NCBI GenBank assembly: GCA_019703815.1 | Contig: AP023053.1 | Span: 46,995 to 110,994 of the forward strand | DNA from: Thaumasiovibrio occultus | GTDB lineage: Bacteria > Pseudomonadota > Gammaproteobacteria > Enterobacterales > Vibrionaceae | DNA length: 64,000 bases | Reading direction: 5' to 3' | Shown here: positions 1 to 64,000 of the stretch, in pieces | Layout of the letters: every line of letters starts with the position of its first letter | Numbering within the stretch: the first letter of the stretch is position 1 | Program-made: the position numbers and the translations under genes | Notes under the pieces: model-generated | What the model was told of the DNA's origin: nothing | The model's input: the letters and a program-made list of their open reading frames with translations, nothing else | The model's database searches: none

Positions 1-864
1 GCCACACACATCGTATTGTCGATAAGGGGCGCAAACCGCCGGACGTTCAATTACTTCATAATCAGCCAGATCGCTAAGCGATAATAGGCCGGGGTTATCA
101 CTTGCCCCTTGCACTGCATCGATGATCGCCGCACCAATCTCGCCTTGGTAAAACGCAGCTTCACCTTCTTTCGCTAACTGCGATAAGGTGGCGGCGTAGG
201 CAGGATTTTTCAGTACGTCCCCCGCTTGCAGTGGCTCGCCTTGCGCGTCAAAAAAGTACTCGCGGGTATCGGGATAGTGGTGCAGTCGCTCCACATCGGC
301 TTCGATCGCGCCGGCAAGGCGTGGCGAAACCACAAAGCCCCCTTCAGCTTGGGTGATCGCTGGAGCGAGTAAGTTTTCCCATGTTTGATTGCCGTATCGC
401 TGATGCAGGGAAGCCATCAATTTGACGGTACCGGGGGTGCCAACCGAGCGCCCGCCGACGACAGCACTGAAAAAGGCCAGCGGCTCGCCGTTGTCATCAA
501 GAAACAGCTCAGAAGTGGCAGCTTGTGGCGCGGTTTCGCGGCCATCAAACGTGGTGAGCTTGCCGGTTTTGGCGTCGTAGTAAATCACAAAGCCACCGCC
601 GCCGAGGCCAGACGATTGCGGCTCGGTAAGCCCTAGCATGGTTTGCGCTGCGACCATCGCATCAATCGCATGACCACCATTCTCCAGCACTGCAAAACCA
701 GCATCTGTGGCGTAAGGGTTGGCGGTGGCAATCATAAATTCAGTGGCGGTGACTTCGGTTTTGTTGGTGAGTCCGCTGGCACTTTCTGGGGCTATCTCGT
801 CAGTCACTTGTTCGGCCTGCGCGCTTCCTACCGCTAGGCCCAACACGATTAAATATTTTTTCAT
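1..864 (-). CDS. ggt: gamma-glutamyltranspeptidase (partial; C-terminal part lies beyond window start)
   Basis: Reverse-strand translation from 864 begins MKKYLIVLGLAVGSAQA with signal peptide, then GGT family blocks (ATANPYATDAG, MVAAQTMLGLTEPQSSGLGGGGF, TFDGRETAP). The ORF runs off position 1. Confidence 0.85.
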   Translation of the reverse strand, partial: MKKYLIVLGLAVGSAQAEQVTDEIAPESASGLTNKTEVTATEFMIATANPYATDAGFAVLENGGHAIDAMVAAQTMLGLTEPQSSGLGGGGFVIYYDAKTGKLTTFDGRETAPQAATSELFLDDNGEPLAFFSAVVGGRSVGTPGTVKLMASLHQRYGNQTWENLLAPAITQAEGGFVVSPRLAGAIEADVERLHHYPDTREYFFDAQGEPLQAGDVLKNPAYAATLSQLAKEGEAAFYQGEIGAAIIDAVQGASDNPGLLSLSDLADYEVIERPAVCAPYRQYDVCG

Positions 865-1184
865 GAATAGATTTCCTTTCTCTGCCTGATCATCAGCTTA
901 GCGCGGTTTTGAGTGATCGCTAAAAAAAGGAGTGGAGCTAGATCGCAAACTTTGGCCTTTTGACTGGCTGCCGACAAAGGCTGATATATCTTCGACCGAT
1001 ATAAAAAGAAGGCCAATCTGCGAACCGTGCTGACTGTAGCTGTTCTGTTTTTGGCGGATGGTTTTTGGTCAGCGCATTTTCGTTTGTTATCAGTAGATGT
1101 AGCACCGTGTGGCGATAGCCGTTTTCTGTAGTCGCTAAATTTTCTGTAATGGCGATGTTCCCTGTAAATGTAAGGCATCAAACA

Positions 1185-2201
1185 ATGTTGAAGATGATCA
1201 AATCGGCAGGTCTTTGCTTAATCGCTTTTACTCCTTTTGCCAGTGCGCTTGAAGGCGTGGCCTTTTCCCATGGTGACTGGGAGTTGGCGTGTGATAACAC
1301 CGGTACTTGCCGCGCGGTGGGCTACCACAAAGGGTATGAAGGCAATACGTTATCTGTGCTGTTTGAGCGCGAGGCTGGCGTTAATTCGCCCGTTCAGGGG
1401 TACGTTTTGTTTGGGGTGCAACAAGAGCCTGTTGGCCCGACGACTTTGTCTATCAATGGACGCGATTATCCGACGATGGCACAGATTGACGCGGCAACTG
1501 GCGCGTATCCGTTAACGCCAGTGCAAGTTTATGCACTGTTGGACGCGCTAACCGGCACCAGTGTGATTGAATGGCGTGATGGCCAATCGGTATGGACGTT
1601 ATCCGATGCGGGGTCGACGGCGGTACTGCTGAAAATGGATGAGTTTCAGCAGCGTGTCGGTACGCCAACTGCGTTAGTTAAAGCGGGCGCGAATTCGACA
1701 ACCGGCATTTTAGCGCCTCAGCCATTGCCGGTTGTCGAGATCCCGCTGTATCCGCCGACATCAGAGGCGGATCGCCAAATACTGGCTCAGCCTGATCTTA
1801 TCGAAGCACTTTATGCTAGCGCGGATTATTGCGATCTGTTACTCAATGAAACGCCAGAGCTCGAACTTTGGCGGGTGAGCGAAACCAAAGTGGCGATTTC
1901 AGCGCAATGTTGGATGGCCGCTTATAACTGGGGCGCGGGTGTCTGGTTGCGTGATGATAAGAGCGGCGAGATTGAGTTTGTCACTGATGCAGCGACCGAC
2001 ATGGCCGATGGCATGATCTTTTCTGTGCAGAAAGGACGCGGGATCGGCGATTGTTTTGGCGCAAAAGAGTGGGCTTGGGATGGTGAGCAATTCGTGCCAA
2101 CGGCAGTGTTCACCACCGGTCAATGCCGCAGTGTGGTTTGGGGCGGTGCATGGCGATTGCCGACGCTAACCAGTCAAACGATTCCGCCAAGCAACAACTA
2201 G
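1185..2201 (+). CDS. secreted Cys-containing hypothetical protein (DUF1176-like)
   Basis: 350 aa ORF. Internal start MLKMIKSAGLCLIAFTPFASA gives a signal peptide. Conserved Cys pairs. No enzymatic motif recognised. Confidence 0.55.
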   Translation: MLKMIKSAGLCLIAFTPFASALEGVAFSHGDWELACDNTGTCRAVGYHKGYEGNTLSVLFEREAGVNSPVQGYVLFGVQQEPVGPTTLSINGRDYPTMAQIDAATGAYPLTPVQVYALLDALTGTSVIEWRDGQSVWTLSDAGSTAVLLKMDEFQQRVGTPTALVKAGANSTTGILAPQPLPVVEIPLYPPTSEADRQILAQPDLIEALYASADYCDLLLNETPELELWRVSETKVAISAQCWMAAYNWGAGVWLRDDKSGEIEFVTDAATDMADGMIFSVQKGRGIGDCFGAKEWAWDGEQFVPTAVFTTGQCRSVVWGGAWRLPTLTSQTIPPSNN

Positions 2202-2250
2202 AAATCGGGGTCATACCCGCAAGGATTAGTCGAAACAAAGGGAGCAGGGA

Positions 2251-2937
2251 ATGGAAACCGTATTGATCACAGGAGCAAATCGTGGCATTGGACTGGCGTT
2301 GACCGAGGTCTTTTTAGCACAGGGAAAACGGGTGATAGCGACCTGTCGTCAGCCTGAAGCCGCGAGCGCCTTACAGGCGCTACATTCGCAAGGTGAGCTG
2401 ACTATTTTACCGCTCGAAGTCACCGCGGCGGCCTCCATCAGTGAGTTAGCCACATCGTTGCAAGGACAAGCGATTGATATTGTCTTTAATAACGCGGGCG
2501 TGCTCGGCGGTGAGCAGCAATCGGTTGACGAGATGGATATTGCCGATTGGGCAAACGTGCTGGCTATCAATACCATTGCGCCGTTTCAACTGAGTGTGGC
2601 GCTAAAGCCCAACTTACTCCTATCCAAACGGCCTCGTTTGATCACCATTTCGAGTTCAATGGGATCGCTGGCAGGCACCTCGACCAACATGTATAGCTAT
2701 CGTAGCTCGAAAGCGGCGGTCAACAAGGTGATGCAAGTGTTGTCGAATGAATGGGCAGCAGACGGGATCATCGTGTGTCCAGTGCACCCGGGCTGGGTTC
2801 GCACGGATATGGGTGGGGCCGACGCTGATATTTCCGTGGAGGAATCGACCTCAGGACTCGTGGCGTTGGCAAACAACTTAACCGCCGCACAGTCGGGTCG
2901 GTTTTGGTCGTACGACGGCGAAGAATTGCCATGGTAA
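2251..2937 (+). CDS. short-chain dehydrogenase/reductase (SDR) family oxidoreductase
   Basis: N-terminal TGANRGIGLAL Rossmann motif, NNAG, catalytic YRSSK (YxxxK). Length 228 aa. Confidence 0.85.
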   Translation: METVLITGANRGIGLALTEVFLAQGKRVIATCRQPEAASALQALHSQGELTILPLEVTAAASISELATSLQGQAIDIVFNNAGVLGGEQQSVDEMDIADWANVLAINTIAPFQLSVALKPNLLLSKRPRLITISSSMGSLAGTSTNMYSYRSSKAAVNKVMQVLSNEWAADGIIVCPVHPGWVRTDMGGADADISVEESTSGLVALANNLTAAQSGRFWSYDGEELPW

Positions 2938-3089
2938 TGCCGGTAAAAACAGGGTGACTTGGGCTGTGTTTTGCCGGGTTAATTCCAATTATTGCTATCT
3001 ATATTGTTGAAAGTAATGCAAAAATTTGGATCTTTCGTTTTTCGGGTTCTACGCTTGTTAGGTGTGGTGATCAATAGCAAGGAGACAAC

Positions 3090-3833
3090 ATGATTTCGGT
3101 AAATGAACATTCTCAAACGGTGACGCGCCCTGCCTCAGAGAGCACAGCAACGCTTCACGAGTTTCTTCGCCTATTGCGCCTCAATCACTTTAACGCCGCG
3201 CCGATGCCAATCGCGCTTGATGAGGAGCACGAAACCTTAAGTTTAGTCGCAGGTAAGACGTTCGATTCTGTGCTAGACGCAGAGATGGGCAGTGAACAAG
3301 CGCTGATCTCAGCGGCAAGATTACTGCGTCAGTTCCATGATGCCAGCGCGAAAACGCTAAAATACTTGCCAGCAGTGCAGCATTGGTCGCTACCCGTTCG
3401 CCAGCCGGTGGAAGTGATCTGTCATGGTGATTTTGCGCCGTACAACGTGGCGTTAGCAGGCGGTGAAGTGAAGGGGGTGTATGACTTTGATACAGCGCAC
3501 CCTGCACCAAGAGTCTGGGATCTGGCATACGCTTTGTATTGCTGGTGCCCGTTTAAAACCGCCGACGGCGATCGCATGGGCGATATTGAATCGCAAATTG
3601 CTCGTGCTGTGCTGTTTTGTCAGCACTACGGCGCTGATGCTGCGCAACGTGAAGCTTTGGTGGAAACCATGATCGCTCGCCTTGATGCGTTGATCTCTTT
3701 TATGGAAGAGCAAGCGAAGCATAACCCTAAATTTGCGCAGAACATCGCAGACGGCCATCATTTGGCATATCAGCAGGACATGGCCTATCTCAAAGCGCAT
3801 CGCGATAAAATCACGACCGCGTTAGTGAAGTAA
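3090..3833 (+). CDS. phosphotransferase enzyme family protein (APH/homoserine-kinase-II-like)
   Basis: HGDFAPYNV (HGDxxxxN catalytic loop) and downstream DFD motif. 247 aa. Confidence 0.75.
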   Translation: MISVNEHSQTVTRPASESTATLHEFLRLLRLNHFNAAPMPIALDEEHETLSLVAGKTFDSVLDAEMGSEQALISAARLLRQFHDASAKTLKYLPAVQHWSLPVRQPVEVICHGDFAPYNVALAGGEVKGVYDFDTAHPAPRVWDLAYALYCWCPFKTADGDRMGDIESQIARAVLFCQHYGADAAQREALVETMIARLDALISFMEEQAKHNPKFAQNIADGHHLAYQQDMAYLKAHRDKITTALVK

Positions 3834-3860
3834 TTCAGTAAGTTCACAATCAGGTATTGT

Positions 3861-3875
3861 AGTGGTGCGGAAACA
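3861..3875. terminator. bidirectional rho-independent terminator
   Basis: GGGGCGTGACGCCCC hairpin flanked by AAAAAA upstream and TCTTGGTTT downstream. Lies between convergent genes. Confidence 0.7.
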
Positions 3876-3965
3876 AAAAAGGGGCGTGACGCCCCTCTTG
3901 GTTTCAAAGCGGATCAGTGAACTGATTGCTAGCTCATTATTGAGCGTATCAGCGACGTGCTCGAT

Positions 3966-4292
3966 TTAGCCTTCGCTGCTTTCTTCTGTCGTGTCATCTA
4001 CCGCTGCCTGCGGCTCAGCTGCGTTTTCCGCTGTTGCTGGCTCGTCAGGGGTGTGGTTTTGGCGGAAGTATTCCCATTGCTCGACAGACTCACCATTAGG
4101 CAAGTCGCAATAGGTCATTCGGACATCCTCTTCAGTCACAGTGCGCAAAGCGCCATCTTGTTCGACACAAAAAACTGCCGCTGGGTTGGCAAGCGTGGTG
4201 CGCGTGACAACTTCTTGGCGATCGCCGCCTGTAAGATAACAACCTGAAAGTAGGGCTGCTGGGATCAAAAATGCCAGGGGTAATTTGCGCAT
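3966..4292 (-). CDS. DUF333-like lipoprotein (putative hemolysin family)
   Basis: MRKLPLAFLIPAALLSGC lipobox. ANPAAVFC...G and YCDLPNGESVEQWEYFRQ motifs typical of DUF333. Confidence 0.65.
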   Translation of the reverse strand: MRKLPLAFLIPAALLSGCYLTGGDRQEVVTRTTLANPAAVFCVEQDGALRTVTEEDVRMTYCDLPNGESVEQWEYFRQNHTPDEPATAENAAEPQAAVDDTTEESSEG

Positions 4293-4826
4293 AAGAGGTT
4301 CTGCTCCTTTGAATATAGAAAAAGCCAGACAGGAGTCTGGCTCATAACTCCGTCAGATTACATAGTAAGCGGCCAAGACGGAGAGCGCAAAACACAAGCG
4401 AGTTCGAATGGTCTTTTATGCTTTGGGTCACACTCTAACGTGTGATTGTTGCGAAAACATTAAATTGATCACGCTTTATAAAGACGCGAGTGTCTTTTTG
4501 TTTGTCAATTCGTGACTGGTTTTAATTAAAACTGCAGGGGTGACGAAGAAACAAACAAATCTACGCTTCGTTTTTCAACTTGTGCTACTGCGTCGGCGTT
4601 GGCTAACTTTTGGTTCTGCGAGTGAACCGAAATTATCGGCGGAATAAAGCGATGCGTGGCTGTCTCTGCCTTAAGCTCTCGCCCCTTAGCGGCGACTACT
4701 TGAGCGCTCAATAATTTACGTGATAGAGGTCGCGGCGTGAGCAAATCCTCTGGGTATCTCGATCTTTTCCTTTAATATTAATAGGGGATAGGGTAAGTTC
4801 GGACGCGATGTCATAGGGGACGATAC

Positions 4827-5306
4827 ATGGATAAACATGATGAAGTGCTGATTGCACTGCGGCAAATCATCCGAGCGATCGATCTGCATTCTCGTAAGTT
4901 GAGTAAAGAGACGGGGCTGACGGGGCCACAATTGTTGTTAATGCGTGAGATCCGCTCTGCTGGGGAAGTCACCATTCGCCAACTGTCGAAAAACACCAAC
5001 ATGAGTCAAGCTACCGCGACCACCATCCTTGATCGCCTTGAAAGCCGTAATCTAGTGACCCGCCAACGAAGCTCACTCGATAAGCGTAAAGTGCATGCCT
5101 ACCTCACCGAGCAAGGCGCGAAAGCGCTGGAAGGTTCACCCGAGCCCCTGCAAGAGCATTTTATTCAGCAATTTAATAATCTCGAAGTGTGGGAGCAGTC
5201 GCTGCTGTTATCCTCGGTGCAACGTATTTCGCGCATGATGAACGCCGAGCACCTTGATGTGGTGCCTATGATGTGGGCCGGCAGCATGACCGAGCACGAG
5301 CATTGA
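4827..5306 (+). CDS. MarR family transcriptional regulator
   Basis: 159 aa. Winged-HTH region LTGPQLLLMREIRSAGEVTIRQLSKNTNMSQATATTILDRLESRNLVTRQRSSLDKRKV. Confidence 0.8.
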   Translation: MDKHDEVLIALRQIIRAIDLHSRKLSKETGLTGPQLLLMREIRSAGEVTIRQLSKNTNMSQATATTILDRLESRNLVTRQRSSLDKRKVHAYLTEQGAKALEGSPEPLQEHFIQQFNNLEVWEQSLLLSSVQRISRMMNAEHLDVVPMMWAGSMTEHEH

Positions 5307-5462
5307 TTTCTTGAATAATGATCAGTGTTAGTTATCTCTTGCATAGCACGGTTCTGGTTGAGGTTACGCCATAACGGATTCGAAGCGAGTAGGGAAAAGT
5401 GGCTAAGCTGAAGTACCTAAGTTGAAATGACTGAGCCGAAATAACTAAGAAAGAGATAAAAA

Positions 5463-5485
5463 GAACCCCGCTGAGTGCGGGGTTC
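5463..5485. terminator. bidirectional rho-independent terminator
   Basis: GAACCCCGC-TGAGT-GCGGGGTTC hairpin with A-run upstream and T-rich downstream. Between convergent marR-like and yjf-like operons. Confidence 0.65.
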
Positions 5486-5536
5486 GTTGTTTCTGGCTGT
5501 TTGAAGCGTCTGCTCATTTCAAAAGCAATTAAGGTG

Positions 5537-6232
5537 TTAACCACCCCAACCGCGAGACGAAGAACGACTGCTGCTCCAGCTACTGCGGCTAGAAGAGCGG
5601 CTGTTCGACGCGCTAGAGCGGTTGCTGCTACTCCACGATGAACGAGCTTGCGCTGTTGAACCAAAGCCACCACGAGAGATGGTACGTGCCACGGTCGGTT
5701 TTGGCTCTAGGTCACGGCTTGTCACGGTGACAGTGCGAGCTGAACCTTTGCTAGAGCCGTAGCGATGGCCGTCGGCACTCGACCACGTATCGTAGTAACG
5801 GCTCGATGGCACTGAGCTGTAGTACATTGGCTGCGAGTAGTAACGACGATCGTTTAGCATTCGCGCAAACATGAAGCCGGCCATTGCTGGCATAAACCAT
5901 GACTGATTCGACGATGCGCTTGCCTGTGGCAAACCGGCATTGGCCATGCTGACGCAAGCTTCTTTACCGAAATCGGCTTCACAATCTTCAATCGATGCGT
6001 ATTTAGGCGCGGTACGTTGCGCTTCCAATAATGCATTCACGTAGGCGATTTCACACTGCTCAGCGCGGGTTGGGTTTTCTGACTGACAGTCATCAAGAGA
6101 CTTGTAAATCACCGCTTTGGTCTCAGGATCGCCACTACAACCTGCCAATACAGCGGCGGTGATTGGTGCAATCGAGAAATAGCGCCAGCTCTTGCGGTAA
6201 CGGGCTAAATTGACTTGGGTACTGCGTTTCAT
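5537..6232 (-). CDS. DUF1190 (YjfM-like) protein with Ser/Arg-rich low-complexity C-terminus
   Basis: Lipoprotein-like N-terminus (LAGCSGD). Position as last gene of yjfI-yjfM-like cluster. C-terminal SSSRSS repeats. Confidence 0.6.
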   Translation of the reverse strand: MKRSTQVNLARYRKSWRYFSIAPITAAVLAGCSGDPETKAVIYKSLDDCQSENPTRAEQCEIAYVNALLEAQRTAPKYASIEDCEADFGKEACVSMANAGLPQASASSNQSWFMPAMAGFMFARMLNDRRYYSQPMYYSSVPSSRYYDTWSSADGHRYGSSKGSARTVTVTSRDLEPKPTVARTISRGGFGSTAQARSSWSSSNRSSASNSRSSSRSSWSSSRSSSRGWGG

Positions 6233-6241
6233 TTTACCCCC

Positions 6242-6655
6242 TTAGAAGCTCATGCTCGCTGCATTGAGCATACCGACCGCGATAGACGTCGCTGCCAAGA
6301 CAATGGCCGCCGGAACTTCATCATTGGTAATGCGTTCAATCAACTTTGGCATAAAGACAAAGCGGACCATAAAGAAGGTTAAGATCTGTGCGATCAGCGC
6401 AACAAGACCCCAAACAGCGTAGTCAACCCAGTCGATAGAGGCCGAAGCGGCGCCCGCAATCGCGATGCTGTAACCGACAAATGCACCGGCGTAGGCGACG
6501 GCGGCAGCCGTATTCTTTTCTTTGATCAGCTTCCACTCATCGTGTGGGGTGATGAAGGTGTAAACCAGCTTGAAAATCATCAAGAAGACCAGAGACAGGC
6601 CAAAGTACAATAGAAAGCCCGGTAGTCCGGTTAACGAGTCTAAAATTAACATCAT
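6242..6655 (-). CDS. DUF350 (YjfL-like) small membrane protein
   Basis: 137 aa, four hydrophobic helices. Conserved cluster position. Confidence 0.6.
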   Translation of the reverse strand: MMLILDSLTGLPGFLLYFGLSLVFLMIFKLVYTFITPHDEWKLIKEKNTAAAVAYAGAFVGYSIAIAGAASASIDWVDYAVWGLVALIAQILTFFMVRFVFMPKLIERITNDEVPAAIVLAATSIAVGMLNAASMSF

Positions 6656-6663
6656 AAATCCTT

Positions 6664-7299
6664 TTAACCGATAATCTTAAAATCGGTGGGGGTGAGATCA
6701 AAGCCAGTGCTAAGAGCGACACAACGCTCTGCGCGGTTATTGAGGATCTGCTCTTCGGCAGAAACCAAAAGGTATTCATCGTGATCAGCGTTCGCTTCAC
6801 GCGCATACAACATGATGAACTGATCGGTTTCGCTGGTCACCGTTTCGCTCGTCCACGTTTTTTCGGTCATCGCCACTGGTGCGGTGTTGTCCCAGCTTTT
6901 GTGGAAGGTTTGTCCATCCAATTCGCTGGTCGCTTGCACTACCTTGTGATTGAGCCATTCATCCCACGCGGTATTGCCATCGACTGGCAACGTTTCATAG
7001 AAGTAGAACAGCTTTACCTCAGCAACGTCAGCATCGTCCACGCCACCGTCTTGCAGCACTTGAATGAAGCCGTCGTCATCGGTGTAGAAACGGAGAATAC
7101 GGGTGTTGTTGTCCAATTGAACAAGGCCTACGGCTTTGATCAGTTGCGTTGTTGCCGCGCCTTCGATAGTTAGATCAGGCTCTAGCAGGCGCATTTTTAG
7201 CGCGTCGAGTTCAATCGCGCCGCCAAGCTTTAAACCCAGCACTTGGGGTGGTGGATCGAGTGGCGTTTCCGGTTTTTTCTTTTTAAACCAATCGAACAT
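6664..7299 (-). CDS. DUF2491 (YjfK-like) protein
   Basis: 211 aa acidic soluble protein in conserved position next to PspA-like gene. Confidence 0.6.
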   Translation of the reverse strand: MFDWFKKKKPETPLDPPPQVLGLKLGGAIELDALKMRLLEPDLTIEGAATTQLIKAVGLVQLDNNTRILRFYTDDDGFIQVLQDGGVDDADVAEVKLFYFYETLPVDGNTAWDEWLNHKVVQATSELDGQTFHKSWDNTAPVAMTEKTWTSETVTSETDQFIMLYAREANADHDEYLLVSAEEQILNNRAERCVALSTGFDLTPTDFKIIG

Positions 7300-7305
7300 G
7301 TGAGA

Positions 7306-8349
7306 TCACCATTGAATATTTGTGATTCGGTCATCGGCGATATAAAACAATCGCGCGCCTGATTCTACCTGAGTTTCCAACGTAGGGTTAAGTTGAGTTG
7401 GTCCGTTGGGATTGATCAAACCAATAATGGTCGCGTTGTAGTCAGATTTGAACTTGTCGAACAGATCGCGCACCAAGCAGCCGTCAAGATCCGTTGGGTA
7501 TTGCAGCGCATACTGGGTCATGCCCTTGTCAGTACTCAACAGTTCATGGTGCAGTGAGCTTGAGCCTGGATCGATTGCCGCTTTGGCCATCATTTCCGCT
7601 GACACAGAAGGAATACATTCGACGTTCGGACAGTGCTGCTTGGCTAATCCCACTAAAGCTTCATCATGGAAGTAAGCCAGAATATGGGCGTTAGTGTTAA
7701 GGCCGGAGCAATACAGCGTGGCAGATAAAGTGATGTCGTCTTCTGGGTTATCGACAAGGATAGTTTTCGCGTGGCGCAGATTGAGCTTTTCTGCGGTTGC
7801 TGGGTTGGTGAAGGTCTCGGTTCGCACAAACCCGATCTCACTTGGGAGAGGGTTCTCCATTTCCGGGCGAACGCACAACACAATCGATTGTGAGGGCTCT
7901 TTCCCGTGTTGGATCATGCGAATAAGGTCGAGAGTACGCTGGCCATTCCAGCCTAAAATAACAATGTGATCTTTCACATTTACCCCTCGCTTCCCTGTAA
8001 TGCCGGCGCGCCAGATGCTCGCAGCAAAGCCAGCAAGCTGACCAATCACAATTGCAAACAACCCTAAACCGGCGGGGATAACATATAGCAAGGTTACCCA
8101 TTTCCCCGCGACCGTTTCTGGTGACATATCACCGTAGCCGACGGTTGATGTGGTAACGATAAGAAAATAGATGAAGTCAGTGGCGGAAGCGTAGATCGCC
8201 TCTTCCCCCGCTGCCCAGTAACAAAGCCAAGCAAAAGCGGCGTAGGCCGCGAATAAGATCGCGAGACTACGCCCTGTAAGATTGACTAATTGTTGAATGA
8301 TCCACGGGCGGAAACGCGTCCACGCGTAGACCTCAGTCCACATTGCCAC
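7306..8349 (-). CDS. two-TM potassium channel with cytoplasmic RCK/TrkA-N domain
   Basis: Selectivity filter TTSTVGYGD between two TM helices. HIVILGWNGQ Rossmann-like RCK start. Confidence 0.8.
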   Translation of the reverse strand: MAMWTEVYAWTRFRPWIIQQLVNLTGRSLAILFAAYAAFAWLCYWAAGEEAIYASATDFIYFLIVTTSTVGYGDMSPETVAGKWVTLLYVIPAGLGLFAIVIGQLAGFAASIWRAGITGKRGVNVKDHIVILGWNGQRTLDLIRMIQHGKEPSQSIVLCVRPEMENPLPSEIGFVRTETFTNPATAEKLNLRHAKTILVDNPEDDITLSATLYCSGLNTNAHILAYFHDEALVGLAKQHCPNVECIPSVSAEMMAKAAIDPGSSSLHHELLSTDKGMTQYALQYPTDLDGCLVRDLFDKFKSDYNATIIGLINPNGPTQLNPTLETQVESGARLFYIADDRITNIQW

Positions 8350-8352
8350 CGG

Positions 8353-9039
8353 TTATTTGCCGAGGATGCGAGCCAGTTCGTCTTCGGCTGAAGTGCTACC
8401 TGAACCGGTAATACCTGCTTCAGCCAGTTTCTTATCCAAGCTGCTGCCGGTTGCTTCTTCATCGAGTTCAGCCGCTGCTGAAAGCTCAGCTGCGCGCAAT
8501 TCTTGACGGTTTTTGATGCGCTCTAGCGACTCGACTGCTGTCGACATCTTCGCATTGGCACCCACGCTGGTTGCAGAAACCGCCGCTTGCGCTTTTTGCA
8601 CTGCTTCGTTGGCTTTAACGACATCAACTTGTTGCTCTAGTTGACGCAGTTTGTCTTTCGCTTTGGCAACGTTGGTACGCATGCTGGTTTCTGATGATTG
8701 GAATTGATCCAAGTACGTTTGTTCAACGTCTTTTTCACCGCGTAGTTGGCTCACTTTCTGAGCACACTCTAGTGCCAACTCTTGCTGGCCTTTCTCCATC
8801 GCGTTACGCGCATGGCCTTCGTATTCTTCAATGCTGCTTTGTAGCGCATTGACTTTTTGCTCGGCGACTTTACGCTTTGCTACGATGCCAACCAAGGCTC
8901 TGTCAGAGCGCTCTAGTTCCGCTTTTGCTTCACGGATTTCTTGGTCAAGAATGCGAATTGCTTGGTTGTCAGCAATCGCTTCTGCCGCTTCGTTGGCACC
9001 GCCTTTTAGTGCGGTTACTAATTTAGTCCAGACACCCAT
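8353..9039 (-). CDS. PspA/IM30 family protein (YjfJ-like)
   Basis: 228 aa all-helical coiled-coil protein. Register and length match PspA/IM30. 3 nt after the channel gene stop. Confidence 0.8.
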   Translation of the reverse strand: MGVWTKLVTALKGGANEAAEAIADNQAIRILDQEIREAKAELERSDRALVGIVAKRKVAEQKVNALQSSIEEYEGHARNAMEKGQQELALECAQKVSQLRGEKDVEQTYLDQFQSSETSMRTNVAKAKDKLRQLEQQVDVVKANEAVQKAQAAVSATSVGANAKMSTAVESLERIKNRQELRAAELSAAAELDEEATGSSLDKKLAEAGITGSGSTSAEDELARILGK

Positions 9040-9040
9040 G

Positions 9041-9436
9041 TTACTTTCCTCCCTTTAGGTGGTCTTGATACAGCTCGAGGATTTCCTCGATATTCGCAAA
9101 TTGTGTTCCGATTTCTATCATTATGCTCTCTGCTTTTGACTGCGAAGAGAGGGAACCAAATGCAATGTAGTAGCTAATATTATTAATATTATTAATGCCC
9201 ACTGATGTTAGTGGAAACATTTTGTGTGTACGCAAGATATCTTCGTTAAATGCGTTAGGATCTTTTACCATATCCTTTTCAAATAACAGAGTTTCAACAA
9301 GAATCTGCTCGCCAGAAACTGCAACAAACGCCGTCAGGCCGTCTTCGTTGGTTACAACCAGGCTCTCACCTTGTGCTTCCACTGTCCAGCCATCGTGTTT
9401 GGCAATAATTTCTTGCAATTGTTCAGTTTGCCACAT
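9041..9436 (-). CDS. DUF2170 (YjfI-like) protein
   Basis: 131 aa. First gene of the cluster. Stop 1 nt from PspA-like start. Confidence 0.6.
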   Translation of the reverse strand: MWQTEQLQEIIAKHDGWTVEAQGESLVVTNEDGLTAFVAVSGEQILVETLLFEKDMVKDPNAFNEDILRTHKMFPLTSVGINNINNISYYIAFGSLSSQSKAESIMIEIGTQFANIEEILELYQDHLKGGK

Positions 9437-10190
9437 AATTCTCTTACCTGTATTTGGGTTGAAATGACGAACCTAAGTCGTCAGACGGTACACTTTTTAT
9501 ATGCGCTGTGTTTAACACTAAACGCGGCAACAAAGGTATCGCCTTCACGCTGAAAACGCGAGGGCAGCACAACATTATCCGTCTAACTTCACGTTGTTTC
9601 CTACCATCCCCATCATTCTTTTCAGCACTTTGTGACTGATCTCTACCTGAGTTTCACGTCGGGCAAACAGAAGGGTTTCATTACGGGGTTAGGGTGCTAA
9701 TGCGCGCTGACCACAGTGTAGCGTTTTTCCGGCAAACTGGCGCTGAATACGCTACCCACTGCCCAATTTTTTGCTGTTAAAGTAGGTTATATCAGCCTGA
9801 TTTCGTTGCTATTTGCAATAAAATCGGCACTTTTACGTATCAACAGCGGCGGTCGATTAGGACACGCTGACTTAGTTCTTTCTGGCCGCAAAAGCGATGA
9901 ATAATCTATTAAATATTTGTTTAAGGTATCTTTTCTGGTTTTTTTGTACGGGGAAATAACCTTGTCAGCAGGGGTGATTCATGTGCTTGAAAGCGGCATG
10001 TAACGTAAAAAACCATGATGCCTTGCTAGTACAGGGGAAAGATTTCACGTTCGTTACATTGGTTTTATGACTCAAGTTCATAGTATCGCTTCACGCATTA
10101 TGCATCTCAAAAAAACATCAGCCAGTATCAACTTCGACTCGATATACCGCGCATGTCGGGTTACGTGATTTGTTAAAACTGGAGAGACAA

Positions 10191-12575
10191 ATGAAACTAG
10201 GAATGAAAAGGACTGCCCTTGCTGTTGCTATGGCAACAACAATGACTGCAGGCATGGTTGCCACTGCACACGCTGCTCCGACACACGATAAGCAAGTGAT
10301 CGGTTACTTGACGCAGTGGGAAGCATGGAAAGGACCAGCTGAGGGTTTCTCAGTAAAAGGCGAAGCAACCCACCTCAATGTGGATATGAGCATCTACTCT
10401 ATCCTTAACTTCTCTTTTTTCGGGGTTGCTAAAGACGGTTCTATGCACTCTGGTGATTTGCGTAACAAGAGCATTTACCAACCGAATGCTGTGCAAGAGC
10501 CAGGTCCTCTACTTCACCCAGACGTATACTCTAGCTGGGACTTCCACATCCTTTGGGGTGAGCTAGAGTACATCCACCAGTTCCCTGGCACCGAACCATG
10601 GCAGGCAGAAGCACGCGCTAAAATTGAAGCAGCGGGCTTTGTAGAAGATGGTCGTGGCTGGAAACACGTACCGACTGGTCTAACTGGCCAAATGCCGATC
10701 CCATTGCCAAAAGCGGGCGGTGCTCCAGGTCTTATCGATCTTGCACACCAAAATGGCGTGAAAGTAATGGCATCGATCGGTGGTTGGTCTATGTCTAAGC
10801 ACTTCCCAGAAATGGCAGCGGATCCTGTTAAGAAAGAGCGTTTCTTGCAAGACGTTGACCGTTTGATGGCAATGGGCTTTGACGGTATTGACATCGACTG
10901 GGAATACCCAGGTTCAGGCGGTATGAACTTCACTGGTACGCCAGAAGATTACGCGAACTTTGAGCAGTTGATGGAAGATATCCGTAAGCGTATCGGTCCA
11001 GACAAACTGATCACTGCAGCATTTAAAGCAGTTCCAGCTGCGCTAGATGGCTTTAACTGGCCACGCCTAGTTGCATCAATGGACTACTTCAACATGATGA
11101 CTTACGACCTGAACGGTGGTTGGTCTAACGTTGCGGGTCACAACTCACCGTTGTACCCATACCCAGAAGAAGAGTTCCCAGGTCTGACGCTTGACGATCT
11201 ACGCAAGTGGATGATCGCTGAAGGTATCCCTTCTGAGAAAATCAACTTCGGTGCTGCGTTCTACGGCCGTGGTGTTCAAACGACTGAAGCAACAGCTTAC
11301 CTAGGCGCGCCAACGGACAAGCGTAACGTTAACTTCTCTGTTGATGGTCCTGCGACTTCTGCAGTTGACTTGACTAACTGGAGCAAGTTCGAAGGTCAGC
11401 CTAACTACAACTTCCTGACTAAGCAGCCAGGTTGGACGCACAGCTACGATGCAACTGCAGACGTACCATACGCGGTGAAAGATCAGTTCTTCTTGAGCTA
11501 CGATGATGAGCGTTCAATGGAGAGCAAGGCACAGTACATCGTTGATCACAACCTTGGTGGTATCATCGTATGGCAAGTGCACGGTGACATCGAGTGTAAA
11601 GGTGAGTTCATCCAGTACGGCACTAAGCTGTCTCAGTGTACTAACCTAAGCTCGCCACTGGCTGAGTCTATTGACCGTGTATTCTCTGCGAACACTGTTC
11701 CAAACAATGCACCAGTTCTGACTGTACCAGCAGCACAAACTGCAGCAGCAGGCGCAACCATCACCTTTACCGTTTCTGCAACTGACGCTGACGGCGATCT
11801 ACTGAAGATCACGGCAAGCGGCGCGCAAGTTACTGACAACGGTGACGGTACTGCACTGATCACTTACACTGCGCCAGTAACCGGTGTTGACGTACAAGAA
11901 ACTATCTCTGTAACGGTTTCTGACGGCCGCACTTCAGACATGGCGAACGTGGTAGTTAACGTAACTGGTAACGGTCTAAACACTGCACCAGTAGCGACGG
12001 CTCCAGCGTCTGTAGACGTAAACAGCGGCGCTGACGCGACTATCGTTGTTGAAGCTTCAGATGCAGACGGCGACGCGCTAACCATAACTGCATCGAAAGG
12101 TACTGTGACGCAAACGGCTTCAGGTGCGAACGTGGTTGTTACTGCAGCAGCGTCTGATGTTGATACAGCAGAAACTGTTGTTATCACAGTAGCTGACGGT
12201 ACTGACGCGGTTGAGCTAACTGTTACCTTGAACGTTAAAGGTGCAGCGAACGTGTCTACTTGGGATGCGTCTGCAGTTTACGTAGGCGGTGACAGTGTTG
12301 AGCACGCAGGTAAGACTTGGGTTGCTAAGTGGTGGACTCAAGGTAATGAGCCAGGCACTAACGCAGTTTGGGAAGACCAAAGCGGCGGTAAAGACAACAA
12401 CACAGGTAACGGCAACACTGGCGGCGATACTGGTAACACAGGTAGCAGCTGGGATGCAGGTAAAGTTTACACCGGTGGTGACACTGCGGTATTTAACGGT
12501 GTGACTTACAAAGCGAAGTGGTGGACTAAAGGTGATACTCCAGGAAACCAATACGGTCCTTGGGAAGCACTATAA
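10191..12575 (+). CDS. modular GH18 chitinase (signal peptide, GH18 catalytic domain, Ig-like repeats, two CBM5/12 chitin-binding domains)
   Basis: GGAG SD before ATG 10191. DGIDIDWEYPG catalytic DxxDxDxE motif. Repeated TA/DADGD Ig-like segments. Two C-terminal W...AKWWT.G..PG chitin-binding modules. Confidence 0.9.
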   Translation: MKLGMKRTALAVAMATTMTAGMVATAHAAPTHDKQVIGYLTQWEAWKGPAEGFSVKGEATHLNVDMSIYSILNFSFFGVAKDGSMHSGDLRNKSIYQPNAVQEPGPLLHPDVYSSWDFHILWGELEYIHQFPGTEPWQAEARAKIEAAGFVEDGRGWKHVPTGLTGQMPIPLPKAGGAPGLIDLAHQNGVKVMASIGGWSMSKHFPEMAADPVKKERFLQDVDRLMAMGFDGIDIDWEYPGSGGMNFTGTPEDYANFEQLMEDIRKRIGPDKLITAAFKAVPAALDGFNWPRLVASMDYFNMMTYDLNGGWSNVAGHNSPLYPYPEEEFPGLTLDDLRKWMIAEGIPSEKINFGAAFYGRGVQTTEATAYLGAPTDKRNVNFSVDGPATSAVDLTNWSKFEGQPNYNFLTKQPGWTHSYDATADVPYAVKDQFFLSYDDERSMESKAQYIVDHNLGGIIVWQVHGDIECKGEFIQYGTKLSQCTNLSSPLAESIDRVFSANTVPNNAPVLTVPAAQTAAAGATITFTVSATDADGDLLKITASGAQVTDNGDGTALITYTAPVTGVDVQETISVTVSDGRTSDMANVVVNVTGNGLNTAPVATAPASVDVNSGADATIVVEASDADGDALTITASKGTVTQTASGANVVVTAAASDVDTAETVVITVADGTDAVELTVTLNVKGAANVSTWDASAVYVGGDSVEHAGKTWVAKWWTQGNEPGTNAVWEDQSGGKDNNTGNGNTGGDTGNTGSSWDAGKVYTGGDTAVFNGVTYKAKWWTKGDTPGNQYGPWEAL

Positions 12576-12617
12576 TCCTCAGTTAATATCTCGTTTTACA
12601 CTGTAAATACGAACAAA

Positions 12618-12638
12618 GGCTGCTCATGGTGAGCAGCC
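12618..12638 (+). terminator. rho-independent terminator of chitinase gene
   Basis: GGCTGCTCA-TGG-TGAGCAGCC hairpin followed by TTTTTTGTTTGT. Confidence 0.8.
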
Positions 12639-12933
12639 TTTTTTGTTTGTCGGTGAGAGTAAAACGGATTGATGGCGTTCACTGCCTTCTGTACTTTGCT
12701 CCTAGCTTCTTTTTCTAACCCACAGCAACCGAGCCAGCAGCCATAAACGTGATAAGTAACTAACGCGATAAGCAACAAGCGCAATAGATGGGATCTGCAT
12801 CGAAAGGGTAAGGGCTCACGCTTAACCGCCATGCGGATTAGCGTTACAAACAGAATGGCATGAAATGTTTAGCCACAAAGCGCTTTTGCTTTTTATTAGC
12901 AATACACTCGACACGATTTTAGGAGCCTTAGCC

Positions 12934-13836
12934 ATGACAGCTTTTGCCATTGCGCTGGTAGTGATTTCCGCACTTTTGCACGCCGGTTGGAATCTGGTGG
13001 GAAAAAGCAGTAGCAGCGCGGGTATGGCATTTTCGTTGTCGGTGAGTGTGATCGCCTCTGTGGTACTTGCACCTTATATTTTGTGGTTTCTCTCTACATT
13101 AGGTTGGCATACGCTGCCAATGGCGTTTTGGGGGTTAGTGGTGGCAAGTGGCGCGTGCCAAATGGTGTATATGGCGGGGTTGATGTTTGCCTATCGTCAC
13201 GCCGATATTGGTGTGGTGTACCCGATAGCGCGGGGCGTGCCGATATTGTTGGTTGGGGCTGGTGCGTTTGCGTTGGGGCAAGCGACAACGGGCCTGCAAT
13301 GGCTGGGATTTTCTGCGATCACTTTGGGTTGTCTGCTGGTGCCACTGAAACACTTTCGGGAGTTTAACCTCAGCGCTTACGCCAATTTAGGGATCGTTTG
13401 GGCAGTGGTGGCCGCGTTGGGAACCGCCGGGTATTCCATCATTGATAATCAAGCCCTGATTGTGATGGGTGATGTTGCTGACCCAACATATTCAGTGAAG
13501 CAACAAGTGCTGTTTTATATCGGCATTCAATTCTGGGCGATGGCGCTGCCAGGATTGATCTATTTTCTACTCACGGGGCAAATCGCCAAGCTTAAAGTGG
13601 CGTGGCAATGTCGCTACAAAGCGGGATTAACGGCGCTGATGATGGCCTCGACGTATAGCCTCGTATTAGTGGCAATGACGATGACTGACAACGTGAGCTT
13701 AGTGGTCGCGCTGCGCCAGATCAGCATTGTGTTTGGCTTACTTCTCGGCCATTGGTTTCTAAAAGAGCCGTGGTTTCACACCCGCTCAGTAGGCGTTGCT
13801 GTGATCCTCGCCGGTTTAATTCTCGCGCTAGTATAA
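12934..13836 (+). CDS. EamA/DMT family transporter
   Basis: AGGAG SD before ATG. About 10 TM helices. Duplicated EamA-like halves. Confidence 0.75.
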   Translation: MTAFAIALVVISALLHAGWNLVGKSSSSAGMAFSLSVSVIASVVLAPYILWFLSTLGWHTLPMAFWGLVVASGACQMVYMAGLMFAYRHADIGVVYPIARGVPILLVGAGAFALGQATTGLQWLGFSAITLGCLLVPLKHFREFNLSAYANLGIVWAVVAALGTAGYSIIDNQALIVMGDVADPTYSVKQQVLFYIGIQFWAMALPGLIYFLLTGQIAKLKVAWQCRYKAGLTALMMASTYSLVLVAMTMTDNVSLVVALRQISIVFGLLLGHWFLKEPWFHTRSVGVAVILAGLILALV

Positions 13837-13981
13837 AGTCCGCATTTACTCACTCACATTGACCGTGCAGCGAATTATCGCCGCACTGTTTGTACTGCCT
13901 TTACCAATCTCACTAATGCTACTAGGTTTATATCTAGTGAGATGTTGTATCAACACTGATGCATAGAGTGAGGTAGGGCGA

Positions 13982-15058
13982 ATGGGGCAACGACGGCAGG
14001 GAGTAATCGTAGGCTATTGCCTTGCGGCGCTGCTTTCGCTGTTGTTACTGTTCGTTTTTCTACCCTCACATCCGCATGAACCTTCTTATCATGATCATGC
14101 CTCTGCAACCGGTGTCGAGAAAAATGCGGTTAGTGACGCGGCAAGCGCTGATCCGAGCGATATATCGTACCACCCGCTTGTCTCGCCGATCCCTGTGCAA
14201 GAACGTCTCAATAAAGCCCAAGCACTCCTCGGTTGGGTGTTGTTCAACGATGCCAATCTTTCTTCCAATAACAGCGTGAGCTGTGAAAGCTGCCATCATC
14301 TCGATGGAAATGGCGCGGAGCGCTCTGCGGTATCGGTGGGTGTTCATGGTCAAGGGATCCGCAATTCACTCACGGTGTATAACACCGCTTACAACTACCG
14401 ATTTTTCTGGGATGGTCGCGTTAACAGTTTACACGATCAAATTGATGGGCCTATCCACAGCGATGTCGAGATGGACTCAAACTGGAACAACATCGAAGCC
14501 TATTTAACGGCATCTAACAGCTATGCGGCATTGTTTGAAGCAGCAAATTTAACGGTGTCAGAGCAAAGCGTAAAAACGGCATTGGTGGAGTTTATGCGAG
14601 GTTTAAACACGCCCAATGCGCCGTTTGATCGTTATTTAAAAGGGGATGCATCAGCACTTACCGCTCAGCAAGTACGCGGCTGGGAGACGTTTCAACAAGA
14701 AGGCTGCATTCGCTGTCATCGCGGTACCAATATTGGCGGCGGTATGGTGATGCGGTTTGGTTTCTTTGGTGAAAATACCCGCGGCGCAGAACGCTCAACC
14801 GATACCGGACGTCATCTCGAAACCGAAAAGCCCGAAGACATGTATTTGTTCCGCGTCGCCAGCCTGCGCAATGTGGCGGAAACCGCGCCCTATTTTCATG
14901 ATGGCCGCACCCAAACCCTAGAGCAAGCGATTCAAATTATGGGAGAAAGCCAACTGGGTAAAACGTTCGATCCCAATACCATTGCTGATCTGAGCGCTTT
15001 TCTAACGTCGTTATCGGGGGATCGCCCCGCTATTTTGGAAGAGTTTGAGAATGAATAA
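13982..15058 (+). CDS. di-haem cytochrome c peroxidase (CCP/MauG family), periplasmic
   Basis: N-terminal hydrophobic signal. Two CxxCH haem motifs (CESCHH, CIRCHRG). GEN...ER and FRV..LRNVA..APYFHDG blocks typical of bacterial CCP. Confidence 0.85.
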   Translation: MGQRRQGVIVGYCLAALLSLLLLFVFLPSHPHEPSYHDHASATGVEKNAVSDAASADPSDISYHPLVSPIPVQERLNKAQALLGWVLFNDANLSSNNSVSCESCHHLDGNGAERSAVSVGVHGQGIRNSLTVYNTAYNYRFFWDGRVNSLHDQIDGPIHSDVEMDSNWNNIEAYLTASNSYAALFEAANLTVSEQSVKTALVEFMRGLNTPNAPFDRYLKGDASALTAQQVRGWETFQQEGCIRCHRGTNIGGGMVMRFGFFGENTRGAERSTDTGRHLETEKPEDMYLFRVASLRNVAETAPYFHDGRTQTLEQAIQIMGESQLGKTFDPNTIADLSAFLTSLSGDRPAILEEFENE

Positions 15059-17459
15059 AACCAAGAGCTTATTTGTCGTTGCCGTCTTCATCCTTGCGGG
15101 GCTTTTAGGGGCGGTGACTGCCCTGTATTTGGAGTATCGTCAGATCACACAGTACCGCGGGCAAGTAAGCGAATTGGGCCATGAGATAATTGAAGCCCGT
15201 GACGCCGTAACGCAGCATGTATTGAATGCCAACTCTGATCCTTACTATTTAACGCAAGTGTTGGTAGATATAGAACGCGAAACCCAATATATCGTTGAAA
15301 GTTATCATCAAAGTACCGGGGTATGGTTCTACAAACGTGAGACTTATGCGCAGTTAACTGGCTTTACACAGTCGTTAGAAACCATAACTGATGCGTTAGA
15401 TCATGTCATTGGCATTATCATTATGGAGCACTCACTTCTTAACTCCATTTCACAGCACTACGGCGGCCAATTAGGAGAAAATAGTACTGATCTGCTCCAT
15501 ATCCTGATAGGTAGTGAGGATCACACCAACTCAACTGATTTCGCGCAATTAGTGACCACCTATCGCAATGTTGAAGCGCAAAAACAGCAGTTATTTGCGG
15601 TGTTGTTGTCCCATGAAAACATGGCGTTTGTGGAATCGTCTGAACAAGCGATGGGGAAAATTAGCGATAACGTTAGGGCTTTGATTATTAAGCTGTTGAT
15701 CTTGTCAGCGCTGGTCGTAACGTCGTTGATTTTGTTTGTGTATGTTTTGCGGATCAAAGAGCTACGTCGCAACAATGCCGCGTACCAAGCGGCGATTGCC
15801 CAAATTGAAAAAGCCAACCACGCAAAATCTATCTTTTTAGCCACCATGAGCCATGAGCTCAGAACGCCAATGAACGGCGTGTTGGGTATTGCACAAATTA
15901 TTCAAGAAGATGCCAGCGAGCAGCACATTAAAGATCAGGCAAAAATCATTATCGACTCTGGCCAGCACTTGGTCACGTTACTGAACGACATCTTGGACTT
16001 TTCCAAAGTGGAGCAAGGCAAGATGGTGCTGGAGAGTAAGCCGTTTACCATGGATGAAGTGGTAATGCCGCTGCAACAATCACTCAAACCGCTAGCCAAA
16101 GATAAAGCGATCGGTTTTGAGATCAGTAATATCATGCCTCAAAATACGCGCTTGGTTGGCGATCCTTCTCGCCTTCGTCAGATGCTATTCAACCTTGCAG
16201 GCAATGCGATTAAGTTTACTCAGCAAGGGACAGTGGATGTGCGAATTGCGCTATTGGGCGATGAGAAAGAGGGGTTGCACATCACGGTAAAAGATACGGG
16301 GATTGGGATCGCTGCTGACAAACTCGAATCGATATTTACCCCGTTTGAGCAGGCGGAATTGTCGACCACCCGCAAGTTTGGTGGCACCGGGCTCGGGCTT
16401 TCTATCGTCAAACAGATTGCGGATTTGATGGGCGGTGACGTTGAGATCAGCAGCGAATTAGGGCAAGGGACTCAGTTCGTGCTACGCCTACCTTTACACC
16501 TTGAATTTGCGGCGCAAGAGCAAACGCCACTCGCGCCGACAGAAATAGTGCCACAAACGGCGACGGAGCAATCGATGCAGGAGTCGCCGCCAGTAGCGAG
16601 TGAAAGTGTCTCTGGTGCCGCCACAACAGCGCCAACATTGCCAGCGCAGTCGATTAACATTTTGTTAGTTGAAGATAATAAAGTGAATGCGATGGTAGCG
16701 CGCCGCTTCTTGGAAACTTGTGGCTACAGCTCCGATTTGGCCCCGGATGGCTTGGAAGCATTAAAAATGCTGAGAGAAAAGCGCTATGACTTGATTATCA
16801 TGGACAACCATATGCCGAATTTGAGCGGCATCGATACTATTAAGCGCTTGCGCCAAGAGCTGAAACTCAACACTGTGGTGTTCGCCTACACCGCCGACGT
16901 GTTCAAAGATGTGCACGATGAGTTTATCGCGGCAGGGGCCAACTTTGTTCTTACTAAACCGCTACAAAAAAACAGTCTAGAGCAAGCATTGCGACAGTTT
17001 CATCGCGAGATCTTTCAAGCCGCCTCAACAGCTGAAACGAATGTGATCCCCTTGGTGCGCTATCCGGCAAGTCAGTTGCCGATGACCGAAGAAGAAGTGA
17101 CTCACAGCCGTTTATGGCAACAAAAGGAACTGCCGCCAGAAGAAAAGCGTGCGCAGTTGATTGGTTTAAATCTGGCGTTAAATGAGGCGAGCGATCGTTT
17201 ATGTGATGCCTATGCTGATGCAAATAGCGAGCAATTAGCGCGGGTACTAGACACTGTCACCACTTTGGCGCTGAAATTTAGTCTGTCAGATTTGAACTCG
17301 TTGGCTCATGAGTCAGCCGAGTTGGTTAAAACGCAGCAATTGCCGGATGTTGAGGAGCTACAAAAATTGCTAAATCGAATGCAGGTCAATCGTCATCAAA
17401 TTGATCGCCTTTTAGAACAGAGCGCCGCTTTGCCATCACAGAAAAACCACGCTCAGTAA
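15051..17459 (+). CDS. hybrid sensor histidine kinase/response regulator (periplasmic sensor domain, HisKA, HATPase, REC, C-terminal HPt-like)
   Basis: ATG 15051 overlaps the CCP stop (ATGAATAA). Two TM helices flank a periplasmic domain of about 190 aa. H-box MSHELRTPMNGVLG. N/G-boxes. Receiver LLVEDNKVN...DLIIMDNHMP. Confidence 0.85.
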   Translation: MNKTKSLFVVAVFILAGLLGAVTALYLEYRQITQYRGQVSELGHEIIEARDAVTQHVLNANSDPYYLTQVLVDIERETQYIVESYHQSTGVWFYKRETYAQLTGFTQSLETITDALDHVIGIIIMEHSLLNSISQHYGGQLGENSTDLLHILIGSEDHTNSTDFAQLVTTYRNVEAQKQQLFAVLLSHENMAFVESSEQAMGKISDNVRALIIKLLILSALVVTSLILFVYVLRIKELRRNNAAYQAAIAQIEKANHAKSIFLATMSHELRTPMNGVLGIAQIIQEDASEQHIKDQAKIIIDSGQHLVTLLNDILDFSKVEQGKMVLESKPFTMDEVVMPLQQSLKPLAKDKAIGFEISNIMPQNTRLVGDPSRLRQMLFNLAGNAIKFTQQGTVDVRIALLGDEKEGLHITVKDTGIGIAADKLESIFTPFEQAELSTTRKFGGTGLGLSIVKQIADLMGGDVEISSELGQGTQFVLRLPLHLEFAAQEQTPLAPTEIVPQTATEQSMQESPPVASESVSGAATTAPTLPAQSINILLVEDNKVNAMVARRFLETCGYSSDLAPDGLEALKMLREKRYDLIIMDNHMPNLSGIDTIKRLRQELKLNTVVFAYTADVFKDVHDEFIAAGANFVLTKPLQKNSLEQALRQFHREIFQAASTAETNVIPLVRYPASQLPMTEEEVTHSRLWQQKELPPEEKRAQLIGLNLALNEASDRLCDAYADANSEQLARVLDTVTTLALKFSLSDLNSLAHESAELVKTQQLPDVEELQKLLNRMQVNRHQIDRLLEQSAALPSQKNHAQ

Positions 17460-17482
17460 ATCTGCCACATTGAACCTAGCGT

Positions 17483-17526
17483 GTCAGGCTTGCTGGGCGT
17501 GACAAACCAACTTTAAGCAGCCTGAC
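17483..17526 (+). terminator. probable terminator after sensor kinase gene
   Basis: GTCAGGCT(T)GCT...AGCAGCCTGAC long imperfect hairpin followed by CTCACCTTTTAAAAA. Confidence 0.5.
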
Positions 17527-17804
17527 CTCACCTTTTAAAAACGAAAGCCATTGTTTGAGAAGCGATTGGCCGTTGTGCCGCCAGTGCGGCTTTACCTTCC
17601 CCCAATGTTCCTGTCGATAGTGCGGCAACGCGTTATTGCATGGATAGAGCGGACTGACTCGCAAATGACAAGTTTCACATTGAGAAGATTGTCAGCTTTG
17701 CTATCTTGTGCCTCATTAACAAGTGGCGGCGCGGTTGACACCAGGTACCTCGCCATCATGCGCCTCACCACTAAGGGAAGGGCTTGCGGGCATGGAGAGC
17801 AGAG

Positions 17805-18299
17805 ATGAAAAAGTGGATAGTCGTTGGGTTGATTGCCGTGGGCGTGATGTATCACTCAACCCTGTTGCGCGTGCCGCTGATCTTTCAATCAGCGGAAGCG
17901 GCGCTGGCAGATTTTTATGACTCAACCGATCAAGCGGAAGATATGCTTATGGATCCGCTAATCCTCGCAGGGCCACGGGTTGTGCCATTGGTGTTAGAAG
18001 AGGTGACCTCATCGACCATGCCGCATCGCCGCTATGCAATTCACTTTTTAGGTCGCTATCCTGCGGCTATCCCGACGCTGAAAACGATTTTGGCCGATGA
18101 ATATGAAGTGGAGTACATCCGCCGCGATGCGCTGGCAAGTCTCTTCAATGTCGATCCCACACTAGGGCAAGATCTCGCAAAACGGTATGTGTCTAGAGGC
18201 GGTGTATTAGGTGAAACCGCAACGAATATTGCCGCCGGCCACAATCCCCATTGGTTTGAGCGCACCTATTGGCAAGCGCTGACCAATGTACATCATTAA
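17805..18299 (+). CDS. hypothetical exported/membrane-anchored protein with HEAT-like repeats
   Basis: MKKWIVVGLIAVGVMY hydrophobic N-terminus. Helical repeat region (RRYAIHFLGRYPAAIPTLKTIL..., RRDALASLFNV). Confidence 0.5.
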   Translation: MKKWIVVGLIAVGVMYHSTLLRVPLIFQSAEAALADFYDSTDQAEDMLMDPLILAGPRVVPLVLEEVTSSTMPHRRYAIHFLGRYPAAIPTLKTILADEYEVEYIRRDALASLFNVDPTLGQDLAKRYVSRGGVLGETATNIAAGHNPHWFERTYWQALTNVHH

Positions 18300-18309
18300 G
18301 GAGCGGCAA

Positions 18310-18633
18310 ATGGAATTTATCGGCAACCCTAGCTGGGATCCTGTGAAAAGCGGCAGCCTGTTGTGTGATGAGCTCACCGCCTTATTTGAGCAGCACCAAG
18401 AGGCATTAGCACAAGCACTTGCCAATGATTTGCCACCAGAGCATGTCGGCAAGCGTTATCAAACATCCGATTTCACCATTGAGGATGTGACCTATATTGA
18501 CATGCATACTTACCTGCTACGTTATTCCTACGCTTGGCAAACTTGGGGCGGCGAGAACAGTGGGCGAACCCAACACGAGATGCACTTTGGCATTTTGGAT
18601 GGCGGTGTGGTGAAACTGTTCTTCTTGGAATAG
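18310..18633 (+). CDS. hypothetical small cytoplasmic protein
   Basis: AAGGAG SD, 7 nt, then ATG 18310. Starts 11 nt after the upstream gene stop (operon pair). Confidence 0.5.
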   Translation: MEFIGNPSWDPVKSGSLLCDELTALFEQHQEALAQALANDLPPEHVGKRYQTSDFTIEDVTYIDMHTYLLRYSYAWQTWGGENSGRTQHEMHFGILDGGVVKLFFLE

Positions 18634-18644
18634 GGTGTGGGGTA

Positions 18645-18670
18645 AAAGAGCTAACTTGTGTTAGCTCTTT
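18645..18670. terminator. bidirectional rho-independent terminator
   Basis: AAAGAGCTAAC-TTGTG-TTAGCTCTTT hairpin with A-run left and TTTTTAGG right. Between convergent genes. Confidence 0.8.
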
Positions 18671-18733
18671 TTTTAGGTTTGTCGTTACTTGAAAGGGGCG
18701 AGGCAGATAACCGCCCTACGTTTTGAATGCTGT

Positions 18734-21061
18734 TTAGGCGGTATGGTAGCGGTAGAACACGGTCGCTAAAGGCGGTAAGGTCAATGTCACCGAATGCGCT
18801 AAACCATGACTTGGCACGTCTGCGACGTCTAACTCAGCCTCGACGGGCGCATCACTGCCCCAGTAAGTGCTGCTGTCTGTGTTCAGTAGCAGTCTGTATT
18901 GCCCTTCTGTCACTGGCACTCCCAAGCGGTAGTTTTCCCGTGGCGTGGGCGTAAAGTTACTGACCACTAAAATCCGCTCGCCGTTGTCGGACAAGCGCTC
19001 GTGGGCAATAACGCTTTGCTCGGCATCACTGTGTTCGCGCCATTCAAATCCACTCGGTTCACAATCTTTTTGGTGCAGTGCTGGCTCACTGCGATAGAGA
19101 TGATTAAGGGCTTTCACCAAATGTTGCATGCCTTGATGTTTGTCGTATTGCAGCCAATGCCACTCTAACTGCGCATCGTGATTCCACTCCGCGGTTTGTG
19201 CGATTTCAGTTCCCATAAAGTTGAGCTTTTTCCCCGGCTGACCATACATGTAGCCAAGATAGGCACGTAAGTTTGCCGCCTGCTGCCACTCATCCCCCGG
19301 CATCTTGTACATCATTGAGCACTTACCATGCACGACTTCATCGTGCGAAAGGGAAAGGACATAGTTCTCACTAAAGGCGTAGCTTAGTGGCAGCGCCAAG
19401 GTGGCATGGTGATACTGACGATGGATAGGTTGTTCGCGAATATAGGCGAGGCTATCGTGCATCCAGCCCATGTTCCATTTCAATCCGAAGCCCAATCCGC
19501 CGTCGCGAGTGGGCGCTGTGACACCGGGAAACGCGGTAGACTCTTCTGCAATGGTGAGCGCATTGGGGTAACGGGCGTAGATCTCTTCGTTCATCCATCG
19601 GAGCAAGCTCACCGCATCATAGTTGATGTTGCCGCCTTCACAGTTCGGGATCCACTCATCGTGTTGACGTGAGTAATCGAGGTACAACATGGAGGCCACC
19701 GCATCCACACGCAAGCCATCGATATGGAAGTGCTCGAACCAAAACAGGGCGTTGGAAACCAACAAGCGACGCACATGATCGCGGCCATAATCGTAAATGT
19801 AGCTGTTCCAATCGTTGTGCCAGCCGCGACGTGGATCCGGATCGTGGTAAAGCGCCGTACCATCGAAGTGGGCGAGGCCATGCTCATCCGCCGGATAGTG
19901 CGCGGGCACCCAATCCAGGATCACCCCGATGCCGGCTTGGTGGCATTGATCGACGAAGAATTTGAACTCATCCGGTGAGCCATAACGACTGGTCGGGGCG
20001 AAGAGTCCGATCGGCTGATAGCCCCAAGAGCCAAAGAACGGATGCTCGCTAACAGGCAGTAGCTCAACATGGCTATAGCCCATCTCGACCAGATAAGGGA
20101 TCAGTTCGGCTGCCAACTCACGATAGGTCAGGAAATCCCCGTTGGCATGGCGTTTCCAAGAGCCTGCATGCAACTCGTAAAATGACAGAGCTTCTTTATG
20201 CTTGGCCGTGACTGGACGTTGCTGCCACGCGCTGTCTTGCCAGTGGTATTGGTTTTGATCGTAGACAATCGACGAAAACGACGGATATTGCTCGGCGTGA
20301 TAGCCCCATGGATCTTGCTTGTGGGGTAGTGCGTTTCCTTGGCTGTCTTTTAAGGCATATTTATAGCAATCGCCACCGTTAAGGCCCGGAATAAACAACA
20401 GCCAGCAGCCATGATCAATACGCTGCATTGGATGGCGGCGCTCATCCCAGTGGTTGAAATCGCCAATGACGCTGACTGCGCTGGCGTTGGGCGCAAACAC
20501 AATAAAGCGAACGCCCTCTACTTGTTGGTCGCCTCGGGTTGCGGTGTGCAATTGTGCGCCCATTTCACTGTGCGCCAACGCCGGCGTATGCAATGCCTCA
20601 AGTGCAGGCGCTGCGTCGTGAAATTGGTAAGGGTCAATCACGGTTTGGGTCTGACCTTGCCAATCAATGGTGAGGGAGTAGAGCTGATCGCGCAGATCCA
20701 GATCGCAATGCAGCACAAAACTGCTGGTCTCGGCGTCCCGTCTTGGTTGAGTGGTTTTGTGGGTTGATTGGGTTAGGGGATCAGAGGTACGTAGTGCTTT
20801 GTGATCAGAGGAGCTTAGGGCCTCGAGAGCAGAAGTACAAAGGGCAGCGGTTGTCTCTGCCGCCGAATGGACAGTTTCGCGAGTTAGCTTGAGCGTTTGT
20901 CCTGTGAACGTATTGACACTGACAGCGCTCGCGCCAGGCATAAATACACGTAGGGCCACATCTTGCGCGTACGGCCCTAGCGTTGAAAACGGGTTGTTAT
21001 AGGCTGCTTTGTCGAGTTGCGATAAAGCGTGTTGAAGTGTGTTAACCGATTCTGATTTCAT
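18734..21061 (-). CDS. glgB: 1,4-alpha-glucan branching enzyme
   Basis: GH13 blocks ([44 protein letters not shown]). CBM48 N-domain. Start chosen at MKSESV with AGGA SD. ORF extends to 21241 with a TTG/ATG-less leader. Confidence 0.85.
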
Positions 21062-21380
21062 TGTGATCCTGTGTCTCTGCATCTGCGCGAGTGAACACGT
21101 CAGTGCAGTATTTTCATTATTATGCAGGTGGTCTCCATAACCACGAGGCGAGCGGGCCTTAGGGCGATGTCGCGCGGTTATTATCGGCAGAGGGCATAGC
21201 GGGGCAAGTTTTGGATGCGAGAGATGAGTGATTACGCACATATCTCCCTATCCGGTTGGACTTAAAACGATCACTTTGTATATTGTTTTCCCGCCAGACT
21301 ATTAGTCTGACGAATAATAAATAATCAAAACATCATATCAACATCACACAGAAACACTTCTACTCAGGAAAACCAACACA

Positions 21381-23318
21381 ATGGAATGGAAGATGACGTT
21401 AGGGGATCCCACGTTATTGGGGGCCTCATTATCGGCTTCTGGCTGCAATTTCTCCGTTTATGCTCCGCACGTCGACGACGCTAAATTGGCGCTGTTTAAT
21501 GCGGATGATTCTTACCTTGTGATCCCTATGCATCGCCATGGCGATGGCACGTACACGGTGGCGGTGGAGAATGTACACGCTGGCACGCGTTACGGTTACT
21601 TCTGCCAAAAAGGGGCCCAATTTCAGTGGATTTTAGACCCGTATGCGGGGGAGATCTGCGACAGTCTTTTTACGAGATCGGTGGCGGAGCCGACCTTGTT
21701 GGCTAAGGTGGTCGATCATCGCTTTGATTGGCAACAGAGCGTCGCGCCCAACACCGCGATGAGCCACACTGCGCTATTTGAGCTGCACGTTAAAGGTTTT
21801 ACCCAACAACACCTTGGGATCGCCGAAGCCTTTCGCGGGACCTACCTTGGTTTGTGTCAGCCCGAAGCGATTGCGTTTTTTCAGCAAGCTGGGATCACTG
21901 CTCTACAGTTGTTGCCTGTGGCAGCCAAGCAAGATGAGCCCCATTTACTCGATAAAGCACTAACCAATTACTGGGGTTACAATCCGGTGGCATTTTTCGC
22001 GCCGGATGCACGCTTTGCGATCCGCGATCCGGTCAATGAATTCAAACAGATGGTGCGTGAGTTGCATCGTCATGGTATTGAAGTGATTCTGGATGTGGTG
22101 TTTAACCATACCGCTGAGGGCGGTTCCGGTGGTCCGGTTTTCCATCAAAAATGGCTCGATCCCGAATTTTATCTGCGTAATAAGCAAGGTTCGCTGCACA
22201 ATTACACCGGTTGTGGAAACACCGTGGATCTTTCTCATCCTCCGGCGATGCGGATGGTAATGGATGCACTGCGTCACTGGGTGAGCGAATACCATATTGA
22301 TGGTTTTCGTTTTGATCTGGCGGCAACGTTAGGGCGACACCGTGAGAATTTTTGTGCCAGCGCGGCGTTTTTCCAAGCGGTGTATCAAGACCCGATTTTG
22401 CGCCGCTGTAAATTGATCGCTGAACCCTGGGATATCGGGCCGAATGGCTATCAATTGGGCCAGTTTCCGTTGGGTTGGCATGAATGTAATGACAAGTTTC
22501 GCGATAACATGCGCAGCTTTTGGCATGGTACGGGCGCGACGGTAGCGGATTTCGCGACCCGTTTGATGGGCTCGCGCGATCTGTTTAGCGCCGCCAACTG
22601 GCCGCAAAAGTTGAGCGTGAACTACATTACCTACCACGATGGATTCACGTTGCAAGATCTGGTTTCTTACCAAGGCAGACATAACTGCGCCAATGGTGAA
22701 GGAGGGCGAGATGGCCATGGGGATAATCATTCAGACAATCATGGTGTTGAAGGCCCTACCGACGATCTCGCCATCCAAGGTTACCGAGAGCATCAAAAGC
22801 GCAATTTAATGGCGAGTTTGTTGTTTAGCTTTGGCGTGCCGCATTTATTGGCAGCCGATCATGTGTCGCACAGTCAGCAAGGCAACAATAATGCATATTG
22901 CCAAGATAATGCGCTCAGTTGGCTGGATTGGGCGGCTGCGCAAAATGATACCTTTGGACCTTGGTTGGCAGTGATGATGGACAAGCGCCACCGCTACATG
23001 GTGCCGATGATCGACGCGTTTTGTGGTGAAAATCGCAAGTGTCACCGCATCAACTGGACCACGTCAGCAGGGTTACCGTTGTCTGAACACGACTGGCATC
23101 AACGTAAGGCGATCCAACTGCATATGGGGTTGTTTGATGACGGCCAAGAGATGCTGTACTTGATTAACCCAACCCCGACAGACAAAACGTTTACTTTACC
23201 GGCGGGGAAAGCATGGACCTTGATCTGTGATACTAGCACTGCCGATCTCAGTGATAGCGTATTACCGCAGAGCCAGTTTGATTTAGCTCCTTACTCGATG
23301 GCGATAGGGGTACGTTAG
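21381..23318 (+). CDS. glgX: glycogen debranching enzyme
   Basis: 645 aa. GH13 subfamily 11 blocks (VILDVVFNHT, GFRFDLAATL, AEPWD, YITYHDGFTL). Confidence 0.85.
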   Translation: MEWKMTLGDPTLLGASLSASGCNFSVYAPHVDDAKLALFNADDSYLVIPMHRHGDGTYTVAVENVHAGTRYGYFCQKGAQFQWILDPYAGEICDSLFTRSVAEPTLLAKVVDHRFDWQQSVAPNTAMSHTALFELHVKGFTQQHLGIAEAFRGTYLGLCQPEAIAFFQQAGITALQLLPVAAKQDEPHLLDKALTNYWGYNPVAFFAPDARFAIRDPVNEFKQMVRELHRHGIEVILDVVFNHTAEGGSGGPVFHQKWLDPEFYLRNKQGSLHNYTGCGNTVDLSHPPAMRMVMDALRHWVSEYHIDGFRFDLAATLGRHRENFCASAAFFQAVYQDPILRRCKLIAEPWDIGPNGYQLGQFPLGWHECNDKFRDNMRSFWHGTGATVADFATRLMGSRDLFSAANWPQKLSVNYITYHDGFTLQDLVSYQGRHNCANGEGGRDGHGDNHSDNHGVEGPTDDLAIQGYREHQKRNLMASLLFSFGVPHLLAADHVSHSQQGNNNAYCQDNALSWLDWAAAQNDTFGPWLAVMMDKRHRYMVPMIDAFCGENRKCHRINWTTSAGLPLSEHDWHQRKAIQLHMGLFDDGQEMLYLINPTPTDKTFTLPAGKAWTLICDTSTADLSDSVLPQSQFDLAPYSMAIGVR

Positions 23319-23410
23319 ATCTTAAACCTCGCGCTTACCCATGGTTTCAGGCAATGGTTCCACTATCTAAAATAATCACCACCGCGCACGATTTAAGGAT
23401 CGCCAACGAA

Positions 23411-23434
23411 AAAGGGTCGCCATTGCGACCCTTT
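23411..23434. terminator. bidirectional rho-independent terminator
   Basis: AAAGGGTCGC-CATT-GCGACCCTTT hairpin followed by TGTCTTTTTC. Between convergent glgX and MCP genes. Confidence 0.8.
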
Positions 23435-23474
23435 TGTCTTTTTCAATCGTCACTGCTAACAGTAGCGATTTACC

Positions 23475-24875
23475 TTAGGCTTTCAACCCAGTAAGTAAAG
23501 ACTGCATCTCGTTACTTTGACGGCGCAGTTGCTCCACGTTCATCGAGGTGTTGTTGATCATCTCGCTCATGTTGCTGGCTTGCATGCGAATGTCTTCCAC
23601 GCTCGCGGCAATGCTGTCGGCCACTGTGCCTTGCTCTTCAGCGGCAATCGCAATTTGATTGCTACTGTCTGAAATGGTGAGGTTTTTATCTGCCAGTTCG
23701 CCAATCTCTTGGTTTACTTCGGACATCAACACTTGACCTTCGTTGGCGTTATTGACGGTCACTTCCATCAACTTGGTAAGCGATTGGCTGTTGCGCTGCA
23801 GCGCTTCAATCATCGCTTGGATTTCCACGGTCGCTTGCTGAGTGCGTCCCGCCAGCGCGCGGACTTCATCTGCTACCACCGCAAAACCACGGCCCTGTTC
23901 ACCGGCACGCGCCGCTTCAATTGCTGCGTTCAATGCCAATAGGTTGGTTTGCTCGGAAATACTGTTGATCGTGGTGACAACCGCATCGATCTTCGCCGCA
24001 TTGGCATCCAACTCTTCCACCGCTTTTGACGCGGACTGAATTTCAGTGGACAGATGTGAAATCGAACTTAAGGTGTTTTCCACTTTGGTTTGACCGGTTT
24101 GTGCAACACTGCGGGCTTCATCGGTTTGGCTGCGAGAATCGTGAGCGAAGTTCGCAACTTCACGGATCGTCGCCGCCATTTGTTCAGTGGCGCTGGCGAG
24201 ATTGTTCAAGTGGCTTTGCTGCGCCATGGAGATCTCGGCACTTTGACCGATGGACTGATTGAGCCCCAAGCTCATCTCTTGCATCAGTTCAACCGAGGCT
24301 TTCATCGCTTGCACCATTTTCTGCTCGCGATCGGCCACTTTATCGACGTTAATCGCAATCACACTGAATTCGTCACGTACAGGGAAGAAGTTCATGCGTG
24401 AGGTGAGATCGCCGTTGGCCAGATTGTTCAGCGCACGGTTCATGGTAAACATCGCGCCACCAATGAAGGTCATGATGTAGTAAACCGTCATGGCAATCAC
24501 AAATAGCGTGACCGCAATAACGCCCAGTTGGCCGCTACTCATCGCGCTCCACAGTGAAGGCACATCGTTGGCAACAAGGCTAAATGCGCCATTCATCACT
24601 TGCACTGCGTTGTCACCGCCGCCGATTGAGACGTTGGAGTTCGCCAGCAGCGACGCAACTTGCGATTGGCTTAGATCGCCGGCTTCAATCAAGTCTTTCA
24701 TCACATACAGCTCATCTTGGTAAAGATGGGCAATGAGCGATTTCGCCGCGCTATTTAAGACTAAAGCAACGGTTAATACCGCGAAAAAAGGAAGGAAAAA
24801 CAGTAGGTAGAATTTTTCTTGAATGTTGATGTGGAGGAGGTACTTATCAATCCAGCGAAAAGCGATTTCTTTCAT
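23475..24875 (-). CDS. methyl-accepting chemotaxis protein
   Basis: Two TM helices, HAMP, and highly conserved MA signalling domain ([33 protein letters not shown]). Confidence 0.9.
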
Positions 24876-25315
24876 TCTCTAATGCAACCGTGTTATTGAG
24901 TTGTAAGTCAGTAGTTGGTGCACTATAGCACTATGGATTCAAAACAAACCCTTTTTGCGGTCACGATTCGAGATGAATGCGTACAATTTGTCCTGATTGG
25001 TGAACTCACCGCCATAAAATTATCTTTGTCCTTGAAATTTAGGAAAAAAATAGCTTTCGATGCATGCTTAAATCTTGAACTATTCACTTTACTACGCCAA
25101 AACACGCGGATGGCTGAATGAAATTCCGCTTGCGTATTGATCGTCGTGTCGCTATATTCCGCAAAAAAACCGACCGTCCGGTCTGTTTGTCGTTATTCGC
25201 TCAGCATCCGACATGATGAATCGCGATGGCCGCGCCGATCAGGTGTGGCATCTGCGCGCGATAACAACGACGGCAGTGATAGCAGATGGCGGTTAGGGGA
25301 TTAGAGGGGAAGTGA

Positions 25316-25915
25316 ATGAATGAGAACAACGCACGTCAGGGCGATAAAAAAGAACAAACCCTGCAGGCGGCGATTGAGCTATTTGCCACGCTGGGTTACG
25401 AAAATACCTCGATAGCGGCGATCTGCACGCACGCTAATGTCTCAAAAGGCCTGGTTTTCCATCACTTTAAAAACAAAGAAGATTTGCTTAGAGCGGTGTT
25501 CTTGCGCATGGCCCAGCTCATTAATGAAGTGAGTGTTGATGCTAACGCAAAAGCGAGCGCGGCTGTGGTGACGCCCAAAGAGCGGTTTATTCATTTGGTT
25601 GAGCAAATTTTCACGTCGATGGCGAATGCAGAGCAAAAACGCTATTACCAACTGGATTATCAAATCAAGTGCCAGCCTGCGATGCGGGAAATATTGAAAG
25701 ACTTACTGGATGCGCGCTATCAGCTAATGATGGCGTCGTTTGAGCCCATTTTAGCGATGGTGCCTGCTGCCGATGTGTTGGTGGATAGCCACTCACTAAT
25801 TGCCGAAATCGATGGGATCGCGCTGAACTATTTGTTTGCCGATGACACCTACCCATTGGCCGCGATCAAAGCACGCTTTATTAAAAAACAGTTATTGCTG
25901 TTGGGCTTAGCGTAA
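25316..25915 (+). CDS. TetR/AcrR family transcriptional regulator
   Basis: N-terminal HTH TLQAAIELFATLGYENTSIAAICTHANVSKGLVFHHFKNKEDLL. Confidence 0.85.
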   Translation: MNENNARQGDKKEQTLQAAIELFATLGYENTSIAAICTHANVSKGLVFHHFKNKEDLLRAVFLRMAQLINEVSVDANAKASAAVVTPKERFIHLVEQIFTSMANAEQKRYYQLDYQIKCQPAMREILKDLLDARYQLMMASFEPILAMVPAADVLVDSHSLIAEIDGIALNYLFADDTYPLAAIKARFIKKQLLLLGLA

Positions 25916-25956
25916 AGCCGGCAGCAAGGTTAGAGAATGAGTTAGGACAGTTTGCA

Positions 25957-26463
25957 ATGAAGGCCCCATACCAGATCCAATATGAGGCATTTGCCGCCGC
26001 AGGTGGTATTTACACTGAACGACACGCGCAAGCGTATGCACAATTTGCTGTTGATTTGATTGAAGAAGGTAGCTTTTCAATCGTGTACGAAGGGGTTGCC
26101 CATGCGTGTTACACCCCAATCACCATTGATGCTGCGCCGCATCTGAAGTGTTATGTGCTTGCGCCAATGGCGGTGCTGCCGGAATATCAAGGCAAAGGTT
26201 ACGCCACCCGATTGATGGAAGAAGCGGAAAAACAGTTAGGGGCGGATGTGATTTTTGTTCTTGGCGATCCGTGTCATTACGCGACGCGTTACAACGCGGT
26301 TCACCAAGTGGGCTTTCCGGTGGAAACCCAAGCGCCGGCAGAGTGCTGGTTTGCGCGTGAGCTAACACCAGGTGTTTTGCAAGAAGCCGGCAAGTCGACG
26401 TCCAGTATTCGCGGAGTGTTTGCTAACCCGAAAATGTGGGCAGAGCCAAGCGACGATATCTAA
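25957..26463 (+). CDS. GNAT family N-acetyltransferase
   Basis: Motif A VLPEYQGKGYATRLMEEAE. 168 aa. Confidence 0.7.
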   Translation: MKAPYQIQYEAFAAAGGIYTERHAQAYAQFAVDLIEEGSFSIVYEGVAHACYTPITIDAAPHLKCYVLAPMAVLPEYQGKGYATRLMEEAEKQLGADVIFVLGDPCHYATRYNAVHQVGFPVETQAPAECWFARELTPGVLQEAGKSTSSIRGVFANPKMWAEPSDDI

Positions 26464-26468
26464 ACCGC

Positions 26469-26488
26469 AGGGGCAGTCAATTGCCCCT
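26469..26488 (+). terminator. rho-independent terminator
   Basis: AGGGGCA-GTCAAT-TGCCCCT hairpin followed by TTTTC. Confidence 0.75.
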
Positions 26489-26651
26489 TTTTCATGCGTG
26501 TTGTTCGCCGGTTCAATTGCCGTGTTGCTTGTCATGCTGTGATAGTGCTTAGGTTTTTCTCACGTTTTTTATCAGTAATTGATACCGATAGACCGATCCC
26601 GGTTATCCTTCTGCTCAGTGAACTTTGCAGAGCGCAGTGGTGGGAGACGAG

Positions 26652-27260
26652 ATGAAGAGTGGAATAGAACAAGATGTAGATGAGCTGCAATTGGCGATAG
26701 TCTGCCCGGCAATGGAGTTGGTATCGGCATCAGCGTCTGTGGAAAATGGACGTTTGCTCTCGACGACAGAATTATCGGCAGCGCTCGCGGCCGGTGTCTA
26801 TTTTGATGGCGTGTTGACGACAAACGCAGAGCCTGAACACACGCAGGCGTTAGCGCAATGCTGTGAGCAATTTGATGTCAACCTCGCGGTGTTTGATAGC
26901 CCAACCCAAGATTTCGTTGCGGCTTACGACGTGCTCGTCAATCTTGCTGATAAGCTGTTCTCGCGCGAGATCCCCAACAACATCGATTTTGCCGATATTC
27001 GTCACTTAAGCCTCTCGTGCGATCACCTGTTTGCGTTCAACAATAAAGAAGCCGCGTTGGCGTTTTTAGCATCTTCACATCGTGACAAGGTGGTTGGCGG
27101 CATCTATCTTGCCCACGGTGCGACGGGGCTGGATGAATACCAAGCAACCAACAACGCCCTATTGCAACATTTTCCTGACTACGGCTACCTTTGCGCCAGC
27201 TTTCACTCCTTAGGGCGTGGAGAGTGCACCATCGTGCTCGGCGTGAAAAAGTCATCGTAG
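26652..27260 (+). CDS. hypothetical protein (no family recognised)
   Basis: GGGAGA SD before ATG 26652. About 200 aa soluble alpha/beta-looking protein (GGIYLAHGATGLDEY). Convergent with rtcR. Confidence 0.5.
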   Translation: MKSGIEQDVDELQLAIVCPAMELVSASASVENGRLLSTTELSAALAAGVYFDGVLTTNAEPEHTQALAQCCEQFDVNLAVFDSPTQDFVAAYDVLVNLADKLFSREIPNNIDFADIRHLSLSCDHLFAFNNKEAALAFLASSHRDKVVGGIYLAHGATGLDEYQATNNALLQHFPDYGYLCASFHSLGRGECTIVLGVKKSS

Positions 27261-27290
27261 TGAGTACATAGAAAAACCGCGCTGTTTGCG

Positions 27291-28877
27291 CTACTGACGT
27301 TTAATGTCCTTCCATGCCAAGCCAAATTTGGCCAAATATTTTTGCAATCGGCTCGAATCGTTCGATGAAGACTTACTCAGCCGACTGACGTTAAACAGCT
27401 CGCGCCCGGCGCTGGCGAGGGTATTCGCGCTCTGACATACCGACAACACATAGTTAAGTTGTTGCTGATCGAAATTATCGAGCTGGCTCGGATCTGCGAG
27501 ATGATCTGCCAGCACGAGCGAGCTTTCACGGGGCGCTGTCCATGAGGCTTTGAGGCGTTCAATTTCGGCGTGCACGTCATCCAGCGCGATGCGCGATTGA
27601 TCGGCGAGCGTGCATAAACGGGTGATCGCCGCGCCTAAATCACGAAAGTTACCGAGCCACAACGCCTCCGGTGATTGGGCGAAACGCAAAAAGGCGGTTT
27701 TGGCTTCTTTGTTAAACTGCACTCGGTGGTTGTTCTTTTCCATAAAGCGCGTCAGCTCAAACTCGACGTTGGCGGGAATATCTTCGCGGCGATCACGCAG
27801 CGCAGGCAGTTGGTAGTGCCATAGGTTGATCCGCGCGAGTAAGTCTTCACGAAACTGACCTTGCGCCACCATCTGTTTTAAATCGCGATTGGTGCCGGCG
27901 ATCAGCTGGAAATCACTGCATAACGCTTTATCGCTGCCGACAGGATAAAACTGTTTATTTTCGATGGCATGGAGCAACATGGCTTGCTCTTCAAGGCCCA
28001 ACTCGCCTACTTCATCCAAAAATAATACGCCGTGATGGGCGGTGAGTAAAAATCCGTCCCGCGCTTTTAATGCGCCAGTAAACGCCCCCTTGGTATGACC
28101 AAACAGCGCGGCCATCGCATTTTCGCCGCGCAGTGTGGCACAGTTGACCGCAACAAATTCCCCTTTGACCATGGCGCGGCGCTTTTTAAGCTGGAAGATC
28201 CGCGAAGCGAGTTGCGATTTTCCCGCGCCCGTCGCGCCTGTGAGCAAAATCGGCTCACACGAGCGGATCGCCACTTTTTCGATTTCACTGATCAAGCGGT
28301 TGAACGCCGCATTTTGGGTGTTGATCCCGCCTTTTAAAAACGCGCTACCTTCTTGGTGTTCGATATCAAAACGGTTAGCTAGTTGATCGTATTTCGAGAG
28401 ATCAAGATCGATGATTTGTACTTGCCCCACCGAAGGGCTAGCGGCATCTCTATCTGGGGAGGACTGGATCAAGCGACCCGGGAAATGACGGCTTTCAGTC
28501 AGCAGATACGAGCAGATCTGCACCACGTGGGTGCCAGTCGTAATATGAAACAGGAGATCTTGCTGTTCGGGATCAAACGATTGCTCTTTGCACCAGTCGA
28601 ACAACTTGGCATAGACTTCGCCAAAATCCCATGGATCGATAAAGTGAGTGGTTTCCAGTATCACTTTGGTGTCAGGCGAGACGCTGTAGATGTCTTCCGT
28701 GATTTGGTTGGCAAGTCGACTGTGGCGCTCATCATGCAACAAATACAGCTCATTTATTTGTAAGTCTTCTTGGCTACATAAACTGACATTGGGTCGCCAT
28801 CGCGCCCAACGATTGCCGCGTTTGCCGACAAAATCGAGTTGCGTACCGAGTAAACTGACCGCTACCGTTTTCTTCAT
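27291..28877 (-). CDS. rtcR: sigma-54-dependent transcriptional activator RtcR (N-terminal CARF-like domain, AAA+ sigma54-interaction domain)
   Basis: Walker A LLTGATGAGKS. GAFTGA motif (HTKGAFTGA). RtcR-specific N-terminal domain. 528 aa. Confidence 0.85.
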   Translation of the reverse strand: MKKTVAVSLLGTQLDFVGKRGNRWARWRPNVSLCSQEDLQINELYLLHDERHSRLANQITEDIYSVSPDTKVILETTHFIDPWDFGEVYAKLFDWCKEQSFDPEQQDLLFHITTGTHVVQICSYLLTESRHFPGRLIQSSPDRDAASPSVGQVQIIDLDLSKYDQLANRFDIEHQEGSAFLKGGINTQNAAFNRLISEIEKVAIRSCEPILLTGATGAGKSQLASRIFQLKKRRAMVKGEFVAVNCATLRGENAMAALFGHTKGAFTGALKARDGFLLTAHHGVLFLDEVGELGLEEQAMLLHAIENKQFYPVGSDKALCSDFQLIAGTNRDLKQMVAQGQFREDLLARINLWHYQLPALRDRREDIPANVEFELTRFMEKNNHRVQFNKEAKTAFLRFAQSPEALWLGNFRDLGAAITRLCTLADQSRIALDDVHAEIERLKASWTAPRESSLVLADHLADPSQLDNFDQQQLNYVLSVCQSANTLASAGRELFNVSRLSKSSSNDSSRLQKYLAKFGLAWKDIKRQ

Positions 28878-29257
28878 TTCATCCTATCCATGTAGATAAA
28901 ACCGTATCGGATGAGCTTAAAGTGGTTGCGGTATAAACACCAGCGAGCAGAGATGAAAAGGGTAGAAAACAAAGCCGTATCAGTGAGCTAAAGTCAAACT
29001 CAGGGAGATGTGTCGCAGAGAATGCGTGTTGTGCGATCTTATAATGGCCCGCAGTTGTCGGTGGCAAGGAATGTTATATGTGGAGACGAATGGGCTAGGC
29101 GATTTGGCGATGGAAAAAGGGATGAGATGGCAGAACGTTTCGTGACCATCCTTATTATCCGGCGGATTTGGTGCATGCCGCTGTTTAGCTATCATTTTTG
29201 CCAACAAAACGCCGCTAAGATCAGCGGCGTTTTTTATGATGCGAAGTTGGGCGGTAG

Positions 29258-29782
29258 TTATATCCAACCGGCCGCCACCAGTATTTTCAGACCGGCGGTT
29301 TTCATTTGCAGTAACAGCACGATAAAGCCTATAACCGTCGCGACCTGTCGCATCCGCTGCAATATTTTAGGTGAGCTTGCCATTACATTAAGAATAACAA
29401 AGCCAATGATCGCGAATATGCCTGCGGCAATCTTCGAGGTTTCTAATGACGGACCAAACAGACCGCTATCGTGAAGAGAAGGAATGGAAAGATAAGCGAT
29501 GACAGCGGGATAAGCGAAGCGCACCAGAATATCATCTAAGGTCAGCGCGCTAGATAGCGTTACGAGAAGGAAGACAAAACACAGAACAAGAGCTAAAGGT
29601 ACGATCAGAAACGAGAGTATGCCAACGTCGCCTTCTAGCAGGAGAACCGCAAGCCAGGTCGTGGTTGCGAATAGCATATAATTAAGAATACCCAAACCTA
29701 AGTGGGTGGTCGTAAGGAATTTGGCGGTGTCATCAGCTGCGCGACTCATTATGAAGATAGTCCTATTGGGAATGAAAGCCAT
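29258..29782 (-). CDS. small multi-TM membrane protein of unknown function
   Basis: 4-5 hydrophobic helices. Start uncertain: the ORF opens with TTG at 29815, and in-frame ATGs lie at 29782 and 29749. Confidence 0.5.
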   Translation of the reverse strand: MAFIPNRTIFIMSRAADDTAKFLTTTHLGLGILNYMLFATTTWLAVLLLEGDVGILSFLIVPLALVLCFVFLLVTLSSALTLDDILVRFAYPAVIAYLSIPSLHDSGLFGPSLETSKIAAGIFAIIGFVILNVMASSPKILQRMRQVATVIGFIVLLLQMKTAGLKILVAAGWI

Positions 29783-29895
29783 AGGATTGTAATGTCTTAT
29801 TGATTTTTCGCTCAATATATTTTGTGTGAATTTACTGTCAAATCAGAGATCTATGACACATATTATGCGCTTTAGTATCTCAACGCGGTGGCTGC

Positions 29896-30693
29896 TTAAA
29901 ATACGCACGGGCTACTGCCATGGAAAGCTTGGCCTGTGGCGGGGTGAGTAAACTGGATCTCGCTGGCATGAAGCATCAGATGTTGCGCGTTACATTGAGC
30001 GGCGAGGTTGATAGATTCGGCCGTGTTATAAAGATCGCAACCTAAAATGGGGTGGCCAAATTCCAAGCTATGAATCCGCAGTTGATGGGTACGACCGGTT
30101 ATTGGGGTGTATTGCACCAATGTTCTTTTAGGGTTATCCAAACGGCGTATCACTTGGTAATGACTGACCGCATTTTTCCCTTCGGTGTGGCAAATTTTCA
30201 CACGGGGAAAGAGCGCTTTATCTTTCGCAATGGGAGCAGAGATCTGGCCGCTGTCTGCTTCAACCCAGCCAGCAAGCATAGCGAGATAACGCTTTTGCAC
30301 CGTTCGGGCTTGAAACTGCTTATTGAGGCTTGTCGATGCCGCGCTGTTGAGCGCCACCACCATAATGCCGGACGTCCATAGATCTAATCGATGCGGCAAT
30401 TTGGCATTCTCAAAGGCTCCAGTTGCTTCTTTATTTTCAGCTGCTTCGTTCGTTTCGTTTGTCGAAACGCTATTTGGCGAATCTGCGCGACCTGTTGCGT
30501 TCGTACATTGGCCGCGCACCAGACGGTAATGAACGGAATCCCAATTGAGTGGGTTTTTACCCGATAGGCTGAGCAAACCGCTCGGTTTATTGATCAGCAA
30601 GATATCGTCATCTTGATACAGGATCTCGACCTCTGCCAGACACTCAGGTGCGACAAAATTATCAACGATTTCACTAGAAACTGAGTTAGACAT
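29896..30693 (-). CDS. RluA-family pseudouridine synthase with an internal low-complexity insertion
   Basis: ILYQDDDILLINKPSGLLS...HRLDLWTSGIMVVA (catalytic Asp in HRLD). QLRIH and HA motifs. About 45 aa Ser/Thr/Asn/Glu-rich insert before HRLD. Longer ORF to 30798 possible. Confidence 0.75.
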   Translation of the reverse strand: MSNSVSSEIVDNFVAPECLAEVEILYQDDDILLINKPSGLLSLSGKNPLNWDSVHYRLVRGQCTNATGRADSPNSVSTNETNEAAENKEATGAFENAKLPHRLDLWTSGIMVVALNSAASTSLNKQFQARTVQKRYLAMLAGWVEADSGQISAPIAKDKALFPRVKICHTEGKNAVSHYQVIRRLDNPKRTLVQYTPITGRTHQLRIHSLEFGHPILGCDLYNTAESINLAAQCNAQHLMLHASEIQFTHPATGQAFHGSSPCVF

Positions 30694-30821
30694 AAAAAGT
30701 GCTTGATGGAAAAAGATCAGATGGAATACAGAGGGCCGAATTATAATGCTGCCGGCACCGCGAGCTAGCACTTTTTTATCAATACTCGGATTGGTCATCG
30801 CAGAGCATGTCGGTATGTTTT

Positions 30822-30870
30822 GCTTCCTGCTTCCTGCTTCCTGCTTCCTGCTTCCTGCTTCCTGCTTCCT
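30822..30870. repeat. heptanucleotide tandem repeat (GCTTCCT)x7
   Basis: Seven perfect contiguous copies, seen directly. Lies in the leader/promoter region of the RluA-like gene. Confidence 0.95.
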
Positions 30871-31052
30871 TAACCCATTTTATTTCGTTCTACATCGCTA
30901 CTCACTTTGATTGTCTGGATAAGTGTGTATCTATATGGATAGCTTGTTTGTGTTTCAGGTTTTCAGGCCACAACCTGTGATAAAAGCATCTGAGTTTTTA
31001 ATTCATTTAAAATCAACTACATAAAAAATATTTCTCCTCACTTAGCACAGGT

Positions 31053-31068
31053 TGGCACGCGACTTGGA
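31053..31068 (+). promoter_or_regulatory. candidate sigma-54 (-24/-12) promoter
   Basis: TGGCACG-CGAC-TTGGA: perfect -24 element and spacing, -12 element with TTGG instead of TTGC. Sits about 130 nt upstream of the tRNA-like element on the rtcBA strand. RtcR is a sigma54 activator. Confidence 0.45.
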
Positions 31069-31186
31069 ATAACTCAGTCGTGATTGATGGTGACTCTGGG
31101 TTCACCACGGTGCGCTAAGCGATGCGACTGCGTATGCCGTCTGTCACACGGTAAAGCCCTTTCACGGCTTGGGTTCAACTCCCAAA

Positions 31187-31259
31187 CATAAGATAGCTCA
31201 ATAGGTAGAGCGCCAAACGGCAACGTTGGATGTCGCGGGTTCGATTCCCGCTCTTAATG
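31187..31259 (+). ncRNA. tRNA-like element (degenerate tRNA or Y-RNA/YrlA-like RNA)
   Basis: Perfect D-arm GCTC-AATAGGTA-GAGC. Perfect T-arm GCGGG-TTCGATT-CCCGC. 5-nt variable loop ATGTC. Anticodon arm with 4 bp plus mismatch and loop CGGCAAC (G at position 33). Acceptor stem pairs only 5 of 7. No CCA. Confidence 0.5.
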
Positions 31260-31421
31260 ACCATATATGTGCAACACGCCAACAACGTGAGTTGCCAATG
31301 GATGAACAGCGCCCCTGATTTAGGGGAAGTGGCAAGCATACGCTCCCTGCTTCCTACACCTTAGACGGCCCTGCTCACTACGCAATTTTACTTTGTTGGT
31401 TATCAACACGAGGAAGTGACG

Positions 31422-32579
31422 ATGAAAAAATATCAAAAAAATATCACGGTAACGGAAGGCCAACGCGCGTTGCTATTTAAAAACGAACAATTTCAAACAG
31501 TGTTGCCAGTCGGGCAGCACAAATTTTGGGACTTTTCCGATAAGGTGCGGTTTAAGCTGATCAGCCTCAATACGGTTTTTGTGACCGATGCAGATGTGAT
31601 CCGCTTATACCGCGAAGGGGCACTGCAAGACGACATCTTGCACTGGAAACTGTCGCCAACCGAAACCGGTTTGCTCTATTTCAACGATGTGTTGCTGGGG
31701 ATTGTCGCGCCGAACGAGCACGTTTATGTCTGGCAAGCGGCGGGGGAATATCGCTTAGAAAAAGTCGACTTAGAGAGTGATGTTGAAGTAAAAGGCGCAA
31801 TGCTGCGCGATATTGAACGCTCGAATAAGAACACCGCGAGCAAGTTGATCCACAGTGCCAGCACTCATGCGATCCAACCGGTGAAATCTATCCGTGTGGA
31901 TAAACAACAAGTAGCGTTGCTGTTCTTTAACGGTCGTTATCAAACCGCATTGCAACCGGGCAATTACGGTTACTGGCAGTTTATGCACGATATTGATGTC
32001 CGCCAATACGATTTGCGTACTCGGACGTTTGAGGTCACCGGCCAAGAGATCTTAAGCAAAGATCGGGTGAGCCTGCGGATCAACCTGAGCGCTAACATTC
32101 GCATTAGCGATCCCATGTTGGCTGCGACCACGGTGGAGAGTGTGGATGATTTCATCTACCAGCGTTTGCAGCTGGCTTTGCGTGAAGCGGTCGGCACCAA
32201 AACCTTGGATGATATCTTGCAAGACAAGCTCTACATCAACCACACCGTGCGCGAGTTGGTAGCGGAGCAGTTGGCACGTGTTGGCGTGGTGCTAGAAAGT
32301 GTCGGGGTGAAAGACATCATCTTGCCGGGCGAAATGAAAGCGATTTTGAATCAGGTGGTGGAAGCGCAGAAAGCCGCAGAAGCGAACGTGATCAAGCGCC
32401 GTGAAGAAACCGCTGCCACCCGCAGCTTGCACAATACCGCCAAAGTGATGGAGAACAACCCGACGCTAATGCGCTTGAAAGAGTTGGAAGCGCTAGAGAA
32501 GGTGTCGGAGAAGATCAGCAACTTGACGGTGTATGGCGGCTTGGAAGGCTTGATGCAAGGTGTGGTAAAGCTGACTTAA
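31422..32579 (+). CDS. cytosolic SPFH/band-7 (stomatin/slipin-like) domain protein
   Basis: C-terminal two thirds match SPFH core and coiled-coil (ILPGEMKAILNQVVEAQKAAEANVIKRREETAA). No TM segment. N-terminal beta-rich domain of about 150 aa. GAGGAAG SD. Confidence 0.75.
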   Translation: MKKYQKNITVTEGQRALLFKNEQFQTVLPVGQHKFWDFSDKVRFKLISLNTVFVTDADVIRLYREGALQDDILHWKLSPTETGLLYFNDVLLGIVAPNEHVYVWQAAGEYRLEKVDLESDVEVKGAMLRDIERSNKNTASKLIHSASTHAIQPVKSIRVDKQQVALLFFNGRYQTALQPGNYGYWQFMHDIDVRQYDLRTRTFEVTGQEILSKDRVSLRINLSANIRISDPMLAATTVESVDDFIYQRLQLALREAVGTKTLDDILQDKLYINHTVRELVAEQLARVGVVLESVGVKDIILPGEMKAILNQVVEAQKAAEANVIKRREETAATRSLHNTAKVMENNPTLMRLKELEALEKVSEKISNLTVYGGLEGLMQGVVKLT

Positions 32580-32733
32580 TCGGTCTAAAAACCTAGCGGT
32601 AATAAACCTAGCGGTAAGAAACGCAGAGCAAATAAACCGAAAGCAAATCAACTTGAAGCAAGAGAGCCGCCTGGTAGGTTTAGGCGAGGCGGCTCAGCTA
32701 TCCAAAATAGAATCAAAAATGAAGGAGCATAGT

Positions 32734-33960
32734 ATGTGTCAGAAATTTAATCTTTATGAATCAGAAGGCAAGGCCGCCATCAAAGCATGGACCCAAGGGG
32801 TGCCTTTTGAAGACGAGGCGCGTGCCCAGCTTGATAACATTGCCGCGATGCCAATTATTCACTCCCATATTGCGGTGATGCCGGATGTGCATTTAGGCAA
32901 AGGGGCGACGATTGGTAGCGTTATTCCATCGGTGGATGCGGTGATCCCCGCTGCTGTCGGGGTCGATATTGGTTGCGGTATGGTAGCGGCGAAAACCAGC
33001 CTGCGCGCGAAAGATCTGCCGGATAACTTGCGCGGTGTGCGCTCGGCGTTTGAAGCGGCGGTGCCGCACGGACGAACGGTGTCGCGCCACCACAAGCGTG
33101 ATAAAGGCGCGTGGGGAAATATTCCCGCGTTAGTGGCGCAGGAGTGGCTAACACTGCAAGCGCGTTTTGAACGCATTTGTGAAAAACACCCAACGATCAA
33201 AAAGTCCAACAACGTCAACCATTTGGGTACCATGGGAACCGGCAACCATTTTCTTGAGCTGTGTATTGATGAGAACGATGCAGTGTGGATCATGCTTCAT
33301 TCCGGTAGCCGCGGCGTGGGGAATTTGATTGGCACCTACTTTATAGAGCTGGCCAAAAAAGAGATGGAGCGTCATCAAATTCAGTTACCGGATGTGAATT
33401 TGGCCTACCTAAAAGAAGGTAGCGAGTATTTTGATGACTACGTTGAAGCGGTGGAGTGGGCGCAAGATTTTGCCCGTAAAAACCGCGAGATCATGATGCT
33501 TAATGCGATTGCCGCGCTGCGTACTGCGCTTGGGGTGAATTTCAGTGCCAGCGAAATGGCGGTGAACTGCCACCATAACTACATTTCCCGCGAGCATCAC
33601 TTTGGTAAGGACTGTTATGTCACCCGTAAAGGGGCGGTGCGCGCGCAGCAGGGTGAGATGGGGATCATTCCAAGCAACATGGGAGAGCGTTCGTTTATCG
33701 TGCGTGGCTTGGGAAATCCTGACAGCTTTAACAGTTGCAGCCACGGTGCGGGGCGTGTGATGTCGCGAACCAAAGCCAAAAAGGTCTACACCATCAAAGA
33801 TCAAGAAGCGATGACCCAAGGGGTCGAGTGCCGCAAAGACAAAGAGGTGATTGATGAGATCCCTGCGGCATACAAAAACATCGACGATGTGATGGCGGCG
33901 CAAAGCGATTTAGTGGAAGTGGTGCATACCCTAAAACAAGTGGTGTGTGTGAAAGGCTAA
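32734..33960 (+). CDS. rtcB: RNA-splicing ligase RtcB
   Basis: AAGGAG SD before ATG 32734. Near-identical blocks to RtcB (HIAVMPDVHLGKG, GTGNHFLE, HSGSRG, CHHNY, SHGAGR). Confidence 0.9.
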   Translation: MCQKFNLYESEGKAAIKAWTQGVPFEDEARAQLDNIAAMPIIHSHIAVMPDVHLGKGATIGSVIPSVDAVIPAAVGVDIGCGMVAAKTSLRAKDLPDNLRGVRSAFEAAVPHGRTVSRHHKRDKGAWGNIPALVAQEWLTLQARFERICEKHPTIKKSNNVNHLGTMGTGNHFLELCIDENDAVWIMLHSGSRGVGNLIGTYFIELAKKEMERHQIQLPDVNLAYLKEGSEYFDDYVEAVEWAQDFARKNREIMMLNAIAALRTALGVNFSASEMAVNCHHNYISREHHFGKDCYVTRKGAVRAQQGEMGIIPSNMGERSFIVRGLGNPDSFNSCSHGAGRVMSRTKAKKVYTIKDQEAMTQGVECRKDKEVIDEIPAAYKNIDDVMAAQSDLVEVVHTLKQVVCVKG

Positions 33961-34034
33961 AACAAAACAGCCAGACGCAAAAAAACAGTTACCAAAAGCC
34001 AGATATAAAAAAACAGCGAATAGGAAAGCAACGG

Positions 34035-35093
34035 ATGCGATATATCCAAATCGACGGCAGCATGGGCGAAGGCGGCGGGCAGGTACTGCGTACGTCGTTA
34101 ACGTTATCGATGCTGTATCAAATGCCGATTGAAATTAGCAATATCCGCGCAGGACGCAATAAGCCGGGCCTGCTGCGCCAGCACTTAACGTGCGTGTTGG
34201 CGGCGGCAGAGATTTCATCTGCGCAGGTGGAAGGCGCCGAGCTTGGCGCTACTCGGTTAAGGTTTGCGCCGGGCAGCGTCAAAGCGGGGGAGTATCACTT
34301 TGCGGTGGGCTCGGCAGGCAGCACCGCATTGGTATGCCAAACGGTTTTACTGCCATTAGCGCTTACCGGGCAAGGTTCGCGCGTAATCTTCGAAGGTGGC
34401 ACCCACAATATGGCAGCCCCTTCGTTAACCTTTTTAACACAGAGCTTTCTGCCGCTACTGGCACAGCAAGGGTTGAACACTAAGGTCACGCTTGATCGGG
34501 TGGGGTTTTACCCAGCGGGTGGCGGGCGTTGGCAGTTAGATATCGATGGTGTCGCATCACTCGCGCCGCTGCGTGTTGCGCCTGAGAAAGAAACCGAAAA
34601 TTCTACGCTGACGGCTGTTGCGATGATCAGCAAGTTGGCAAACAAGATAGGTGAGCGGGAAATTACTCAGCTAGAGAAATCCCTGCGCCGCTCCCCGCTT
34701 GGTGATGTGAACGTTAGCGGACGGGTTGAGTCCGTTGAGTCTATCGGGCCGGGTAACATGTTATTGCTGACAGCAAAGAGCTACCACCATGCGCATGTCT
34801 TTGAAATGGCGGGAAGTTACGGCGTAAAAGCGGAAGCAGTTGCCAAGCGAGTTGCGGGGCGTTATTGCGAGTTTTATGAAGCAGAGGCAGAGGTTGAACA
34901 TTACTTGGCCGATCAACTATTGCTGCCTTTGCTGGTGGGCGGCGCTGGCGCGTTTATCACTTCTGTGCCGAGTGGCCATTTGCAAACCAATGTGGCGCTC
35001 ATTCGCCAACTGACCGGAAAACCGCTGACACTAACACCACATGGTGAAAGCCGCTTCGGCGCACCACGCTGGCAGGTGGCGCTCAGTCGTTAG
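34035..35093 (+). CDS. rtcA: RNA 3'-terminal phosphate cyclase RtcA
   Basis: IDGSMGEGGGQVLRTSLTLS and IRAGRNKPGLLRQHL blocks. Catalytic His region. AGGAAA SD. Confidence 0.85.
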   Translation: MRYIQIDGSMGEGGGQVLRTSLTLSMLYQMPIEISNIRAGRNKPGLLRQHLTCVLAAAEISSAQVEGAELGATRLRFAPGSVKAGEYHFAVGSAGSTALVCQTVLLPLALTGQGSRVIFEGGTHNMAAPSLTFLTQSFLPLLAQQGLNTKVTLDRVGFYPAGGGRWQLDIDGVASLAPLRVAPEKETENSTLTAVAMISKLANKIGEREITQLEKSLRRSPLGDVNVSGRVESVESIGPGNMLLLTAKSYHHAHVFEMAGSYGVKAEAVAKRVAGRYCEFYEAEAEVEHYLADQLLLPLLVGGAGAFITSVPSGHLQTNVALIRQLTGKPLTLTPHGESRFGAPRWQVALSR

Positions 35094-35164
35094 CACTCAA
35101 CACTGGGAGCGCTGCAATTGGCCGGTGGTAATTGGCATCTGATAACTTGCCCGAGTTAACTAGA

Positions 35165-35213
35165 CTGTTGTCTGTTGTCTGTTGTCTGTTGTCTGTTGTC
35201 TGTTGTCTGTTGC
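35165..35213. repeat. heptanucleotide tandem repeat (CTGTTGT)x6 plus one imperfect copy
   Basis: Seen directly. Located 70 nt downstream of the rtcA stop. Confidence 0.95.
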
Positions 35214-35385
35214 TTTGGCGAATATTGCGTGCCGTTGATATCTTGGTGGTTGTCGCTTTCTCATAGAGTGAGAAATCCTCCGTCCGCTTTATGATCAAGA
35301 TGATATTCCTTTGCTTTATTGATGTTTAGCTAAAATAGGCTTTCGTAGAATACAGCCAGTTTTTCTATGGAAGTGATGTATATCT

Positions 35386-35991
35386 ATGAAACAAAAAAGC
35401 ATTTTGATCGAATGTGCGGTCATCGTGGCGTTTTTTTGGGGATTGAGTAAGCTGTTACCGGTTGGCCTGTGGTTTGGCGGGATCGTGCTAATGTCTTTAG
35501 TGTTTAGCTGGTGGAGTTGCGGCGCGGTAGGCTTTTTAGCGTGGCGTCGCGAGTTCTCCCCGCTCAAAACCTACCTTTTCCTCGCTGTCGATATGGCGAT
35601 CAGCTCAGTGTTACTGTTGATCGCACTACCACTGTTCAAACTGGCATTGGGCGATCTTGGCTTGTCTGGCAGTTTTTTCCATGTGGCGATCTGCTTGAGC
35701 TGTTTTTGGTTTGGCCACAAAGCGCTACCTTTTACCTTATCTAACCTTGATAAGCTACCCGCCGAAACTCACGCTCGTCTGCATAAGGCTTCAAGTCTCG
35801 TCGGACGTTTGCTTACCTTTTGCATCGTCGCGGCACTGGTGGCGGCAATGGCATTTCTGACTTATCAGCAAGACGGGGTAGTGGCGCGTTATTTGGCGGG
35901 GCTTGTTTGCGTTGCGCTGTTTAGCATTGGTTACTTTTTCCTGCACTATTTTTCCGTTTACCGAGAAGCGATGGGCTATTCGCAGTCATAA
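35386..35991 (+). CDS. hypothetical polytopic inner-membrane protein
   Basis: 201 aa, 5-6 hydrophobic helices. Confidence 0.55.
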   Translation: MKQKSILIECAVIVAFFWGLSKLLPVGLWFGGIVLMSLVFSWWSCGAVGFLAWRREFSPLKTYLFLAVDMAISSVLLLIALPLFKLALGDLGLSGSFFHVAICLSCFWFGHKALPFTLSNLDKLPAETHARLHKASSLVGRLLTFCIVAALVAAMAFLTYQQDGVVARYLAGLVCVALFSIGYFFLHYFSVYREAMGYSQS

Positions 35992-36336
35992 GTGAATTTA
36001 GGGAGGGCATCGACGTTTGCGAGATGCCCAACCAACCCCTCACACCAAAGTGAGACAAGTTTGTTTCGCATCATCAATTATTCCTCGCGGTACTGACAAG
36101 TTCTCCGTACCGAAATACCTTGAGGTTACTCGGTGATATTCCTCTGTCATTCCACTTACCCCACCTTTTTATTTGCCCATCGCTGCAATTAAGCCGTTAT
36201 CTTTCTGAGTGAATAATTCCCTTTTTAGAATATTCATGAAGTCCATTAGCACCATAGGGACTATAAACAATCTTCGTTGTGCGCTATTTCTCGTTAAACG
36301 AATGCGTCGTTTATTTCGTGGTACGGTTTCTATATA

Positions 36337-36726
36337 TTGGCGTTAATCGAACAAGGCCAAGGAGATAAGGTGTCGATTGAACAAATAGAGGTAATTGACG
36401 CCATCGGCATTGATAATTCAACAGGTCATGTTGTGCTATCGATCATTGATTCACTGCCGTGGGATAACGCGCACTTATTGCGATTGCAAGATAAGCTCAA
36501 TACCTATCTTGGCTTTATTGAAAGCGGAGAATTAGAAGTGGCTTATCCCGCCACGAAAGGACGCCAAGTGCAAATACATCTGCATAGTCGATATTGCCCA
36601 GATGAAGACGCCATTAGTTTTCTAGAGCAGATCACTAGGTTAATCAGCAGCGCGGGAGTTGTGTTTACTCATGATGCCGTGTCTGAAACCGGAAAACTGC
36701 CAACTAGTACTGTTGCTACACGTTAG
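36337..36726 (+). CDS. hypothetical protein (AT-rich islet)
   Basis: 129 aa ORF with AAGGAG SD. Low GC relative to flanks. Confidence 0.45.
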   Translation: MALIEQGQGDKVSIEQIEVIDAIGIDNSTGHVVLSIIDSLPWDNAHLLRLQDKLNTYLGFIESGELEVAYPATKGRQVQIHLHSRYCPDEDAISFLEQITRLISSAGVVFTHDAVSETGKLPTSTVATR

Positions 36727-36736
36727 GGGGGCTTTG

Positions 36737-37249
36737 ATGTATCTAGAAGTGCACTCAGCGAGGGACGTTGCATTAGATTCACTGAAATTTAGGTTGTTTA
36801 TTTCTTCATTTGTCGGTTTTACATTGTTCGTGTTCACTTACTATAAATACGCTGTGGGATTAACTGAAGGCGAATTATTCCATATGCGAATTCTTTGGAC
36901 TGTCTGTTCGTTGAGTTTTTTGATTTATATGTTTAACGCTTTTAAATTTCTAACGTCGGCTATAAAGGAAGGCGGCGATTGGATATTTGAAGTTAGTAAC
37001 GGTGTTGTGAAAATTGATGTCCCTTTGCCTGGTCATAATGAAAACCTGAGAATTCCCGTGGAGAATATTTCATGCATGCGTAAGGTTGTGATTGAAATTG
37101 ATAGCACGGATCATAAGTATTGGTATATTGGTTGTGTCGATGGCAAGGACATTGATATTAATTATCAGCAGGTTCCATTCGACTATCGTGCTATTTCTGA
37201 GTATTTACTAGCTAATTATGGTGTTGAGTGTCAAACCGAGAATCGATAG
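36737..37249 (+). CDS. hypothetical membrane-anchored protein (AT-rich islet)
   Basis: Start 11 nt after previous stop. Two N-terminal TM helices then a soluble domain. Confidence 0.45.
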   Translation: MYLEVHSARDVALDSLKFRLFISSFVGFTLFVFTYYKYAVGLTEGELFHMRILWTVCSLSFLIYMFNAFKFLTSAIKEGGDWIFEVSNGVVKIDVPLPGHNENLRIPVENISCMRKVVIEIDSTDHKYWYIGCVDGKDIDINYQQVPFDYRAISEYLLANYGVECQTENR

Positions 37250-37412
37250 TTTTCTGCGCGCTCTACTTCTTGCTATGTTATTTCATTATGTTTATTGAGG
37301 CACTCCAATATTTATTCATGAATGTACTAAAGAAAAGCAGGCTGTGGTGTGACGATTGCCTCTTAAATCAAAAAAGCGTTGGCAGAAAACGCAGTGCTTC
37401 AAGGACGCAATT

Positions 37413-37955
37413 ATGATCCTCGCAATTGATGTGCAATATACAGAGACCGCCGCGTATGTCGCAGGCGTGTTATTTGAATGCTGGGATGCAGACTCGCCGA
37501 TAGGGGAGTTTGTCACCCGCGTAGAAGAGGTTGCACCGTATCAACCGGGGCAATTTTACAAACGCGAATTGCCGTGCATTTTGGCGTTATTAAACGAGCA
37601 TAGTTTGGCACCAATCACCTTTGTGATTGATGGCTACGTCTATTTAGATGGCGCTAGCAAAGCCGGCCTTGGTAAGCATCTATTCGATGCGCTGCAACAA
37701 AAAGCCGCTAAAGCCAATGGTGGTGTTAGTGACCAAGGTAGACCGGTTGAGGTGATTGGTGTGGCAAAAAAAGCGTTCGTTGATATTTCAACCGACTGTG
37801 AGTTATTTCGAGGTACCAGCCAGAAACCTCTGTACGTCACCACCACCGGTGATGTCAGCACGGCCAAATCGGCAATTGCCCTAATGGCTGGTAAACATCG
37901 CATCCCCACGTTATTGAAACGCGCCGATCAATTATGCCGTGAAGCGGCTAAGTAG
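37413..37955 (+). CDS. endonuclease V-family protein (short form)
   Basis: AIDVQY (catalytic Asp), PYQPGQFYKRELP (PY.PG..FRE block), FVIDGYVY (DG), IGVAKK block. All EndoV catalytic positions present. 181 aa. Confidence 0.65.
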   Translation: MILAIDVQYTETAAYVAGVLFECWDADSPIGEFVTRVEEVAPYQPGQFYKRELPCILALLNEHSLAPITFVIDGYVYLDGASKAGLGKHLFDALQQKAAKANGGVSDQGRPVEVIGVAKKAFVDISTDCELFRGTSQKPLYVTTTGDVSTAKSAIALMAGKHRIPTLLKRADQLCREAAK

Positions 37956-38025
37956 TTATCGCATGAGTTCTTTGCAATATTGAGCTCGCTATATGCGGAG
38001 TGCTGCAGTTATTTAAGGAGAGGGA

Positions 38026-38277
38026 ATGAATCAAAAATCGATTGGAACGCCAGTACCAAGAAGTGCTAAAGCTGATTATGAAGATAGGGAAATATTACTG
38101 TTGGCAAAATGTTCTGCTGAGTTACGAGCGACATATCAAATAAAGATGTTGGCTTACTTAGCAAAAACGAGGGGGAAGAAACTCGTTCTTGCATTGACAC
38201 AAGAAACGAAACTTCATAGTTCGTTGTCGTCATTGATAAGCAGTTTTCCAGAGTTAATTGAAATAGAAAGGACCTGA
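38026..38277 (+). CDS. hypothetical small protein
   Basis: 83 aa. GGAGAGGGAATG SD. AT-rich. Confidence 0.4.
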   Translation: MNQKSIGTPVPRSAKADYEDREILLLAKCSAELRATYQIKMLAYLAKTRGKKLVLALTQETKLHSSLSSLISSFPELIEIERT

Positions 38278-38278
38278 G

Positions 38279-38692
38279 ATGAGTGTATATTTATGTATTT
38301 TTGATGGCGACGAAGAGCTCGATGGCATTGATGTTGGACAATATGCCGATTTTGCGTTTTTCCGTGAAGGCGTGGCAGCTGTGGTTGAAAACGGGGTAGT
38401 CGGCTCTGTTTGTCCAACGCTCATGCTGCATTCGGATTGTGATGGTGAATGGACGCCCGCAGAATGTGTGAGACTGATTGAAGAGCTTAATACAATCGAA
38501 AAAGCGTTTCTGTTGTTGCCTCCTGTTGAATACAACTCTGATTGGAAGGCGTCAGTCGCTGAGTCTTGCGGCATCGAACCTGAGTCTTTTTACGATTGTT
38601 TTTTTGATATTGATGGCGAGCCGTTAATTGAACGTATTCGTGATTTGGCGAAGATGAGTGTAGAAACTCTGCAGCCTATCCTGTTCCAGTAA
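38279..38692 (+). CDS. hypothetical acidic protein (immunity-protein-like)
   Basis: 137 aa. Start 1 nt after previous stop. Acidic, Cys-containing. Confidence 0.45.
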   Translation: MSVYLCIFDGDEELDGIDVGQYADFAFFREGVAAVVENGVVGSVCPTLMLHSDCDGEWTPAECVRLIEELNTIEKAFLLLPPVEYNSDWKASVAESCGIEPESFYDCFFDIDGEPLIERIRDLAKMSVETLQPILFQ

Positions 38693-39141
38693 TTGGCACT
38701 GGGGTGGGTCCGAAACTGGAAAACTGGGAGTTACCTAACCGTATTACACTGAATCAGTGTGATGCACCTACCGAGGTAACTCCTGCCTTGCAGTAAAATT
38801 CGTGTGTTTGTCTTCCTGCTTTGTGCTGGGTTCTCTCCTTACAACGTCGGGCCTATTTTCCTTTCCCGCAATCTCGCAGAAATTTGCCTTCTTCTTGCTG
38901 TATTGATAAATATTTTGCGAAACAGATCTAAATGCCGTTTTTGAGCTTCGTCTGTTGGTGAACAAGCTCATTACTCTAATGCCCTAGTAAATTAGCGAAT
39001 TCTCAATAGTTCTAATTGTGATCTGGTTCTGCCTGCTTATCTTAGTGACAGTGTCACTTGGTGGGTGGTTTTACACGATGAGAATCGCCACATCTTCCGA
39101 GTCGGGGATGGAAAAATATAACAATAAAGGAGTCATTGGCT

Positions 39142-39714
39142 ATGAAATATCAATCGTTGTTGGCTTTAGCGATACTAGGTGGGGTGGCACAGGCGCAAGA
39201 TCTGATCTTAACGCCGACCAGTTTGGGCGAGCTCACCTTGTCTTCATCGACCCAAGTCTCGCAAACTGGGCTTACCGAGCTATTTCCAGACTATCAAATC
39301 ACCCATGAAATAGGACAAGGCGACTCGCCAGATTTTCATCTGCTGAAGGTCAGTGATGGCGACGAGATGTTGTTCTATATCCTTTCCTACATCGAAGACG
39401 ACGTCACCCATCAGAGCGAAAGCTATGATATTGATTTATTGGTGGTGACCAGTGACAACATTGCCGATGGTTACGGCGTTCGGGTCGGCGATCGGGCAGA
39501 AAAATTGTTTCAGAGCCTGCCGGGCAATATCGATGTGTACGCTAACCACTATGATAATGCGCTCGGCCATGAAGGCTTGTTTTATCAGTTCTATATCGAG
39601 CCGAACGACGAAGGTAACGACGGCGCAAACCCGTTAGATGTCGATATTGAAACTATCTTAGAACATAATCCAGAGATCTCAGAGTTGTCGTGGCCGACGC
39701 CGCGTTGGGGTTAG
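39142..39714 (+). CDS. secreted hypothetical protein
   Basis: AAAGGAG SD. MKYQSLLALAILGGVAQAQ signal peptide. Acidic. Confidence 0.55.
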   Translation: MKYQSLLALAILGGVAQAQDLILTPTSLGELTLSSSTQVSQTGLTELFPDYQITHEIGQGDSPDFHLLKVSDGDEMLFYILSYIEDDVTHQSESYDIDLLVVTSDNIADGYGVRVGDRAEKLFQSLPGNIDVYANHYDNALGHEGLFYQFYIEPNDEGNDGANPLDVDIETILEHNPEISELSWPTPRWG

Positions 39715-39753
39715 TCGTTACAGCGACGTCGCCCGTTTTTAGCAGGAGGTAGT

Positions 39754-40740
39754 ATGTATCTGCAGTTTTTAGGGACGTCTGCGGGTGTGCCGACCAAGCA
39801 GCGCAATGTGTCAGCACTTGCGCTGCAAGAGAGTAAAGGCAGTGACTGGTATTTAATTGATTGTGGCGAAGGCACGCAGCACCAGTTGCTGCACACCAGT
39901 TTGTCGATCAATACCTTAAAAGCGATCTTCATTACCCATGTGCATGGCGATCACTGCTATGGCTTGCTCGGTTTGCTGGCGAGCGCGGCCATGAACGGTC
40001 GTAAAGCCCCGTTGCAAGTAATCGCTCCTTCCGGCATTGCTGAGTGGTTTGCCGCGACGCAGCGCTATACCGCCTTGTATATCCCATACCCGTTGGAGTT
40101 TGTGTTGGCTGACGATCTGCCCACGCTTACGTTCGGCAATACCCAAGTGTCAATAACGCCGCTGTCGCATCGCGTGCCTTCTTACGCGTATAGCTTTTGT
40201 GAACAGCAGGTTGAGTCGCCATTAGATATCGCCAAACTGCAACGTGATGGCATCGCGAAAGGCCCGCTGTGGGGGCAGATCAAGCAAGGTAAAGACGTCA
40301 CCATTGGCGATACAACCGTTGCTGCAAGTGAGTACCTACTAGCAAGTAGACTGCCGCGAAAGGTGGTGATCGCCGGTGATAACGATAGCCCGGAGTTACT
40401 GCGTACTGCTTGTCAAAACGCGCAGCTGTTAGTGCATGAAGCAACTTATACCCAAGACGTTGCTGAGAAAGTGGGCGACAGCGTGGGCCATGCTTATGCT
40501 GGGCAGGTGGGGCAATTTGCACAAGAATGTGGCTTACCGAATTTGCTGCTGACTCACTTTAGCCCGCGCTATCAAGCTCAAGCCGAGGTGTCGCCGTCAG
40601 TGTGTGATATTGGCGCGGAAGCGCAGCAGAGTTATCAAGGTCAATTGTGGTTGGCGCAAGATTTTGCGCGTTTTCAACTGAGCCCGGAAGGGGAGTTACG
40701 CTTGTTAAGCGATGGCAGCGGTGCAAAGAGTGCAAACTAA
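39754..40740 (+). CDS. rnz: ribonuclease Z/BN (MBL-fold tRNA 3'-processing endoribonuclease)
   Basis: MYLQFLGTSAGVPTKQRNVSALAL...IDCGEGTQHQLL...HVHGDHCYGLLGLL (HxHxDH). Closely tracks E. coli RNase BN over whole length. AGGAGG SD. Confidence 0.85.
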   Translation: MYLQFLGTSAGVPTKQRNVSALALQESKGSDWYLIDCGEGTQHQLLHTSLSINTLKAIFITHVHGDHCYGLLGLLASAAMNGRKAPLQVIAPSGIAEWFAATQRYTALYIPYPLEFVLADDLPTLTFGNTQVSITPLSHRVPSYAYSFCEQQVESPLDIAKLQRDGIAKGPLWGQIKQGKDVTIGDTTVAASEYLLASRLPRKVVIAGDNDSPELLRTACQNAQLLVHEATYTQDVAEKVGDSVGHAYAGQVGQFAQECGLPNLLLTHFSPRYQAQAEVSPSVCDIGAEAQQSYQGQLWLAQDFARFQLSPEGELRLLSDGSGAKSAN

Positions 40741-40809
40741 AGCAGCCTGATCAAACAAGCGGTATTGGGTGAGGTTGAACAGGGAAAGCTCTTTGCTAAG
40801 AAAGAGACA

Positions 40810-41310
40810 ATGGTGAGGAAGATGCGATGTCGAGGAAGAGGCAATGTTGAGGAAGAGACAGTGCTGACAAAAATCATCAGTGGCGGCCAATCCGGTGCCG
40901 ATATTGCGGCGCTGGATGCGGCATTGGCGTCTAGCATTGAAATTGGCGGATTTTGCCCGAAAGATCGTCAATCTGAGGTCGATCTGTCGCGTTATCCTTT
41001 GATAGAGATCGAAGGTGGTTATCGTCAACGTACCAAAGAGAACATCAAAGCAGCAGATGGCACGGTGATCTTCTATCACGCCGATGTGCAGGGCGGCACC
41101 GAGCTGACGCTGTTTCTTTGTATCAAGAGCAAATCCCCGTACAAGCTGATCGACACACAAATGGTCAGCCCAAGTGAGGCGGCGAAAGTCATTGCGCAGT
41201 TTATCGAGCAACACAATATCACCACGCTCAACGTGGCAGGGCCGAGCGCCTCGCGTGTACCGTCGATTTACGCCAGCGTGAAAGCCACGTTAATTGCCCT
41301 GTTTCAGTAA
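40810..41310 (+). CDS. SLOG-superfamily protein (putative molybdenum-carrier / YpsA-like)
   Basis: KIISGGQSGADIAALDAALASSIEIGGFCPKDR matches the GGQTGxDraALdaA...GGwcPkGR signature of the Mo-carrier-like LOG-related family. Confidence 0.55.
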   Translation: MVRKMRCRGRGNVEEETVLTKIISGGQSGADIAALDAALASSIEIGGFCPKDRQSEVDLSRYPLIEIEGGYRQRTKENIKAADGTVIFYHADVQGGTELTLFLCIKSKSPYKLIDTQMVSPSEAAKVIAQFIEQHNITTLNVAGPSASRVPSIYASVKATLIALFQ

Positions 41311-41415
41311 ACTTTAAGGTTGTGCTTAACCAAAACATAAGCAAAGCGCCAGTGTGACCAACGATTAGAGCGCCCGATTTAAAATAACAAGTGCGGCAAA
41401 AAAGGTGGGATAACC

Positions 41416-41781
41416 ATGAGTGATAAAACGCAACGATTACCGATTTGGCGCGCGCTGTCGGCGCTGTTTTTAGACACCGAAATCGATGAGGCGACGCTAA
41501 GCCATATCGCCGATACTCTTTATCGCTGCGATGTGTCGCCTGACGATGCGGAGCACATTTTGTGGCACGAAGTGTATCCGGTGTTAGCGCCCAATTTACG
41601 CGCGGTGGCTGGGGTGTGGGATGGTTGGTCAGATGAATGGCTGCTGGAGAATCTCACTGTCAGTTCGGCGAGTGCAGGTTTGCTGGCAAAGCTGACGCGG
41701 AGCAAGGCGATTGCCCAGCATTGGCAGCACATCGTTGCGGTAATGGACGCGCTTGAAAATCCATCGACGCAGCCAAAGTAA
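41416..41781 (+). CDS. hypothetical protein
   Basis: 121 aa. AAAGGTGGGA SD. Confidence 0.5.
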   Translation: MSDKTQRLPIWRALSALFLDTEIDEATLSHIADTLYRCDVSPDDAEHILWHEVYPVLAPNLRAVAGVWDGWSDEWLLENLTVSSASAGLLAKLTRSKAIAQHWQHIVAVMDALENPSTQPK

Positions 41782-41799
41782 ACCCAAGGAGAAGCAAGG

Positions 41800-42081
41800 A
41801 TGCCAACCATTCATGTGCAATCATCGCGCGCGACTGCTGATTTTACGGTGTGCGAAGTAACATCGCGGGCGTTTGCTGATCTTCTGGTGTATGTCACTGA
41901 CTCTCGTGCGGTGGTACGCGGCAACGAAGCGTTGTGGTTTTATGTTGATCACCGCGCGGTGGCCGATGTGAAAATTTGCCATGTCGACTCGCCAAGTGTG
42001 GCGGATCTGAAGATCTTTTTTGTTCACTCACGCGCGTTAGCGGGGTGGCAAAAAGCCCATCCTTTACAAGGCCACTTGTAG
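41800..42081 (+). CDS. small protein built from internal approximately 15-aa repeats
   Basis: 93 aa. Repeats of [hydrophobic]x[V/T]xSRAxAD (ATADFTVCEVTSRAFADLLVYVTDSRAVV...VDHRAVADVKICHVDSPSVADLKIFFVHSRALAG). Strong SD. Confidence 0.5.
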   Translation: MPTIHVQSSRATADFTVCEVTSRAFADLLVYVTDSRAVVRGNEALWFYVDHRAVADVKICHVDSPSVADLKIFFVHSRALAGWQKAHPLQGHL

Positions 42082-42239
42082 GGGGATTTGCAAGAAAGAG
42101 TGGCAAAATAACGTCGGCGGCGCTGGTTTTTCGCCTGTAAAAAAGCGCGTCATCAATGGGTTGAAGCGTGTCTTGGAACCTGCTTCGCCACATGTTTGAA
42201 ACGCGCTTTTTTGGTATTGATGACGCTAACGAGAGCGAC

Positions 42240-42587
42240 TTACTTTGTCGCGGCTACGAACGCCATTTCAACCAAGTAAGAGGGTTTGGCTAGCTCGGCT
42301 TTCACACACGCACGGCTTGGCGCGCTGCCTGCTGGGAACCAGTTGATCCACGCTTGGTTTAGCGCGTCCATGTTGGCAAAGTCGGTGATGTAAATGGTCA
42401 CTGACAAAATGCGTGATTTGTCGCTGTTGACGCTGGCTAGCATTTCTTCCGCTTGAGCGAAAATTTGCTCGACTTGGCCTGTCATATCGGTGCTGTCATC
42501 TTCTGGCACTTCGACAAAATGCGCCATCTTGTTGAAGACCACGACATCAGACCATTTCTCGGTAGGGTTAATACGTTGAATATCCAT
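42240..42587 (-). CDS. RidA/YjgF family protein
   Basis: 115 aa. SRILSVTIYITDF and PSRACVKAELA...VEMAFVA blocks. Confidence 0.8.
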   Translation of the reverse strand: MDIQRINPTEKWSDVVVFNKMAHFVEVPEDDSTDMTGQVEQIFAQAEEMLASVNSDKSRILSVTIYITDFANMDALNQAWINWFPAGSAPSRACVKAELAKPSYLVEMAFVAATK

Positions 42588-42675
42588 TTTTCACTTTTGA
42601 ATCACGAGTTAAACATGGCGCGATAGTAGCAAAATTCGAGCGAAATGCCTCGGTTAATTCAAACTGGCTGGTTCT

Positions 42676-42756
42676 TGCTTTCTTCTTTCTTCTTTCTTCT
42701 TTCTTCTTTCTCGTTTTCTCGTTTTCTCGTTTTCTCGTTTTCTCGTTTTCTCGCTT
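42676..42756. repeat. compound tandem repeat (TTTCTTC)x5 followed by (TCGTTTTC)x5
   Basis: Seen directly in the divergent intergenic region between the RidA-like and xseA-like genes. Confidence 0.95.
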
Positions 42757-42997
42757 TGCGCTGCCTTGCTTTGATCTGCGGTGAGTTAAATTGAGTGCAG
42801 TTGAAGTATCGGCACTGAGATCATTGGGTAACTTGGTATAAAATAGCCGCCAGTGAAAGCAGGCATGACAAAACGCGCCGCTGCTGCGCTTTTAACCCCT
42901 GACGCGTTTCGATCACATTTATCACTTTGCGATCTGTATACGCTAACCACTTTATGCTGATATGCGCATCAACATGCGTTTGTGTGCAGGTAATGGA

Positions 42998-44620
42998 ATG
43001 CAAGATTTAGCCTCAAAAACCAGTGATTTACATGATAGCGGCACCATGACGCTCACTGAGTTGCTGACCGAAGTCGGCCAAGTGCTGCGGCGGGAAATGC
43101 AAAGCCGCTATTGGTTTACTGCCGAATTGACCAGCGTTAAACGTCATACCTCCGGCCATACTTACCTCGAACTCTCACACACGAACGACGGTGGGCAAAC
43201 CGCGAAAACCCAAGCCAACTTATGGGCGCAGAACGCGCAGATCATTCGCGATTTTGAACAACAAACCGGAATTCGTTTTGATAAGAACCTCGAAGTCATG
43301 CTGCTCGGCGAGGTGACGTTCAGTCCGCAGTATGGTTTCAAGCTCAATATTGTCGGGATCAACGCCAGCTTTAGTGTCGGGGCGTTTGAGCTTAAATTGC
43401 GAGAGATCCGCAAGCGCCTGCAAGATCTCGGCGAGTCAGAGCGCAACAAACAATTGCCCGTCCCGCTTGATTTTACCCGCGTGGCGGTGATTGCCCCAGC
43501 CAAGGCGGCTGGGTTAAGTGATTTCAAAACCAAAGCCGAGCGCTTACAGCAACACGGCTTGTGCCAATTCGACTATTTTGAAGCTACGTTCCAAGGGCCG
43601 CGTCGCGAAGATTCTATTGTGATGGCCTTTAGTGAAGTGGTGCAAAACGCCCACACGTATGACGCGGTCTGTTTTATTCGCGGCGGTGGTGACAGGGCGG
43701 GGCTAAATGAACTGGCCGAAGCAAAATTGGCGCGGGCGGTGTGTCGTTGTCCGTATCCGGTGTTCACGGGGATCGGCCATCAAACCGATCACAACTTGCT
43801 TGATGAATACGCCCACGCCTCGTTCAGTACCCCGTCGATGGTGGTTTCTTACATTAACGATACCATTGTGAATAACGCGAAAGCGGCAAAGGAAAACTTT
43901 GTCGCTATCCAGCATGTGGCGCGTCAAACCTGCAATTATGCCAAGCAAGATGTGGCGCACAAATGGAGCGGGATCTGTGAAGATAAAGCGATCATCCTGT
44001 CGACGTGGCGGCACAATGTATCAACGCTCACTGAGCGAGTGTTTACCAGCTCTAAACAAGCCGTGGCGGATAGCCGTTTTCAGGTGGCGCAACACTATAA
44101 CGTGATGATGGGGAGTACCCGTTACACGATCAGCCAGCAAAAAGAGGCAGTAAAAACGCTGCACGACGAGAATCGTCACCACAGCACGCGCCATGTGACT
44201 GCGGCGCGGCAGGCCAATCGTGATTTGGCCAATCTGATGTATACCTCGGCTAGCAAGCAGATCACCAAAAACCAATTCGAGCTGGAATACCGCTTCAAGC
44301 ACGTGCAGCAGCAGGCGAAAGCCCAATCTCATGCTGCCAAACAAGAGCTGGCACACGGCATGAAGTTGGCGCTCAATGGCGCGCAACGCTCGCTGAGTGC
44401 TCAGCGCGAGAGTGTCACCAACACCTTTAAATTGATTGATGCGGTCAACCCGCAGAACGTGTTAGCGCGCGGTTTTGCCCTGATCACAACGCCCAATGGC
44501 GAAGTAGTGAAGGGCGTTTCGCAGCTCAACCCGAATGAAACCGTAACGGTGCAGCTGAAAGATGGCAGCTTCACCGCAACCCCGAACAATATTGACGTTA
44601 AAGGAAATTCCAATGAGTAA
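42998..44620 (+). CDS. xseA: exodeoxyribonuclease VII large subunit-like protein (XseA paralogue with extended coiled-coil C-terminus)
   Basis: N-terminal OB-fold region (WFTAELTSVKRHTSGHTYLELSH). Catalytic core IRGGGDRAGLNELAEAKLARAV...PVFTGIGHQTDHNLLDEYAHASFSTPS. Start uncertain (42962/42998/43046). Confidence 0.7.
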   Translation: MQDLASKTSDLHDSGTMTLTELLTEVGQVLRREMQSRYWFTAELTSVKRHTSGHTYLELSHTNDGGQTAKTQANLWAQNAQIIRDFEQQTGIRFDKNLEVMLLGEVTFSPQYGFKLNIVGINASFSVGAFELKLREIRKRLQDLGESERNKQLPVPLDFTRVAVIAPAKAAGLSDFKTKAERLQQHGLCQFDYFEATFQGPRREDSIVMAFSEVVQNAHTYDAVCFIRGGGDRAGLNELAEAKLARAVCRCPYPVFTGIGHQTDHNLLDEYAHASFSTPSMVVSYINDTIVNNAKAAKENFVAIQHVARQTCNYAKQDVAHKWSGICEDKAIILSTWRHNVSTLTERVFTSSKQAVADSRFQVAQHYNVMMGSTRYTISQQKEAVKTLHDENRHHSTRHVTAARQANRDLANLMYTSASKQITKNQFELEYRFKHVQQQAKAQSHAAKQELAHGMKLALNGAQRSLSAQRESVTNTFKLIDAVNPQNVLARGFALITTPNGEVVKGVSQLNPNETVTVQLKDGSFTATPNNIDVKGNSNE

Positions 44621-44822
44621 CGAAACTAGCACCTACATGGAAAACTACAATAAGCTGCAGCAAGCCGCGAACGAGTTATCCCAACAAAGTGTGCCTGATG
44701 TCGATAAGATCATTCCTCTGGTAAAGCAAGGCAGCGAAGCGTATACCCATTGCATGAGCCGGATTGCCGAAGTGGAGCGCATGCTCGAAGAGATCGAAAA
44801 GAAAACCAACTCTGCCAACTAG
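44613..44822 (+). CDS. xseB: exodeoxyribonuclease VII small subunit-like protein
   Basis: 69 aa helical protein with XseB-like pattern (YMENYNKLQQAANELSQQSVPDVDKIIPLVKQGSEAYTHCMSRIAEVERMLEEIE). ATG overlaps the xseA-like stop (ATGAGTAA). AAAGGAAA SD. Confidence 0.6.
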   Translation: MSNETSTYMENYNKLQQAANELSQQSVPDVDKIIPLVKQGSEAYTHCMSRIAEVERMLEEIEKKTNSAN

Positions 44823-45192
44823 CCATACGCGGTGTCGGCGAGCATCGCCTCGCCTACGTGTTCACACGTTACTCAATATCATCGCGACATACTGCTGTTA
44901 ATGCGCTTGTTGCGAACCTGCCGCCAACGTATCTCGCCAACTTGCTGATTGCCAATGCCGCTATCACGTTGGCAGCGTTGGCGCTGTTCTTTTGGTTGAC
45001 GTTGCTCTTTTGGCTGGCGTTTAGTTTGTGCGCTGCGGCCGTTATTACACGCTCTTGCTCACTTCGCTCCTTACCCCTGTTTTCTTACCGCACGGCTTTA
45101 AGATCTGTTTACTGCCGCTCTGCGCTCGACTCATGCGCTGAAATAACGCGAGATCTATCACTAACTACGCCAGTATTTCGCCAATAGTGTGA

Positions 45193-45239
45193 CGGTATTC
45201 GACATTTACATTTTTATTAATTGTCGGTATTCGACATTT
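45193..45239 (+). promoter_or_regulatory. two 15-bp direct repeats CGGTATTCGACATTT spaced 32 bp, upstream of murQ
   Basis: Perfect direct repeat seen in sequence, 50-100 nt upstream of murQ ATG. Confidence 0.3.
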
Positions 45240-45290
45240 GATTGATTATCTCCGTGTCGAGTTTCAACGACGCTTTAACGGAGAGAGTTG

Positions 45291-46196
45291 ATGAACGCGT
45301 TATCGCAAACCATCAATAGCGAAAAAAACGAGGAGACAGGGCAGTTATCGGAATTGCCTTTGCTGGAAATCCTCACCTTGCTTAACGAACACGACGCCAA
45401 AGCGCCGGCGGCGATCCATGCGGTGTTGCCGCAAGTTGCCGACGCGGTCTGCGTGATCGTTGAACAAATGAAAAAAGGCGGTCGCTTATTCTATGTGGGC
45501 GCAGGCACCAGCGGGCGTTTAGGTGTGCTCGATTCTGCCGAGTGTCCGCCGACGTTTGGTACCGATCCTTCTTTGGTGCAATCGATTATCGCGGGTGGTT
45601 TAGACGCCATGTTAGCGGCGGTCGAGAACATTGAAGATTGCACCGAAGCTGCGCCTGCGGAGCTAAAGCAGCGTGGCTTAACGGCTAATGATGTGGTGCT
45701 CGGCATCGCTGCTAGCGGACGCACCCCGTTCGTTGCTGCCGGTCTTGATTACGCCCGTGAAGTGGGCGCAAAAACGATTGCGTTGTCGACCCGCGGTGTC
45801 GGTTTGATTTCAGCTCAAGCAGACGTGGCGATCACCCCGGATGTTGGTCCTGAAGTGCTCGCTGGCTCGACGCGGATGAAAAGCGGCTCAGCGCAGAAAA
45901 TGCTGCTCGGTATGATCAGTACCAGCGTGATGATCTGCCTTGGCAAAGTTCACGGCAACCTTATGGTGGATGTGAAAGCTTCTAACGAAAAACTGCGCAT
46001 CCGTGCCCTACACATGGTGTGCGACATTTGTGAAATAGACGCAGACACTGCGCAATCACTCCTGACTCAAGTTAATTACAACGTGCGTGCCGCCGTTCTG
46101 ATGAACATGCTCGACATCACCGCCTCTGAGGCCCTGTCGCGCTGTGCTACGCAACCTTTTCAAACGTTGAACCATCAGTTATCTGAAGGAAAATAA
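45291..46196 (+). CDS. murQ: N-acetylmuramic acid 6-phosphate etherase
   Basis: SIS-domain blocks GGRLFYVGAGTSGRLGVLDSAECPPTFG and GSTRMKSG. 301 aa. Confidence 0.85.
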   Translation: MNALSQTINSEKNEETGQLSELPLLEILTLLNEHDAKAPAAIHAVLPQVADAVCVIVEQMKKGGRLFYVGAGTSGRLGVLDSAECPPTFGTDPSLVQSIIAGGLDAMLAAVENIEDCTEAAPAELKQRGLTANDVVLGIAASGRTPFVAAGLDYAREVGAKTIALSTRGVGLISAQADVAITPDVGPEVLAGSTRMKSGSAQKMLLGMISTSVMICLGKVHGNLMVDVKASNEKLRIRALHMVCDICEIDADTAQSLLTQVNYNVRAAVLMNMLDITASEALSRCATQPFQTLNHQLSEGK

Positions 46197-46197
46197 C

Positions 46198-47562
46198 ATG
46201 TCGAATCAAATAGAACATCTAGAGCTGATCGCTGATCACATCGAACAACATATTGGTGGCCTGGACAACGTGGCGACCTTGACCAACTGTATGACTCGCG
46301 TGCGTTTGGTGGTCAAAAACCGCTCGTTGTTTGATATGGAAGCGCTGCGTGGCTACGACGAAATCAAAGGCGTGGTTGATGCTGGCGAGCAGTTCCAAAT
46401 CATCGTTGGTATGGGCACCGCAGCCAAAGTGGCGGGCGTGCTGAACAAGCGAATGAAAAAAGGCAATATGGCAACGGACGCGCCTGTTACAACGGAAAAA
46501 CAACCTTTCTCTGTCCGTAAAATGTTTAATACTTTAGCGGCGATTTTTGTCCCGACGATCCCGGCGTTGATCGGCTGTGGCTTGGTGCTGGGCTTGGTGA
46601 ATATCTTCAACTTGGTGTCGCCAGATCTGGTCAAAGCCAATCCAGAAATCTTCAACCTGTTCGGCGTTGTTGGTAAAGCGGTCTTTGCGGTGTTGTCGAT
46701 CATGATCGGCATGAACACGGCGAAAGAGTTGCAAGCCTCGCCAGCGATTGGTGCGGTGATGGCGGCCATTTTGGCATCGCCTGCCTTGGCCGGCATTGAG
46801 CTGTTTGGCAACAAATTGGTCCCTGGCGGCGGCGGTATGTTCGCGGTGCTGTTAGTGTGTGTGTTCTCGTCGAAATTCGAGTTGTGGTTCCGCAGCATCT
46901 GTAAAGAGAGCCTTGATCTGATCTTGACCCCAACGGTGACCATTTTGGTTTCGGCATCGGTCGCGCTGTTTATCATTCAACCTATCGCGCACACCGTGAA
47001 TATGTGGCTAGGCAACTTAGTCTCGATGGCATTGCTTAATGAGTCAGCAGGCTCTGTGGCGGTGGGCGGCGTACTTGGCGGTGGCTTCTTGTTCTTGCTA
47101 CTGACCGGTTTGCACCAAGGCTTGATCCCTATTCACGCCCAAATTTTGGAAACCTTTGGCTTGAACTACCTGTTCCCAATCCTTGCGATGGGCGGTATGG
47201 GCCAAGTAGGCGCGGCAGCGTACGTGTACTTGAAAACCAAGAATGAGCGCTTGAAGAAAACCATCACCGGGGCATTGCCGGTCGGTATCTTGGGTGTGGG
47301 TGAGCCGTTACTGTTTGGTGTGTCACTGCCGTTGGGTAAAACCTTCGTTGCGGGCTGTTGCGGTGGCTTTGTTGGTGGTGCGATGATGGCGGCGTTCAAA
47401 GTGGGTATCATTATCCCATTCGGTACGGCGGGCTTGTCATTGATCCCATTGGTGGGGCCGGGCCAAATCATGCCATTTTTGATGTCGGTGGCCGGCGCGT
47501 GGATCGCAGGCTTTATCGCTTCAATGCTGTTGGGCTTTACAGACCCAGTAGAAAAAGCGTAA
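46198..47562 (+). CDS. murP: PTS N-acetylmuramic acid-specific EIIBC component
   Basis: N-terminal EIIB Cys motif NCMTRVRL. C-terminal glucose-family EIIC membrane domain. 2 nt after murQ. Confidence 0.8.
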   Translation: MSNQIEHLELIADHIEQHIGGLDNVATLTNCMTRVRLVVKNRSLFDMEALRGYDEIKGVVDAGEQFQIIVGMGTAAKVAGVLNKRMKKGNMATDAPVTTEKQPFSVRKMFNTLAAIFVPTIPALIGCGLVLGLVNIFNLVSPDLVKANPEIFNLFGVVGKAVFAVLSIMIGMNTAKELQASPAIGAVMAAILASPALAGIELFGNKLVPGGGGMFAVLLVCVFSSKFELWFRSICKESLDLILTPTVTILVSASVALFIIQPIAHTVNMWLGNLVSMALLNESAGSVAVGGVLGGGFLFLLLTGLHQGLIPIHAQILETFGLNYLFPILAMGGMGQVGAAAYVYLKTKNERLKKTITGALPVGILGVGEPLLFGVSLPLGKTFVAGCCGGFVGGAMMAAFKVGIIIPFGTAGLSLIPLVGPGQIMPFLMSVAGAWIAGFIASMLLGFTDPVEKA

Positions 47563-47641
47563 TAAGTAACTAGCGATAACAACAACCTTCGCCTCGGTTA
47601 TCCGGGGCGAAGTCGTACAAGGAAAGAGGTTCATACTGTCG

Positions 47642-48487
47642 ATGAGCGGTATTGTTAATAAAATCAAAGCCCTTTTGCAAAATGGCAACCCAAACGAGCA
47701 AAAGATCTCGCAGTATGTGATTGACCATCACTTTGATCTGTCGAAGTTAAGTGCCACCAAATTGGGCGCGGAGCTGGGCATGAGTGATTCATCGGTGATC
47801 CGCTATGCCAAGTTATTGGGCTGTAGTGGCTTTCCCGATCTCAAACTGCAGTTGGCCGCACAAGCCGCGCAATTGCCTGAAAACGATGAAAAAGAGATCT
47901 ACCACGGCATCGCTGCCAGCGATTCCACTGCGCAAATCATTGAAAAGTCGAAAGCGCTGTTTACCAGCAAAATCGAGCAGTCTATTAGCTTGATTGATGC
48001 CGACACCATTGAGCAGTGCGCGACCTTGTTGTTGGCGGCCAATAAAGTGGTGCTAACTGGTATTGGCGCATCGGCGCTGGTGGCATCCGATATTAACCAC
48101 AAGCTGATCCGCGCCGGTTTGAACATTCATTTTAACCCGGATTATCACACCCAGATCGTGCAGGCCTCGCTGTTAGCGCCTGGCGATGTGTTGATTGTGG
48201 TGTCTGCCCGCGGTAACACCCCAGAAGTGCTGTTCGCAATGGAAAAAGCCCGTGACGCTGGCGCAAAGGTGATGGCAATCACCCGCTTTGGCAAAGACAA
48301 AGTCGCGCAGTTGGCGGACTTTGTGATCCCTTATAGTAACAGTGAAGAGCATGCCCAGCTTGGTATGGTGACATCTCAGCTGTTGATGATGATTTCGTTT
48401 GACGTATTGTTTTTCAAGCTCAACACCTTGATTGATTCGAGCAGTATGAGCAAAGCGCTCAATTCGATTCGTACTATCCAAAACTGA
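47642..48487 (+). CDS. murR: RpiR/MurR family transcriptional regulator (HTH plus SIS domain)
   Basis: N-terminal HTH_6 (SATKLGAELGMSDSSVIRYAKLLGCSGF). C-terminal SIS fold. Adjacent to murQP. Confidence 0.75.
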   Translation: MSGIVNKIKALLQNGNPNEQKISQYVIDHHFDLSKLSATKLGAELGMSDSSVIRYAKLLGCSGFPDLKLQLAAQAAQLPENDEKEIYHGIAASDSTAQIIEKSKALFTSKIEQSISLIDADTIEQCATLLLAANKVVLTGIGASALVASDINHKLIRAGLNIHFNPDYHTQIVQASLLAPGDVLIVVSARGNTPEVLFAMEKARDAGAKVMAITRFGKDKVAQLADFVIPYSNSEEHAQLGMVTSQLLMMISFDVLFFKLNTLIDSSSMSKALNSIRTIQN

Positions 48488-48820
48488 TCTCTTCTGCACT
48501 GACGTTATTCTGCGTTGTCTTTATTGCGTACATTCACTTGAGGTTTTTCGCCCTTGAGTGAGTGTCATTTTTGGCACTTTTTACTGGCGAGATCGCTTCT
48601 CGCAGAGCTATTTTCAACGTCGAATGAAAACGCATTATTTCTATTGCATCGATGTTGTGACATGGGTTTAAAACGGCGGATGTTTTGTCTGGATCTCGGT
48701 TATTCGCGGCTTTTTATCAAAGCATTCGCTGCCCATTGGCTTACAATCTAGCCTCAACTGGAAAACGCCTGTAGTTTCTGGAATACTTCTCCGAGTTGCA
48801 TATTCAAAAGGATAGGAATA

Positions 48821-49282
48821 GTGATCAAACGTGTGCTTGCCGGCTTATTGCTTTGTACCTCTGGTACAGTTGTCGCGGAACAATACCAAGTGTTAGGGAT
48901 TTACCCTTGGTCTGATGGCGGTGCATTGTCAATGTATCAAGACGGGCAAGGTCAGTTGATCAGCATGGAAGTCTCTTTCAATCTGCGCGAGAACGAGCGC
49001 GGCAACACCACCATGTTGTTTAACTACATGCATCCTCAATTTTCGGAATCGGATCGCTGTGGGTTTGGTCAAGGCGCGTATCCTAAAACCGCGTTAATTG
49101 ACGGCCAAACCGTTAACGGCAACTCGTACTGTGTCTCGGGTAACGCGATGACGTTTGTGCCGACGCAAGACGATATCGGCTATGTGGTGGAGCGTTTCAG
49201 CCTGCCAAATCACCGTGTGTACGTGAACTTTGCCGGCGCCGCATTCCAGATCACCACTGAAGGCTTTGAGCAGCAAGGCTAA
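48821..49282 (+). CDS. secreted hypothetical protein
   Basis: MIKRVLAGLLLCTSGTVVA signal peptide. 153 aa. Confidence 0.5.
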   Translation: MIKRVLAGLLLCTSGTVVAEQYQVLGIYPWSDGGALSMYQDGQGQLISMEVSFNLRENERGNTTMLFNYMHPQFSESDRCGFGQGAYPKTALIDGQTVNGNSYCVSGNAMTFVPTQDDIGYVVERFSLPNHRVYVNFAGAAFQITTEGFEQQG

Positions 49283-49316
49283 TTGCTATTAAGCAAGAAT
49301 TTCTGTTAGGCCATCT

Positions 49317-49817
49317 TTGTCGATGGCCTTTTGTTTTTCTGACGCTTTGGCAGGATGTTGGAAGCTACGACGCAGTGCGGTGTCGCTGATCTGTTTTATT
49401 ATGGCGATGGGTGATGGGCGATTTACCGCGTGCAATGTGCAAAGGGCTTCTCGGTTTAGCAGAGACAGTGAATTTATGAATAACGCAATGACACCAAACG
49501 ATCTCCTGCGCCGCTGGGCGCCACTATTAGCGCACCACCTTCAGCGCGATGAAGCGAGTATTCGCGACAACGGACTGAGTAGCAGCGACTTTGATGGCGC
49601 GGCGATTGAGATGAAGTTCGAAGACGGCTCCTATTGCCGATTCCAATATGCCTTTGCGGTGGTGAATGAAACCACGTTTGAAGTCGCGGTGTTTACCGAG
49701 CACTGTGGCTATCACGTCTTTTCGAGTGATGGCGTCAGCGTGTATCGCTGTGAAGAGAGTGCAAGCAACGCAGGCATTGAGAAAACAGTTATTTTAGCGT
49801 GCGAATGGGTCGATTAG
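49317..49817 (+). CDS. hypothetical protein (start uncertain)
   Basis: ORF of 166 codons. Likely shorter product from internal ATG 49401 or 49476. No motif. Confidence 0.35.
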   Translation: MSMAFCFSDALAGCWKLRRSAVSLICFIMAMGDGRFTACNVQRASRFSRDSEFMNNAMTPNDLLRRWAPLLAHHLQRDEASIRDNGLSSSDFDGAAIEMKFEDGSYCRFQYAFAVVNETTFEVAVFTEHCGYHVFSSDGVSVYRCEESASNAGIEKTVILACEWVD

Positions 49818-49872
49818 CGCACGTTGTTGGCGCTAGGGTTTAGAGTTCCAAAAAAGAGATGGAAGGACACCA

Positions 49873-50253
49873 ATGAGAGTGGCAATTTGGCTATGTGGAC
49901 TGGCGTTACCCGCAACGCTATGGGCAGGAGAAAGCCTTGTATTACCGCAAGCCGCGCTAGGGCGCTGGTCGCCCACACTGGAGCAGTGTGCGGTGCCGTT
50001 TGGCGAAAGCCGAGGCGGGATCTCAACCGAAGACAATATGAACCTCACCCCTGAGGAGATTGAATTTTGGGAAAGCGCGGGGCAATACCGCGTGATGAAT
50101 ATTGAAGATCGCACCTTTGCCTTATTACTGCGGATGACCGGTGAAGGGCAAAGCTGGACAGAGCATCAAGTCTTAGTGCTGAGCGAGGATGGTCAGCAAC
50201 TCACTCGCCGCTCCGGTAGCATTGAAGTTGATTATTTGCGTTGTGGTGAGTAA
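49873..50253 (+). CDS. secreted hypothetical protein
   Basis: MRVAIWLCGLALPATLWAG signal peptide. 126 aa. Confidence 0.45.
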   Translation: MRVAIWLCGLALPATLWAGESLVLPQAALGRWSPTLEQCAVPFGESRGGISTEDNMNLTPEEIEFWESAGQYRVMNIEDRTFALLLRMTGEGQSWTEHQVLVLSEDGQQLTRRSGSIEVDYLRCGE

Positions 50254-50285
50254 CAGCGAATTGACACACTTGGCCGTCATAAAAA

Positions 50286-50310
50286 AAGAGTGGTGAAGAA
50301 CACCACTCTT
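50286..50310. terminator. bidirectional rho-independent terminator
   Basis: GAGTGGTG-AAGAA-CACCACTC hairpin flanked by AAAAAAA and TTTTTTGTTGG. Between convergent genes. Confidence 0.8.
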
Positions 50311-50353
50311 TTTTGTTGGCCGGAATTCGCCGCGCTTAGCGGCGATGATGGGG

Positions 50354-51757
50354 CTAGTAAGCGAATATCTTTTCGATGTTCGGATACGCGGCGTATTGGA
50401 TTTTTTGGATCATTTTAAACCGCATCGTTGACAGGGTATCGCTGTATTCAGTCTTGCCAATGACATTGGTGATCTCATTGGGATCGGCATTGAGATCGAA
50501 CAGCATTTCTTTTCCAGCGCTATCGCAGTAGTAACGATAGTTTTCATCCCTGATCGAGATTTGGCGCAGACCATGCGGTTCAAATTGCTCGGTGAGGATC
50601 ACGCTCTTGTGCTCTGTGGTTTGATCAAGCATCAAAGGAAGCAGTGATGTTCCTTGCACGTCGCGAGGTAGCGGAATGCCTGCCAGATCGAGCATGGTCG
50701 GCAACCAGTCGACACTTTCCACCAACTGCGGGTACGCTTGGCTACGCAGTTTTTTCGGATAGTGGATGATAAACGGCACATTAGTGATCACATCTTCGCC
50801 CGGCATGCCCTTTTGAACACGACCATGATCCCCGATGTATTCACCGTGATCAGAGACGTACACAATGATGGTATCGTCATACTTGCCGGTTTCTTTCAGC
50901 GTCGTAATGAGCTGACCCACACAGTCATCAACATGGCTGACCAAGGCCATGTAGTAGCGACGGATCTCTTGCCATTGTGGATCTGAAATTCCTTTGAGCT
51001 TTTCCATGACTTGCTCGTCGTCACCCACGACAGGAATCGTCATATCTTCGGCTTTGTACAAGTCGAGGAATCGCTGCGGAGGATTGACCGGAGCATGAGG
51101 CGCATAGTAGCCCGCAATACAGAAAAACGGGTTGCTGTCATTCTGATGGCGCTCAAGAAAGTCTTTGGTTAACTCTGTCACGTAGCCTGAGTGGGTCAGG
51201 TGCTCCTCGGCTTCGAAGATAAACGGCGTTTCAGGATCGCGTTTGCGATCACTGTACTCGGGTTTACCAAAGCGCTTGGCCTGCGAAGGCAAGCCAGTAC
51301 GCACTTCATTCAAGCTCTCAGGGGCAACGCTCTCGACCCACTTAGAATACGGGTCATCATAGCAACCCGGCTCATCTGAGATCACGCGCTCGTCAAAGCC
51401 GTAGTCTGGGTGGTGCTCGCAGTGATCACGAAACGAATGCGGCAGAAAATGGAGCTTACCAAAGTTCGCTGTTTTATAACCATACGGTTTCAAGCGATGC
51501 TGAATGGTGAGCAAATCTTCCGGCACGACAGGGCCATTGGTGCCAACGCCGTGGGAGCTACAGTAACGCCCAGTCAGTAATGAAACGCGGCTCGGCGTAC
51601 AGATAGGGCTTTGGGTAAAGAACTTGTCGAACTTCGCCCCTTGGTTAGCCAGCATATCAATGTTTGGGGTTACGGCAATATTATTGCCGTAACAACCTAA
51701 GGAGTCTTTACGTTGCTGATCGGTAAAGATGAGCAAGATATTAGGACGGTTAATCAT
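50354..51757 (-). CDS. cytoplasmic Cys-type (formylglycine) sulfatase
   Basis: LLIFTDQQR start with no signal peptide. Signature SPICTPSRVSLLTGRY (C-x-P-x-R). GxxKxH region (NFGKLH). 467 aa. Confidence 0.85.
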   Translation of the reverse strand: MINRPNILLIFTDQQRKDSLGCYGNNIAVTPNIDMLANQGAKFDKFFTQSPICTPSRVSLLTGRYCSSHGVGTNGPVVPEDLLTIQHRLKPYGYKTANFGKLHFLPHSFRDHCEHHPDYGFDERVISDEPGCYDDPYSKWVESVAPESLNEVRTGLPSQAKRFGKPEYSDRKRDPETPFIFEAEEHLTHSGYVTELTKDFLERHQNDSNPFFCIAGYYAPHAPVNPPQRFLDLYKAEDMTIPVVGDDEQVMEKLKGISDPQWQEIRRYYMALVSHVDDCVGQLITTLKETGKYDDTIIVYVSDHGEYIGDHGRVQKGMPGEDVITNVPFIIHYPKKLRSQAYPQLVESVDWLPTMLDLAGIPLPRDVQGTSLLPLMLDQTTEHKSVILTEQFEPHGLRQISIRDENYRYYCDSAGKEMLFDLNADPNEITNVIGKTEYSDTLSTMRFKMIQKIQYAAYPNIEKIFAY

Positions 51758-51766
51758 GATATCTCC

Positions 51767-53098
51767 CTACGCTTTACTTTCAGATGCCGCGATATTGGCG
51801 TTCAGCGTTGGTGCTTCTTCTTTTGCATCAATTAGTTCACCCGGCTCTGCCACTTTGTTGGCGTAGCGGATGAAGGGTAGATACACCATCACACCAATCG
51901 CGAGTCCGCCAAGTGCTACCAGGCCAGCTTGCCATGAGCCACCTGACGCTAAGAATGCACCAAAGCCTACCGGTGTCGTCCAAGGAACCACAATGCCCAG
52001 CGGCGGCACGAAGCCAATAAATGTCATGAATGCGGCAAAGCCCAGCATTAATGTCGGTGCCAGGACGAAGGGAATCGCGAGCAGCGGGTTAAGAATGATT
52101 GGAAGGCCAAATACCGCCGTTTCACAAATGTTGAAAATACATGGGACAATCGCAATCTTCGCCACTGTGCGGTAGTGAGCACGACGTGATGCAATCAAGA
52201 TAGCAATCACTAGCGCAAGAGATGCACCAGCACCACCGACGTTGGCGTACAAGTCGTACGATAGCCACGTGACATCATGCGGGAGATCCCACATCGACAT
52301 GCCTTCAGCAACACCACGCAGGTTGTCATCTTGCATTGGGCCAAACAATAGCGAACGCACGCCGCCAAGGACCGCGCCACCGTGGATCCCGAATAGCCAT
52401 AGCGTGTTCTGGATGATGTCGAGGGTTAAAATGCCCCAAACGTTGCCTGCCACATTCGATAGCGGCGCTTGGATCAGCAGGGTGATCATATCTGGCATTG
52501 AGGTGCTGAACATTGAGAATGCACCAGAGAGCGCGGCAAACGAGGATAAGGTTAACGTTGCAGGCAATAGCTCTGCGAATGATTTGGCGACCGCCGGGGG
52601 TACTTGGTCCGGCATTTTAATTTTGAGTTTTTCGCTGTCCGTCAAGGCGTTGAAAAGGCGTGTCGCCATGATAGCAATGAGCACCGCTGAAAACAGACCG
52701 CGTGAACTGGTGTAGTTCATTGAAAAGTCTGGCGTCATGATGAAGAAAGCGGCCAATGAAACCAGTCCGGTACCGACAGGATCTTTGCCTTCTTTCATGG
52801 AAATCAATGAGGCCAATTTAAAGCAAGCAAACAGGGCGAACATGTTTAATGTGCCCTTTACCAACACTTGAGAGACGTCGTTGAGATAGGTCACCATCGC
52901 ATGCTCTTTACCGAGGAAAGCCGGTAAACCGAACATGTTATTGAGTGCCAATTGCGTAAACAGGATGAAAAACGATGCCGGCATAATGATAGGCAACGTA
53001 CTGATGAAGGTATCTCTGACAGAAGAGACGTATTTGTTATTGGCAAAGGCGTTGATCTTAGCGCCATGTTTATTGAACAGGTTTTCTAATATTTTCAT
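51767..53098 (-). CDS. PTS lactose/cellobiose-family EIIC permease
   Basis: 443 aa, about 10 TM. Family-typical N-terminus and conserved mid-protein segments. Ends 9 nt before sulfatase start (same operon). Confidence 0.85.
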   Translation of the reverse strand: MKILENLFNKHGAKINAFANNKYVSSVRDTFISTLPIIMPASFFILFTQLALNNMFGLPAFLGKEHAMVTYLNDVSQVLVKGTLNMFALFACFKLASLISMKEGKDPVGTGLVSLAAFFIMTPDFSMNYTSSRGLFSAVLIAIMATRLFNALTDSEKLKIKMPDQVPPAVAKSFAELLPATLTLSSFAALSGAFSMFSTSMPDMITLLIQAPLSNVAGNVWGILTLDIIQNTLWLFGIHGGAVLGGVRSLLFGPMQDDNLRGVAEGMSMWDLPHDVTWLSYDLYANVGGAGASLALVIAILIASRRAHYRTVAKIAIVPCIFNICETAVFGLPIILNPLLAIPFVLAPTLMLGFAAFMTFIGFVPPLGIVVPWTTPVGFGAFLASGGSWQAGLVALGGLAIGVMVYLPFIRYANKVAEPGELIDAKEEAPTLNANIAASESKA

Positions 53099-53312
53099 AG
53101 TTTCACTTCACGCTAAAAGAATGTGAGATACAGCAGGGAGGATGTTAGATCATCGAAATGAAAACAATGAAACACTTTTTCATTGAGTTTCATTAAATGT
53201 GATCCAATACAGAAACTGGGACGGTTTTGGGTATTATTCCCGCGTGATGGCGATGATTAAAAAGAAGCGCTTCGCCGCTCGCGCGGCGAAAAGACAGAGA
53301 AAGATGAAAGGG

Positions 53313-54377
53313 TTAGTTCTTACGATGCAGGCTGCGTGGCAACACGTCGTTGTCGGTGTGCGGGCAGTATTTTGCGACTGATTCACGGATCACCAACTTA
53401 CCCGTTAGGCGTTTTACTTCGGAGTCATGCGTTTCATCAGCCGACTCTGCGCGGGTAATACAGATATCAATGATTTCCTCAACCATTGAGGAGAGCGGCA
53501 TTTCAACCGTGGTAAGGCGTGGGAAGGTGTACTGGGCAAGCTCAGAGCCTTCTAAGCTGATCACCGAGACATTTTTAGGAATTTCATAGCCAAATTGACG
53601 CAAGGTTGCCATGACCTCTGCGGCCATTTGATCTGTCGCGGTGATCACCGCGCTAAAGTCACCAATAAACCCGGACAACTCCGTGGCGGCTGCGGCCCCA
53701 TCTTCAATATTCTCGATAATCAACTGCGCATTGAATGGCATGGAGCGTCGCTGGTGGCCGTGTTTAAAGCCTTCGATGTAAGAAATTGATTGTGAGCCCG
53801 AGCCGGAGATCAGTGCAATCTCGGTATGCTTGTGCGCCATTAGAAAATTGCACGCTGACGCACACGCCGCAGCATGATCATAGCCGAAGGCGAATTGGCT
53901 CAACTCTTCTTTCGCACTGAACGAGAGAATACGTTGGCTGTCGACGTCAAAATCTTGGATGTCACTGGCTTTCAGCATGGGATCAATCAGCACAATGGTT
54001 TCACAACCGCTGCCTAAAAGCACTGAAAGATAAGACTTTTCCTGAAATGCGTTATTGCAACTGTTGAACAGTTGTAGCTGTAGCCCTTTGGAGTGGGCGT
54101 ATTGCTGCGCCGTGTTGTAAAACTGGCCAAAGCTGAGTGACGACATCTGAGAAACAATCATCCCGAGGGTTCCCGGTTTGACGGCGGCCGTGCTGGTGGC
54201 ATGTGCCCGATCAGATAGCAATGCACTGGTTTGCTCAGGGTTATAGCCAAGTGAACGCGCCGCTTTTAGGACGGCTTGGCGTGTTTCTTCTTTCACTTTG
54301 GCATTGCCACTGAATACGCGCGATACCGTCGCTTTCGAGACGTTTGCTAACGAAGAGACATCATTGATCGTGGTCAT
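53313..54377 (-). CDS. LacI family transcriptional regulator
   Basis: MTTINDVSSLANVSKATVSRVFSG HTH from ATG 54377 (AGGAAA SD). Periplasmic-binding-fold effector domain. Confidence 0.8.
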   Translation of the reverse strand: MTTINDVSSLANVSKATVSRVFSGNAKVKEETRQAVLKAARSLGYNPEQTSALLSDRAHATSTAAVKPGTLGMIVSQMSSLSFGQFYNTAQQYAHSKGLQLQLFNSCNNAFQEKSYLSVLLGSGCETIVLIDPMLKASDIQDFDVDSQRILSFSAKEELSQFAFGYDHAAACASACNFLMAHKHTEIALISGSGSQSISYIEGFKHGHQRRSMPFNAQLIIENIEDGAAAATELSGFIGDFSAVITATDQMAAEVMATLRQFGYEIPKNVSVISLEGSELAQYTFPRLTTVEMPLSSMVEEIIDICITRAESADETHDSEVKRLTGKLVIRESVAKYCPHTDNDVLPRSLHRKN

Positions 54378-54687
54378 ACTTTTCCTGTCATTAACCCGTT
54401 GATTGGCGCTGGGAGAGTTTCCTTCAGTGACCGTCTCTGAGGTTTCATGTTTTCGTGTTTGGTTTTTCATTAGTATATCAAATAAAGGAAACTAAGGAGA
54501 AGTCAATAATATGTAAAATAACAATAACATATAGTTCAACAGCTTGTATATGACACGGCTCATCACCGACTTGAACGCATAAATAGTGTGCCTAACATCT
54601 CAAATTACACCAAAACCGCTCATTGTTTTCAAATGTTTTCACTATCCTGAAATTAATGAAACAAACATTCAAGCCATAGGAAACGTT

Positions 54688-54984
54688 ATGTACAAGATTA
54701 TGCTGTGCTGCTCTGCAGGTATGTCGACCAGTATGTTGGTTCGTAAGATGGAACAAGCGGCTGAAGCCAATAATATTTCAGCAACGATTGAGGCGCATGG
54801 CGCGGATCTGTTTGATCAAAAGCAAGGTGAATACGATGTCATTCTTCTGGGGCCGCAAGTGGGCTACATGAAGGAAAGCTTGGCGGCGCGTGCAGAAGGT
54901 AAACCGGTAGAGGTCATCAACCCGATGGATTACGGCATGCAAAACGGTGAAAAAGTGCTGAACTGGGCGATCTCCCTGATCTAA
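54688..54984 (+). CDS. PTS lactose/cellobiose-family EIIB
   Basis: MYKIMLCCSAGMSTSMLV with phosphorylated Cys motif. 98 aa. AGGAAA SD. Confidence 0.8.
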   Translation: MYKIMLCCSAGMSTSMLVRKMEQAAEANNISATIEAHGADLFDQKQGEYDVILLGPQVGYMKESLAARAEGKPVEVINPMDYGMQNGEKVLNWAISLI

Positions 54985-54997
54985 CGAGGCGAACATT

Positions 54998-55312
54998 ATG
55001 AATCAAGTAGATCTCGAAGAATTGGTGATGGGCATCATCGTGAATGCTGGTATGGCACGCAGCCTGAGCATGGAAGCCCTTCACGCGGCCAAGAAAGGTA
55101 ACTTTGTTGAGGCGCAAGAAAAGCTGGATTTTGCACGCAGCGCAGCTAATGAAGCGCACGCGGTGCAAACAACGTTGATCGAACAAGATCAAGGCGAAGG
55201 CAAAGTCAAAATGACCTTGGTGCTAGTGCACGCGCAAGATCATCTGATGACGTCCATGCTATGCCGAGAATTGGTTGAGGAAATGATCCAGCTTTATAAG
55301 CGATTAGCGTAA
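54998..55312 (+). CDS. PTS lactose/cellobiose-family EIIA
   Basis: 104 aa helical protein. IVNAGMARSLSMEALHAAKKG...AHAVQTTLI (conserved His) typical of EIIA-Lac. Confidence 0.8.
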   Translation: MNQVDLEELVMGIIVNAGMARSLSMEALHAAKKGNFVEAQEKLDFARSAANEAHAVQTTLIEQDQGEGKVKMTLVLVHAQDHLMTSMLCRELVEEMIQLYKRLA

Positions 55313-55376
55313 CGAAATATCGGGGGCGCTGGCCCCTTTTCAACCTCTTCCATTTTCACCACTCGAGTAATCCAAC

Positions 55377-56297
55377 ATGAGAATCGGTTTTGATATCGGC
55401 GGCACAAAGATTGAAACACGTGTGCTGAACCAACAGGGTGCGGAAATGTTCCGAGCCCGCGTCGCGACGCCTCACGACTACGACACCTTTATTCAAACTA
55501 TCGCTGCACAAGTTAAAGAAGCAGAGCAAGCGGTGGGGGTGTCTTGCTCAATCGGGATCGGTTTACCGGGGGCGGTATGTCCTCATACGCAATTAATGAA
55601 AAACGCGAACTGTACGTTTCTCAACGGTCACGACTTACTGGCCGATCTGGCGCGTGAATTAGGTAAGGCGGTTTACATTGATAACGACGCCAATTGTTTT
55701 GCGTTATCTGAAGCGCGGGATGGTGCTGGCAAAGGTGGCAACGTGGTGTTTGGTGCCGTGCTCGGTACCGGGTGTGGTGGCGCATTGGTGGTCAATCAGC
55801 AGCTGATCACGGGTCGCAATGCGATTGCCGGGGAGTGGGGACACAATCCGTTGCCGGGTTATACACCGGAGATCGACGGACCGGCGCGCGCTTGCTACTG
55901 CGGCCGTGAAAACTGTATTGAAACGTTTATTTCCGGCACTGGGTTTAGCAAAGGCTTTAACCAACGTTTTGGTACCAGTTTGACGACGCCGCAGTTAATT
56001 GCGCAGGCCGAGGAAGGACAAATCAATGCCGTCCACGCCTATCGGTTGTTAGTCGATCAAGTAGCGCGCAGTGTGGCGAGCATTATCAACGTGGTGGATC
56101 CCGATACGTTCGTGATTGGCGGCGGGCTTTCCAACATCCCAGGGTTAATTGAGGCCGTTGAGAAAGAGACATATCGATACGTGTTCTCACCAGAAGCCAA
56201 AATTAGCGTGAAACAAGCGCAGTACGGTGATGCCAGTGGGGTGCGTGGTGCGGCGTGGTTAGCACCCTCGCCACAACCCTCAACCGAGACACGCTGA
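55377..56297 (+). CDS. ROK family sugar kinase, N-acetylglucosamine-kinase (NagK)-like
   Basis: MRIGFDIGGTKIE, DNDANCFALSEA, GEWGH, zinc motif CYCGRENCIE. Collinear with E. coli NagK. Confidence 0.75.
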   Translation: MRIGFDIGGTKIETRVLNQQGAEMFRARVATPHDYDTFIQTIAAQVKEAEQAVGVSCSIGIGLPGAVCPHTQLMKNANCTFLNGHDLLADLARELGKAVYIDNDANCFALSEARDGAGKGGNVVFGAVLGTGCGGALVVNQQLITGRNAIAGEWGHNPLPGYTPEIDGPARACYCGRENCIETFISGTGFSKGFNQRFGTSLTTPQLIAQAEEGQINAVHAYRLLVDQVARSVASIINVVDPDTFVIGGGLSNIPGLIEAVEKETYRYVFSPEAKISVKQAQYGDASGVRGAAWLAPSPQPSTETR

Positions 56298-57202
56298 TGT
56301 TTCTGTGTATCGATATCGGTGGTTCTGCTATCAAACTCGCGGTGCTAGATGCGCAGGCCAACATACTGGAAAAGGGCAGTATTGTTAGTCCGCGCTCTAG
56401 CATTGACGAGTTTTTTGAGGCGATCACCCCGTTTGTAATGACGCAAATCAAAGCCTATCCCATCGAGGGGATTGCGGTGAGTACGTGCGGCGCGGTGGAT
56501 TGTGAAACCGGCATCATTCATGGCTCTAGCGCACTGCCTTATCTTCACGGCCCCGCTATTAACGATATGTTTTCTGAGCGGTTCGGGTTGCCTTGCGAAC
56601 TTGAAAATGATGCCAATTGTGCCGCGCTGGGTGAGTTATGGCGTGGAGAAGCCGCGCAAGTTAGCGATTGCTGTCTTGTCGTTATTGGTTCTGGTATTGG
56701 CGGCTCGGTGGTGCTCAATCGTGCGGTGACGCAGGGCAGTCAGTTACATCGTGGTGAGTTCGGCTACATGATCGCCAGCTATGACAACGGCGAACCACTG
56801 ACATTCAGTGATGTGGCCTCTACACGGGGCTTGATTGAAGCGGCGGCGAAGGCGATTAATGCGCCCAAAGAAAACCTCACGGGTTTGCGGGTGTTTGAGA
56901 TGGCCGATCAAGGAAGTCAGGCGCTGCAAGCGGTGATTGAACGCTGGTATCAGCACCTCGCGACGGGCCTGTTCAATATCCAATATTGCTTAGATCCTGA
57001 AGTGATATTACTGGGCGGCGCGATCAGTGCCCGGCCTGATCTGATTTCCCATTTAGATCGGCATATTGACGTGATTTTGCAAAAGCAGCCGGTGTGTAAA
57101 ATCCGCCCCACATTGAAAGTGTGCTCTGCCGGCAATGATGCCAACCTGATTGGCGCGCTTCATCATTTCTTAACTCGTCGCGCCTTAACTCGCCGTGCTT
57201 AG
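56297..57202 (+). CDS. second ROK family protein (kinase or regulator-less ROK)
   Basis: MFLCIDIGGSAIKLAVLD, ENDANCAALGE, GEFGYM. ATGA overlap with upstream stop. Confidence 0.7.
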   Translation: MFLCIDIGGSAIKLAVLDAQANILEKGSIVSPRSSIDEFFEAITPFVMTQIKAYPIEGIAVSTCGAVDCETGIIHGSSALPYLHGPAINDMFSERFGLPCELENDANCAALGELWRGEAAQVSDCCLVVIGSGIGGSVVLNRAVTQGSQLHRGEFGYMIASYDNGEPLTFSDVASTRGLIEAAAKAINAPKENLTGLRVFEMADQGSQALQAVIERWYQHLATGLFNIQYCLDPEVILLGGAISARPDLISHLDRHIDVILQKQPVCKIRPTLKVCSAGNDANLIGALHHFLTRRALTRRA

Positions 57203-57249
57203 GCAAGTAACGACGCACTTGAGAAAATAATTAATAGTATAGAGGTCTT

Positions 57250-58647
57250 ATGACAACGTATTCATTCCCTGAAGGGTTCCTTTGGGGCGCTGCGGCTTCG
57301 GGTATTCAAACTGAAGGCACAAAAAACAAAATTCACGAATCGATTTGGGATCTGTGGCACCGTGAGCAACCGGAGCGATTCTTTCGTGAAATAGGTCCAG
57401 AGACTGTCTGTGAGACCTATGACCGCTATAAAGACGACGTGCAGTTGATGAAGCAGGTGGGCTTCAACTCCTTCCGTACCTCGATTCAATGGTCACGCTT
57501 GATCAAAGATCTTGAAACGGGAGAGCCTTGCGAAGATGCGCTTGCGTTTTATACCGCGTACTTTGAGGAGATGATCGCTAACGGCATTACGCCGATGATC
57601 AACTTGTACCATTTCGATATGCCAGCAACGCTGCAGACCCAATATGGCGGTTTTGAATCCAAGCATGTTGTTGAACTGTTCGTAAAATTTGCTCGAACGG
57701 CCTTCAAACACTTTGCACACTTGGTGAAGCATTGGATCACCTTCAACGAGCCGATTGTGCCAGTGGAAGGCGGTTATCTTTACGACTTCCATTATCCGTG
57801 TAAGAAAGACAGTAAACTCGCGGTACAGGTCGGCTTCAATATCACTGTCGCACACGCAAAAACCGTGTTGGCGTTTCGCGAGATGGGCTGTGATGGGCAA
57901 ATCGGTACAGTGCTCAATCTCACGCCAAGTTATACCCGCGACGATCGTGCGGAAGACCAACAAGCCGCGTACTACGCAGATCTGCTCTTTAACCGCAGCT
58001 TTTTAGACCCAATGGTGCTAAATGAGTACCCGAAAGAGCTGTGCGAGCTGCTTGATAAACACGGATTGCTTCCAGAGTTCAATGCAGATGAGATGGCCGC
58101 CATTCGCACAGCGAAAGTTGATTTCTTGGGCGTGAATTACTATGTACCGCGCCGCGTTAAAGCGCGTGAAGCCGAATACGAGCTGGACTATTTTACTCCG
58201 GAGTATTACTTCGAAAATTACCTCAACCCAACCGGTCGATTTAACCCTTACCGCGATAATAACGAGATCTTGCCGACGGCGATTTACGATATCGCGCAGA
58301 ACATTCAGCACAATTACGGCAATATCCCATGGTTCTTAGCGGAAATTGGTATTGCGATGGATGAGGGCTCGGAAGGGAACGCGCTTGAAGATGGCATGAT
58401 TGATGACAGCTTCCGTACAGAACTGATGGTTGAACACCTAGTACAGTTGCATCATGCGATTGATGCCGGCGCTAACTGTTTCGGTGTACATCAATGGACC
58501 TTCATTGATAACTGGTCGTGGATCAATTCATTTAAACGCCGTTACGGATTTTATCGTTTAGATCTAGCGACCGGCCAACGTATTCCAAAACGCCATGGTC
58601 AATGGTTTAAAGCGCTGGCTGAAACGAATGCGTTTGTCGCCCCTTAA
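57250..58647 (+). CDS. GH1 family 6-phospho-beta-glycosidase
   Basis: FLWGAAASGIQTEG N-terminus. Acid/base ITFNEP. Nucleophile region present as FLAEIGIA (E-I-G instead of E-N-G). 465 aa. Confidence 0.85.
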   Translation: MTTYSFPEGFLWGAAASGIQTEGTKNKIHESIWDLWHREQPERFFREIGPETVCETYDRYKDDVQLMKQVGFNSFRTSIQWSRLIKDLETGEPCEDALAFYTAYFEEMIANGITPMINLYHFDMPATLQTQYGGFESKHVVELFVKFARTAFKHFAHLVKHWITFNEPIVPVEGGYLYDFHYPCKKDSKLAVQVGFNITVAHAKTVLAFREMGCDGQIGTVLNLTPSYTRDDRAEDQQAAYYADLLFNRSFLDPMVLNEYPKELCELLDKHGLLPEFNADEMAAIRTAKVDFLGVNYYVPRRVKAREAEYELDYFTPEYYFENYLNPTGRFNPYRDNNEILPTAIYDIAQNIQHNYGNIPWFLAEIGIAMDEGSEGNALEDGMIDDSFRTELMVEHLVQLHHAIDAGANCFGVHQWTFIDNWSWINSFKRRYGFYRLDLATGQRIPKRHGQWFKALAETNAFVAP

Positions 58648-58857
58648 TTGATCGTCTGTTGTATCGAAGCCATTTAACGTAGGTTAAATGGCTTTTCTCG
58701 TTTAGGCGCCGCAATGGCAATGGCAATGGTACTGGAAGTCGTCACGTTGCGGTGATCACAAAGTGTCAGGGTCAAAAAGAAAATCTAACAACGCGGTAGC
58801 CTTTAAAGCTATCATGCGGCTTGTTGATAAAGCGATGAATTAAGAGGGATTATCGCA

Positions 58858-59328
58858 ATGACAAAGACGCAGATGGTACTGGGTTGTTTAATTTTTTCTA
58901 TTGCGGTGCTGGGCTTTACCTTGCAACCGACGTATCAAGCCAACTTTTGGAAAATTAGCCCCAACGGTGTCGGCTATATTCGGTTAGACCCTTATGTCTC
59001 GTTTAAGATTGAGGGGATCGCTCGGCCAGATAAGCAGCATTTCGTTTTGAGTTATATGGATAAGCGACGTGTTTGCTTGTACGACGAAAATAGCCGAGAG
59101 CACACCCTGACGACCATGCAGTTGAATCGCACATCCAGTGAAGCCGTCGTATTGTGTTCGCCGCAGGGCTATCAGGAAAAAGGGATCTGGTTTGATGTCG
59201 ACACGCTAGCCAGTTTCATTGGCCCTGAGTCTTTGGTGATTGATGGCTATACCGTGCCGATGAGTCGGTTTGAAGACATTGCGCGACGCTCGTTTGCGCA
59301 AAGCCAAAGCCGGTTCGAGAGATCATAA
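58858..59328 (+). CDS. hypothetical exported protein
   Basis: MTKTQMVLGCLIFSIAVLGFTL hydrophobic N-terminus. 156 aa. Confidence 0.5.
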   Translation: MTKTQMVLGCLIFSIAVLGFTLQPTYQANFWKISPNGVGYIRLDPYVSFKIEGIARPDKQHFVLSYMDKRRVCLYDENSREHTLTTMQLNRTSSEAVVLCSPQGYQEKGIWFDVDTLASFIGPESLVIDGYTVPMSRFEDIARRSFAQSQSRFERS

Positions 59329-59370
59329 AAGGTAGATAGCCTTATAGTAACGATGACGTTACTGATAGAA

Positions 59371-59395
59371 AAATGCCCTCACATGAGGGCATTTT
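59371..59395. terminator. bidirectional rho-independent terminator
   Basis: ATGCCCTC-ACAT-GAGGGCAT hairpin with AAA upstream and TTTTTTTTA downstream. Between convergent genes. Confidence 0.8.
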
Positions 59396-59428
59396 TTTTA
59401 CCTGGCTAGTTGCGATGCTGCATCGCCA

Positions 59429-61909
59429 TTATTGGTGGCTTTTCGCCAGATGATAGACCCGCAACTGTTGCTCGAACGCCTCTAGTGTTATATCTCCGGT
59501 AAAGGTTAACGTGCGCGGCGCATCAGGCAGCAAGGTAAAGCTGGCATCGCTAAAGCGGCCAAGGCCATCAACTTCCGGCTGGACAAAGAAGGCCGGCTTG
59601 TCGGTGGTCAAGGTCAGCGCGATCTCGCCCTTGTCATTGTGTGCGCACGCGATCTCAATATTGGCCTGTGGCAACGGGAGACGTTTATACAGATCGCCAA
59701 ACCAGTTATTGGTGATTGTGCCGTGGGCGCTGTTGAGTTTGACGTAGAAGAAGCCTCGCTCAGCGACGATATCGTCAAGCGGGTAAGCCCATGCGATGTC
59801 ATTGCCATCATCGGCTACTGTGTGGGCGATCTCCCAACGCTGGATCGTGTTGCCGTCCCAATCGAGCCACACCACTTCGCCATTAAATTCACGGGCTTGG
59901 TGTTCATCGTTGATCAGGTGCAAGGTTAGCGCGTTATCGGTGGTGACAAACGCAGCCAGTTGCGGCGCAAAAAAATGTTTTGCATGGTAGTGCAGCTGTT
60001 TCCAGCGCCCGTTGTGCTCGATGCTCGACCATGAGCTGACCGGCCAGCAGTCATTGAGCTGCCAGTACAAGATCCCGCGACAGACCGGTTTATTGGCGCG
60101 CCAATATTCACTCGCGGTTTTGATCGCCAGCGCTTGCTGTACTTGGCTCAGATACAGCATGTTGTCAAAGCTCGACGGAAAGCGGAAATAGCGGGTAAAC
60201 ATCTCAGTCATGATACTGTTGCCGCGGCCATTTTTCTGGTGTTGCTCGAACGTTGGCGAGGTAACGTTCCAGTCTTGTGGCTCGGCAAAGGTTTTGACGG
60301 TTGGCAGCGACGGCCAAGACTGGTAACCGAACTCACTGCAAAAACGCGGCTTAATGCTGTGGTACGCATCGAACGATTTGCCAGAATGCCACACATCCCA
60401 AAAGTGCATGTCGCCTTTGTTGTCATCGTGCCATGCGTCGCCAAAATCCAGCTCGCCATTGCACGGTGAGCTCGCCCAAAAACGGCGCGTTGGATCTTCG
60501 CGCTCAACCACCTCTTGCAACACGCGATTGAGTCGGTCGTAATTCACCACGTATTTTTCGCGATTGGTGCGAGATTCAGGATACCAGCCAATCGCGCCAA
60601 TCACTTCGTTATCACCACACCACAGAGCAAGGGAGGGGTGATCGCTCAGGCGACGAACTTGCTCTTCGACTTCTTGCGCCACATCGGCCAAAAACTCCGG
60701 CGTGGACGGATAAAGTGCACAAGCAAACATCAAATCTTGCCATACCAACAGGCCGAGCTCGTCGCACAAGCGGTAGAACACATCGCGCTCGTACATGCCG
60801 CCGCCCCACACGCGGATCATATTCATGTTGGCCGCTTTCGCATCGTCTAACAGTTGGCGGTAGCGCTCTGGGGTGTGCTGACTTGGCATCGCATCGAGCG
60901 GGATCCAGTTAGCACCTTTCGCCATGATCGCTTTGCCGTTGACCACAAACGTCATCGCCGAACCGGCGTCATCGACTTGCGTGTTGAGCGCTAATTCGCG
61001 CAGACCGATCCGTTTTTCGATACTGTGTTGTTCATGGTGATCTTCCGCGCTAGTGGACTCATAGGTGCCGCCATCAAACAGGGTCACGCTCAGGCTGTAC
61101 AGCGGTTGCTCACCATAACCGGCAGGCCACCAACGTTGTGGCTCGAAGATCGGCAGCTGCCAGCGTACTTGTTGGCTAACCGGGCTTTCGGTTTGATGGA
61201 TCACTTGACCGCTAGGATCGCGCAGCTCAAGCACCAACAGGGCGTCGTGCTCAACGTCAATCAGATCGCACTTGGCGTTGACCGTCAAAATACACAGCTC
61301 GTCTTGCCATGTTTGCTCGGTACGCACTTCGGTTAAGCGCACATGGTGGATAGGGGTGAGCACAATCGAGTCATAAATCCCGCTTACCAACAAGCAAATG
61401 CCCCAGTCCCACCCCGCATGACATTGGGTTTTACGCAGGGTGTTCATGTGCGGAATTTGGTTGTTCCCTACCGCCCAAGGCACCGGGAAGGGCAGTTTTT
61501 CCGCGCGCTGTTTGGCTTCGATGTCGGCACGTTGCAGTTCAATCGTAATGGTGTTTTCGCCTTCTACCAAGTAAGGGCGAATATCAACGCGATAGCGACG
61601 GAACATGTTGCTGCACCCCATCACCCATTGACCGTTAATCGAGATCTTGGCGACGGTATCGACCATGCTCAAGGTGAGATCGACCTGTTTGGCGTCTAAC
61701 AAGGCGCTATCGGCATTGAACGTGCGATTGAGTGTCCAATTTTTCTCGCCCACCCACTGCACGTCACGTTCGTTACAGCCGTGGTAAGGATCGGGGATCA
61801 GCGCTGCCGCGAGTAGGGCGGAGTGCACATCGCCGGGCAAGGTAATAGGAATGTTGATGTGATCATTATCGGGAGAGCTTAACTGCCATTGGCCGTCGAG
61901 TGTCATCAT
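59429..61909 (-). CDS. GH2 family glycosidase, beta-mannosidase-like
   Basis: 826 aa. N-terminal PGDVHSALLAAALIPDPYHGCNERDVQWVGEKNWTLNRTF, typical of GH2 beta-mannosidases. GWDWG motif. TIM-barrel acid/base and nucleophile regions. Confidence 0.7.
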   Translation of the reverse strand: MMTLDGQWQLSSPDNDHINIPITLPGDVHSALLAAALIPDPYHGCNERDVQWVGEKNWTLNRTFNADSALLDAKQVDLTLSMVDTVAKISINGQWVMGCSNMFRRYRVDIRPYLVEGENTITIELQRADIEAKQRAEKLPFPVPWAVGNNQIPHMNTLRKTQCHAGWDWGICLLVSGIYDSIVLTPIHHVRLTEVRTEQTWQDELCILTVNAKCDLIDVEHDALLVLELRDPSGQVIHQTESPVSQQVRWQLPIFEPQRWWPAGYGEQPLYSLSVTLFDGGTYESTSAEDHHEQHSIEKRIGLRELALNTQVDDAGSAMTFVVNGKAIMAKGANWIPLDAMPSQHTPERYRQLLDDAKAANMNMIRVWGGGMYERDVFYRLCDELGLLVWQDLMFACALYPSTPEFLADVAQEVEEQVRRLSDHPSLALWCGDNEVIGAIGWYPESRTNREKYVVNYDRLNRVLQEVVEREDPTRRFWASSPCNGELDFGDAWHDDNKGDMHFWDVWHSGKSFDAYHSIKPRFCSEFGYQSWPSLPTVKTFAEPQDWNVTSPTFEQHQKNGRGNSIMTEMFTRYFRFPSSFDNMLYLSQVQQALAIKTASEYWRANKPVCRGILYWQLNDCWPVSSWSSIEHNGRWKQLHYHAKHFFAPQLAAFVTTDNALTLHLINDEHQAREFNGEVVWLDWDGNTIQRWEIAHTVADDGNDIAWAYPLDDIVAERGFFYVKLNSAHGTITNNWFGDLYKRLPLPQANIEIACAHNDKGEIALTLTTDKPAFFVQPEVDGLGRFSDASFTLLPDAPRTLTFTGDITLEAFEQQLRVYHLAKSHQ

Positions 61910-62255
61910 TGTTCTTATCTCTCAGTCCATCCATGACGAGCAAATCATCGGTGTTGCGCCCACTCGCTGCTCGTTGCTGAAGGCAACTTAGTAGGGAGGA
62001 GCGGTGGGTTTTCGCTGTCATACCTGACGGGCGATAGCGTCTGACCGTGTTGGCGAAAAATGGATGGTGTGTCGGGTTGGATTATTGGTTGCTGAAATCA
62101 TCATACAAATGACTCAAACCTGATAGCGATTTTGGAGTCATTTGAAAAGGAGATGTAAAAAAGCAGAACTTGATCACTTTTCATCCGCAGAGGGCGTTTT
62201 GGCCGCAGAAATAAGGTCTATTTTCCTTGGCGTTTTCGCCCTCTTTTTCTCAGTA

Positions 62256-62753
62256 TTAGGCTGGCGTATTGTCGTCACTCTTTTTGGCGTTGTTGCTAAA
62301 CCAATAACTTAATATTTGACCGACACCTGCAGTGAGCACGCCGAATAAGATCTGAATTTGTCCCATTAACGAGTTCTCGCCAACCGCCATGTTCAAGGTA
62401 TCGCTCACTTCAATCGCAATAATGGTGGCGAGCAAGATGAAATACGCGGTAAGAAAGATTGCGCTGATCAACAACTGGGGTTTGACGCTCGTTTTAGCCG
62501 GTGCGGAGAGGGCGCTGGGGTCGATGCCAAGTTGCTGCATTTCGGCTTTAAAGCTGCCTTCGAGTTCGCGCAGTACCAGTAAGTTATCAGGATTACTGAG
62601 CTCTTCACGTAGCTTGGTTTTGGCGTTGGCCTCATCGGGATCGATGGCCAAGCTGCTGTAGAGAGAGCGTTTGACCATGTCGGATAACGGGCCGTGCATG
62701 GCGCGCGACAACGTGGGGGCAACGTGAGTAAGAACCGGACTATCAACAGACAT
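62256..62753 (-). CDS. hypothetical protein with C-terminal TM helices
   Basis: 165 aa. Soluble N-terminal half then two hydrophobic helices. Confidence 0.5.
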   Translation of the reverse strand: MSVDSPVLTHVAPTLSRAMHGPLSDMVKRSLYSSLAIDPDEANAKTKLREELSNPDNLLVLRELEGSFKAEMQQLGIDPSALSAPAKTSVKPQLLISAIFLTAYFILLATIIAIEVSDTLNMAVGENSLMGQIQILFGVLTAGVGQILSYWFSNNAKKSDDNTPA

Positions 62754-63259
62754 GGTAAATTCCTTTTTACGTAGAGTTTGTCTGTAAATATAGGCAATTG
62801 GCAGCAGCTAGCCATCAATGAGAGAAAAACCGTGGCGAGCGCAAAGGCGCAGCAAGCCGGACACGCGCTGATGACGGGGAAGAAGAAAGGATAAGCGCCA
62901 CGGTCAATAAATGAGGTATCAGTACAATATCTCGCCATTGAAGAACTTAACAGAGTGATCTTTATCAAGTTATCGTTTTTGTCTATCTAAGTAATAGAAA
63001 ATTTCAATTTCTTTTACACCGAATTCACTGTTACATTCTTGCCATCACCCAATGTAATGAGTGATGTATTAGTATGTTGCCAAGATGGCGAAAAGTTGTG
63101 TTGATGTCCCTTCCCACATCGCCTCCCACTCTCTGTGCCGCACTGTTCATCACTTATCGATTACCTCAAGACGTCACTGAAGAACTGACTACACTCTCTA
63201 AAGAGCCGTCCATCAAGAAGTCGTTGGGACTGTTAATTTCTGCCTTGTGATTTAAGGAA

Positions 63260-64000
63260 TGATGATGGTGTTACCCGAAAATAGCAGTATCGTTATCTTT
63301 GGTGCTTCTGGCGATCTTACTTACCGTAAGTTGATCCCCGCGCTGTACCATTTATACGCTAACCAGCAATTGCCTGAGTCGTTTGTTGTGGTTGGCGCAA
63401 GCCGTACTGAATACAGTGACGATGCTTACCGTGAAAAGCTCGCGCATTCGCTACGTGAACTCGAGCAAACCGAGCCGGACACCTTAGCTGCTTTCATGCA
63501 GCATGTTCACTACCAAACCGTGAACACCGCCGATCAAGCCGATTACGCTAATCTGGCGCAACGTTTAGAGGCGCTGGCCGTCGAGCGCGGTTTTACTCAG
63601 CGCAATACCCTGTTTTACCTTGCCACGCCGCCGAGCCTGTATGGGGTGATCCCCGCAAACCTGGCCGCGCATGGGTTGAATAACGAAGACAATGGCTGGA
63701 AACGCCTGATCGTTGAAAAGCCGTTCGGTTATGATCTTGCCTCCGCCAGAGCGCTGGATAAAGAGATCCACCAACATTTCCAAGAGCATCAGATCTACCG
63801 CATTGACCATTACTTGGGCAAAGAAACCGTGCAAAACCTGCTGGTGTTCCGTTTCTCCAATGCGATGTTTGAGCCGCTGTGGAACCGCAACTTTATCGAC
63901 TACGTCGAAATCACTGGGGCTGAGTTCTTAGGCGTAGAAGAGCGCGGTGGCTACTATGATGGCTCTGGCGCCGTGCGTGACATGTTCCAAAACCACCTGC
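63260..64000 (+). CDS. zwf: glucose-6-phosphate 1-dehydrogenase (partial, N-terminal 247 aa)
   Basis: [18 protein letters not shown] (NADP site) and RIDHYLGKE active-site motif. Runs off window end. AAGGAA SD. Confidence 0.9.

Follow-up and report, generated by a model that had tools for sequence, protein, structure and literature searches.

Organization of the locus

The window, a 64,000-nucleotide stretch of the Thaumasiovibrio occultus contig AP023053.1, contains a gene for a 358-aa di-haem cytochrome c peroxidase (CCP), followed on the same strand by a gene for an 802-aa sensor kinase (Table 1). The stop of the first gene overlaps the start of the second, as the earlier note had reported: the eight nucleotides ATGAATAA are common to both, beginning with the kinase ATG at 15051 and ending with the CCP stop codon TAA (15056-15058). 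An alternative kinase start, TTG at 15045, resides two codons 5′ of this ATG. An 8-nt overlap between the two genes, in the form of ATGAATAA, ATGAGTAG or GTGAATAA, recurs in V. parahaemolyticus, T. subtropicus, V. coralliilyticus, V. splendidus and Enterovibrio norvegicus, and in the same five species a GGAG-like motif lies approximately 10 nt 5′ of it.

Within the 145-nt region 5′ of the CCP start is a perfect inverted repeat, which on the basis of its sequence is a possible operator. Further CTCACT/AGTGAG copies occur near this repeat, at 13849 and 13966. Among the genes of the window, none that adjoins the CCP-kinase pair encodes a response regulator or an Hpt protein.

Table 1. Positions of genes, domains and sites at the CCP-kinase locus, numbered from the first nucleotide of the window
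Feature	Position	Strand	Basis
Perfect 9-nt inverted repeat ATCTCACTA / TAGTGAGAT, arms 19 nt apart	13907..13943	no strand	sequence
Di-haem cytochrome c peroxidase family gene, 358 aa, sensor-coupled clade	13982..15058	+	PF03150 and 1eb7 matches
N-terminal hydrophobic helix, residues 2-25	13985..14056	+	sequence; model helix pLDDT 73-90
His-rich linker between anchor and CCP fold, approximately residues 29-64	14066..14173	+	pLDDT <50 for residues 30-64
First haem c motif CESCH (C101, C104, H105), peroxidatic low-potential haem site	14282..14296	+	residues 101-105
Val121 (distal-His71 column of P. aeruginosa CCP) and His122	14342..14347	+	alignment
Conserved Trp143 (inter-haem), Gln153 and Glu163 (active-site residues of bacterial CCPs)	14408..14470	+	alignment
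Second haem c motif CIRCH (C242, C245, H246), electron-transfer haem	14705..14719	+	residues 242-246
Met320, axial ligand of high-potential haem (= Met275, P. aeruginosa CCP)	14939..14941	+	alignment
8-nt overlap ATGAATAA, kinase start / CCP stop	15051..15058	+	sequence; conserved in Vibrionaceae orthologues
Hybrid sensor histidine kinase, 802 aa	15051..17459	+	ORF, Pfam
Kinase TM1, residues 7-25	15069..15125	+	hydrophobic segment
Periplasmic sensor domain, 189 aa, predicted all-helical	15126..15692	+	between TM1 and TM2
Kinase TM2, residues 215-233	15693..15749	+	hydrophobic segment
HisKA, residues 258-323; phospho-accepting His268 (H-box) at 15852-15854	15822..16019	+	Pfam E 1.2e-17
HATPase_c, residues 370-483	16158..16499	+	Pfam E 3.1e-33
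REC, residues 537-647; phospho-accepting Asp585 at 16803-16805	16659..16991	+	Pfam E 3.9e-23
Degenerate Hpt-like helical domain; phospho-His position = Asp734 (17250-17252)	17118..17420	+	orthologue alignment

The peroxidase and its haem sites

The product of the first gene matches the Pfam family PF03150 (CCP_MauG) with 153.3 bits (cut-off 25.6; E 9.8e-45) and the solved P. aeruginosa CCP (1eb7) with an E-value of 1.9e-60. Its earlier description as a periplasmic di-haem CCP holds with respect to this family match and to the two CxxCH motifs, and requires correction at the N-terminus, where a 24-residue helix is followed by a low-confidence His-rich linker of approximately 35 residues; from sequence and model, the helix looks like an uncleaved membrane anchor rather than a cleaved signal peptide.

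The window protein belongs to the fold family of the classical CCPs (P. aeruginosa 1eb7, M. hydrocarbonoclasticus 1nml and Paracoccus 2c1u) and, like them, has both haem motifs, a Met ligand, an inter-haem Trp, a Ca site and the Gln and Glu of the active site: its residues M320, W143, N128, T301, P303, Q153 and E163 align with M275, W94, N79, T256, P258, Q104 and E114 of the P. aeruginosa enzyme (N128, T301 and P303 being the Asn, Thr and Pro of the Ca site). Across 178 sensor-coupled CCPs, these residues and both CxxCH motifs are 93-100% conserved, the two CxxCH motifs being invariant in 177 of the 178 relatives. By alignment, the window CCP retains the full catalytic site of bacterial CCPs, apart from the distal-His column. 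An intact catalytic site equally fits an ordinary enzyme, a point against the sensing-partner reading developed below.

The distal-His column is where the coupled clade departs from the classical enzymes. In the latter, the distal His closes the resting peroxidatic haem, whereas the corresponding alignment column (His71 of P. aeruginosa CCP) contains His in none of the 178 coupled CCPs: the window protein and each of the 12 Vibrionaceae/Shewanella sequences have Val there, and the 166 sequences coupled to DAHL-domain proteins have Ile, Val, Phe or Met. HMMER pairs His71 with His122, which is one residue after Val121 and is found only in the window species, so that for this one protein the absence of the distal His is less certain. 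The predicted membrane anchor, the His-rich linker and the obligate linkage to a sensor gene likewise set the window CCP apart from classical CCPs.

Without the distal His, the peroxidatic haem is predicted to be five-coordinate and permanently open, like that of MauG, an enzyme in which Tyr also replaces Met as the axial ligand of the six-coordinate haem. It could therefore be that the CCP, in the manner of MauG or MbnH, uses H2O2 to oxidise or cross-link periplasmic residues of the sensor, with the covalent change, rather than a conformational contact, serving as the signal or as a maturation step that the sensor requires. The MbnH and MauG models are indeed the best NCBIfam matches of the CCP, and modification of this kind predicts coupling of the CCP and sensor genes equally well. 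Nonetheless, we consider it unlikely. Both matches fall far under the curated cut-offs (TIGR04039 MbnH, 151.9 vs 362.85; TIGR03791 MauG, 110.8 vs 443.85), so that membership in either family is rejected; solved classical CCPs are matched at E-values of 1e-49 to 1e-60, as compared with approximately 1e-9 for MauG; and the axial ligand of the six-coordinate haem is the CCP-type Met, kept in all coupled CCPs, rather than the MauG-type Tyr.

Domains of the kinase

The domain order HisKA-HATPase-REC proposed for the kinase from the sequence alone is confirmed by Pfam, with His268 and Asp585 at the phospho-accepting positions, and the periplasmic domain, expected to span about 190 aa between two TM helices, is found between the hydrophobic segments at residues 7-25 and 215-233. 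The C-terminal region was described as HPt-like and the kinase as "unorthodox", of which the former is correct only in part. The homologous region of orthologues is an Hpt domain, but here Asp734 replaces the phospho-His, aligning with the His of the HxxKG motif in those orthologues that do match Pfam Hpt, and the window kinase itself has no Pfam Hpt match. Thus, it is a hybrid kinase with a degenerate Hpt domain rather than a functional "unorthodox" kinase. Scores against the NCBIfam models LuxQ_Vibrio (426.5; cut-off 1200) and TorS (349.3; cut-off 676.5) are far under the equivalog cut-offs, only the cytoplasmic part aligning, and the kinase is accordingly not identified as LuxQ or TorS.

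Pairing of CCP and sensor genes

In approximately 200 related loci, CCPs of this clade are almost always encoded directly 5′ of a transmembrane signalling protein. The phylogenetic co-occurrence check that the earlier note had proposed was run in both directions. A CCP gene is followed by a hybrid kinase gene in all 14 Vibrionaceae/Shewanella loci examined (window included), even as the flanking genes vary; in the two Thaumasiovibrio species, the locus has only these two genes in common. Among CCP relatives from outside the Vibrionaceae, a transmembrane signalling protein with a DAHL domain is encoded directly 3′ in 69 of 74 evaluable loci, and, conversely, a CCP gene of the same clade lies directly 5′ of the DAHL gene in 82 of 85 evaluable metagenomic cases. 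The Campylobacterota loci sampled display the same CCP-DAHL layout. The pairing is far beyond chance, and it is also tight: within a set of 80 genome loci, the downstream ORF overlaps the CCP gene in 62 of 74, by exactly 4 nt in 43. We refer to this class, defined by the present analysis, as the CCP-coupled sensor module; the window fits it, with a CCP of the distal-His-less clade 5′ of, and overlapping or abutting, a two-TM sensor gene.

The cytoplasmic outputs of 63 partners are diverse (HATPase 32, GGDEF 21, EAL 19, SpoIIE 4, MCP 2, cyclase 1), while the CCP and the periplasmic domain stay constant. This pattern argues for a CCP that acts together with the sensing end of its receptor, and against a receptor that merely regulates ccp transcription. 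The latter belongs to an alternative in which enzyme and regulator simply share an operon, the kinase sensing alone and either controlling the peroxidase or being co-expressed with it, with no physical partnership. Two-component genes often adjoin their target genes, the retention of all catalytic residues means that the CCP could be a working periplasmic peroxidase, and in V. parahaemolyticus an OsmC-family gene 3′ of the kinase would suit a peroxide-defence locus. Even so, such an operon seems improbable to us, because it is the periplasmic domain and not the output that is constant, because partners in the sister clade are often chemoreceptors, c-di-GMP enzymes, PP2C phosphatases or cyclases, none of which directly regulates transcription of a neighbouring gene, and because the presence of the CCP 5′ of 82 of 85 DAHL genes, together with coupling that is mostly through stop/start overlaps, amounts to a tightness typical of subunits. 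Also at odds with it is that the window encodes no response regulator beside the pair.

A single V. harveyi genome provides a case of joint change: the kinase is down to approximately 120 codons, beside conjugation genes, and the CCP at this locus has lost both a Glu that is invariant elsewhere and the Gly-Arg of its WDGR motif.

The sensor domain compared with DAHL

The periplasmic domain of the window kinase belongs to a small, fast-evolving family with a conserved GHE..RD ... PY..LV.E motif, and AlphaFold models it as all helix, with low confidence (mean pLDDT 57). It has in common with DAHL an all-helical architecture of about 200 aa between two N-terminal TMs (189 aa in the window; median of 230 aa for DAHL), and a co-linear R...YD..LV motif is visible in both. 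However, neither the window kinase nor seven Vibrionaceae/Shewanella orthologues match Pfam DAHL (PF19443) even at E<=10, in searches where two control partners reach E-values of 3e-25 and 7e-45. Profile-profile comparison of the window domain with DAHL gives a probability of 93% with the TM helices included; with the helices trimmed it is weak (E 0.025, 0.009 and 0.036, probability under 5%), reversed and shuffled controls giving E-values of 0.2-0.85. An unbootstrapped NJ tree places the Vibrionaceae CCPs as the sister group of the DAHL-coupled CCPs, and not inside that group. Given that the window domain has no DAHL match, the case for applying DAHL statistics to it depends on synteny and on the relationship between the CCPs.

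In DAHL domains, certain Tyr, Asp, Lys, Asn and His residues hardly vary; not all of them are part of the search pattern, and they could be envisaged as targets of the MauG/MbnH-like modification considered above. Against this, the invariant DAHL residues are absent from the Vibrionaceae sensor domains.

Comparison with known systems

A described counterpart of the window pair is found in C. jejuni, where docA (a CCP gene, Cj0020c) overlaps and is translationally coupled to docB/Tlp10 (Cj0019c); the two C. jejuni CCPs make no contribution to H2O2 resistance, docA is needed for chick colonisation, and the authors suggested a possible role for DocA in informing Tlp10 of the availability of peroxide (PMC13462783; PMC3156733). 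In both cases a CCP-family gene is directly 5′ of, and coupled to, the gene for a receptor that spans the membrane and has an all-helical domain in the periplasm. The outputs differ, being a chemoreceptor in one and a hybrid histidine kinase in the other, as do the sensors: Tlp10 has a DAHL-type ligand-binding domain (PMC9303924) with reported small-molecule ligands, whereas the window sensor lacks a Pfam DAHL match.

PMC9303924, citing Elgamoudi 2021, describes two binding sites on the Tlp10 DAHL domain, with amino acids, organic acids and sugars as reported ligands, and so a DAHL domain may need no protein partner. By extension, the periplasmic domain could be a direct receptor for small molecules, and the CCP a respiratory or energy-conserving H2O2 reductase that shares its transcript by chance; for the C. 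jejuni CCPs, periplasmic H2O2 has in fact been proposed as an electron acceptor (PMC13462783). We regard this as very unlikely: it accounts neither for coupling that is near-obligate in both directions across phyla and output types, nor for the absence of the distal His throughout the clade, nor for the decay of the CCP beside the truncated V. harveyi kinase.

A second counterpart occurs in A. fischeri genomes, in which a CCP orthologue (47% identity to the window CCP) overlaps by 4 nt the gene for a 943-aa kinase organized as TM - periplasmic loop - TM - PAS - HisKA - HATPase - REC - Hpt, the pair adjoining glpK and glpF. The periplasmic domain of this kinase is related to that of the window kinase (hhalign probability 87.5%, E 3.6e-6). 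From its sequence, the protein is probably RscS, the hybrid kinase controlling the symbiotic syp biofilm, since its H/D/H residues at 420, 716 and 874 are 7-8 residues from H412, D709 and H867 of RscS, and since the first of its KKK codons begins exactly 24 nt away from nucleotide 1141, the position of the nine-adenine run of rscS (Rotman et al., 10.1101/471292). RscS differs from the window kinase in having an extra PAS domain and a functional Hpt His. A literature search found no published mention of a CCP upstream of RscS.

The arrangement proposed here also has analogs in TorT-TorS and LuxP-LuxQ, in which the hybrid kinase, its periplasmic domain flanked by two TMs, receives its signal from a periplasmic partner protein. 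The core of the window kinase resembles LuxQ and TorS, but the sensor domains do not align, and TorT and LuxP are non-enzymatic solute-binding proteins, whereas the window partner is a haem enzyme. A haem protein does play such a part in the Gram-positive HbpS-SenS-SenR system of Streptomyces reticuli, where the extracytoplasmic haem-binding HbpS is an accessory redox sensor for a membrane histidine kinase, although its fold is unrelated to that of CCPs and it is not a c-type cytochrome.

Proposed role of the CCP

As its clade is nearly always encoded directly 5′ of a transmembrane signalling protein, the CCP probably does more than detoxify, serving the receptor as a peroxide- or redox-sensing partner, a role as co-sensor or accessory partner that the earlier note had suggested and that the two-way co-occurrence supports. 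We lean towards reading the two genes as a two-protein periplasmic sensing module, with the CCP as its H2O2/redox input subunit. In such a module, the membrane-tethered di-haem CCP would be the signal-receiving subunit, its haem state shifting upon H2O2 turnover or upon altered electron supply from the periplasmic cytochrome pool, and this change would be relayed to the ~190-aa helical periplasmic domain of the kinase, with translational coupling supplying the two proteins in matched amounts and at the same place. The kinase would then autophosphorylate on His268 and pass the phosphate to its own receiver Asp585, from which, the Hpt-like domain being without its His, it presumably leaves through a separate Hpt protein for a response regulator encoded elsewhere. 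We infer from this arrangement the CCP-kinase contact, the direction of information flow, the downstream phosphorelay and the identity of the signal, which may be either H2O2 or the redox state of the cytochrome pool.

Loss of the distal His may, in addition, open the peroxidatic haem to a conserved residue of the partner, such as the near-invariant DAHL His or the Vibrionaceae His44, in which case peroxide binding or haem reduction would switch the receptor directly. More tentatively, and with less confidence than we place in the window pair, an entire clade of di-haem peroxidases may have been recruited into a widespread periplasmic module for H2O2/redox sensing, as its haem-based receptor subunit. 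If so, this module would feed all the major signalling outputs of bacteria, from two-component kinases and c-di-GMP enzymes to chemoreceptors, PP2C phosphatases and cyclases, and host-derived peroxide, read via the upstream CCP, would be the input both of V. fischeri RscS in symbiotic biofilm formation and of C. jejuni Tlp10/DocB in gut colonisation.

The CCP and its overlapping sensor kinase

The cytochrome c peroxidase (CCP) encoded in the window shares 100% identity with a Thaumasiovibrio occultus (Vibrionaceae) entry and matches Pfam CCP_MauG with an E value of 9.8e-45. MbnH and MauG are its top NCBIfam matches, both far under their cut-offs, and the solved P. aeruginosa CCP (1eb7) is matched at E 1.9e-60, as against only ~1e-9 for MauG structures. 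Because of this disparity and the low MbnH and MauG scores, the protein is classed from its sequence as a classical-type bacterial CCP rather than a MauG-like enzyme. An AlphaFold model of the CCP, built from 17 relatives (mean pLDDT 73), displays an N-terminal helix (residues 2-25), which a low-confidence stretch (30-64) separates from the CCP fold. The N-terminus is read here as a probable membrane anchor followed by a flexible linker; the di-haem CCP of the earlier note thus stands, but its description as simply periplasmic is amended to that of a tethered protein. The low-confidence stretch is rich in His in the window and more so in other Vibrio homologues, and the tether might bind metal or respond to pH. 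In the CCP alignment A1, the linker contains 5 His in 42 residues in the window and about 12 in V. coralliilyticus (HSKHNDAEHDHASEPDHHDSHQHDHQH).

Upstream of the CCP gene, CTCACT/AGTGAG occurs four times, and there is an inverted repeat with perfectly matching 9-nt arms (ATCTCACTA / 19 nt / TAGTGAGAT). Together, these elements may constitute an operator.

The ATG of the kinase gene, at 15051, overlaps the CCP stop (ATGAATAA), as the earlier note had claimed, and the periplasmic domain that it put at about 190 aa between two TM helices comprises 189 aa, flanked by hydrophobic segments at 7-25 and 215-233 of the 802-aa protein. HisKA, HATPase_c and REC domains are likewise present, with His268 and Asp585, in a core that is LuxQ/TorS-like by NCBIfam. 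The C-terminus can indeed be aligned with the Hpt domains of orthologues, but Asp734 occupies the phospho-His position, so that the Hpt-like region is retained as a domain assignment and not as a functional Hpt. Comparison of this position in the loci L001, L003 and L004 with L002, L005, L081 and L083 suggests that the Hpt domain is decaying repeatedly within this kinase family. The residue found there is Asp in the window and Gln, Ser or Lys in some orthologues, the His being retained in others.

No response regulator or Hpt gene adjoins the CCP-kinase pair in the window. Upstream of it are a GH18 chitinase gene and one for an EamA-type membrane protein; on the 3′ side are two small ORFs without a Pfam or NCBIfam family match, the longer of which has a hydrophobic segment at its N-terminus, followed by a strong terminator-like hairpin and then by glgB, on the opposite strand, and glgX. 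None of these neighbours appears related to the pair.

Coordinates of features in the window and at loci used for comparison
Feature	Sequence	Coordinates	Strand	Remarks
GH18 chitinase	Window	10170-12575		CBM5/12 modules
Repeats upstream of CCP	Window	13849-13977
CCP ORF	Window	13982-15058	+	358 aa, two CxxCH motifs
CCP linker	Window	14066-14173
Hybrid sensor kinase	Window	15051-17459	+
Hpt phospho-His position	Window	17250-17252
Small ORF 3′ of kinase	Window	17784-18299	+	171 aa
Small ORF 3′ of kinase	Window	18286-18633	+	115 aa
Terminator-like hairpin	Window	18644-18671
GlgB	Window	18734-21241	-
GlgX	Window	21381-23318
A. fischeri genes	L082 and L083	6001-7020, 7017-9848
Third gene	T. subtropicus L204	8506-10434
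Third gene	V. coralliilyticus L205	8448-10316
Third gene	V. agarilyticus L002	10549-12456
OsmC-family gene	V. parahaemolyticus L081	9403-9876		Same strand as kinase
CCP with truncated kinase	V. harveyi L208	1030-2341

Conservation of the pair in Vibrionaceae and Shewanella

The close relatives compared were V. bivalvicida, V. agarilyticus, V. maritimus, two Shewanella species, V. parahaemolyticus (represented by a cluster of 703 sequences), A. fischeri, T. subtropicus, V. coralliilyticus, V. splendidus, Enterovibrio norvegicus and Vibrio sp. SCSIO 43136. In each of them, the gene for the CCP orthologue is directly followed by one for a hybrid kinase, and the two-TM layout of the kinase is the same throughout. 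A “short” Vibrio type shows a recurring 8-nt overlap with a GGAG-like motif upstream, and a “long” PAS-containing type a recurring 4-nt ATGA overlap. The flanks of the pair vary by species (MCP, RND efflux, sulfatases, cadherin-like or glp genes), and at the DNA level the CCP and kinase genes are the sole genes common to T. subtropicus and the window.

The single exception is one V. harveyi genome, in which the kinase gene is cut to about 120 codons and adjoins conjugative T4SS genes. In the CCP orphaned at this locus (P0089), the active-site Glu, invariant elsewhere, and the Gly-Arg of WDGR are both lost. Decay of the CCP beside a truncated kinase, in this single case, fits mutual dependence of the two proteins.

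Some pairs are followed by a third gene, whose product of 622-642 aa contains PAS, a degenerate kinase-like region and REC; a search of the window for such a gene found it absent. In V. parahaemolyticus, the kinase gene is followed by one of the OsmC family. OsmC proteins are organic hydroperoxide reductases, and this neighbour hints at a peroxide-related locus.

Coupling of CCPs to DAHL proteins in many phyla

A forward scan with the CCP alignment against one genome per species yielded 80 loci from many phyla, in 74 of which a same-strand ORF begins at the CCP stop. This ORF overlaps the CCP gene in 62 of the 74, by exactly 4 nt in 43. The helical periplasmic sensor domain DAHL (PF19443) is present in 56 of the 63 downstream proteins scanned with Pfam; the seven without it all fall within 11 also missed by a local HMM, five being Vibrionaceae or Shewanella loci. 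With that HMM and a stop-to-stop ORF scan, a DAHL protein is found directly 3′ of the CCP in 69/74 evaluable non-Vibrionaceae loci. The outputs of the 63 partners are diverse (HATPase 32, GGDEF 21, EAL 19, SpoIIE 4, MCP 2, cyclase 1), with confirmed examples that include a DAHL-kinase in P. syringae, a DAHL-PAS-GGDEF-EAL protein in Arcobacter, a DAHL-MCP and a DAHL-SpoIIE. A scheme in which the receptor merely controls ccp transcription is hard to reconcile with these partners, because they include chemoreceptors and c-di-GMP enzymes, which do not control ccp transcription.

The reverse scan, of metagenome contigs with the back-translated DAHL motif FKSxNAxxxNSxxYLP, gave 120 loci, at all of which (120/120) DAHL is encoded according to the HMM. 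A CCP lies directly upstream in 82 of the 85 loci having at least 1.1 kb of upstream sequence (E below 1e-90), and most loci with shorter upstream sequence have a CCP truncated at the contig edge; three loci (L101, L149 and L160) are without any CCP. Motif conservation within this set is circular, since the scan itself selects canonical DAHL, the YD and His columns being outside the search pattern. Phylogenetic co-occurrence, which the earlier note had offered as a check, is thus borne out in both scan directions and, V. harveyi excepted, in all close relatives, and it supports the proposal made there that the CCP is a co-sensor or accessory partner. Literature searches found no paper describing general CCP-DAHL coupling.

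Pseudomonas loci (L056, L066, L071, L073 and L077) offer a model of the DAHL-type module that is amenable to genetics. At L073, from P. syringae, Pfam identifies, in this order, a CCP, a DAHL-kinase of about 600 aa and a REC-HisKA-HATPase protein of about 467 aa; L056, L066 and L077 have ORFs of equal size and spacing with kinase-like BLAST matches.

Residue conservation and phylogeny of coupled CCPs

The coupled CCPs, which are encoded directly upstream of transmembrane sensor genes, were aligned (178 sequences) with the P. aeruginosa CCP. Conservation reaches 99-100% at the two haem motifs, the Met ligand, the inter-haem Trp and the residues of the calcium site, and 93-97% at the active-site Gln, Glu and following Met. 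The column of the distal His71 of 1eb7 is never His in the 178 sequences, being Val in 12/12 Vibrionaceae/Shewanella proteins and Ile, Val, Phe or Met elsewhere. In resting classical CCPs, His71 closes the peroxidatic haem. Since the haem and catalytic residues are kept and the distal His is consistently missing, selection on the haem chemistry is strong, and the self-inhibiting ligand has been relinquished. The window CCP has a His (His122) one residue past this column, which is unique among 17 close relatives.

In an NJ tree without bootstrap, the CCPs of Vibrionaceae and Shewanella group in a single clade whose sister is formed by the DAHL-coupled CCPs, and a long branch parts both groups from classical CCPs. 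In this tree of CCP cores, again without bootstrap support, E. coli YhjA (PDB 9qdt), a membrane-anchored quinol peroxidase in which the distal His is likewise absent, is placed among the sensor-coupled CCPs.

Relationship of the window sensor domain to DAHL

Pfam DAHL gives no match to the window kinase or seven orthologues even at E<=10, as against 1e-25 to 1e-45 for control partners. With hhalign, the entire N-terminal region of the Vibrionaceae kinases, TM helices included, aligns with DAHL at 93% probability; with these helices trimmed, the E value is 0.025 (0.009 and 0.036 with deeper alignments), and reversed and shuffled controls give 0.2-0.85. The 93% match is rejected as evidence of homology because the score does not survive removal of the TM helices. 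The two kinds of domain have a co-linear R...YD..LV motif in common, and the window domain is predicted to be all-helical by single-sequence AlphaFold, a low-confidence model (mean pLDDT 57) used for secondary structure only.

The short Vibrio type and the long type of Shewanella and A. fischeri are related to one another (hhalign probability 87.5%, E 3.6e-6). When 1.84 billion representatives were searched exhaustively by phmmer with the periplasmic domain (190 aa) as query, 16 matches were returned; Pfam scans of the 8 long ones found HisKA-HATPase-REC(-Hpt) kinases, save for one Ig-like chance match, and no DAHL. A word-indexed protein search with the N-terminal 258 aa of the kinase gave no matches, and one with an 8-sequence alignment gave three unannotated fragments only, with no bridge to DAHL. 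The family of the window domain is small and fast-evolving. Given the Pfam result, the weak trimmed hhalign scores, the paucity of relatives and the sister-clade position in the CCP tree, the domain is either a DAHL that has diverged very far or a replacement in which the partnership was preserved; from its sequence, membership of DAHL is not demonstrable.

Comparison with known systems

The closest described case to the window pair is DocA-Tlp10 of C. jejuni. There, docA (Cj0020c), encoding a CCP, is directly upstream of docB (PMC3156733) and Tlp10 has a DAHL-type domain (PMC9303924); neither of the two C. jejuni CCPs contributes to H2O2 resistance, yet chicks are poorly colonised by docA mutants (PMC3156733, PMC13462783).

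In A. fischeri, the partner kinase gene adjoins glpK and glpF on chromosome 2, and its product has a TM-loop-TM-PAS-kinase-REC-Hpt layout; in L082, a frameshift divides the gene, so that one product has 756 aa and a second, the Hpt, 150 aa. This kinase is probably RscS, the symbiosis biofilm regulator. Two independent landmarks agree on an 8-codon offset between the kinase and the published RscS numbering. One is its H-box His, set against H412 of RscS; the other is its KKK codons, set against the nine-adenine run reported at A1141 of rscS (10.1101/471292). A search of the rscS literature found no mention of the upstream CCP.

A proposed two-subunit sensor and its implications

Across loci, the CCP and the two-TM helical periplasmic domain are constant and the cytoplasmic output is interchangeable, as would be predicted for a CCP that works at the receptor's sensing end. 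For this reason a two-subunit sensor is the favoured explanation, and a reasonably likely one. The tethered peroxidase would respond to H2O2 in the periplasm or to the redox state of its electron donors, and would convey the state of its haems to the kinase. Large loop movements linked to redox state are known in bacterial CCPs, for which 2c1u/2c1v and 1eb7/2vhd are paired structures to compare. Because the kinase Hpt is degenerate, a separate Hpt protein would act downstream. Conceivably, the CCP could instead oxidise the sensor domain, as a peroxidase relay or in a MauG-like reaction, but this seems improbable.

Sensor kinases that depend on periplasmic accessory proteins are known; to our knowledge, a catalytically intact di-haem peroxidase has not been demonstrated in that capacity. 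The locus, probably an accessory-protein-dependent sensor, belongs to a sensing module that is widespread and essentially uncharacterised. By the comparative data, the odd operon follows a rule, in that CCPs of this clade and a helical periplasmic sensor domain are nearly always co-encoded, whatever the output. The module is approachable in V. fischeri (with RscS as the probable partner), C. jejuni (DocA-Tlp10), V. parahaemolyticus and Pseudomonas syringae, and for the DAHL family, which is poorly understood, it provides concrete candidates for both partner and signal. Overall, these observations suggest that many genes annotated “cytochrome c peroxidase” encode signalling components rather than defence enzymes, a role that agrees with C. 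jejuni DocA, which confers no H2O2 protection yet is needed for colonisation.

Follow-up and report, generated by a model that had tools for sequence, protein, structure and literature searches.

A Thaumasiovibrio occultus locus as a probable member of the RtcR/sigma54-controlled RtcB operons with a soluble Band-7 protein and a tRNA-like RNA

Described RtcB operons and the gene content of the locus

[quoted passage not shown] 2018, bioRxiv 10.1101/312249). According to the latter source, the b7a-tRNA was 'not validated experimentally' as of 2018, and our literature search for a later experimental paper on it found none. In Salmonella, RtcR responds to tRNA fragments (PMC7790460).

We analyzed a 64-kb stretch of DNA from Thaumasiovibrio occultus (hereafter the window) and compared it with 80 related genome loci and three others. 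In the window, rtcR is followed by genes for a membrane protein and an RluA-family enzyme, then by a sigma54-type promoter and a tRNA-like element, and lastly by a Band-7/SPFH gene without transmembrane (TM) segments, rtcB and rtcA. All features listed in an earlier sequence-only reading of this DNA were found, with coordinates that match or are off by a few bases. The locus is quite probably the T. occultus member of the RtcR/sigma54-controlled RtcB operons that combine a soluble Band-7/SPFH protein with a cognate tRNA-like RNA (the b7a-tRNA system). Its regulatory sites and protein-coding genes, apart from those discussed further below, are:

27291..28877, minus strand: rtcR, sigma54-dependent activator with a CARF-like RtcR N-terminal domain (Pfam RtcR 9e-76, Sigma54_activat 9e-48, AAA_lid_14)
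28885..28898: candidate RtcR site TATCCATGTAGATA, a TATC-N6-GATA palindrome adjoining the rtcR start (motif conservation)
30928..30941: second candidate RtcR site TATCTATATGGATA (TATC-N6-GATA, ~120 bp upstream of the -24 GG)
31053..31068, plus strand: sigma54-type promoter TGGCACGCGACTTGGA (core TGGCACGCGACTTGG, 31053-31067), with -24 GG and -12 region TTGG (pattern and conservation)
31422..32579, plus strand: soluble Band-7/SPFH ('slipin') protein, 385 aa (Pfam Band_7 6e-31; ORF 31416-32579)
32734..33960, plus strand: rtcB, RNA ligase, 408 aa from the likely ATG 32734 (Pfam RtcB 6e-125; ORF opens at 32653)
34035..35093, plus strand: rtcA, RNA 3'-phosphate cyclase, ~352 aa from the likely ATG 34035 (Pfam RTC 1e-64 and RTC_insert; ORF opens at 33945)

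The window rtcR shows 50-72% identity to its counterparts next to Band-7 in related loci, and RtcB shares 73-80% identity with the RtcB proteins beside Band-7 in relatives, having the same length of 408 aa in the loci L081 (Photobacterium japonica) and L082. The rtcA gene is present in most close relatives and absent in P. japonica. The Band-7 gene has a ribosome-binding site (RBS), GAGGA, at 31410-31414, and its product possesses no TM segment (maximum 19-residue hydropathy 1.29), as had been read from the sequence upstream of rtcB. The protein consists of two extra N-terminal beta modules (copies of the one that opens SPFH), the SPFH core and a long C-terminal helix; by sequence and closest fold matches it falls with stomatin, HflK and prohibitin, and its family is large and mostly annotated as 'slipin'.

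In 36 of 46 loci, a TATC-N6-GATA palindrome lies no more than 110 nt from the start of rtcR (background, 0.07 per kb), and the distance of the second candidate site from the promoter fits the enhancer-binding-protein sites of relatives (110-150 bp). This conservation suggests that RtcR may bind at such sites. The sigma54 pattern by itself is no rarity (3 matches vs 1.07 expected in the window); the predicted promoter on the rtcBA strand is nevertheless conserved in position, TGGCAC-N5-TTG occurring at the equivalent place in ~30 related loci, ~60 nt upstream of a conserved 5' RNA domain. The -12 element, which is TTGG and not TTGC, counts against our reading.

A survey of the kind proposed in the sequence-only reading located RtcB within 7 kb of Band-7 in 62 of 80 loci, and tRNA-like modules, recognized by a T-loop motif at most 520 nt upstream of Band-7, in 73 of 82 sources. 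These counts support the functional analogy with Ro/Y-RNA modules that had been drawn there. By comparison with the Salmonella rsr-yrlBA-rtcBA operon, the view that the tRNA-like RNA, the soluble SPFH protein, RtcB and RtcA would form one unit under RtcR/sigma54 is supported. The locus had been taken for an uncharacterised variant, with SPFH in place of Rsr and a tRNA mimic in place of Y RNA; as far as Wang et al. relate it, however, Band-7, b7a-tRNA and RtcB were already published as a Ro and Y RNA counterpart in 2016, and the substitution itself was predicted then.

The structured leader RNA

The tRNA-like element is embedded in a leader of ~330 nt:

31068..31152, plus strand: 5' leader RNA domain, a three-way junction (covariance model R2)
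31150..31186, plus strand: 'mini' tRNA-like module (sequence, fold)
31187..31263, plus strand: full tRNA-like module of the b7a-tRNA type (Rfam tRNA at 31189-31256, minimum-energy cloverleaf)
31275..31404, plus strand: 3' leader RNA domain, a 'rod' made of a single extended, irregular hairpin with six helices and ~41 bp (RNAalifold, covariance model R1)

The full module matches Rfam tRNA with 44.7 bits (gathering score, 29; model positions 3-68) and comprises a 7-bp acceptor stem with one bulge, a D arm, a T arm and an encoded ACCA. In place of the anticodon arm it has CCAA-A-CG/GCAA/CG-UUGG, with a GNRA tetraloop as the cap. ARAGORN made no call on the element, so that its earlier description as degenerate is fair. 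Rfam YrlA scored 19.5 bits on it, below the gathering score of 69. In related loci, ARAGORN reports one to three tRNA-like genes with erratic anticodons, on the same strand and directly upstream of Band-7. The window module is atypical for this family (ARAGORN negative, tetraloop, bulged acceptor stem), which could be decay and counts against our reading. The mini module includes GGUAAAG, a hairpin at 31155-31169 with the 7-nt loop CUUUCAC, and a T-arm-like hairpin at 31170-31184 with the loop UUCAACU; the same YGGUAAAG-hairpin-T-arm unit recurs at distant loci (e.g. L074, L041, L038, L069). The tRNA-like modules and the 5' domain accompany Band-7 even where Band-7 is located downstream of rtcBA.

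The 5' domain is formed by P1 (~31079-31089 with 31138-31150), the P2 hairpin (31090-31093 with 31102-31105), P3 (GUGCGC 31110-31115 with GCGUAU 31130-31135) and P4 (31119-31120 with 31124-31125, 3-nt loop). Model R2 scores 58.4 bits in the window and matches in 46 of 83 sources. Paired cells amount to 96.6%, covariation is 0.505 vs 0.188 in shuffled alignments (slid controls, at most 0.15), and cognate P1 duplexes have a mean of -9.2 kcal vs -6.2 for non-cognate ones.

The rod is closed by an outer helix (CCAACAA 31279-31285 with UUGUUGG 31393-31399) and carries a conserved apical element, GGCAAGC-loop-GCUCCC, at 31331-31347. RNAalifold predicts 41 pairs with compensatory changes in 36 of them; 89.6% of cells are paired vs 63.8% after shuffling, and covariation is 0.70 vs 0.22 (slid controls, at most 0.14). 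Model R1 scores 81.4 bits in the window and matched 32 sources, 13 of them outside the seed, while the window sequence alone folds at -48.3 kcal (z = -4.5). Neither domain has a match in Rfam 15, and we found no published description of covarying 5' and 3' domains around tRNA-like modules, the 2016 prediction being known to us through Wang et al. 2018.

The leader could instead be mainly cis-regulatory (a riboswitch, T-box-like or autoregulatory), controlling the translation or stability of the Band-7-rtcBA mRNA rather than acting in trans as an RNA partner; such a leader might sense tRNA status or bind the Band-7 protein. In favour of this proposal, T-box leaders recognize the tRNA elbow, the rod invariably lies in cis directly before Band-7 and ends only ~10 nt ahead of the Band-7 RBS, and a comparable long rod occupies the equivalent place in distant betaproteobacterial loci. 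However, the consensus structure includes no terminator/antiterminator or RBS-sequestering alternative, and the RBS lies outside the rod. The modules, moreover, look autonomous and tRNA-shaped, and often occur two or three in tandem with full acceptor stems, thus resembling more closely processed RNAs such as Salmonella YrlA/YrlB. We consider a mainly cis-regulatory role unlikely.

The segment between rtcR and the promoter

The separation of rtcR from the operon was previously seen as a non-canonical trait of the system. The intervening region and the two repeat arrays contain the following features:

28909..31051: lineage-specific 2.1-kb segment that interrupts the intergenic region between rtcR and the promoter (blastn vs P. 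japonica L081)
29258..29815, minus strand: gene for a hydrophobic 185-aa multi-TM membrane protein, start uncertain (ORF, hydropathy segments)
29896..30693, minus strand: RluA-family pseudouridine synthase gene (Pfam PseudoU_synth_2 6e-28; ORF spans 29896-30798)
30821..30870: (TGCTTCC)x7.1 perfect tandem repeat, intergenic (TRF and perfect-repeat scan)
35165..35212: (CTGTTGT)x6.9 perfect tandem repeat, 3' of rtcA (TRF and perfect-repeat scan)

Homology to P. japonica, the closest relative, covers 27300-28908 and resumes at 31052, with 120 bp between these points in P. japonica vs 2.1 kb in the window. Among the 80 genome loci and three others, almost all close relatives have rtcR and Band7-rtcB(-rtcA) directly side by side in divergent orientation, and the segment is absent from the other loci. 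Homologues of the RluA-family and membrane-protein genes were found in none of the 80 genome loci searched, and no such genes were called at the P. japonica or V. neptunius loci. The odd gap is best read from these alignments as a local 2-kb gene insertion that left a candidate RtcR site beside the promoter.

Both genes are present on the rtcR strand as previously noted, the synthase with its insert, but the comparison speaks against their proposed membership in the module. The likely start of the RluA-family gene at 30693 gives 265 aa, matching the database entry, whereas its orthologues across Vibrionaceae have 248 aa (70-74% identity); the insert of ~18 aa coincides with an 18-nt tandem duplication at 30420-30456. 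The orthologues of T. subtropicus and V. kasasachensis are located away from rtc, among unrelated neighbours. The membrane protein has no Pfam match, and a promoter/terminator scan assigned its gene a sigma70-like promoter of its own (29841-29814) and a terminator-like hairpin (29226-29210).

Both heptamer arrays are perfect as described, but they bracket the leader-Band7-rtcBA operon and not the whole block, the first falling inside the rtcR-rtcB gap, with the RluA gene on one side and the promoter on the other. Their units are unrelated, and two further perfect 7- and 8-nt arrays occur at 42678-42753, making four in the 64-kb window vs six in 1.15 Mb of related loci. Since arrays with different 7-8-nt units are common across the window, we place the repeats outside the system and attach no meaning to the bracket. 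The two genes are placed outside it because their 2.1-kb segment occurs in no other locus; together with the repeats they appear to be lineage-specific sequence, the genes being 'passengers'.

Targets of RluA-type enzymes are tRNA position 32 and 23S rRNA. One might propose that in this species the synthase and the membrane protein have been recruited to serve in the rtc module, for instance by pseudouridylation of the tRNA-like RNA, which would make the locus a truly new variant. The position of the genes between rtcR and the operon, the lineage-specific insert and the tRNA substrates of such enzymes agree with this proposal. Nevertheless, it is very improbable: the pair accompanies no other related locus, the RluA orthologue is conserved in Vibrionaceae and elsewhere sits among unrelated genes, the RluA-family gene is on the strand opposite to the operon, the membrane-protein gene has its own transcription signals, and the window tRNA-like RNA, lacking an anticodon loop, also lacks position 32.

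Finally, although the missing ARAGORN call, the imperfect acceptor stem without an anticodon loop and the rearranged surroundings relative to relatives would suit an ordinary tRNA gene that has decayed, or a relic of integration at a tRNA, lying incidentally beside rtc, this explanation deserves almost no credence and is largely refuted by the comparative data, as homologous modules precede Band-7 at the same place and on the same strand in Gamma- and Betaproteobacteria and further groups, lie inside the sigma54 transcription unit, are flanked by two co-conserved structured domains and show freely changing anticodons with nearly invariant D and T arms among close relatives, and no integrase or recombinase gene was seen in the ORF list or the eight Pfam-scanned ORFs.

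Proposed working and comparison with known systems

In the b7a-tRNA reading that we prefer, RtcR would sense RNA damage via its CARF-like domain, as shown for Salmonella RtcR (PMC7790460). It would then bind the TATC-N6-GATA sites and activate the sigma54 promoter at 31053, as their conservation suggests. The order of elements predicts a single transcript with the ~330-nt structured leader followed by Band-7, rtcB and rtcA. Processing of the leader probably yields a stable RNA, which may associate with the soluble SPFH protein assembled as an oligomeric ring or cage, and this assembly could serve as a scaffold or decoy for RtcB and RtcA on broken tRNAs and rRNAs, in the manner of Rsr-YrlA.

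The eukaryotic vault particle combines the major vault protein, vault RNA and TEP1, which has a TROVE domain. A link of the Band-7 system to vaults is an analogy, drawn partly from general background; by sequence and closest fold matches, the window protein differs in being nearest to stomatin, HflK and prohibitin, and it has only two extra repeats.

The rtc locus of Escherichia coli (Genschik et al. 1998) likewise has the sigma54 activator rtcR, a sigma54 promoter and rtcB and rtcA in one operon, but no Band-7 gene or tRNA-like leader, and its rtcR is immediately divergent. In Pseudomonas aeruginosa PA4581-PA4585 (rtcR, PA4582 = PaFlo8, rtcB, PA4584, rtcA), an SPFH gene also lies within the rtc operon, divergent from rtcR; there the protein alone has been studied, and the upstream RNA goes unmentioned in the PaFlo8 papers. 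Deletion of the P. aeruginosa Band-7 gene had no phenotype in the assays used, which counts against our reading.

The Salmonella enterica rsr-yrlB-yrlA-rtcB-rtcA operon (Chen et al. 2013/2014; Hughes et al. 2020, PMC7790460) is likewise under RtcR/sigma54 control. Its transcription unit also begins with a gene for a putative RNA-binding scaffold protein and encodes, ahead of rtcBA, noncoding RNAs that contain a tRNA-like domain. In contrast, the window has no Rsr (TROVE) gene, and its RNA is a linear cloverleaf-type mimic, whereas YrlA has a permuted fold with a Ro-binding stem; in the related locus L003, Rfam YrlA reached at most 33 bits, below its gathering score of 69.

The b7a-tRNA system, as known through Wang et al., has a soluble Band-7 gene by rtcB with a tRNA-like gene directly upstream, proposed as a Ro and Y RNA counterpart. 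The window differs from it in its degenerate, ARAGORN-negative module with a GNRA-capped stem for the anticodon loop, in the displacement of rtcR by the 2.1-kb insertion, and, relative to the 2016 description as relayed there, in the conserved 5' and 3' structured domains of the leader. The synteny of this system is reproduced in more than 80 related loci.

Gene content of the locus and a local insertion

The gene content of the 27.3-35.2 kb region was established by ORF calling and Pfam searches, with eight ORFs scanned between 26.6 and 36 kb. Likely starts (30693, 31422, 32734 and 34035) were assigned because of the orthologue lengths (265, 385 and 408 aa) and the points at which the Pfam matches begin.

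Genes of the rtc locus
27291-28877, minus strand: rtcR (Pfam RtcR, 9e-76, and Sigma54_activat, 9e-48)
29258-29815, minus strand: membrane-protein gene, a 185-aa hydrophobic ORF without a Pfam match
29896-30798 (ORF; likely start 30693), minus strand: RluA-family pseudouridine synthase (PseudoU_synth_2, 6e-28)
31416-32579 (ORF; likely start 31422), plus strand: Band_7/SPFH gene (Pfam Band_7, 6e-31)
32653-33960 (ORF; likely start 32734), plus strand: rtcB (Pfam RtcB, 6e-125)
33945-35093 (ORF; likely start 34035), plus strand: rtcA (Pfam RTC, 1e-64, and RTC_insert)

The rtcR product possesses both the RtcR (CARF-like) N-terminal domain and the sigma54-interaction AAA+ domain, and the RtcB ligase and RtcA cyclase genes form a single cluster on one strand. 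The Band-7 gene ends 154 nt before the likely rtcB start, and the adjacency of these two genes is also found in relatives. The intervening spacer is filled at 32589-32652 by two imperfect 15-nt tandem repeats, AAACCTAGCGGTAAG (x2.3) and AAACCCAAAGCAAAT (x2.3), and is ~100 nt longer in the window than in Photobacterium japonica. No TROVE domain, and hence no Rsr (Ro60/TROVE) gene, was detected by Pfam in the eight ORFs. Every feature listed by the sequence-only reading was recovered by ORF calling, Pfam, Tandem Repeats Finder, Rfam and inspection of the sigma54 element.

In blastn comparison with P. japonica, the closest relative among the matches listed (Band-7 protein 89% identical), homology covers rtcR plus 31 bp (27300-28908) and resumes exactly at the sigma54 promoter (31052 onward); the window holds 2,143 bp at this place versus 120 bp in P. 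japonica. On this alignment, the 'non-canonical' spacing of rtcR is a local insertion. The rtcR start (28877) is separated from the promoter (31053) by 2.2 kb with two unrelated genes, and the immediate divergence present in relatives is absent from the window. Such divergence is a feature of arrangement that is dispensable for function in trans.

The sequence-only reading had described both inserted genes within a non-canonical rtc locus bracketed by tandem repeats. Neither the RluA-family synthase nor the 185-aa membrane protein has a tblastn homolog in any of the loci compared. Orthologs of the synthase (70-74% identical, 248-255 aa) occur throughout Vibrionaceae; in T. subtropicus and V. 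kasasachensis they have unrelated neighbors and no rtc genes nearby, and the alignment between the window and the T. subtropicus region is limited to the gene itself. The 'low-complexity insert' of the window protein amounts to ~18 extra residues and coincides with an 18-nt tandem duplication at 30420-30456, while direct reading of the translation finds the HRLD catalytic motif intact. The membrane-protein gene comes with its own expression signals, a strong sigma70-like promoter at 29841-29814 and a terminator-like hairpin at 29226-29210. We therefore rejected both genes as components of the rtc system, given their absence from all related loci and the lack of linkage of the RluA gene in the sister species.

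Perfect heptamer arrays (Tandem Repeats Finder)
30821-30870: (TGCTTCC)x7.1
35165-35212: (CTGTTGT)x6.9

The two arrays were likewise rejected as boundaries of a mobile element or cassette, since their units are unrelated and the window contains more arrays elsewhere; no direct or inverted repeats that match between the two module ends were found. Two adjacent perfect arrays, (CTTTCTT)x4.9 and (TTTCTCGT)x5.9, occupy 42678-42753. Overall, four perfect arrays of 7-8-nt units occur in the 64 kb of the window versus six in 1.15 Mb of related loci, ~12 times more per base. The arrays thus look like a property of this region or genome and not a module boundary.

Conserved arrangement and a candidate RtcR operator

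The window Band-7 protein is 100% identical to a T. occultus 'slipin family protein', and its best 120 relatives (52-89% identity) are found in Photobacterium, Vibrio, Pseudoalteromonas, Alteromonas, Shewanella, Colwellia and many metagenomes. Scanning a single genome per species gave at least 557 Band-7 relatives among the 600 pattern-matching stretches listed; among IMG/VR viral contigs, we found no relative in phages. The window proteins were compared by tblastn with 80 loci from the matches listed, P. japonica (L081) and Vibrio neptunius (L082, L083).

Nearly all close relatives (L001-L032) have rtcR and Band7-rtcB(-rtcA) in direct divergence, the two start codons being 530-690 bp apart, while in more distant loci, such as L031, L033, L038-L042 and L058, Band-7 lies downstream of rtcR-rtcB-rtcA. 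RtcB is encoded within 7 kb of Band-7 in 62 of the 80 loci kept among the matches listed, and 73 of 82 sources have a T-loop motif in the 520 nt preceding Band-7. These counts bear out the co-occurrence of rtcB, the SPFH gene and a tRNA-like element that the sequence-only reading had proposed to survey.

Several relatives carry additional genes. A second, distant RtcB paralog (28-44% identical) is encoded a few kb downstream of Band7-rtcBA in some Pseudoalteromonas and Colwellia loci (L001, 13510-14595; L010, 12149-13249; L003, 14839-15153, minus strand). The P. japonica locus is without rtcA and has a 197-aa ORF with no Pfam hit after rtcB (10585-11178). In V. neptunius (L082/L083, 3813-10985), an RlaP nucleotidyltransferase gene follows Band7-rtcB, and the other strand carries an AAA_33 kinase paired with an RNA_ligase as well as a second RtcB accompanied by an RF-1-like (PrfH-type) gene; this is a compact island combining several RNA-repair systems. 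Six loci from betaproteobacterial metagenome-assembled genomes (L043, L055, L060, L062, L037, L076) have 5-14 ordinary-looking tRNA genes followed by a tRNA-like module and Band-7 (match at about 7001), and the genes after Band-7 in such loci include an AAA ATPase (L055, L056) and an EF-G paralog (L060). This arrangement is reminiscent of Anabaena, whose repressor TrcR is common to a slipin gene, rtcB and an operon of 26 tRNAs (PMC10272220).

Promoter and candidate operator sites
31053: sigma54-type promoter TGGCACGCGACTTGG, upstream of the Band7-rtcBA operon, with TTGG rather than TTGC as the -12 element
28885-28898: TATC-N6-GATA copy adjoining rtcR
30928-30941: TATC-N6-GATA copy ~120 bp upstream of the -24 GG

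The bare sigma54 pattern matches the window three times versus 1.07 expected, which is not significant alone; the promoter is credible because it is kept at a fixed position in about 30 related loci. Of 46 loci, 36 have a TATC-N6-GATA palindrome at most 110 nt from the rtcR start, the background frequency being 0.07 per kb. In relatives a few bases separate the palindrome from the rtcR start codon, the sigma54 promoter lies 110-150 bp downstream of it, and a weaker second copy often follows. We propose this palindrome as a candidate RtcR operator, which RtcR would bind; a literature search turned up no published RtcR operator for comparison. With the copy at 30928-30941, the displaced promoter retains a predicted site at the usual distance, and regulation is probably intact despite the insertion. 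Further copies of the palindrome occur inside the Band-7 coding sequence (31889-31902) and at 7749-7762.

The leader RNA and the Band-7 protein

The leader, spanning ~340 nt from the promoter to the Band-7 ribosome-binding site, is about 80% identical to that of P. japonica, and its modular plan is the same in all close relatives.

Predicted units of the leader
31068-31152: 5' domain, with hairpin P2, conserved helix P3 (GUGCGC/GCGUAU) and distal hairpin P4 (3-nt loop), closed by the long helix P1
31150-31186: 'mini' module just upstream of the full module, with GGUAAAG, a hairpin closing a 7-nt loop and a second hairpin resembling a T arm
31187-31263, plus strand: full tRNA-like module, folding as a cloverleaf
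31275-31404: 3' domain (rod), one long irregular hairpin

The only above-threshold Rfam match in the whole window is a tRNA at 31189-31256 on the plus strand (44.7 bits versus a gathering score of 29), and ARAGORN called no tRNA gene anywhere in the window. This discrepancy is explained by the structure of the module, a cloverleaf with a tetraloop-capped arm: the acceptor stem has 7 bp and one bulged A, the D and T arms are normal, and the 'anticodon arm' is a longer stem under a 4-nt GCAA (GNRA) tetraloop. The module and the Band-7 gene directly downstream of it share a strand, and equivalent modules occur in related loci; in most of these, ARAGORN calls one to three tRNA-like genes on the Band-7 strand, 200-450 nt ahead of Band-7. 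Their anticodons vary between close relatives and include stop anticodons and 6- or 8-nt loops. The modules of relatives such as L003 look canonical (61 bits, called by ARAGORN). The mini-module unit also occurs in distant loci, there downstream of the full module. An encoded ACCA follows the last tRNA-like module in the window (31260-31263) and in several Pseudoalteromonas and Aliikangiella loci (L015, L019, L021-L025, L027, L030); in most other relatives an A plus non-CCA is found.

Two known RNA classes were considered for the module and rejected. The YrlA/bacterial Y RNA model (RF02553, gathering score 69 bits) gives 19.5 bits (E 0.66) in the window and no more than 33 bits in L003, and these weak hits arise because a T arm precedes the D arm of the next module, not from family membership. 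A canonical decoding tRNA does not fit the negative ARAGORN result, the 4-nt GCAA loop and the freely varying anticodons of relatives.

Helices P2-P4 of the 5' domain were recovered by RNAalifold with compensatory changes in 7 of 13 pairs, and the covariance model found the domain in 46 of 83 sources. Helix P1 escaped MAFFT plus RNAalifold on account of its length variation and was assessed by duplex energies, which average -9.2 kcal/mol for cognate 5'/3' flanks versus -6.2 kcal/mol (sd 2.4) for non-cognate ones. Because the 5' domain is also present where Band-7 follows rtcBA, it travels with the tRNA-like/Band-7 unit and not with the promoter. For the 3' domain, RNAalifold predicted 41 pairs, 36 of them with compensatory changes, and the covariance model matched 32 sources, including 13 outside its seed. 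In alignments fitted to the covariance models, which favor the modeled structures of both domains, 96.6% of cells pair in the 5' domain, with covariation of 0.505 versus 0.188 after shuffling (reached in 0 of 500 shuffles; slid partners at most 0.15), and 89.6% pair in the 3' domain versus 63.8% after shuffling, with covariation of 0.70 versus 0.22 (0 of 500; slid partners at most 0.14). At the position of the 3' domain, betaproteobacterial loci have a rod that is longer and GC-rich (38 predicted pairs, of which 24 show compensatory changes).

Folded by itself, the window sequence forms the same 3' rod (-48.3 kcal/mol, z = -4.5), whereas single-sequence folding of the 5' domain, mini and tRNA-like modules is not significant (z from -0.4 to -1.6); the evidence for the predicted structures of these three units is entirely comparative. 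Neither flanking domain has an Rfam 15 match, even at E up to 10. The embedding of the tRNA-like RNA between two further covarying domains could be new.

In the AlphaFold model of the Band-7 protein (pLDDT 77), three beta modules (residues 7-50, 74-118 and 156-199) precede the SPFH core and a long helix, i.e. an SPFH fold followed by a coiled-coil helix, as in the stomatin-prohibitin-flotillin-HflK/C superfamily. Residues 1-70 and 71-150 are diverged copies of the SPFH-opening segment (z = 11 and 5 versus shuffles). An N-terminal membrane anchor, either a transmembrane segment or a hairpin, was not found, the maximal 19-residue hydropathy being 1.29 and the N-terminus consisting of beta repeats. 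Model and sequence thus point to a soluble SPFH protein whose N-terminal modules are duplicated. Band-7 proteins of ~540 aa in the Pseudoalteromonas luteoviolacea group (L019, L021-L025, L027, L030; match 7001-8590) apparently have one more copy of the N-terminal beta module; therefore repeat number varies within the family, as in repeat-built shells.

Proposed working and comparison with known systems

The comparison demonstrates the gene content and its conserved synteny, a promoter and a palindrome that are both conserved, three conserved RNA structure units upstream of Band-7 and a soluble SPFH fold, and a possible working of the system can be built on these. The sigma54 activator RtcR responds through its CARF-like domain to fragments of damaged tRNA (Hughes et al. 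2020, PMC7790460), and such fragments would activate it at this locus. The leader would then be co-transcribed with the operon and processed in the manner of YrlA/YrlB; the processed RNA may bind an oligomeric Band-7 assembly, and this assembly may be a scaffold, a chaperone or a decoy for the substrates of RtcB. In the main competing reading, the leader works mostly in cis, on the expression of Band-7-rtcBA. It occupies the stretch between the promoter and the Band-7 gene; a simple scan of the plus strand found nothing convincing as an attenuator in the leader or as a terminator after rtcA.

[quoted passage not shown] From 5' to 3', this RNA would comprise a three-way junction built around an invariant GGUGC...GUAUNCC core, up to three (at least one) tRNA-shaped or 'elbow' modules, and a ~41-bp rod with a conserved apical GGCAAGC-loop-GCUCCC; it would co-evolve with the soluble, repeat-bearing SPFH protein, and the pair would form a vault-like RNP ring or cage that recruits or shields broken tRNAs for RtcB and RtcA. 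Were this vault-like reading true, the betaproteobacterial pairs beside arrays of 5-14 tRNA genes, an EF-G paralog or AAA ATPases would suggest that the module is a general back-up for translation machinery that has been damaged.

In itself the locus adds little, as the system is present in well-studied bacteria such as P. aeruginosa and the peculiarities of the window are a local insertion and repeats. Its value is as a pointer to the role of the Band-7 protein and the tRNA-like RNA in RtcB repair. For that question, the comparison supplies a defined promoter and a candidate RtcR operator as handles, three RNA domains with exact boundaries and structures backed by covariation, two of which have no Rfam 15 entry, and the evidence for a soluble SPFH protein with duplicated N-terminal modules. 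The 2016 abstract of Burroughs and Aravind reportedly names 'Rot/TROVE and SPFH/Band-7 modules' with 'YRNAs and a novel tRNA-like molecule' as scaffolding cofactors.

In P. aeruginosa, the same gene is PA4582, in the PA4582-rtcB-PA4584-rtcA operon divergent from rtcR. It is also called PaFlo8 and is described as 'embedded within the rtc locus'; no phenotype followed from its deletion in assays of growth, virulence, motility, biofilm and oxidative stress. Literature searches found no experiments on b7a-tRNA expression or its association with Band-7. The association of Band-7 and a tRNA-like RNA with RtcB is a prediction of Burroughs and Aravind (2016), as summarized by Wang et al. (2018, bioRxiv 10.1101/312249), and the locus is a further instance of this computationally predicted system, catalogued in 2016. 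The interpretation given by the sequence-only reading is thus partly supported: its analogy, with the SPFH protein in place of Rsr and the tRNA mimic in place of Y RNA, was right in substance, while its claim of novelty and the involvement of the RluA and membrane proteins and of the repeats were not supported.

According to the summary of the 2016 work, the b7a-tRNA 'strongly resembles an authentic tRNA'; the window module has acceptor, D and T arms, its anticodon arm is a GNRA-capped stem, and ARAGORN does not call it. A particle of the RNA and the protein, if one forms, would stand as a bacterial counterpart to the Ro/Y-RNA and vault-type RNPs, and a rare SPFH assembly acting on RNA, not membranes.

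Follow-up and report, generated by a model that had tools for sequence, protein, structure and literature searches.

The window, that is, the whole 64-kb stretch of Thaumasiovibrio occultus DNA that was analysed, carries a slipin gene followed by rtcB and rtcA on its plus strand. The activator gene rtcR lies upstream on the minus strand, separated from these genes by two further minus-strand genes. The genes and the promoter-like box of the locus are:

27291-28877, minus strand: rtcR, encoding a sigma-54 enhancer-binding activator of 528 aa (Pfam RtcR (CARF), E=9e-76 over the full profile; Sigma54_activat, E=9e-48; AAA_lid_14)
29258-30798, minus strand: lineage-specific insertion between rtcR and the promoter, made up of a membrane-like ORF and a gene for an RluA-family pseudouridine synthase
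29258-29815 as listed, minus strand: the membrane-like ORF, with a probable ATG at 29749 and no family match
29896-30798, minus strand: the RluA-family pseudouridine synthase gene (Pfam PseudoU_synth_2, E=6e-28; NCBIfam RluA subfamily, 179 bits)
31053-31069, plus strand: sigma-54-type -24/-12 box TGGCACGCGACTTGGAA, with GG at 31054-31055, the G of the -12 element at 31066 and G in place of the consensus C at 31067
31422-32579, plus strand: gene for a slipin (SPFH / Band 7 protein), first ORF in the operon (Pfam Band_7, E=6e-31; 100% identical to a T. occultus slipin family protein)
32734-33960, plus strand: rtcB, RNA ligase (Pfam RtcB, E=6e-125)
33945-35093 as listed, plus strand: rtcA, RNA 3'-phosphate cyclase, whose true start is probably later (Pfam RTC, E=1e-64; RTC_insert)

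The rtcR gene is intact, being full length with all domains, and its product showed 66-72% identity to most marine gammaproteobacterial relatives (50-72% overall). For RtcB, the identity to most of the marine gammaproteobacterial relatives was 73-80%. In the 154-nt spacer between the slipin gene and rtcB there are a GC-rich hairpin of 9 bp and a tandem repeat of 15 nt. For comparison, 80 loci encoding slipin relatives were used together with the Photobacterium japonica L081 locus, which is the closest relative (slipin 89% identical).

The original prediction had placed the motif TGGCACG-N4-TTGG at 31053-31068 on the plus strand, and its letters, coordinates and strand were all correct. The plus strand reads TGGCACG at 31053-31059, CGAC at 31060-31063, TTGG at 31064-31067 and A at 31068, and the box lies in the 623-nt intergenic region 30799-31421. 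Sigma-54 promoters are recognised by a GG at -24 and a GC at -12 that are separated by exactly one helical turn (TGGCAC-N5-TTGC). The window box agreed with this consensus at 9 of the 10 specified positions and had the correct spacing, the sole mismatch being the C of GC. The exact pattern TGGCACGNNNNTTGG gave a single match on both strands of the 64-kb window, where dinucleotide shuffles led us to expect 0.03 matches (a match appeared in 3 of 100 shuffles). Since the window holds five one-mismatch fits to TGGCAC-N5-TTGC, the box sequence by itself is only suggestive. Boxes of the clade pattern were also seen at 19806, within glgB, and at 25658, antisense to a TetR gene; they lacked an upstream palindrome and were not assigned to the rtc system.

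A box of the same form and on the same strand was present in all 48 related loci in which rtcR is divergent (P. japonica L081 and 47 others), the form in every one of them being TGGCAC-N5-nnG on the slipin strand. The distance from the box to the rtcR start codon was 133-167 nt in 41 of the 45 loci where it could be measured. Boxes agreeing at 9 or more of the 10 positions numbered 109 in 1.9 Mb of locus sequence, and 48 of these were the rtc boxes. Positional conservation was counted in 46 non-redundant loci. Because the scan demanded GG at -24 and G at -13, the invariance of these bases is circular and was not counted as evidence. Among the positions that were free to vary, T0, A4 and A16 were found at 46/46 loci, W at box position 15 and Y at position -1 at 45/46, C3 at 44, C5 at 43, T12 at 41 and T17 at 40. 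When rtcB directly followed rtcR, the box was 50-172 nt before rtcB and approximately 118-272 nt from rtcR, with five of the seven boxes at approximately 140-160 nt from rtcR. These distances indicate that the box tracks rtcR and not the slipin gene, and its position 50-172 nt from rtcB makes it the operon promoter in that architecture. Conservation of this kind lifts the putative promoter box of T. occultus above a chance match.

The G that replaces C at -12 had been noted beforehand as a departure from the consensus. The departure is there, but it is no defect, as the position carries 0.07 bits in the promoter family. In the 33 loci of Alteromonadales/Vibrionales type, TTG was invariant (33/33) and the next base was C in 1, G in 8, T in 11 and A in 13. 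With C in only one of these 33 loci, the T. occultus base follows the norm of its clade, and the -12 element of P. japonica is likewise TTGG. The 15 betaproteobacterial, Erwinia and other loci had C at -12 in 13 cases, with the TT varying. Work from the Gralla and Buck laboratories reportedly showed that the -12 C helps to silence the closed complex in other sigma-54 promoters. The missing C could weaken closed-complex formation, and the whole clade is without it. The canonical -12 C appears dispensable in this putatively RtcR-dependent promoter family.

Sigma-54 promoters are served by an enhancer-binding activator through activating sites about 100-150 bp upstream, and three further elements lie upstream of the box here:

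28885-28898: rtcR-proximal palindrome TATCCATGTAGATA, a candidate RtcR site (perfect TATC-N6-GATA, with a TATC half-site 6 nt later)
30917-30941: promoter-proximal candidate upstream activating sequence (UAS), consisting of a GGATA half-site, a 6-nt spacer and the perfect palindrome TATCTATATGGATA at 30928-30941, which starts 125 nt before the box
31011-31023, plus strand: IHF-like site AATCAACTACATA, 42 nt before the box, with one mismatch to WATCAANNNNTTR

Palindromes of the form TATC-N6-GATA, typically TATCCAWAWAGATA, were found upstream with at most one mismatch in 41 of the 48 loci; the background frequency is 0.49 per kb. Their preferred positions in the family are approximately -145 and -125 relative to the box, and the more distant one adjoins the rtcR start codon. 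Only four perfect matches to TATC-N6-GATA occur in the 64-kb window. The geometry of the promoter-proximal UAS in T. occultus is within 2 bp of that of sites 1 and 2 in P. japonica. Near the T. occultus promoter there is one full palindrome and a half-site, and relatives usually show two recognisable sites at a spacing of about 20 bp. The palindrome TATCTATATGGATA is a candidate RtcR-binding site.

An IHF site between enhancer and sigma-54 promoter is common, though not universal. An IHF-like site of the WATCAANNNNTTR type, with at most one mismatch, was present in 41 of 48 relatives; 30 matches fell in the -50 to -41 bin, mostly at -42 to -40. The T. occultus site lies at the modal -42; the surrounding sequence is very rich in AT, and matches of this kind are frequent in such DNA (0.82 per kb per strand). 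Compared with P. japonica, the stretch from the palindromes to the box was poorly conserved. The palindrome at -125 and the IHF-like site at -42 were both in register with those of the relatives.

The rtcR gene had been described as lying next door to the promoter. This did not hold, since rtcR (27291-28877) is 2.2 kb from the box with two minus-strand genes between. In P. japonica and approximately 45 further genomes, rtcR and the promoter are immediate neighbours pointing in opposite directions, and the intergenic region between rtcR and the slipin gene measures 500-730 nt (approximately 45 loci). As adjacency was kept in the closest relative and in these genomes, the separation in T. occultus is the result of a secondary insertion. 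When both inserted genes were compared by tblastn with the 80 related loci no match was obtained, and P. japonica is without the insertion; being unlinked to rtc loci in the relatives, the two genes were treated as an insertion outside the system. The palindrome TATCCATGTAGATA at 28885-28898 abuts the rtcR start, and its counterpart in the alignment with P. japonica is site 1, which adjoins the rtcR start codon there. With a palindrome surviving on each side and this alignment, the ancestral rtcR/promoter region has been split by about 2 kb, and the insertion is specific to T. occultus. The inverted repeat formed by 28884-28908 and 30918-30942 was considered as the mark of an inversion and dropped, because the repeated sites are themselves palindromic and their spacers are unmatched, so that no orientation can be read from them. 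A 14/15 inverted match, TGACACATAYTATGC, at 29854 and 32727 did not extend further and is probably due to chance. Enhancer-binding proteins act in trans and the position of their gene is irrelevant to binding, so the insertion is no argument against control by RtcR.

Downstream of the box, the 5' part of the putative transcript can be divided into a series of RNA elements:

31078-31081, plus strand: predicted transcription start, with +1 at approximately 31079 if 31067 is -12, derived from sigma-54 promoter geometry
31080-31147, plus strand: conserved 5' leader RNA domain, a three-way junction of about 70 nt (P1, 31080-31090/31137-31147; P2 hairpin; P3/P4 arm)
31153-31186, plus strand: degenerate half-tRNA, an anticodon-arm-like and then a T-arm-like hairpin (CUUGGGUUCAACUCCCAAA), read from the sequence and kept in P. 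japonica
31187-31260, plus strand: full tRNA-like unit (Rfam tRNA, 44.7 bits, E=3e-6, at 31189-31256)
31278-31401, plus strand: 3' leader domain, a long-range helix around the hairpin 31325-31354, whose loop GGCAAGCnnnnnGCUCC is conserved

Over its whole length the leader shares 90% identity with that of P. japonica. Transcription from sigma-54 promoters starts approximately 12 nt after the -12 element. A conserved G (43/46) and T (38/46) at box+27 and box+28, corresponding to 31080-31081 in the window, are the first bases of helix P1, which accordingly starts at box+27, one base past the predicted +1. The P3/P4 arm bears a conserved GGUGCG...CGUAUnCC. RNAalifold recovered P2, P3 and P4 with compensatory changes. 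In alignment A6 (39 sequences), which was fitted to the model and hence leans towards the structure of the 5' domain, 98.1% of the cells paired and 77 cells were changed on both sides compared with 23.8 in shuffles (0 of 500 reached this value); slid controls of the same alignment gave at most 0.153 against 0.474. The duplex energy of P1 averaged -8.5 kcal/mol for cognate and -4.8 kcal/mol for non-cognate strand pairs, with a Mann-Whitney p of 3e-11 that is inflated by the relatedness of the sequences. Model R2 scored the 5' domain of the window, a member of its training set, at 51.9 bits, and gave new matches of 20-36 bits in 10 loci outside the training set. A search of Rfam with the 5' leader domain returned no match at E<=10. 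In slipin loci without an adjacent rtcR, R2 located the 5' domain approximately 50-60 nt after the upstream terminator, with no sigma-54 box. Its presence in these loci makes the domain the 5'-terminal part of a mobile module of ncRNA and slipin gene, and where rtcR is present this module has been put under a sigma-54 promoter.

The tRNA-like model R1 gave the full unit 71.8 bits, the unit being among its training sequences, and ARAGORN did not call a tRNA at 31189-31256. The unit was present in at least one copy in approximately 75 of 81 slipin loci, mostly about 200-550 nt upstream of the slipin gene; in some loci it occupies the gap between rtcA and the slipin gene, within the operon. It could be aligned with 38 units from relatives, which have its D and T arms in common but variable anticodon loops. 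The relatives carry one to three tandem tRNA-like units with AT-rich acceptor stems and highly variable anticodon loops. A second full unit at approximately 31115-31188 was considered and rejected, as R1 gave no score there and only the anticodon-like and T-arm-like hairpins could be made out. [quoted passage not shown] The T. occultus unit fits this predicted class, the defining criteria being those relayed by the secondary source. The suggestion that the tRNA-like RNA forms the 5' part of the transcript stands insofar as the unit would be inside the transcript; it is not at the extreme 5' end, where the domain 31080-31147 and the half-tRNA precede it.

A parallel with the Y RNAs of Salmonella had also been drawn, and it proved to be a loose one. 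The Rfam YrlA model gave 19.5 bits compared with a gathering score of 69 (E=0.25), and this weak match is due to the half-tRNA, whose T-arm-like hairpin adjoins the D arm of the full unit. The ORFs of the operon match Band_7, RtcB and RTC only in Pfam, and no Ro60 (rsr) gene was found among them. Identity as a Y RNA was consequently rejected. The Y RNAs of Salmonella, moreover, are located between rsr and rtcB.

The minimum free energy of 31257-31425, which includes the 3' leader domain, was -54.3 kcal/mol (z=-3.7), and none of 200 shuffles was as stable. The stem of the 3' hairpin covaries: in 9 of 16 sequences both bases of its outermost pair are changed. A conserved TGGCAAGCnGGATGCTC approximately 90-120 nt before the slipin gene was evaluated as a second sigma-54 box and rejected, since the G at -12 fails and the spacing differs in P. 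japonica; it is the conserved loop of the hairpin with the covarying stem. The ribosome-binding site of the slipin gene comes after the 3' leader domain.

The type of promoter found here was to be expected. The E. coli rtcBA promoter was reportedly the subject of work by Genschik et al. in 1998, and control of rtcBA by RtcR and sigma-54 is said to have been known in that organism since the same year. The T. occultus box resembles the rtc promoters of both E. coli and Salmonella, which are sigma-54-dependent by experiment. The E. coli promoter is laid out as UAS, IHF site and -24/-12 element (PMC9650030). Its box is TGGCACGACGGTTGCAA where that of T. occultus is TGGCACGCGACTTGGAA, and it has the consensus C at -12, which T. 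occultus lacks. Both have an AT-rich IHF-like site approximately 40 nt upstream of the box and both have rtcB and rtcA downstream. In E. coli a TATCC half-site abuts the rtcR start codon, resembling the layout of the rtc family described here, and the divergent rtcR/rtc arrangement is shared with the relatives of T. occultus. The two differ in that rtcR is adjacent in E. coli and 2.2 kb away in T. occultus, and in that the E. coli leader is only about 30 nt, without structured RNA, tRNA-like unit or slipin gene.

In Salmonella the rsr promoter box TGGCACGCTGGTTGCAAT is bound by sigma-54 (ChIP-chip), sigma-54-dependent and active in reporters (PMC3844500). The rsr-yrlBA-rtcBA operon of Salmonella Typhimurium depends on RtcR and sigma-54 and produces tRNA-mimicking ncRNAs alongside rtcBA (PMC3844500, PMC7790460). 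T. occultus shares the sigma-54-type promoter and the combination of such ncRNAs with rtcBA in an operon. Salmonella, however, has its ncRNAs YrlB and YrlA between rsr and rtcB and encodes a Ro60 orthologue, whereas in T. occultus the ncRNAs come before the first ORF, the slipin is the partner protein and there is no Ro gene.

In the predicted Band-7/b7a-tRNA/RtcB systems, according to the available portion of the source, the Band-7 gene adjoins rtcB and a closely tRNA-like predicted ncRNA lies immediately upstream, as in T. occultus. The T. occultus window is a typical example of such a system. The b7a-tRNA summary (bioRxiv 10.1101/312249), in its accessible part, describes the tRNA-like unit only and is without the promoter architecture, the 5' three-way junction and the 3' hairpin. 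The rtc locus of Pseudomonas aeruginosa (rtcR, PA4582/PaFlo8 SPFH - rtcB - PA4584 - rtcA) also has the slipin-first order and a divergent rtcR, as far as the available parts of the two papers go (PMC8619066, PMC13086221). In the same parts, control of this locus by RtcR is assumed from E. coli, and neither promoter nor leader RNA is described (PMC8619066, PMC13086221). A literature search (b7a-tRNA, slipin with RtcB, PA4582 with RpoN) retrieved no experimental mapping of a slipin-first rtc promoter.

Taken as a whole, the evidence makes it very probable that 31053-31069 is a functional RtcR-dependent sigma-54 promoter and that the transcript from approximately 31079 comprises the structured leader and slipin-rtcB-rtcA. 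The proposal of a sigma-54-type promoter for the rtcBA unit was thus supported by the architecture conserved in 48 related loci, and it agrees with the lack of a sigma-70-like or terminator-like site before the first gene. For T. occultus itself we infer from comparison of sequences that the promoter depends on sigma-54 and RtcR, where exactly transcription starts, that RtcR binds the palindromes, that transcripts read through into slipin-rtcBA and that the leader is processed. In the mechanism proposed here, sigma-54 RNA polymerase would occupy the -24 GG and the -12 G and be held closed, while RtcR would bind the TATC-N6-GATA palindrome or palindromes approximately 120-140 bp upstream (30917-30941) and perhaps also the copy beside rtcR at 28885-28898. 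The AT-rich DNA at 31011-31023 would be bent by IHF. Activated RtcR would hydrolyse ATP and the promoter would open. One long RNA would then be made from approximately 31079, its first 340 nt or so forming a structured non-coding leader in the order 5' three-way-junction domain, half-tRNA, b7a-tRNA unit and 3' hairpin domain, followed by slipin, rtcB and rtcA. The tRNA-like parts would presumably be excised later.

The sigma-54 promoter might alternatively make the leader ncRNAs only, the slipin-rtcB-rtcA mRNA being derived mainly from a start further downstream, for example within 31260-31421 or within the 154-nt slipin-rtcB spacer. The leader is long (approximately 340 nt) and highly structured, its stable 3' domain (z=-3.7) could be a processing or pause site, and the spacer has the GC-rich hairpin and tandem repeat mentioned above. 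In slipin loci without rtcR, furthermore, the leader module is evidently transcribed from a promoter of its own that is not of the sigma-54 type and follows the upstream terminator. We nevertheless consider a separate mRNA start improbable. A simple scan of 30600-32800 found no sigma-70-like promoter (2.3 expected), and a simple scan of the plus strand at 31080-31421 found no terminator-like site; no U tracts come after the hairpins. In loci with rtcB immediately after rtcR, 50-172 nt separate the box from rtcB, and in other loci the tRNA-like unit is found inside the operon, in the gap between rtcA and the slipin gene.

It is very unlikely that the sigma-54 promoter of T. occultus has been freed from RtcR, so that it answers to another enhancer-binding protein or is largely silent. 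The displacement of rtcR by 2.2 kb and the reduction of one of the two promoter-near sites to a half-site would be in line with such a loss. Enhancer-binding proteins act in trans, however, and the remaining site is a perfect family-specific palindrome at the family-specific position of -125. The rtcR gene has kept its full length and all domains, and box, IHF-like site and leader were kept at 90% identity to P. japonica, a relative free of the insertion. That the box is a chance match or a decayed relic without promoter activity is extremely improbable: the five one-mismatch fits to the general consensus in the window, the clade-pattern matches inside genes at 19806 and 25658 and the absent -12 C would permit it, but position and sequence were kept across 48 gamma- and betaproteobacterial loci together with the flanking elements, and a base other than C at -12 is normal for the clade.

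With an RtcR-dependent promoter for the leader and the operon as the preferred reading, the never-validated b7a-tRNA becomes tied to a defined, inducible predicted promoter and to a predicted 5' end, which makes its expression testable. The comparison also gives a family-wide picture of RtcR-dependent promoters, in which the candidate operator is TATCCAWAWAGATA, an IHF-like site lies at -42 and the -12 C can be dispensed with. These findings on promoter and leader could help to explain the slipin/tRNA-mimic branch of bacterial RNA repair. A more speculative and doubtful reading is that the main product is not a 5' UTR but an undescribed composite RNA that is released and acts in the RtcR circuit, for instance as a nuclease bait. 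Such an RNA could consist of the covarying three-way junction from +2, one to three tRNA-like units whose anticodon loops are hypervariable, and the hairpin with the invariant loop. If this were true, the loss of the -12 C throughout the clade could supply the low basal expression that a sentinel of this kind needs.

The leader RNA is the more novel part of the locus when compared with the promoter. Beside the tRNA-like unit it contributes two further RNA elements that are conserved, structured, supported by covariation and without an Rfam family, and these two elements accompany the slipin gene even in genomes without an adjacent rtcR.

The leader preceding the slipin gene (SPFH/Band 7), the first ORF of the slipin-rtcB-rtcA operon, contained structured RNA on both sides of the tRNA-like unit, a predicted band 7-associated tRNA.

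31080-31147, conserved three-way-junction RNA domain, its first base 1 nt past the predicted transcription start
31278-31401, 3' leader domain closed by a long-range helix (z = -3.7)
31325-31354, hairpin within the 3' leader domain

Covariation support for the three-way junction was strong, with 98.1% of cells paired and 77 double-sided changes compared to 23.8 in shuffles. No match for this domain was found in Rfam. Slipin loci without an adjacent rtcR gene also had this domain, again 5' of the tRNA-like unit. In the 3' leader domain, the loop of hairpin 31325-31354 reads GGCAAGCnGGAUGCUCC in relatives, the loop being kept while the stem covaries. The hairpin superficially looks like a second sigma-54 -24 box, a reading that was rejected.

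Among the comparison loci encoding slipin relatives (L001-L081), the leaders preceding the slipin gene carried one to three tandem tRNA-like units, in which the D and T arms were nearly invariant and the anticodon loops hypervariable. ARAGORN called their anticodons as Ser, Arg, Lys, Leu, Cys, stop, 2-nt or 4-nt. In some betaproteobacterial and other loci, arrays of approximately 8-14 tRNA or tRNA-like genes were located directly 5' of the slipin gene.

tRNA/tRNA-like arrays (positions within each locus)
L055, 4253-5737
L061, 2607-4727
L043, 1926-5703
L062, 121-5713
L037, 3724-5589

Only four perfect matches to TATC-N6-GATA, the candidate RtcR binding palindrome, were present in the 64 kb window, and the rtc locus holds three of them. 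Two flank, one per side, an insertion of about 2 kb that splits the rtcR/promoter intergenic region and has no counterpart in Photobacterium japonica, the closest relative, or the 80 other loci. The insertion contains two genes, one a membrane-like ORF and the other encoding a pseudouridine synthase of the RluA family.

28878-30941, split rtcR/promoter intergenic region
28885-28898 and 30928-30941, flanking palindromes
30821-30870, perfect tandem repeat of a heptamer, (TGCTTCC) x 7.1, 22 nt 5' of the pseudouridine synthase start codon
31889-31902, third perfect palindrome, TATCCGTGTGGATA, within the slipin coding region

Read on the pseudouridine synthase strand, the heptamer repeat consists of AGGAAGC units, and it could be a length-variable element acting on expression of this gene.

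The promoter pattern of the clade, YTGGCAC-N5-TTGNWA, had three exact matches in the window (0.06 expected). Besides the rtc box these were the following, and no upstream palindrome was found at either.

19806-19823 (-), within the glgB coding region, sense strand
25658-25675 (-), antisense within a TetR-family gene

Further repetitive features were the following.

32580-32733, slipin-rtcB spacer
32589-32622, 15-nt tandem repeat in the spacer, AAACCTAGCGGTAAG x 2.3
approximately 32664-32693, 9-bp GC-rich hairpin in the spacer, without a U tract
29854-29868 (+) and 32727-32741 (-), 14/15 inverted match, TGACACATAYTATGC

The two copies of the inverted match bracket a block that spans the pseudouridine synthase gene, the leader and the slipin gene; the match did not extend past 15 nt and probably arose by chance.

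Follow-up and report, generated by a model that had tools for sequence, protein, structure and literature searches.

The 64,000-nucleotide stretch of Thaumasiovibrio occultus DNA that was analysed (hereafter the window) contains a tRNA-like sequence directly in front of the genes for an SPFH protein, the RNA ligase RtcB and the RNA 3'-phosphate cyclase RtcA, and the question is whether this sequence is a tRNA gene, the remnant of one, a Y RNA or something else. Stress-induced RtcB/RtcA repair operons are widespread among bacteria, and some of them, arranged as rsr-yrlBA-rtcBA, encode YrlA, a bacterial Y RNA with a tRNA-like domain. An earlier note, made from the sequence without database searches, had described a degenerate tRNA-like element that departs from a functional tRNA and is a possible analogue of YrlA. 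We therefore examine its fold, its genomic context and its conservation, and then the classes of RNA to which it could belong.

The Rfam tRNA model (RF00005, gathering score 29 bits) matches positions 31189-31256 of the forward strand with 44.7 bits (E = 2.9e-6 for the 64 kb window), and tRNA is the only Rfam family that reaches its threshold within the window. The default version of ARAGORN calls no tRNA anywhere in these 64 kb; when the program is relaxed to 80%, it draws a cloverleaf with exactly the limits given for the module in Table 1. As the earlier note had proposed, the D-arm (GCTC/AATAGGTA/GAGC) and the T-arm (GCGGG/TTCGATT/CCCGC) are perfectly paired in this drawing, the variable loop is 5 nt long and the "anticodon" reads GCA. 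The irregularities that the same note had listed are equally found there: only five of the seven acceptor pairs form (C1-T72 and A2-A71 are unpaired), the anticodon stem has an A31.G39 mismatch at its base and position 33 is a G. The claim that no CCA is encoded holds for the proper register only, because the discriminator G73 (31259) is directly followed by ACCA, which places a CCA at 31261-31263, one base off. All the bases engaged in tertiary interactions can be read in the sequence (U8, A14, G18, G19, A21, G26/A44, G46, T54, T55, C56 and A58). The minimum free energy fold is the cloverleaf (-21.6 kcal/mol), with a z-score of -1.66 that is not significant alone, and the case that the module is more than a chance structure is based on conservation and covariation in relatives. 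Our family model, R1, gives the module 65.6 bits, but R1 scores are circular since the model was trained on the same sequences, this module included; no such circularity affects the results from Rfam, ARAGORN and covariation, which do not depend on R1. Other Rfam matches listed by E-value between 30850 and 31450, namely Plastid-ycf2 (antisense of the tRNA), snoRNAs and a Tymovirus tRNA-like structure at 14 bits, were regarded as noise.

Table 1. Features of the rtcR to rtcA region, with positions counted from the first nucleotide of the window
Feature	Positions	Strand	Evidence
rtcR, sigma-54-dependent activator with a CARF-type RtcR domain	27291-28877	-	Pfam RtcR and Sigma54_activat
Putative sigma-54-type promoter, TGGCAC-N5-TTGG	31053-31068	+	TGGCACN5TTG pattern match, 31053-31066
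5' three-way-junction domain	31077-31148	+	Leader alignment, RNAalifold, P1 and P2 tests
Helix P1 of the junction	31080-31084 with 31143-31147	+	
Hairpin H1 of the junction, GGTGA/TCACC	31089-31106	+	
Helix P2 of the junction, GG..CC base and 2-nt UG bulge (GGUGCGC...GCGUAUGCC)	31109-31138	+	
Mini-module: CGGUAAAG, short hairpin, T-arm hairpin	31149-31186	+	Recurrence in 17 loci, covariation
Short hairpin of the mini-module, AGCC-CTTTCAC-GGCT	31155-31169	+	
T-arm hairpin of the mini-module, TTGGG-TTCAACT-CCCAA	31169-31185	+	T-arm part of R1, 13.8 bits
tRNA-like module, full cloverleaf with degenerate acceptor stem	31187-31259	+	Rfam, ARAGORN, covariation
3' hairpin, stem GGGAAGUGG/CUGCUUCCU, loop here CAAGCAUACGCUCC	31324-31355	+	Stem covariation, minimum free energy
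SPFH/Band-7 ("slipin") gene, likely ATG at 31422	31416-32579	+	Pfam Band_7, E = 6e-31
rtcB, RNA ligase gene	32653-33960	+	Pfam RtcB, E = 6e-125
rtcA, RNA 3'-phosphate cyclase gene	33945-35093	+	Pfam RTC and RTC_insert

The Band_7 gene, whose product matches the Thaumasiovibrio occultus slipin at 100% identity, starts 163 nt 3' of the tRNA-like module. The sigma-54-type motif predicts a transcript start at about 31077-31079, and at least 33 related loci carry the same motif on the plus strand, 400-550 nt 5' of the SPFH gene, in all of which it directly precedes the 5' RNA domain described below. The match at 31053-31066 probably acts as the promoter. A scan of the leader predicted neither sigma-70 promoters nor intrinsic terminators, and found no terminator between the tRNA-like RNA and the SPFH gene. 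Given this conserved motif and the negative leader scan, the element most likely belongs to an RtcR-dependent transcript. The rtcR gene itself is about 2.2 kb from the promoter here because of an insertion; in relatives it is directly divergent from the SPFH gene, about 550 nt apart. A 2-kb insertion near the module is lineage-specific. Concerning the Ro protein, the earlier statement that no Ro/Rsr (TROVE) gene is present agrees with our Pfam scan, which detected no such domain in the operon and adjoining ORFs or in 9 of the 19 window ORFs of at least 330 aa; every ORF of 440-650 aa was among those scanned, while four ORFs near 800 aa and another four of 347-385 aa lie outside this scope.

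By aligning SPFH homologues we retrieved 80 loci, which come from Gamma- and Betaproteobacteria apart from a single Myxococcota and a single Eisenbacteria locus; four further close loci were added to them. In nearly all the 80 loci, one to three T-loop motifs spaced by about 70 nt lie 5' of the SPFH gene. Of 81 SPFH upstream regions, 68 contain a tRNA-like element according to ARAGORN at 85%, as one to three abutting "tRNAs", the tandem modules touching one another or overlapping by a few bases, and R1 finds matches 5' of the SPFH gene in all searched loci except four. RtcB is encoded in 66 of the 84 related loci, and one clade has the order rtcR-rtcB-rtcA-[RNA]-SPFH, in which the RNA adjoins SPFH and not rtcB. 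Some loci contain extra tRNA-like matches 3' of the SPFH gene. This comparison of gene neighbourhoods indicates that it is the SPFH gene, rather than rtcB, that the tRNA-like RNA accompanies. In the loci that have no RtcB, the genes 3' of SPFH (AAA ATPase, EF-G paralogue, unrelated genes) do not include a shared partner.

The family alignment, built from 82 modules, separates what is kept from what varies. The D-arm (UAGCUCA..GGUAGAGC), the T-loop (GGUUCRAnUCC) and the bases of the tertiary core are near-invariant. Compensatory changes, which the earlier note had envisaged for the D and T arms, were found across relatives in all four helices, with double changes in 19 of the 21 pairs; paired cells amount to 90.6%, a share that falls to 65.8% in shuffles and to 34-45% once the partners are slid, and the covariation score of the family is 0.644 against 0.183 in shuffles. 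The anticodon region behaves in another way. Its loop has a length other than 7 nt in 31 of the 82 modules (range 4-13 nt), U33 is found in just 33 of the 51 seven-nucleotide loops, and the family displays 24 different "anticodon" triplets. The anticodons that ARAGORN calls in relatives are extremely diverse and often make no sense, with stop anticodons, anticodons of 2 and 4 nt, and Ser, Lys, Leu and Cys. An in-register CCA is encoded in just 13 of the 82 modules. Selection, as seen in this alignment, keeps the elbow formed by the D-arm and T-loop, the tertiary core and the four helices, and keeps neither the anticodon, U33 and the loop size nor the CCA end. Since the body of the tRNA is preserved and its decoding parts are not, the RNA would work by its three-dimensional shape rather than by decoding. 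Indeed, most of the apparent defects of the window module (free anticodon loop, base other than U33, lack of an in-register CCA, imperfect acceptor) are the norm of the family. The earlier description of a degenerate tRNA is therefore right in that the element is not a working tRNA-Cys, but most of what was taken for degeneration is not decay. The window copy could nevertheless be partly decayed, because of its five acceptor pairs out of seven and its A.G mismatch.

The hairpin just upstream of the module, which the earlier note had regarded as an isolated T-arm, is present but not isolated: it ends a conserved mini-module that opens with GGUAAA, followed by a short hairpin and then by the T-arm. 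Photobacterium japonica, the closest relative, has exactly the same T-arm, and the whole unit recurs in 17 loci of distant lineages; where a distant-clade locus carries a mini-module, this mostly stands after the full module. The stems of the short hairpin differ between loci and compensate (sum of 65 versus 29 +/- 7.5 in shuffles), and the mini-modules are devoid of any acceptor stem. Two full modules are found in each of Photobacterium GJ3 and Vibrio neptunius; compared with them, the window and P. japonica seem to be without the 5' two-fifths of the first module. The mini-module may be a minimal mimic of the tRNA elbow, reduced to a D-loop-like GG and a T-loop.

Both modules are, according to the comparison of leaders, domains of a larger structured leader of about 280 nt, in which a 5' three-way junction, the mini "elbow" module, the tRNA-like module and a 3' hairpin follow one another. 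For the junction, RNAalifold applied to 19 sequences finds compensatory changes in 8 of 14 pairs. A fixed-register test of P1 gives 118, versus 74 +/- 6 in shuffles with a shuffle maximum of 92; it was used instead of a free search for the longest helix anywhere, which is uninformative in AT-rich sequence. The H1 loop mostly starts with UUC in relatives and is CUCUGGGU in the window. In relatives, the GG..CC base of P2 is invariant, the bulge is a 2-nt UR and the extension covaries, and this motif is present in 55 of 83 SPFH upstream regions versus 2 and 1 of 83 in controls, as well as in the clade whose RNA is located between rtcA and SPFH. The 3' hairpin has a conserved loop, CAAGC-NGGAN-GCUCC, kept in Alteromonadales and Vibrionales. 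We collected 25 distinct homologous hairpins, located 88-139 nt 5' of the SPFH start (about 90 nt here), which have 19 distinct stems and total 163 contiguous stem pairs versus 26 +/- 6 in shuffles; the minimum free energy is -15.7 kcal/mol (z = -2.25), there is no T run after the hairpin, and the terminator scan was negative. The E-value scan of 30850-31450 returned no Rfam 15 family for the three-way junction or for the 3' hairpin. Two further candidates were rejected: a pairing of the 5' segment GCGTATGC with GCATACGC of the 3' hairpin loop, because relatives do not keep it, and a likeness between 31077-31094 and the 16S rRNA 3' end, which is not conserved.

These data allow the more familiar readings of the element to be weighed. 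The intact tertiary core and an Rfam score above gathering would suit a tRNA that decodes, be it an unusual but functional tRNA-Cys(GCA) or some other, and the few distant family members that combine a 7-bp acceptor stem, an in-register CCA and a CAT anticodon may be real tRNAs. For the window copy, however, this reading is refuted and we give it almost no credit: to the silence of default ARAGORN, G33, the A.G mismatch, the short acceptor pairing and the displaced CCA is added the discriminator G, where E. coli tRNA-Cys requires U73, and some of the family loops read as stop codons. A canonical tRNA-Cys in relatives, which the earlier note had held would make the element a plain tRNA gene, was not encountered; P. 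japonica, whose SPFH protein is 89% identical, has AAT with G33 where the window has GCA. The absence of such a canonical copy, together with the near-invariant D-arm, T-loop and core beside a free anticodon loop, leads to a tRNA-shape mimic and not to a tRNA-Cys. A decaying tRNA pseudogene, the attachment-site relic of a mobile element or a mere chance match could be suspected from the degenerate acceptor stem, from the adjoining module that looks shortened beside those of Photobacterium GJ3 and V. neptunius, and from the lineage-specific insertion nearby. This is the least credible of the readings and is refuted by the comparative data, since position and orientation are kept in Gamma- and Betaproteobacteria and in the Myxococcota and Eisenbacteria loci, covariation is strong and compensatory, the "shortened" unit is itself conserved, and the E-value of the tRNA match in the 64 kb window speaks against chance.

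The YrlA reading calls for a closer comparison. In YrlA, a long 5'/3' stem with a Ro-binding site encloses a permuted tRNA-like domain, in which the T-arm comes before the D-arm. The YrlA model (RF02553) matches 31148-31239 with 19.5 bits (E = 0.19), using the upstream T-arm and then the D-arm of the module, that is, the permuted order typical of YrlA. At the junction of the two modules A and B of V. neptunius, the same model even reaches 40.4 bits (E of about 1e-7), the 3' strand of the anticodon stem of A being able to pair with the 5' anticodon-stem strand of B in a permuted-tRNA reading, and thirteen authentic tandem tRNAs used as a control array give no YrlA match. Both scores are far under the gathering score of 69 bits, though, and comparison of relatives indicates that the T-then-D order at 31169-31211 is the product of two adjacent modules, the element being a cloverleaf of normal order. 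Moreover, there is no long Ro-binding stem (the outer stems of YrlA align with mismatches and gaps), the scanned ORFs, including all those of 440-650 aa, hold no TROVE gene, and the constant neighbour across about 80 loci is the SPFH gene. A true YrlA or Y RNA, with its Ro partner encoded elsewhere in the genome, is thus largely refuted and very improbable. What stands of the proposed analogy is the position of an accessory RNA in a Ro-less RtcB operon; membership of the YrlA family does not. The two kinds of RNA nevertheless share more than this position, as both would be tRNA-mimicking accessory RNAs of RtcB operons controlled by RtcR and sigma-54, with a common D- and T-arm consensus, and they differ in the partner gene, SPFH here and Ro60/Rsr for YrlA. 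By these model scores the similarity is real, and an evolutionary link perhaps underlies it.

The class that fits the element is the band-7-associated tRNA, or b7a-tRNA, which Burroughs and Aravind put forward as a prediction (Nucleic Acids Res 2016;44:8525; cited by Wang et al., bioRxiv 10.1101/312249), so that we are not dealing with a new kind of RNA. In the description given by Wang et al. (2018, bioRxiv 10.1101/312249), b7a-tRNA adjoins Band-7/SPFH and RtcB genes, is strongly tRNA-like, is proposed to have a YrlA-like accessory role in RNA ligation, may be redundant with YrlA in its function, and in 2018 was still "not validated experimentally". We found no mention of it in the literature searched beyond this preprint, and it is absent from a 2023 review of RtcB. 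The window element and its counterparts in about 80 homologous loci are adjacent to a Band-7/SPFH gene; here it has rtcB and rtcA on its downstream side and rtcR on the upstream side; and the likeness to authentic tRNA is strong by Rfam score, by ARAGORN and by the four covarying helices. As judged against that preprint description, the element is a new, slightly degenerate member of the b7a-tRNA class. The window copy is more degenerate than most b7a-tRNAs (acceptor stem, A.G mismatch, G33, no default ARAGORN call), and a T-arm mini-module stands in the place of a second full module.

With canonical tRNA (RF00005), the element shares the cloverleaf, the D/T elbow, the tertiary core, the 5-nt variable loop and a score above gathering, whereas it has G33, a weak acceptor and no conserved anticodon or in-register CCA, and is embedded in an mRNA leader under a sigma-54-type promoter. 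The tRNA fold is used for its shape in several other settings, such as mascRNA (MALAT1), the 3' tRNA-like structures of plant viruses and the tRNA-like domain of tmRNA. These have in common with the element a tRNA fold inside a longer transcript, recognised by tRNA-handling enzymes, but belong to other contexts and another phylogeny.

The structure model of the SPFH protein (mean pLDDT 81) has no transmembrane segment and starts with a beta-rich N-terminal domain, to which the SPFH domain and a long helix are added. In the fold comparison, rings of stomatin, HflK/C and prohibitin come out on top, and the best query TM-scores are obtained with the major vault protein, over about 460-480 aligned columns. 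The vault particle consists of the major vault protein, vault RNA and TEP1, which contains a TROVE domain. The alignment extends over most of the length of the SPFH model and brings together the beta repeats, the shoulder that is SPFH-like and the long helix, a modelled likeness that we treat as resemblance only; by analogy, both systems would associate a cage-type protein (a predicted cage in the case of SPFH) with a small structured RNA, and the RNAs have no sequence homology. The alternation of TROVE or SPFH is reportedly a theme of the 2016 work of Burroughs and Aravind. As a side result, a tblastn search of the SPFH protein against a phage collection gave no match.

Taken as a whole, we consider it probable that the element is a tRNA-shape mimic of the b7a-tRNA class, located in the leader of SPFH-rtcB-rtcA and acting as an RNA partner of the SPFH-RtcB system. 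RtcR is activated by damaged tRNAs, and YrlA's tRNA-like domain has been suggested as a possible inhibitor of anticodon nuclease (Hughes et al. 2020, PMC7790460). For the window, the leader would be transcribed from the RtcR/sigma-54-type promoter together with the three genes, in such a way that RNA damage, by activating RtcR, would cause the RNA to be made in step with the SPFH, RtcB and RtcA proteins. The tRNA-like RNA may then be freed by tRNA-processing enzymes and become the partner of the soluble, cage-type SPFH protein, either as a scaffold or cofactor joining RtcB and damaged tRNA-like substrates, or as a non-cleavable tRNA decoy. Such a role would parallel that of YrlA with Ro in rsr-yrlBA-rtcBA operons.

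The module could also act purely in cis, as a "punctuation" mark for RNase P and RNase Z or as a protein-binding operator, with no role as a free RNA; it would then set the 5' end, the stability or the translation of the SPFH-rtcBA mRNA, for example in autoregulation by SPFH. Several traits speak for this: the modules invariably share the strand and the transcription unit of SPFH and stand directly 5' of it, in the leader or in the rtcA-SPFH gap; the abutting or overlapping tandems resemble a polycistronic tRNA precursor; the parts recognised by RNase P, namely the acceptor and T-arm, are retained although the anticodon varies freely; and a processed mRNA could be capped by the conserved hairpin that precedes the start codon by about 90 nt. 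RNase P, however, needs just a minihelix of acceptor and T-arm, and the near-invariance of the D-arm sequence and of the whole tertiary core goes beyond this need. Conserved mini-modules that have no acceptor stem, and further tRNA-like matches 3' of SPFH in some loci, also fit poorly with an exclusively cis-acting leader, which we hold to be unlikely, with a modest chance of being right. Such a function is compatible with the preferred explanation, and sequence alone does not separate cis from trans.

A bolder extension of the RNA-partner explanation can be stated, although we lean against it for now: the whole leader could form a composite SPFH-associated RNA of about 280 nt which, with a soluble, vault-like SPFH cage, would constitute an inducible repair particle, and YrlA could have arisen from junctions of tandem modules. 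The composite RNA would hold the three-way junction (GG..CC helix, UR bulge), between one and three modules of the tRNA-like or the "elbow-only" type, and the CAAGC-NGGAN-GCUCC hairpin. Both this composite architecture and the relation of YrlA to module junctions may be new, b7a-tRNA itself being known from the account of Wang et al. (2018).

Whatever its partner, the selection seen on the body and elbow, the linkage to SPFH and the larger leader narrow the hypotheses to a recognition of shape by the SPFH protein, by RtcB or by tRNA-processing enzymes. Regarding annotation, such elements should not be labelled tRNA genes or tRNA pseudogenes. Finally, a related slipin operon, driven by sigma-54 and provided with the junction and a T-arm module, is present in about 30% of complete E. 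coli genomes, and natural E. coli isolates that carry this operon are among the tractable systems.

The junction between two tandem tRNA-like modules of L083, a Vibrio neptunius locus carrying the SPFH (slipin) gene, matched the model of YrlA, a bacterial Y RNA with a permuted tRNA-like domain (RF02553), at 40.4 bits with an E-value of about 1e-7 (gathering score 69 bits). The alignment reads the junction as a permuted tRNA. Tandem arrays of authentic tRNAs gave no such YrlA match. These results hint at a relationship between RNAs of the YrlA type and tandem b7a modules, the class of the tRNA-like module in the window. Beside SPFH-RtcB, the Vibrio neptunius locus (L083/L084) also encodes a RlaP nucleotidyltransferase, AAA_33 kinase-like, RNA_ligase-family and RF-1-domain proteins and a second RtcB, and is a dense RNA-repair island.

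Other SPFH-associated modules are directly preceded by arrays of 5-14 tRNA genes that appear normal, in several betaproteobacterial and other MAG loci (L043, L055, L062, L060, L037, L045, L074 and L076). With the additional EF-G paralogue gene found downstream of the SPFH gene in L060, this organisation looks like a translation-backup island. In some loci, extra tRNA-like matches were found just 3' of the SPFH gene (see table), weaker ones being present in five of them.

In E. coli (L085/L086), a slipin gene (41% identical) lies between yjbD and lysC in about 1629 of 5426 complete genomes and is followed by a gene for a nucleotidyltransferase; in L086, from the strain that was examined, a zeta-toxin-family gene adjoins these two genes. 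The region 5' of the E. coli slipin gene has a promoter of the sigma-54 type and a junction-like leader. A T-arm (UGGGUUCGAUUCCCA) stands alone there, with no full tRNA-like module, and the PGAP annotation includes no RNA in this region. The E. coli yjbD-lysC slipin locus could provide an experimental system.

In the window itself, about 2 kb separate the sigma-54 activator gene rtcR from the SPFH promoter, and this gap contains an RluA-family pseudouridine synthase gene and two further ORFs without family match. Comparison of the loci revealed that, in all relatives, rtcR and the SPFH gene are immediate, divergently oriented neighbours, and the RluA-family synthase is absent from all of these loci. 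This stretch is a lineage-specific insertion.

Features of the window and of related SPFH loci
Feature	Positions	Strand	Location
rtcR-SPFH promoter gap	28880-30850		window
RluA-family pseudouridine synthase gene	29896-30798	minus	window, within the gap
TGCTTCC repeat	30821-30870		window
GCAAC...GTTGC hairpin and CCAATGG motif	31272-31296		window, between tRNA-like module and 3' hairpin
Tandem module junction	3513-3610		L083
tRNA-like match	5192-5264		L053
tRNA-like match	5450-5522		L049
Weaker tRNA-like matches	about 5330-5450		L070, L071, L073, L078, L068

According to the alignment of five leaders, the GCAAC...GTTGC hairpin is also kept in P. japonica, the closest relative, and four of the five sequences share CCAATG. 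Finally, the TGCTTCC heptamer forms a perfect tandem repeat of 7.1 copies between the start of the divergent pseudouridine synthase gene and the sigma-54 promoter. This repeat may be a spacer that varies by strand slippage, or it may be due to chance. The 3' strand (CTGCTTCC) of the 3' leader hairpin corresponds to the same unit.
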